From: a bacterium
GTDB lineage: Bacteria > Zhuqueibacterota > Zhuqueibacteria > Oceanimicrobiales > Oceanimicrobiaceae
NCBI GenBank assembly: GCA_046757025.1
Contig: JBHHXN010000152.1
Coordinates: 1 to 12,442 of the forward strand
Length of the DNA: 12,442 bases
Reading direction: 5' to 3'
A program made the translations under genes and the position numbers. Below are positions 1 to 12,442 of this stretch, in pieces (the first letter of the stretch is position 1; every line of letters starts with the position of its first letter). The notes under the pieces were generated by a model, which saw only the letters and a program-made list of their open reading frames with translations, was not told where the DNA came from and did no database searches.

Positions 1-97
1 CCAGGTTAAGAAAAATACCTTAAAAACCATTGATTACACAACTGCGAAACTTGAGATGCTTAAATCAAAACCGAATTCTCGCTTAAAGATTGCAAGA

Positions 98-126
98 ATG
101 ACAATCTTCGTTAAATGGTTTATATT
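98..126 (+). promoter_or_regulatory. Candidate sigma70-type promoter for the GH13 gene
   Basis: ATGACA (98-103), a 17 nt spacer, then TATATT (121-126), about 30 nt upstream of the GTG start. An inverted repeat AAGATTG (86-92)/CAATCTT (102-108) overlaps the -35 box. Confidence 0.45.
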
Positions 127-156
127 GAAAATGAAACGCATGCACAGGAGAGTTGA

Positions 157-3100
157 GTGATCCTTTATTTTAAATTGAAATTATTGAAATTCGAAAAGAA
201 CAAAGTTGCAGATGGATTGCGAAAATATCCCAGGAAGGAATTCCATGTTGCGAGAACGGCGCGCGACAAATATGGATTCGAGGAAACGGTTTTTACATCC
301 AGCGGCAATGTGATATTTGCGGATTTTCAAGCCGCCCGACGCTTTGCACAGAAAATGAACGCCGGCCGGGATCTGGTGAAATATCCACAGCAAGCGGTGA
401 AAGCAGGTCAAATAAACGCCATGGGCTTGATCGACGAAATTCTGCACTACTTGATCGTGCTTTACCGGCAGCAGGTAAAAGCCGCGGTCATGGCGGAAGC
501 GCTCACCTGGCTGCAAGAGAAAGTCGGATCAAAGTCCGTAGAAAACACGCTTTACCATTTTGCTGAGCATTTTCCCACACGGGATATTTACAAAGCGAAT
601 TCGGACATCCAGGCTTACCTTGACGGCAAAACCGACGGCGTTCCCAATCGCCAGATCGTTCTGGAAGAAATGCTCATGCTGTGGATCGCCAATCAGAATC
701 CGGCGTTTACCCCGTTTAATGAATTGTTTGATGACGCAAGTCTGGAAGCAGCCACCGCTTATTCGCACATCATGCAAAGTGTGACCGAGTTTTTTGAGAC
801 CCAGCCCAGATTTGGACCGGAGAACCAGAACCTCGTCGAATTGCTCAGAACGCCTGCGCTCAGGGAGCCGCATTCTCTTGAAAAACAGTTGTTGTTTATC
901 CGCAGACATTGGGGTTTGCTCATCGAACCTTATCAGGATCGGCTGCTCATCAGCCTGGGCATGATGAAAGAAGAGAACAAGGCGGTGTTCACCGGCCCGC
1001 CGCCGACAGTGGTGGCGGAATACGCCGGCGAGGAGTGGGAGCCCGAGCAATTCAGCGTGGACCTGCACTGGATGCCGCGGCTAGTATTAATTGCCAAAAG
1101 CACTCTGGTGTGGTTGGATCAGCTTTCTAAAAAGTACCAGCGCGCTATCAACCGTCTGGATCAAATACCCGATGAAGAGCTGGACAAATTAGCGCGCTGG
1201 GGATTCACCGGCCTGTGGCTCATCGGCGTCTGGCAGCGCAGCCCGGCTTCCAAAACCATCAAACAATTGTGCGGCAACCCGGAAGCCGAATCCTCGGCTT
1301 ACTCCTTGTTTGACTACGAAATTGCGGATGAAATTGGCGGTACCCAGGCGTTGATAAATCTTCGGAATCGCTGCTGGCAGCGCGGCATTCGCCTGGCCAG
1401 CGACATGGTGCCCAACCACACCGGCATCGATTCCAGATGGGTACGCGAGCATCCGGATTGGTTCATCTCTCTGCCGTACCCGCCGTTTCCTGCGTATTCT
1501 TTTACCGGCCCCAATTTGTCACAAGACCCGCGCTACGGTATTTTTATCGAAGACAAATATTTTGACCGCAGCGATGCCGCGGTGGTTTTCAAACGTGAGG
1601 ATTATTGGAACGGCGACGTGTGCTATATTTTCCATGGCAACGACGGCACCAGCATGCCCTGGAACGACACCGCGCAGTTGAACTACCTGAACTCGGAGGT
1701 GCGCGAAGCGGTGATTCAAAAAATATTGCATGTGGTGCGCTTGTTTCCGATCATTCGCTTTGATGCTGCCATGACCCTCGCCAAAAAGCACTTCCAACGT
1801 TTGTGGTTCCCGGAACCGGGCAGCGGCGGCGACATCCCCTCAAGATCGGAACACGGGTTGACCAATCAAGAATTTAACCAGCGTATGCCGCAGGAATTCT
1901 GGCGCGAGGTGGTGGATCGCGTGGCGCAGGAAGCGCCGGACACCCTGCTTCTAGCCGAAGCCTTCTGGCTCATGGAGGGGTATTTTGTACGCACGCTGGG
2001 CATGCATCGAGTGTACAACAGCGCTTTCATGAATATGTTGAAAAACGAGGAAAACGAAAAATATCGCAGTACCATAAAAAATACCATTGAATTCAATCCG
2101 GAAATCCTCAAACGCTATGTGAATTTCATGAACAATCCGGACGAAGATACCGCTCTGGCGCAATTCGGCGACGGCGATAAATATTTCGGGATCTGCTTGA
2201 TGATGGTCACCATGCCCGGACTGCCCATGTTTGGTCACGGCCAGATCGAGGGCTTTTCTGAAAAATACGGTATGGAATACCGCCGGGCTTACTGGGATGA
2301 GCCGGAAAACCAGGGGTTGATTCAGCGGCATGAGCGGGAAATTTTTCCGGTCATGAAAAAACGCTACCTGTTTGCGGAAGTGGAAAATTATCTGTTGTAC
2401 GATTTTTTCAATGCCGAGGGCCGAGTCAACGAAAACGTGTTTGCTTATTCTAACCGATTTCATGACCAACGCGCGCTGGTGGTTTACAACAACAAATTTG
2501 AGCATGCCCGCGGGTGGATCCGAACGTCGGCCGCGTATGCCGCTAAAACCGGCAATGGCAAGGAAATCCGATTGCAGCAAAAAAATCTAGGCGAGGGTCT
2601 GGGTCTGCCGTACGATGAAAACAGCTATTGCATTTTTCGCGATCAAATCGGCGGTTTGGAATACCTTCGCAATTGCAAAGAGCTGCATGAAAACGGCCTT
2701 TATGTGGAATTGGACGCGTACAAGCATCACCTGTTTTTGAATTTTCGGCTGGTGCAGGACAATCCGTGGCGGCACTACGCGCAACTGTGTCACGAGTTAA
2801 ATGGCCTGGGCGTGGCCAGTGTGGATGAAGAATTAAAAGAGCAAACTTTCAAACCGCTGTTGGCCTCTTTCGAAGCTTTGTTGAATATTCCGGATTTCGA
2901 AGAAGTTTTTACCGTGCCCGCAGATTCTGAAAAAAACAAAAAACGAGCGGAATTTCTAAAGGAATTTGAAAAAAAGTATCTTGATTTTTTGAGGCAAGTA
3001 AAAAAGTTTGCGCTTGCCGATGGGGATGAATCAAAATTGTGCAGCGAAGTCAGCGCGAAATTAAAGAGTTTGCTCGGCCTCCCACATTTTAACAGCCAAT

Positions 3101-3705
3101 ATTCTGTGCCGCAATCCCGAAAATATCAGTCTGCGGTGAGATATTTGCAAGGCCGATTTATCGATGAACCGCGCGTCTGGTCGGGGCTTTATCTCTGGCT
3201 GCTGCTGCATGGTCTGGGTAAAATTGCCGGTGACTTGAAATTTGCTGAGCGCAGCCGTAGCTGGCTCGACCAGTGGCTACTGGGGAAACGGGCACAATCT
3301 TTTATCAAGTCACTGATTCCCGATGAGGCACAAACCCAAGCCGATGTACTGCTGATAAATAATCTCATCGTTTATCAGAATTGGTATAAAGATCTGCGAC
3401 CGAAAAAATTGCGTGAACACCGCATTCTAAAAAATCTTGTTAAATCAAGTGAAGTCCAGCGCTACCTTCAAATCAATCGATTCGAGAACGTCTTCTGGTT
3501 CAACAAAGAGCGTTTTGAAGAGTTGTTGTGGTGGCTGTTTGCGGTGGTTGTGCTGCAGCTCACTTCTCAGCCGAACCAGTCTCACGAACAAACCGTTGAG
3601 GCCATCCTGGAGGTTTACGGGATTATTCAGAAATGGCAGCGAGCTGAAAAAGGCTCAGAATACAAGGTGCAAAAAATGTTGAGTTTGTTGAAAAATAAAA
3701 AGTAG
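157..3705 (+). CDS. Large alpha-amylase family (GH13) glycoside hydrolase with uncharacterised N- and C-terminal extensions
   Basis: 1182 aa ORF; GTG start 6 nt after AGGAG (146-150). GH13 regions are visible: GFTGLWLIGVW (beta2), DMVPNH (region I), IRFDAAMTL (nucleophile D536), LLAEAFW (acid/base E601), FMNNPDE (region IV, D662), TMPGLPMFGHGQ (region VII). No signal peptide is evident. The start could instead be TTG at 217. Confidence 0.9.
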   Translation: MILYFKLKLLKFEKNKVADGLRKYPRKEFHVARTARDKYGFEETVFTSSGNVIFADFQAARRFAQKMNAGRDLVKYPQQAVKAGQINAMGLIDEILHYLIVLYRQQVKAAVMAEALTWLQEKVGSKSVENTLYHFAEHFPTRDIYKANSDIQAYLDGKTDGVPNRQIVLEEMLMLWIANQNPAFTPFNELFDDASLEAATAYSHIMQSVTEFFETQPRFGPENQNLVELLRTPALREPHSLEKQLLFIRRHWGLLIEPYQDRLLISLGMMKEENKAVFTGPPPTVVAEYAGEEWEPEQFSVDLHWMPRLVLIAKSTLVWLDQLSKKYQRAINRLDQIPDEELDKLARWGFTGLWLIGVWQRSPASKTIKQLCGNPEAESSAYSLFDYEIADEIGGTQALINLRNRCWQRGIRLASDMVPNHTGIDSRWVREHPDWFISLPYPPFPAYSFTGPNLSQDPRYGIFIEDKYFDRSDAAVVFKREDYWNGDVCYIFHGNDGTSMPWNDTAQLNYLNSEVREAVIQKILHVVRLFPIIRFDAAMTLAKKHFQRLWFPEPGSGGDIPSRSEHGLTNQEFNQRMPQEFWREVVDRVAQEAPDTLLLAEAFWLMEGYFVRTLGMHRVYNSAFMNMLKNEENEKYRSTIKNTIEFNPEILKRYVNFMNNPDEDTALAQFGDGDKYFGICLMMVTMPGLPMFGHGQIEGFSEKYGMEYRRAYWDEPENQGLIQRHEREIFPVMKKRYLFAEVENYLLYDFFNAEGRVNENVFAYSNRFHDQRALVVYNNKFEHARGWIRTSAAYAAKTGNGKEIRLQQKNLGEGLGLPYDENSYCIFRDQIGGLEYLRNCKELHENGLYVELDAYKHHLFLNFRLVQDNPWRHYAQLCHELNGLGVASVDEELKEQTFKPLLASFEALLNIPDFEEVFTVPADSEKNKKRAEFLKEFEKKYLDFLRQVKKFALADGDESKLCSEVSAKLKSLLGLPHFNSQYSVPQSRKYQSAVRYLQGRFIDEPRVWSGLYLWLLLHGLGKIAGDLKFAERSRSWLDQWLLGKRAQSFIKSLIPDEAQTQADVLLINNLIVYQNWYKDLRPKKLREHRILKNLVKSSEVQRYLQINRFENVFWFNKERFEELLWWLFAVVVLQLTSQPNQSHEQTVEAILEVYGIIQKWQRAEKGSEYKVQKMLSLLKNKK

Positions 3706-3869
3706 GTGGCTGATATTTTAAACCTCTGTCTGATTGAACAGTGCCGAAAAATAGCAGGAAGACAACGGGCATGGTGAGCAGTAATTGCAAAGATTCTTAC
3801 AGGATGAAATTGGTAAGCTATTTTTGAAATGGTAAAACTTTAAATATTTTTTCACACCGGCTTGAAATA

Positions 3870-4796
3870 ATGTCCTTCGAACCCGCGTACATAAAGACCT
3901 TTGAATCAGGGGTTTTGCAGCAGAAAGTTCAACAAGCTCTCAAATTGTTGACATCCTGCACGGTCTGTCCGCACGACTGTCGGGTTAATCGCCTGCAGGA
4001 CGAGTACGCGGTCTGTCGCACCGGCAGGCAGGCAAAAGTCAGCTCCTATTTTCCGCATTTTGGTGAAGAACACTGCTTGCGCGGCTGGAAAGGCTCCGGC
4101 ACGATTTTCTTTTCCAATTGCAATTTAAAATGCGTGTTTTGTCAAAACTACGACATCAGCCAATTGGGGCAGGGTAAATTGGTGAGCCCGAACGAGCTGG
4201 CGCAAATGATGCTGAAGCTGCAAGCCCAGGGATGTCACAACATCAATATGGTCACGCCGGAGCATGTGGTACCGCAAATATTAGAAGCGCTGCATTTAGC
4301 CGCAAGGAATGGTTTGCGGCTGCCGATTGTTTACAATACCAGCGCCTACGATTCGCTGGATAGCCTGCAGTTGTTGGACGGCGTTGTGGATATCTACATG
4401 CCGGACTTCAAATTCTGGCATGCCAGCCAAGCGCGAAGATTGGTAAAAGCGGAGGATTATCCGCAGACTGCCAAAAGGGTCATCAAAGAAATGCATCGTC
4501 AGGTGGGAGATTTGGTTATCAACAAAGACGGTCTGGCAGAGAGAGGCGTTTTACTTCGGCATCTGGTCATACCGGGAGATTTGGCAGGTACCTGCGCGAT
4601 CTTACAGTGGATTGCCACCGAGCTTTCATCCAATACATTTGTGAACATCATGGAACAGTACCGACCGGCTTACAAGTCCAGTCGCTACCCGGAAATTCAT
4701 CGCTCGCTTGCAGGGTCCGAATTTCAGCAAGCCCTGACCATAGCCCGCGACGCGGGCTTGAAAAGACTCGACCACAAGTTCGCTGCATTTTATTAA
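3870..4796 (+). CDS. pflX: Radical SAM protein, PflX-like (putative pyruvate formate-lyase activating enzyme-like family)
   Basis: CxxxCxxC motif CNLKCVFCQN preceded by HFGEEHCLRGWKGSGTIFF. N-terminal CTVCPHDCRVNR. Family-typical DIYMPDFKF, LLRHLVIPG and VNIMEQYRP. The true function of this family is not established. Confidence 0.85.
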   Translation: MSFEPAYIKTFESGVLQQKVQQALKLLTSCTVCPHDCRVNRLQDEYAVCRTGRQAKVSSYFPHFGEEHCLRGWKGSGTIFFSNCNLKCVFCQNYDISQLGQGKLVSPNELAQMMLKLQAQGCHNINMVTPEHVVPQILEALHLAARNGLRLPIVYNTSAYDSLDSLQLLDGVVDIYMPDFKFWHASQARRLVKAEDYPQTAKRVIKEMHRQVGDLVINKDGLAERGVLLRHLVIPGDLAGTCAILQWIATELSSNTFVNIMEQYRPAYKSSRYPEIHRSLAGSEFQQALTIARDAGLKRLDHKFAAFY

Positions 4797-4804
4797 ATTT
4801 GCTC

Positions 4805-4833
4805 TTGCATTTGAAGTAACAAATAGTCATATT
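4805..4833 (+). promoter_or_regulatory. Candidate sigma70-type promoter upstream of element 1 and the vWA-AAA pair
   Basis: TTGCAT (4805-4810), a 17 nt spacer, then CATATT (4828-4833). The region is AT-rich, so a chance match is possible. Confidence 0.3.
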
Positions 4834-4840
4834 AATTTTA

Positions 4841-4998
4841 TAATTAGTGTCCATCCTTAAAGAGCCTTTTTTGTCATTCCCGCAATCTTTAAGCGGGAAT
4901 CCATTGGTCCGTTAGGCATGAGATTCCCGACGAGCTTGTCCCTGCATGTTGTAAGCAGGGAGCATTCGGGAATGACGATTACGGATGGACTCTAATTA
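4841..4998. mobile_element. MITE-like element 1 with terminal inverted repeats and an internal REP-like palindrome pair
   Basis: 4841-4860 TAATTAGTGTCCATCCTTAA is an inverted repeat of 4979-4998 TTACGGATGGACTCTAATTA (18/20). TAATTA occurs at both outer ends. No coding capacity. Confidence 0.7.
4873..4976. repeat. REP-like inverted hairpin pair (GTCATTCCCG...CGGGAATGAC type)
   Basis: GTCATTCCCG (4873-4882) and CGGGAATGAC (4967-4976) form a perfect 10 bp inverted repeat. Hairpin A is ATTCCCGC-N9-GCGGGAAT (4876-4900). Hairpin B is ATTCCCGA (4923-4930)...TCGGGAAT (4966-4973). Confidence 0.85.
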
Positions 4999-5061
4999 GT
5001 GCGAAAAAGATAAAAAACGTAAGTAACTAAGTATTTATTTTTAGACGCTGTTATTTTATTC

Positions 5062-6159
5062 ATGATTTTCCGATATTCCGAATGGCGCGAAGAACAAGAT
5101 AAAAGCAAGCTCACCTTTGATGAGCTCATGCGTTTATTCAGCCAACTGCTGCTGCACACCAGCGGCGACGTCAACGAGGCGCTGCAGTGGCTGACCGATC
5201 TCGACAACGAGTACCAGCTTTTCGATGACCAGGAGGGAGTGGGTTTCGATGAGTTTCTGGACTGGTTGAAAAAGGAAGGCTACATCGAAGAGTACAACGA
5301 CATTCTGTCGCTCACGCACAAAGGTTCACGAAGAATTCGTCAGGACGCTCTGGACGAGATTTTCACTTCCCTGCGCAAGAGCCCGATGGGTGAGCACGAG
5401 TCGCCGTTTTCCGGCGAAGGCATCGAGCGGCTGAGTGAGACCAAGCCGTTTAAATTTGGCGATCAGCCATCCAACATCGATTTTACTTCCACCATCAGCA
5501 ACGCCATCAAACGCGATGGGCTGGACAATTTCAATCTCAAAGAAGAGGATTTCGAAGTTTACGAAACCGAGCACCTGACTTCCTGCGCCACGGTTTTGAT
5601 GCTGGACATCAGTCACAGCATGATCCTGTACGGCGAAGATCGCATCACCCCGGCCAAGAAAGTGGCGCTGGCACTGTCTGAAATGATCATCACCCGCTAC
5701 CCAAAAGACAGCCTCGACGTGGTGGTGTTTGGCGATAAAGCGGTGGAAGTAGATATGGAGGACATTCCCATGATCGCGGTCGGTCCGTACCACACCAACA
5801 CCAAAGACGCACTGGAGCTGGGTTTGCGGATTTTGAAACGCAAGCGCAACGTCAACAAGCAAATCTTCATGATCACCGATGGCAAACCGTCGGCGATTTT
5901 TGATCGCGGCCGGCTGTACAAAAATCCGTTTGGACTGGATCGCAAGATCGTCAACCAAACCTTGAACTCGGCACGCGATTGCCGAAAAAATAAAGTAACC
6001 ATCACCACCTTCATGGTGGCTCGAGATCACTGGCTTGTTGATTTTGTCAAGCAATTGACGGAGGTGAATAAAGGCCGGGCCTATTACTCGTCCCTGAACA
6101 AATTAGGCGAATATATTTTTGTGGATTATATTCGTAATCGCAAACAACGATATAGATGA
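5062..6159 (+). CDS. von Willebrand factor type A (vWA) domain protein, partner of the adjacent AAA+ ATPase
   Basis: 365 aa with an intact MIDAS: LMLDISHS (DxSxS), YHTNT (T), MITDGKPS (D). It lies directly upstream of the ChlI-like ATPase. Confidence 0.88.
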   Translation: MIFRYSEWREEQDKSKLTFDELMRLFSQLLLHTSGDVNEALQWLTDLDNEYQLFDDQEGVGFDEFLDWLKKEGYIEEYNDILSLTHKGSRRIRQDALDEIFTSLRKSPMGEHESPFSGEGIERLSETKPFKFGDQPSNIDFTSTISNAIKRDGLDNFNLKEEDFEVYETEHLTSCATVLMLDISHSMILYGEDRITPAKKVALALSEMIITRYPKDSLDVVVFGDKAVEVDMEDIPMIAVGPYHTNTKDALELGLRILKRKRNVNKQIFMITDGKPSAIFDRGRLYKNPFGLDRKIVNQTLNSARDCRKNKVTITTFMVARDHWLVDFVKQLTEVNKGRAYYSSLNKLGEYIFVDYIRNRKQRYR

Positions 6160-6222
6160 CTTTATATTCGGGCAATGGATTGATTTTACTCATTGCCGGC
6201 TGTAATGCTAAAAAGGAGTAGT

Positions 6223-7722
6223 ATGAACAAAGCGAAAACTATTGGTGAATTGCGCAAATCTGGCTACCGTGTGTTGCCGGTGAAACAGGAAATGCGCAAC
6301 AATTTAATACATAAATTACAAAATAATGAAACCATCTTTCCAGGCATCGTGGGGTATGACGACACCGTGATTCCCGCCCTGTGCAACGCGATTTTATCGT
6401 ATCACGATTTGATCCTGCTGGGCCTGCGCGGGCAGGCGAAAACCAAAATCCTGCGCTTGCTGCCCGGTTTGCTGGATGAGTACATCCCCATCATCAAAGG
6501 ATGTGAAATCAACGACAACCCGTTCATGCCGGTGTGTAAAGCTTGCAACGATAAAGTCAAAAGCGACGGCGAGGACATCGAAATCGAGTGGCTGCATCGC
6601 GATGAGCGCTATGGCGAGAAGCTGGCCACACCCGACGTCACCATCGCCGATTTGATCGGCGATATCGATCCCATCAAAGCCGCGGCCAACCGGCTGCACT
6701 ACGCTCATGAAGGCGTCATTCATTTCGGCATCATTCCGCGCACCAACCGCGGCATCTTCGCTATCAATGAGCTGCCCGATTTGCAGCCGCGAATTCAGGT
6801 GGGGTTGTTCAACATCATGCAGGAAAAAGACATTCAGATTCGCGGCTTTCCGGTGCGCATTCCCCTGGATGTGGTCATCGTCTATTCCGCCAATCCGGAG
6901 GACTACACCAATCGCGGCAATATCATCACGCCGTTAAAAGACCGCATCGGCTCGCAGATCATGACCCACTATCCCGACGACATTCGCACCGGCATGCAGA
7001 TAACCGCGCAGGAAGCCAGAGAAAAACGGGACGGCGGTAAAGAAGTTTGCGTACCGCAGTTGTTTCGTGAGATTGTCGAGCAAATCGCGTTTGAGGCGCG
7101 CAAGAGCGAGTTCGTGGATCAGAAATCCGGCATCAGTGTGCGCATGACCATCACCAGCCTGGAAAATCTCATCAGCAATGCCGAGCGCCGGGCCATCCGA
7201 CACAATGAGAAGGTGGTGATCCCGCGTATTTGTGATCTCTACGCCACACTGAATTCCATCATCGGCAAGATCGAGCTGGTGTACGAAGGAGAGCAGGAGG
7301 GAGAGATGAACGTCGCAAAAGCCCTCATCGGCAAGGCGGTGAAAACCATCTTTCACAAATATTTTCCTGAGCCGTACGCGTCCATGAAAAAAGGCGAAAA
7401 CATTTACACCGAAGTGGTGAGCTGGTTTAAAAACGATCAGGCCATCCATTTGTCTGATGAAATGAGCACGTCTGATTATGTGGAGGAACTGCAAAAAGTT
7501 AAAGGGCTCAAAAAACTGGTAAATCGATTCATGGAGGTCGAGCATCCAGATAATCCCGACGCCGTGGCAGCGGTCATGGAATTTGTGTTGGACGGTTTGC
7601 ACCAAAACTCCATGCTCAGCAAGGATTTGGTGGACAACCAAACTTCTTACACAGACATGCTCAACACCATGATGAGCTCCCTGAGCTCAGATGATAGCGA
7701 GGATTTTTTTCGCGACAATTGA
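6223..7722 (+). CDS. ChlI/MoxR-clade AAA+ ATPase (magnesium chelatase subunit I-like)
   Basis: Walker A variant GLRGQAKT, ADLIGDIDP, RTNRGIFAINELPDL (Walker B variant), SANPEDY (sensor I), PLKDRI (Arg finger), GISVR (sensor II). The start is moved from TTG 6193 to ATG 6223 because AGGAG lies at 6214-6218. Confidence 0.88.
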   Translation: MNKAKTIGELRKSGYRVLPVKQEMRNNLIHKLQNNETIFPGIVGYDDTVIPALCNAILSYHDLILLGLRGQAKTKILRLLPGLLDEYIPIIKGCEINDNPFMPVCKACNDKVKSDGEDIEIEWLHRDERYGEKLATPDVTIADLIGDIDPIKAAANRLHYAHEGVIHFGIIPRTNRGIFAINELPDLQPRIQVGLFNIMQEKDIQIRGFPVRIPLDVVIVYSANPEDYTNRGNIITPLKDRIGSQIMTHYPDDIRTGMQITAQEAREKRDGGKEVCVPQLFREIVEQIAFEARKSEFVDQKSGISVRMTITSLENLISNAERRAIRHNEKVVIPRICDLYATLNSIIGKIELVYEGEQEGEMNVAKALIGKAVKTIFHKYFPEPYASMKKGENIYTEVVSWFKNDQAIHLSDEMSTSDYVEELQKVKGLKKLVNRFMEVEHPDNPDAVAAVMEFVLDGLHQNSMLSKDLVDNQTSYTDMLNTMMSSLSSDDSEDFFRDN

Positions 7723-7811
7723 GATGGACGCAACATCGACATCGGGAAACCAATTCCGCGGCTATTTGCAGGGGGACTAAGATTTTTGGCTCATTTCTGA
7801 CAGTGAATGAT

Positions 7812-7944
7812 TAAATAGTGATTGACCGAAAAGTCCAAATTTCTTCACCCTGAGCGAAGTCGAAGGGTGATAAGCTGTTGTTTTTAAGTCATGCTTCGAC
7901 TCCGCTCAGCATGAAGACGCTCGTTTTCGGTCAATCACTAAGTA
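7812..7944. mobile_element. MITE-like element 2 with perfect 17 bp terminal inverted repeats and an internal REP-like pair
   Basis: TAGTGATTGACCGAAAA (7816-7832) and TTTTCGGTCAATCACTA (7924-7940) match 17/17. The flanking hexamers are TAAATA (7812-7817) and TAAGTA (7939-7944). Confidence 0.75.
7843..7916. repeat. REP-like inverted pair (CTGAGCGAAGTCGAAG type)
   Basis: CTTCACCCTGAGCGAAGTCGAAG (7843-7865) and CTTCGACTCCGCTCAGCATGAAG (7894-7916) form a 20/23 inverted match. A local hairpin TCACCCT (7845-7851)/AGGGTGA (7864-7870) is also present. Confidence 0.85.
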
Positions 7945-8066
7945 GTGATTTCAAATTTCGGGGTTACGTCTGGTACCGATGCAGGTCTGACGGACGGTTT
8001 GCGTCTGTGAAAATTGCCTGGTTCAATCGAATTTTAAAACATCCTTTAGGTGCAAAGAGGGTCAAC

Positions 8067-9632
8067 ATGGAAACGCTGAACACCATAACGAAAACAGGTG
8101 TTGATTTAGAAGAACGGATTCGAAAACTCAATGCCATTGGAATTGCGCTTTCCAGCGAGCAGAATCTCAATAATTTGCTGGAGCTGATTGTGAGCGAAGC
8201 CCGTCACTTCACCAATGCCGACGGCGGTAGTTTGTATATTAAGGAAGAGGACAGGCTCAATTTTGTGGTAGCGCAAACCGAATCGCTGCAAAGGCTGAAT
8301 GGCCACGACCATGCCTTTACCTCTTTTTATTTGCCCTTGACAAAAGAAAGCATCGCCGGTTATGTGGCGATCACTGGCGAGCCGTTAAATATTCAGGATG
8401 TTTATCAGCTCCCGCCGGATGTGGAATATCGTGTGAACAAGCAGTTCGATATCAATAGCGGTTATCGCTCGCAGTCCATGTTGGTGGTGCCCATGCGCGA
8501 TCATCATGACGAAATAATCGGGGTGTTGCAACTGATCAACTCCCTCGACGGTAAAGGCACGGTGGTTCCGTTCCACCCGGATTTCGAGGACCTGATCCTT
8601 TCCCTGGCCTCGCAGGCGGCGGTAGCCATCCGAAACGTCAAGCTCATCGAAGAAATCAAAAATTTGTTTCGATCATTGGTACGCTACTCAGCCAAAGCCA
8701 TTGACGCGCGAAGTCCGCACACGGCCGGGCATTCCGGCCGGGTGGCGAAATACTCGGTGCTCATCGCACAGGCAATCAATGAGGAGACTGAAGGGAAGCT
8801 GGGGCAAATCCATTTTACCACCGAGGAGCTCGAAGAATTGCGCATGGCTGGCTGGCTGCATGATATCGGCAAAATTGGCGTGCCAGAGAGTATCCTCGAA
8901 AAAACCGCCAAATTGACCGATGACCAGCTTGCGCTTATTGAGGAGCGGTTTGAAACCATCAAAAACCAAAAGAAAATTCAATTTTTAGAGAATAGAATTT
9001 CAAAGTTGTCCCAAGACCAATTTTCCACTTCCGACTTGCCTGAATGGCAGACAAAATTGCATCAGGAGTTGGCGTTTTTAGATGAAGCGCTGGCTTTTAT
9101 TCGGGACAAGAATCAACCTGGCTATCTCAGCGCTGACGATATTTTCCGGCTCAAGAACCTTGCTGAAAAAACCTATTTCAACAGTCAGGGAGAGGTGTGC
9201 CATTATTTGACCAATAAAGAATTTGAGAATTTATCCATAATCAAGGGCAATTTAACGGAAAGCGAATACCGGGAAATTCAATCCCACGTCGAGTATTCTC
9301 TGGAGATATTGAACAAAATTCCTTTCACCAGAGAATTACAAAACATACCCAAACATACGGCGGCACACCACGAATATTTAAACGGCACCGGCTATCCACG
9401 CGGTTTGAAAGGAGATGAAATCACCTACCAGGCGCGCATCATGTGTATTGCCGACATTTTTGACGCACTGAGCTCCCCGGACCGGCCGTACAAACAGGCC
9501 ACCTCCCTCGAAAAAACATTGGACATTCTGCGCCAGGAAGTACGGGCAGGTAAACTGGATGGCGATATCGTGGAATTGTTTATTCGAAAAAAAATCTATG
9601 AACACCGCTCCACGCGAGATGATGAAGAGTAG
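8067..9632 (+). CDS. GAF domain / HD-GYP phosphodiesterase (putative cyclic di-GMP phosphodiesterase)
   Basis: The N-terminal GAF domain shows SIAGYVAITGEPLNIQDVY, FDINSGYRSQSMLVVPM and IIGVLQLIN. The HD-GYP domain shows HTAGHSGRV, WLHDIGK, HHEYLNGTGYPRGLKG and IADIFDALSSPDRPYK. The start is placed at ATG 8067 (GAGGG at 8057-8061), because the ORF-track extension to 7878 runs through element 2. Confidence 0.9.
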   Translation: METLNTITKTGVDLEERIRKLNAIGIALSSEQNLNNLLELIVSEARHFTNADGGSLYIKEEDRLNFVVAQTESLQRLNGHDHAFTSFYLPLTKESIAGYVAITGEPLNIQDVYQLPPDVEYRVNKQFDINSGYRSQSMLVVPMRDHHDEIIGVLQLINSLDGKGTVVPFHPDFEDLILSLASQAAVAIRNVKLIEEIKNLFRSLVRYSAKAIDARSPHTAGHSGRVAKYSVLIAQAINEETEGKLGQIHFTTEELEELRMAGWLHDIGKIGVPESILEKTAKLTDDQLALIEERFETIKNQKKIQFLENRISKLSQDQFSTSDLPEWQTKLHQELAFLDEALAFIRDKNQPGYLSADDIFRLKNLAEKTYFNSQGEVCHYLTNKEFENLSIIKGNLTESEYREIQSHVEYSLEILNKIPFTRELQNIPKHTAAHHEYLNGTGYPRGLKGDEITYQARIMCIADIFDALSSPDRPYKQATSLEKTLDILRQEVRAGKLDGDIVELFIRKKIYEHRSTRDDEE

Positions 9633-9786
9633 TGAGAAAATGAGTCGTTCATTTTGAGAAATATATGGAATAGCTTTTTCATTCTTTCACCAGCTCTGGC
9701 CGGTTATACCGCCAAGTGGGATGACATTTCGGGGCTGTCCATGAATGTGCTTGGAAAATCCGAATCCATCTCATGCTAATTTCAAT

Positions 9787-9953
9787 TGAAAAGTGGTTAA
9801 ACGAATACTCAAGAAAAGCACGATTTAAAAACCTCATCGCGAAGGCGTCCTTCGACAAAGCCAAGACAGGCCCGGCGGAGCTGCGCAGGGATTTACCCTC
9901 AGCCAGGAAGCCTCTGGGTAAGCGAGGGATCGTTTTCGTTCTGGCACTTAATA
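9787..9953. mobile_element. Degenerate MITE-like element 3
   Basis: AAGTGGTTAAACGAATAC (9791-9808) and GTTTTCGTTCTGGCACTT (9932-9949) form a 13/18 inverted match, and both ends resemble the ends of element 2. The GC-rich interior includes CCTTCGACAAAGC (9849-9861), which is related to the REP-like unit of element 2. Confidence 0.4.
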
Positions 9954-10046
9954 GTTGTCAAGAAAATGGGAATCCTTCGACTTCTGAATTAATCGATGTA
10001 CTCTAAATAACCACAGCATTAATTGCTTTAAAGACGGAGGAGTTTT

Positions 10047-11861
10047 TTGTCCCGTTCCATTCCAGAGCATAAAATAGACGAAGTCCGCGAAGCCACCGAT
10101 GTGGTGGATCTGGTCTCCGGCTACGTCACTCTGAAAAAAAGCGGCCGCAACTATTTTGGCCTTTGTCCTTTTCATGTAGAAAAAACACCTTCCTTTAGTG
10201 TAAATCCGGAGAAACAAATTTTCCATTGTTTTGGCTGCGGCGCCGGCGGCAACGTTTACACTTTCCTCATGCGCCACGAGGGCATCAGTTTTCCCGAGTC
10301 TGTCAAAGTTTTAGCCCAGCGCGCCGGCATTCAAATCGAGTTCGACGAGCGCGATGAATCCGAGATAAAAGAAAACGAAGCGCTCTATTATGTCAACGAA
10401 TTCGCAGCCAAATTTTATCAGCAGGTGCTGATGTCAGCCGAAGGCAAACCGGCCCTAGACTATCTGCTGAAGCGCGGTTATCAATTGCCCGACATTGAAA
10501 AATACGGTCTCGGCTTTGCGCCTGCTGGCTGGGATAAATTGCTGGAGGTCGCAAAAAAGGAGACGTTTGATGAGGAGCTGCTGGCGCGTGCCGGTCTGGT
10601 GTTAAAAAAAGAGAGCGGCGGTTACTATGACCGATTTCGTGAGCGGGTGATGTTTCCCATCTGGAATCTGTCCGGCCGCATCATCGCCTTTGGCGGCCGC
10701 AAGTTGAGCGAAAAGGACGATTCTCCCAAATACGTCAATTCACCGGAAACACCCATTTATGAAAAAGGCAAGATGCTCTACGGGCTCTACCAGAATCGCG
10801 ATGAAATTCGAAAAACCGATCAGGCGATTTTTGTGGAAGGCTACACGGATTTGATGAGTCTGGCGGCGAGCGGCATTCAAAATGTCGTGGCTACGCTGGG
10901 CACTGCCCTCACCGAAAATCAGGCGCAGTTGATTCACCGCTACACCAAAAACATCGTTTTGTTGTACGACAGCGACACCGCTGGCGCCGCCGCCACCTTG
11001 CGGGGAGCGGATGTGCTGCTGGAAGGCGCCCTGGAAGTGTTTATTGCCACGTTGCCGGAAGGCCACGATCCGGATAGTTTTGTGAAGGAGCACAGCGCCG
11101 ATGGAGTGACCGCGCTGGTGCAGAAAGCGTTGCATCTATTCGACTACAAATTGCAGCAGATTTCCATCAGTACGGCAGAAAAGCGCACCGAACTCATCCG
11201 CTCGGTTTTGATCTCGCTGGCGAGTATCAAAGATAAATTGCAGCGCAACATTTTGCTGAACAAAATATCCGAAAAGCTGGCCATCGATGAAAAAGTTTTG
11301 TGGGCTGAATTGGATTCTATTCTTTTTTCCAAACGACAGGGGCAGGTGCGGCGCTCCAAAATCGGCCAGCAACTTGCTGATCTGGGCAAAATCTCCCGAC
11401 TCTCAAAAACCGAGCTCGCTCTGGAGGATCTGGTGCGCATTCTCATCCAGGACTGGGAATTAGCCGAATTTATCTTTGTCAATTTGGATTTAAAATCGCT
11501 GGCTGAATACCGACTGGCGCCGGTTCTTTCGTACCTGAAAAATCGCTTTAAGGCGGACAAACGGTTGTTGGAATCGGAGCTGATCAACCATTTTCACGAT
11601 GTCGATATCAGCGCTTTTATCATCCGTGCGCTGCATGAAAAAGTCGAAGATGTCGATCTCCAACTGTGGGCTCTGGATTGTCTTCTGTCCATACAAATCG
11701 AACGTCTGGATAGGAAGCTGAAGGAAGTACGCGAACAACTTCGCCAGGCGCAGCAGGAAGGCCGTTCCGTTACAAAATTGCTGCAACTGTGCATGGAATT
11801 AGAAAAACAGCGCAGCCAATTGCAGCAAAAAGATTTTTTGAAGGAAGATAAAAAGACTTGA
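10047..11861 (+). CDS. dnaG: DNA primase
   Basis: CHC2 zinc finger CPFHVEKTPSF...FHCFGC, YDRFRERVMFPI, KYVNSPETPIY, and TOPRIM motifs VEGYTD, YDSDTAG, HDPD. TTG start with GGAGGAG at 10036-10042. Confidence 0.98.
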   Translation: MSRSIPEHKIDEVREATDVVDLVSGYVTLKKSGRNYFGLCPFHVEKTPSFSVNPEKQIFHCFGCGAGGNVYTFLMRHEGISFPESVKVLAQRAGIQIEFDERDESEIKENEALYYVNEFAAKFYQQVLMSAEGKPALDYLLKRGYQLPDIEKYGLGFAPAGWDKLLEVAKKETFDEELLARAGLVLKKESGGYYDRFRERVMFPIWNLSGRIIAFGGRKLSEKDDSPKYVNSPETPIYEKGKMLYGLYQNRDEIRKTDQAIFVEGYTDLMSLAASGIQNVVATLGTALTENQAQLIHRYTKNIVLLYDSDTAGAAATLRGADVLLEGALEVFIATLPEGHDPDSFVKEHSADGVTALVQKALHLFDYKLQQISISTAEKRTELIRSVLISLASIKDKLQRNILLNKISEKLAIDEKVLWAELDSILFSKRQGQVRRSKIGQQLADLGKISRLSKTELALEDLVRILIQDWELAEFIFVNLDLKSLAEYRLAPVLSYLKNRFKADKRLLESELINHFHDVDISAFIIRALHEKVEDVDLQLWALDCLLSIQIERLDRKLKEVREQLRQAQQEGRSVTKLLQLCMELEKQRSQLQQKDFLKEDKKT

Positions 11862-11886
11862 TTGTTACCGAATTATCTCTTATATT
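11858..11886 (+). promoter_or_regulatory. Sigma70-type promoter of the tRNA gene
   Basis: TTGATT (11858-11863, overlapping the dnaG stop), a 17 nt spacer, then TATATT (11881-11886), 25 nt before the tRNA. Confidence 0.65.
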
Positions 11887-11911
11887 TTGCGTTGTTAAAA
11901 TAGCCCGACCA

Positions 11912-11985
<74 letters not shown>

Positions 11986-11996
11986 CAGAATAAATC

Positions 11997-12028
11997 AAGC
12001 TCACTGTGCAAGTGGGCTTTTTTGTTTT
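11997..12028 (+). terminator. Rho-independent terminator after the tRNA
   Basis: Stem AAGCTCACT (11997-12005), loop GTGCA, AGTGGGCTT (12011-12019, one G-U pair), followed by TTTTGTTTT. Confidence 0.85.
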
Positions 12029-12169
12029 ACCTGCCGCACATACCGGAAGGTTGCTTGGCTGCTGCCCGGTCTCCTGAAACTGTAGAAGTATTCAAACAGC
12101 GATTCGGTAATCGTGACTCTGTTTTTGTAAAATGTTTTCAAGAATTATCGAAAATCCGCAACAATTTTC

Positions 12170-12197
12170 TTGACAGTTGTTGAAAAATTTTTATCAT
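12170..12197 (+). promoter_or_regulatory. Candidate sigma70-type promoter reading toward the right window edge
   Basis: Consensus TTGACA (12170-12175), a 16 nt spacer, then TATCAT (12192-12197). Confidence 0.5.
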
Positions 12198-12442
12198 GTA
12201 TAAACGGAGAAGAGGAAAAATAAAGTCTCCCGTTGTAAAAATTCCTCCCCGTGCCGTCTTGATCTTTTCCATAGCATATCATCTTTTTGTTTTCTTCTCG
12301 AGGTTTGGTTTATCCTGGTGAATCACATCGATTTATTTTTGTAGAATTTAGAATTTTATAAATATATTCTCTTTTTACTTGTTGCGTTTTTATACAAGAA
12401 ATTGCTTTAAACAATATTACTGAAATTCATCATTGGTTGCTG

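Follow-up and report, generated by a model that had tools for sequence, protein, structure and literature searches.

The repeated unit of REPINs, as Bertels and Rainey reportedly described it in 2011, is an inverted hairpin doublet. Nostoc SDR sequences, which Elhai and co-workers are said to have reported in 2008, are 21-27 nt long and occur nested, inside one another as well as inside minitransposons. Few bacterial repeats are as widespread as CGTC-type REPs (dRS3/NTS, RPE and relatives). According to the accessible sections of Di Nocera, De Gregorio & Rocco (2013, PMC3733652), CGTC-tagged REPs include Neisseria dRS3 and Rickettsia RPE-4/-6 and have no dedicated transposase; REP dimers within longer palindromes are mentioned there in passing for two species. 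The only characterised partner of CGTC-type REPs is, in the available part of Chenal et al. (2025, PMC11893778), a single-strand nuclease, which may have a part in spreading them.

We analysed a stretch of 12,442 nucleotides, the window, from a bacterium of the Oceanimicrobiaceae (contig JBHHXN010000152.1 of assembly GCA_046757025.1). The original prediction had proposed three small non-autonomous elements in successive intergenic regions, each a shell of related terminal inverted repeats around a REP-like interior, mobilised by one trans-acting enzyme. The elements are ordinary MITEs with recurrent hairpin cargo.

Three elements in the window

Inverted-repeat pairs were found at all three predicted places, with the predicted cores of 146, 121 and 155 bp. 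These elements, E1 (4847-4992), E2 (7818-7938) and E3 (9793-9947), encode nothing and are all intergenic, among + strand genes for a radical SAM protein, a VWA protein, an unnamed 509-aa protein, a GAF-HD protein and DnaG. No strand is assigned to the elements or to their flanking 6-mers. E1 is a 146-bp MITE with A-type ends (GTGTCCATCC...), and its left target-site copy TAATTA (4841-4846) is repeated on the right (4993-4998). E2, a 121-bp MITE with B-type ends (GTGATTGACCGAAAA), is flanked by TAAATA on the left (7812-7817) and by TAAGTA on the right (7939-7944), one mismatch apart. E3 is a degenerate MITE of 155 bp with B-type ends (GTGGTTAAACGAATAC / GTGCCAGAACGAAAAC); its flanks TGAAAA and TTAATA no longer match each other, and the target duplication has been lost in this copy.

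Terminal inverted repeats are present in all three elements and also in the family consensus ends. The complementarity of the arms is 90% in E1 (20 nt, 4841-4860 and 4979-4998), 85% in E2 (27 nt, 7806-7832 and 7924-7950) and only 72% in E3 (18 nt, 9791-9808 and 9932-9949). The interiors of E1 and E2 are palindromic (DNA fold z scores of -6.1 and -8.8), and that of E3 is barely structured, its fold being no better than that of shuffled sequences (z -0.3). The E3 copy is ancient and degenerate and has 73-82.5% identity to its relatives. An Rfam search of the window returned tRNA only and no family for E1, E2 or E3.

Copy number in the genome

We counted inverted pairs of ends in the 5.96-Mb genome that contains the window. 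With up to two mismatches allowed in the ends, at least 208 paired elements of 50-330 bp were found, in agreement with the high copy number that had been predicted: 152 with two B-type ends, 50 with two A-type ends and 6 mixed. E3 is outside this count because its ends failed the mismatch filter. Looser pairing, with the nearest opposite end, gave 246 pairs, 158 of them 120-160 bp long. In the proposed genome scan, the end motif exceeds chance: GTG-N6-CGWAWW has 677 occurrences, where base composition predicts about 379. Six N6 classes make up the surplus, TCCATC (68), ATTGAC (63), TCTGAA (54), ATTGAA (26), TTTGAA (16) and TCTGAC (15). The elements are thus small (121-155 bp in the window), non-coding and present in many copies.

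By blastn against the same genome (E<1e-3), E1, E2 and E3 had 101, 128 and 118 matches, of which 43, 5 and 31, the query itself included, covered at least 85% of the query. Full-length identity among the E1 copies is 76-97%, which argues that cargo capture is rare relative to transposition, and the 34 long A-shell copies have a median divergence of 4.8% from their own consensus. The E2 family comprises 5 copies, to which a variant carrying a further 26 nt as a nested insert adds 14. The E3 family forms a cluster of 55 copies with a short variant of 17 copies; its median divergence from the consensus is 10-12%. The amplification unit of each family is the whole element. The copies lie almost exclusively between genes: only 1 of the 208 elements is inside an open frame of 600 nt or more, compared with 708 of 1000 random intervals. 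Elements also occur in arrays, with 12 neighbouring pairs spaced exactly 6 bp apart.

Ends and target-site duplication

Two end types, A (GTGTCCATCCG) and B (GTGWYTGAMCGAAAA), account for the elements, and TA-NN-TA flanks were found on both. In the WAGTG of the predicted end consensus, GTG belongs to the element end and the TA half to the target site. The 6-mers on the two sides agree fully in 73 of the 208 elements (72 of 207 in a second count). TATTTA is paired with TATTTA in 22 elements and TAAATA with TAAATA in 19, whereas TATTTA is paired with TAAATA in only 2. Where the middle dinucleotide is not palindromic, the two sides are equal in direct orientation in 95 cases and in inverted orientation in 5, with 40 others, indicating that NN is a direct duplication. 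Deviations from the outer TA are rarely on both sides (6/63, 1/40, 0/45 and 2/62). With outer TA positions that hardly vary, the duplication may be 2, 4 or 6 bp long. Target-site duplication is observed across the families and is lost in the E3 of the window.

Orthologous sites

The VWA, 509-aa and HD-GYP genes stay neighbours at 19 loci in relatives, all from other genera (the 509-aa marker protein is about 70-84% identical in these genomes, none of which is of the same genus). None of the 19 loci has such ends in the corresponding intergenic regions. On its left, E1 has a conserved flank that can be aligned with G012 and G008 as far as the insertion point, where the genome of the window continues with about 150 extra bases, and G012 has a near-empty E1 site. 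In the comparison of orthologous intergenic regions that had been suggested, the elements are absent from the relatives searched.

Metagenome contigs over the window came from four runs of one study. These contigs end within E1 and E2, none of their joints passes over an element and no empty site was seen, which is neutral as to polymorphism in the population; depth summed across the elements does not give a copy number. A pattern search of genome contigs matched at least 94 stretches with a 19-base gapped pattern, which is no census, and among the 80 matched stretches examined 10 were real elements and the others chance matches.

Insertion sequences with the same ends

We searched 61 genomes for ISNCY-family transposases as defined by NCBIfam NF033593, and 8 genomes exceeded the curated cut-off of 325 bits. 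We take this family to be what ISfinder lists as the ISDol1 group, in which 6-7 bp are duplicated. Five of the eight best NF033593 loci (L008, L009, L011, L012 and L013) have both ends with TA-NN-TA flanks. L014 and L015 have one such end each, the other end of L015 falling beyond the contig start, if present; L010 has different ends (GTTCCTGTAG) and the same flanks as the other loci. A-type ends like those of E1 bound ISNCY insertion sequences at L012, L013, L014, L015 and L159, and B-type ends related to those of E2, with differing N6 letters, bound those at L008, L009 and L011. The transposase scores include 516.6 bits at L009 and 362.3 bits at L014. The flanks are TATTTA on both sides at L012 and TACTTA on both sides at L157. 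At L009, a second copy starts straight after a shared TAATTA, and the contig ends 116 bases into it. The expectation of non-autonomous elements with the ends of a transposase family is supported by complete ISNCY insertion sequences in relatives, which share these ends and flanks. The proposal of one trans-acting enzyme was not: the transposases of insertion sequences with A-type and B-type ends are only 25% identical, so a single enzyme for all three elements is unsupported.

Insertion sequences with A-type ends came only from other families of the class, with none from the window's own family. In the 94.8%-complete assembly we found no intact ISNCY transposase, and the best match is a remnant at 102 bits in one search and 91 bits in another. 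This remnant (C83:14105-14368) corresponds to aa 354-443 of the model, contains one TAG and adjoins TAAGTA followed by GTGTCTGACCGAAAAG. In the contigs of the four runs containing the window it is single-copy, with flank-level depth and no further copies at 82% likeness or more. Long-range end pairing for a full insertion sequence in this genome gave chance pairs and the 885-bp C83 remnant only. Ends common with a transposase-encoding element are thus found in relatives, and in the own genome with a remnant only. Because only a decayed transposase was found here, the elements may now be orphaned. Five PF01609 DDE genes of this genome were also considered as a source; none has A-type or B-type ends.

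Hairpin interiors

The interior of E1 is an inverted dimer of (C/T)GTC-tagged REP hairpins, which are Ssn-related motifs (SRM). The left unit (4872-4904, + strand) consists of a TGTC tag, the stem ATTCCCGC, a 9-nt loop, the stem GCGGGAAT and the tail CCA. The inverted right unit (4922-4977, - strand) has a CGTC tag, the stems ATTCCCGA/TCGGGAAT, a 35-nt loop and a CTC end, and a TGTC-tagged mini-hairpin is nested in its loop (4936-4960). The stems are 8-9 bp long and start with AT. E2 contains two inverted hairpin units (7846-7869 and 7888-7913), which also pair with each other; they belong to another GTC-tagged class, with the GTC tag on one unit and a 5-bp stem. E3 has no (C/T)GTC-tagged REP features. 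Contrary to the prediction, the interior of E3 is not REP-like.

The degenerate SRM search motif, as printed in the accessible part of PMC11893778, was matched in the window by 4872-4904 only; the right unit of E1, E2 and E3 all lack it. The whole genome has 94 matches, where Markov controls have about 17, and A or B shells enclose 31 of these 94.

Shell and cargo are modular, as had been proposed, since one shell occurs with several cores and one core in several shells. Related hairpin cores were found in at least four shell types whose duplications differ (TA-NN-TA, 8 bp and 9 bp). The nested mini-hairpin module of the right unit of E1, about 27 nt, is exactly what distinguishes long from short variants, in A-shell and B-shell families alike. 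The suggested search for a GIY-YIG gene in longer copies identified one shell with a small GIY-YIG nuclease gene inside. Nine small GIY-YIG ORFs or pseudogenes are present in the genome, and some ORFs are flanked by GTC-tagged hairpins (Pfam score 64 bits). On C173, an intact 98-aa ORF is flanked left and right by dimers of GTC-tagged hairpins. No NCBIfam model above its cut-off named this ORF family, and a PDB sequence search gave no match.

Origin of the elements

On the sequence comparisons above, E1-E3 are very probably MITEs with the ends and the TA-NN-TA site of the relatives' ISNCY insertion sequences, and they were likely copied in trans by such DDE transposases, because both ends and insertion site are the same as those of the insertion sequences. 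At least two transposase lineages would have acted, one on the A-type ends of E1 and another on the B-type ends of E2 and E3. The transposase would have bound the ends of about 15 bp and inserted the element at TA-NN-TA, duplicating at least NN. Since each insertion recreates the target on both sides, arrays form as later insertions land beside earlier ones. A point against this explanation is that MITEs and insertion sequences have only about 15-16 bp in common, which leaves descent by internal deletion no more than possible; the interiors of the MITEs share nothing with the insertion sequence. The hairpins of E1 and E2 are likely passive cargo, spread in part by means of the shells.

The hairpins might instead be the active unit. 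Candidate Ssn-type (cd10448) GIY-YIG nucleases would nick GTC-tagged hairpins, repair or template switching would copy the dimers into palindromes including MITE centres, and the shells would be colonised secondarily, in keeping with the preferential colonisation of the original prediction. The nine GIY-YIG ORFs or pseudogenes are in line with this, as is the C173 ORF, whose position between dimers is the architecture given for ssnA in the accessible part of PMC11893778. Further, 107 of 240 GTCAT-hairpin units of the abundant stem classes lie more than 150 bp from any A or B end, related cores recur in at least four shell types with differing duplications, and discrete 26-27-nt modules come and go in the hairpin loops of A- and B-shell families. 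However, the unit of similarity is the whole element including its shell, and the duplications mark the limits of the shell and not those of the core. The core variants are also shell-specific, with the stem ATTCCCGC in A shells and ATTCCTGC or ATTCCAGC in B shells, which points to co-amplification and not to recent colonisation. Under the strict motif, no small GIY-YIG ORF has an SRM match closer than 400 bp (0 of 63), and the accessible part of PMC11893778 reports cleavage by Ssn and an effect on transformation but no copying activity. We therefore regard active cargo as unlikely. Spread of REP/REPIN-type repeats by a RAYT acting on single-stranded hairpins is extremely improbable and largely refuted, although the interiors contain REPIN-like inverted hairpin pairs and the genome has three Y1_Tnp matches. 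The sequence and score of the strongest Y1 gene (C146, 140 bits) suggest to us an ordinary TnpA of the IS200 type. The suggested search for a RAYT partner found none: neither elements nor hairpin units of the abundant classes are present in the 2.5-3 kb around each of the three Y1 matches. IS200/IS605 peel-and-paste transposition makes no inverted ends with target duplications, and the elements have double-strand-type inverted ends with such duplications. CGTC REPs are, moreover, reported without association with a tyrosine transposase in the accessible part of PMC3733652.

Selection for host regulatory function, with the sequences kept as terminators, operators or RNA stabilisers and not as mobile DNA, could account for the strong folding of E1 and E2, for the location of E1-E3 between co-oriented genes and for the position of E1 directly downstream of a conserved promoter-like or operator-like stretch. 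It is nevertheless very improbable: the elements are absent from the 19 relative loci that retain the genes, hundreds of copies with target duplications lie at unrelated loci, and no Rfam family was matched. Secondary effects of the elements on transcription are possible. A common promoter or operator box for the elements was considered and dropped. For annotation, hundreds of intergenic palindromes in this lineage can be read as transposon remnants, not regulatory sites.

An extension of the MITE explanation is more tentative. GTC-tagged hairpin dimers may be portable cargo that unrelated DDE transposons captured repeatedly, within one genome by ISNCY A- and B-type families and by families with 8-bp and 9-bp duplications, with nuclease nicks at the hairpins seeding the captures and the nested 26-27-nt insertions. 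We consider this possible but doubtful. If true, hitch-hiking would supply the missing explanation of how hairpins that have no transposase could spread, both within genomes and from phylum to phylum.

Comparison with known systems

E1-E3 resemble DDE-derived MITEs in their short non-coding form, insertion-sequence-type ends, target site with duplication, high copy number and intergenic place. They differ in that the interior is unrelated to the insertion sequence and the search of the window's genome yielded no intact partner; also, there are two end types, matched by the two distantly similar transposases. The literature that was searched, including the accessible part of PMC8147514, contained no description of MITEs of this IS group.

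Inverted hairpin doublets are common to these elements and REPINs, but no RAYT association was found here (the window's genome has no RAYT gene flanked by REPs), and the ends are those of double-strand transposons with duplications. The 26-27-nt modules in the core loops of the E1 and E2 types behave similarly to Nostoc SDR; sequences and phylum differ.

E1 is similar to CGTC-tagged REPs, as described in the accessible part of PMC3733652, in its (C/T)GTC tag, 8-bp stem starting with AT, inverted-dimer layout and the CCA tail of its left unit. The loops differ: 4-5 nt is the criterion for these REPs, and those of E1 are longer. In addition, the outer palindrome consists here of insertion-sequence ends with a target duplication, and E2 and E3 are outside the REP family. 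Compared with the Ssn system in the available part of Chenal et al. (2025, PMC11893778), the left unit of E1 matches the SRM motif, family X hairpins are nearly the printed NTS consensus, and small single-domain GIY-YIG ORFs lie beside GTC-tagged hairpins here too, but not within 400 bp of a strict SRM. A word search of the main text of that paper gave no mention of MITEs. The arrangement of hairpin pairs enclosed in MITEs is only partly described in print. This genome is a clear case of hairpin pairs multiplying inside MITEs with identifiable ISNCY partners and a TA-NN-TA target, and because the same cargo occurs in several unrelated shells, hairpin spread becomes testable with defined transposases and elements.

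The window elements belong to large repeat families

The assembly of the window's own genome (G000) comprises 5.96 Mb in 374 contigs, with 47% G+C; the window is on contig C152. The window genes, all on the + strand, encode an alpha-amylase-domain protein, a radical SAM protein, a VWA protein, an unnamed 509-aa protein, a GAF/HD protein and DnaG; a tRNA gene is located downstream of dnaG (11912-11985; Rfam RF00005, 73 bits). Three consecutive intergenic regions are occupied by the small elements E1 (4847-4992), with TAATTA at either side, E2 (7818-7938), flanked by TAAATA and TAAGTA, and E3 (9793-9947), whose flanks are now mismatched. Arm complementarity was 90%, 85% and 72%, respectively. 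As single-stranded DNA, E1 and E2 folded far better than shuffled sequences (z -6.1 and -8.8), and the window copy of E3 showed no folding excess over shuffles (z -0.3).

We searched G000 with each element using blastn. E1, E2 and E3 gave 101, 128 and 118 matches, of which 43, 5 and 31, counting the query's match to itself, extended over 85% or more of the query. Two classes of inverted end were then searched with up to two mismatches per end, A-type as GTGTCCATCCGTAA and B-type as GTG[ACT][TC]TGA[AC]CGAAAA. Inward-facing ends 50-330 bp apart formed 208 pairs (152 BB, 50 AA and 6 mixed); the window copy of E3 falls outside this set, as its ends are too degenerate for the filter. Only one of the 208 elements lay inside a long open frame, compared with 708 of 1000 random intervals.

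The interiors of the paired elements formed 37 clusters. The E1-type core was present in 63 copies (49 AA, 12 BB, 2 AB), the E3 family in 55 plus 17 of a short form, the E2 variant in 14, E2 proper in 5, and two more GTCAT-bounded cores in 12 and 9. Many contigs of G000 begin or end within these MITEs (e.g., C5:91-249, C164:1-118, C97:1-65 and C43:1-67); thus, the repeats limit the assembly and the copy numbers are lower bounds. Divergence from the family consensus had a median of 4.8% in the long and 4.2% in the short form of E1; the median was 2.5% in E2, 4.9% in its variant and 10-12% in E3. In the window, 4999-5009 (GTGCGAAAAAG) and 7945-7962 (GTGATTTCAAATTTCGGG), immediately after the right target copies of E1 and E2, resemble truncated B-type ends and may be relics of neighbouring elements.

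Target sites and insertion

The six bases beyond the ends were mostly TATTTA, TAATTA or TAAATA, and the left and right 6-mers were identical in 73 of 208 elements. When non-palindromic middle dinucleotides were compared between the two sides, they were the same in 95 cases, the reverse complement in 5 and otherwise in 40, the pattern left by a duplicated target rather than by an extended inverted repeat. The duplication is 2, 4 or 6 bases long, lengths that are indistinguishable because the outer TA positions hardly vary. The original prediction placed WAGTG at the element end; since the flanks read as a TA-NN-TA target, GTG is the terminus, and the TA preceding it is the inner TA of the target. 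Twelve neighbouring elements were spaced by exactly 6 bp with one TA-NN-TA in common, a spacing that follows if the preferred target is made anew at each insertion.

We compared the corresponding loci of relatives. The VWA, 509-aa and HD-GYP genes were adjacent in 19 loci, and no A- or B-type ends were found in the corresponding intergenic regions of these loci. Upstream of the VWA gene, a conserved stretch, CAAATAGTCATATTAA, aligned with two relatives (G012 and G008) as far as the insertion point, past which G000 has about 150 extra bases. This comparison suggests that E1-E3 are present by insertion rather than as conserved sites; it is supportive and not decisive, because the relatives belong to other genera (the 509-aa protein is about 70-84% identical). 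Immediately upstream of E1, a promoter- or operator-like stretch (4806-4840; TTGCATTTGAAGTAACAAATAGTCATATTAAT) is kept in G012 and G008, and the middle of the G008 version is a near-perfect palindrome. As E1 lies between this stretch and the VWA gene, it is probably transcribed.

ISNCY insertion sequences share the ends

The NCBIfam model NF033593 for ISNCY transposases (curated cut-off, 325 bits) detected only a remnant in G000, at C83:14105-14368, which spans the final 90 positions of the 444-position model and contains one TAG. A B-type end, with TAAGTA in front of it, immediately adjoins the remnant on the outside. The whole remnant element (C83:13870-14754, about 1262-2150 of locus L006) is 885 bp long with one good B-type end, followed inward by the last 90 transposase codons with one stop, and it was single-copy in the contigs of four runs.

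Among 61 related genomes, eight exceeded the cut-off. Five of the eight best loci carried a 1.8-1.9-kb element with two A- or B-type ends and TA-NN-TA flanks, such as TAATTA (L009) or TATTTA (L012) on both sides. Two further loci of the eight had one A- or B-type end, and the other end of one of them (L015) would fall past the contig start. At L010 the ends differ (GTTCCTGTAG) and flanks of the TA-NN-TA kind are kept; in more distant relatives, GGGNYTACWGAAAAA ends are combined with TA-NN-TA flanks, for example TACTTA at either side of L157. At L009 (G017:C278, 162-2158), two ISNCY copies abut with one TAATTA between them, the contig stopping 116 bases into the second; this is target re-use of the kind that builds MITE arrays.

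The MITEs and the insertion sequences have only about 15-16 bases in common. The reading of the shells as MITE ends of ISNCY-type insertion sequences is well supported. The transposases of an A-end element (L014) and a B-end element (L009) are only 25% identical, so the enzyme that served E1 was probably different from that of E2 and E3. The single trans-acting enzyme originally proposed thus gives way to more than one transposase lineage.

Hairpin cargo in several shells

In E1, the sequence of the left unit is TGTC-ATTCCCGC-(9 nt)-GCGGGAAT-CCA and that of the inverted right unit CGTC-ATTCCCGA-(35 nt)-TCGGGAAT-CTC. The E2 core holds an inverted pair of hairpins of a different class, with a GTC tag on one, and no tagged hairpin units were found in the E3 core. 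What separates long from short E1-type cores, in both A- and B-shell families, is a single TGTC-tagged mini-hairpin of about 27 nt that sits as a discrete module in a loop; E2 and its variant are told apart by 26 nt inserted in a loop. A roughly 70-bp palindromic core, GTCATTCTGGAAGAATC...GATTCCTACAGAATGAC (C67:3185-3251 and about 75 more copies), outnumbers any shell around it, some copies having outer CTGTGTGAAAA inverted repeats.

The E1-type core was found with both A and B ends in G000, and a close relative of it occurs in a quite different shell in G017 and G007. A-end MITEs with varied GTC-tagged cores were also present in public MAG records titled Calditrichaeota, KSB1 and Desulfobacterota-type (at least 10 real elements among 80 loci fetched). 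Two additional shell families of G000 carry GTC-tagged cores. Family X (ends TACGGCTATCCAGTT, 22 pairs) has clear 9-bp target duplications, as exemplified by a 221-bp MITE with a hairpin-dimer core at C13:21102-21322; several copies are inserted within E2-type hairpins. Family W (ends GTAACTATTCAG, 20 pairs) has 8-bp duplications, also seen in its short forms (123-186 bp), which lack a GIY-YIG gene. In its 463-bp form, a pair of GTC-tagged hairpins inside the shell brackets a small GIY-YIG ORF. This cassette occurs in six copies, all with stop codons; two have both W ends (C129:9742-10204, with the 8-bp duplication, and C28:34307-34769, without it).

As a description, the predicted two-tier arrangement of shell and cargo holds. 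The unit that multiplies, however, is the entire element, and core variants are specific to their shell. The results are compatible both with hairpins invading shells and with transposon ends capturing hairpins. No RAYT association with the elements was found in G000.

Comparison with known systems

Published work already covers MITEs, CGTC REPs and Ssn motifs. The literature searched yielded no article that deals with MITEs of this ISNCY group, or with dimers of Ssn-type hairpins as a regular cargo of MITEs. PMC3733652 describes CGTC-tagged REPs without a transposase and remarks in passing on REP dimers within longer palindromes in two species; E1 has the layout of these REPs with different loop lengths. 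In Chenal et al. 2025 (PMC11893778), the same hairpins are named Ssn-related motifs (SRMs) and are shown to be cut in single-stranded form by small GIY-YIG nucleases. The published SRM search motif matched 4872-4904 of the window and 94 places in G000, compared with about 17 in Markov controls; 31 of the 94 lie within A or B shells. Family X hairpins read almost as the printed Neisseria NTS consensus does. An intact GIY-YIG ORF of 98 aa (C173:9606-9902; 1489-1785 of locus L160) has arrays of GTCATTTCGAGGAGCG...GAAATC hairpin dimers at both sides, which is the architecture that the same paper gives for ssnA.
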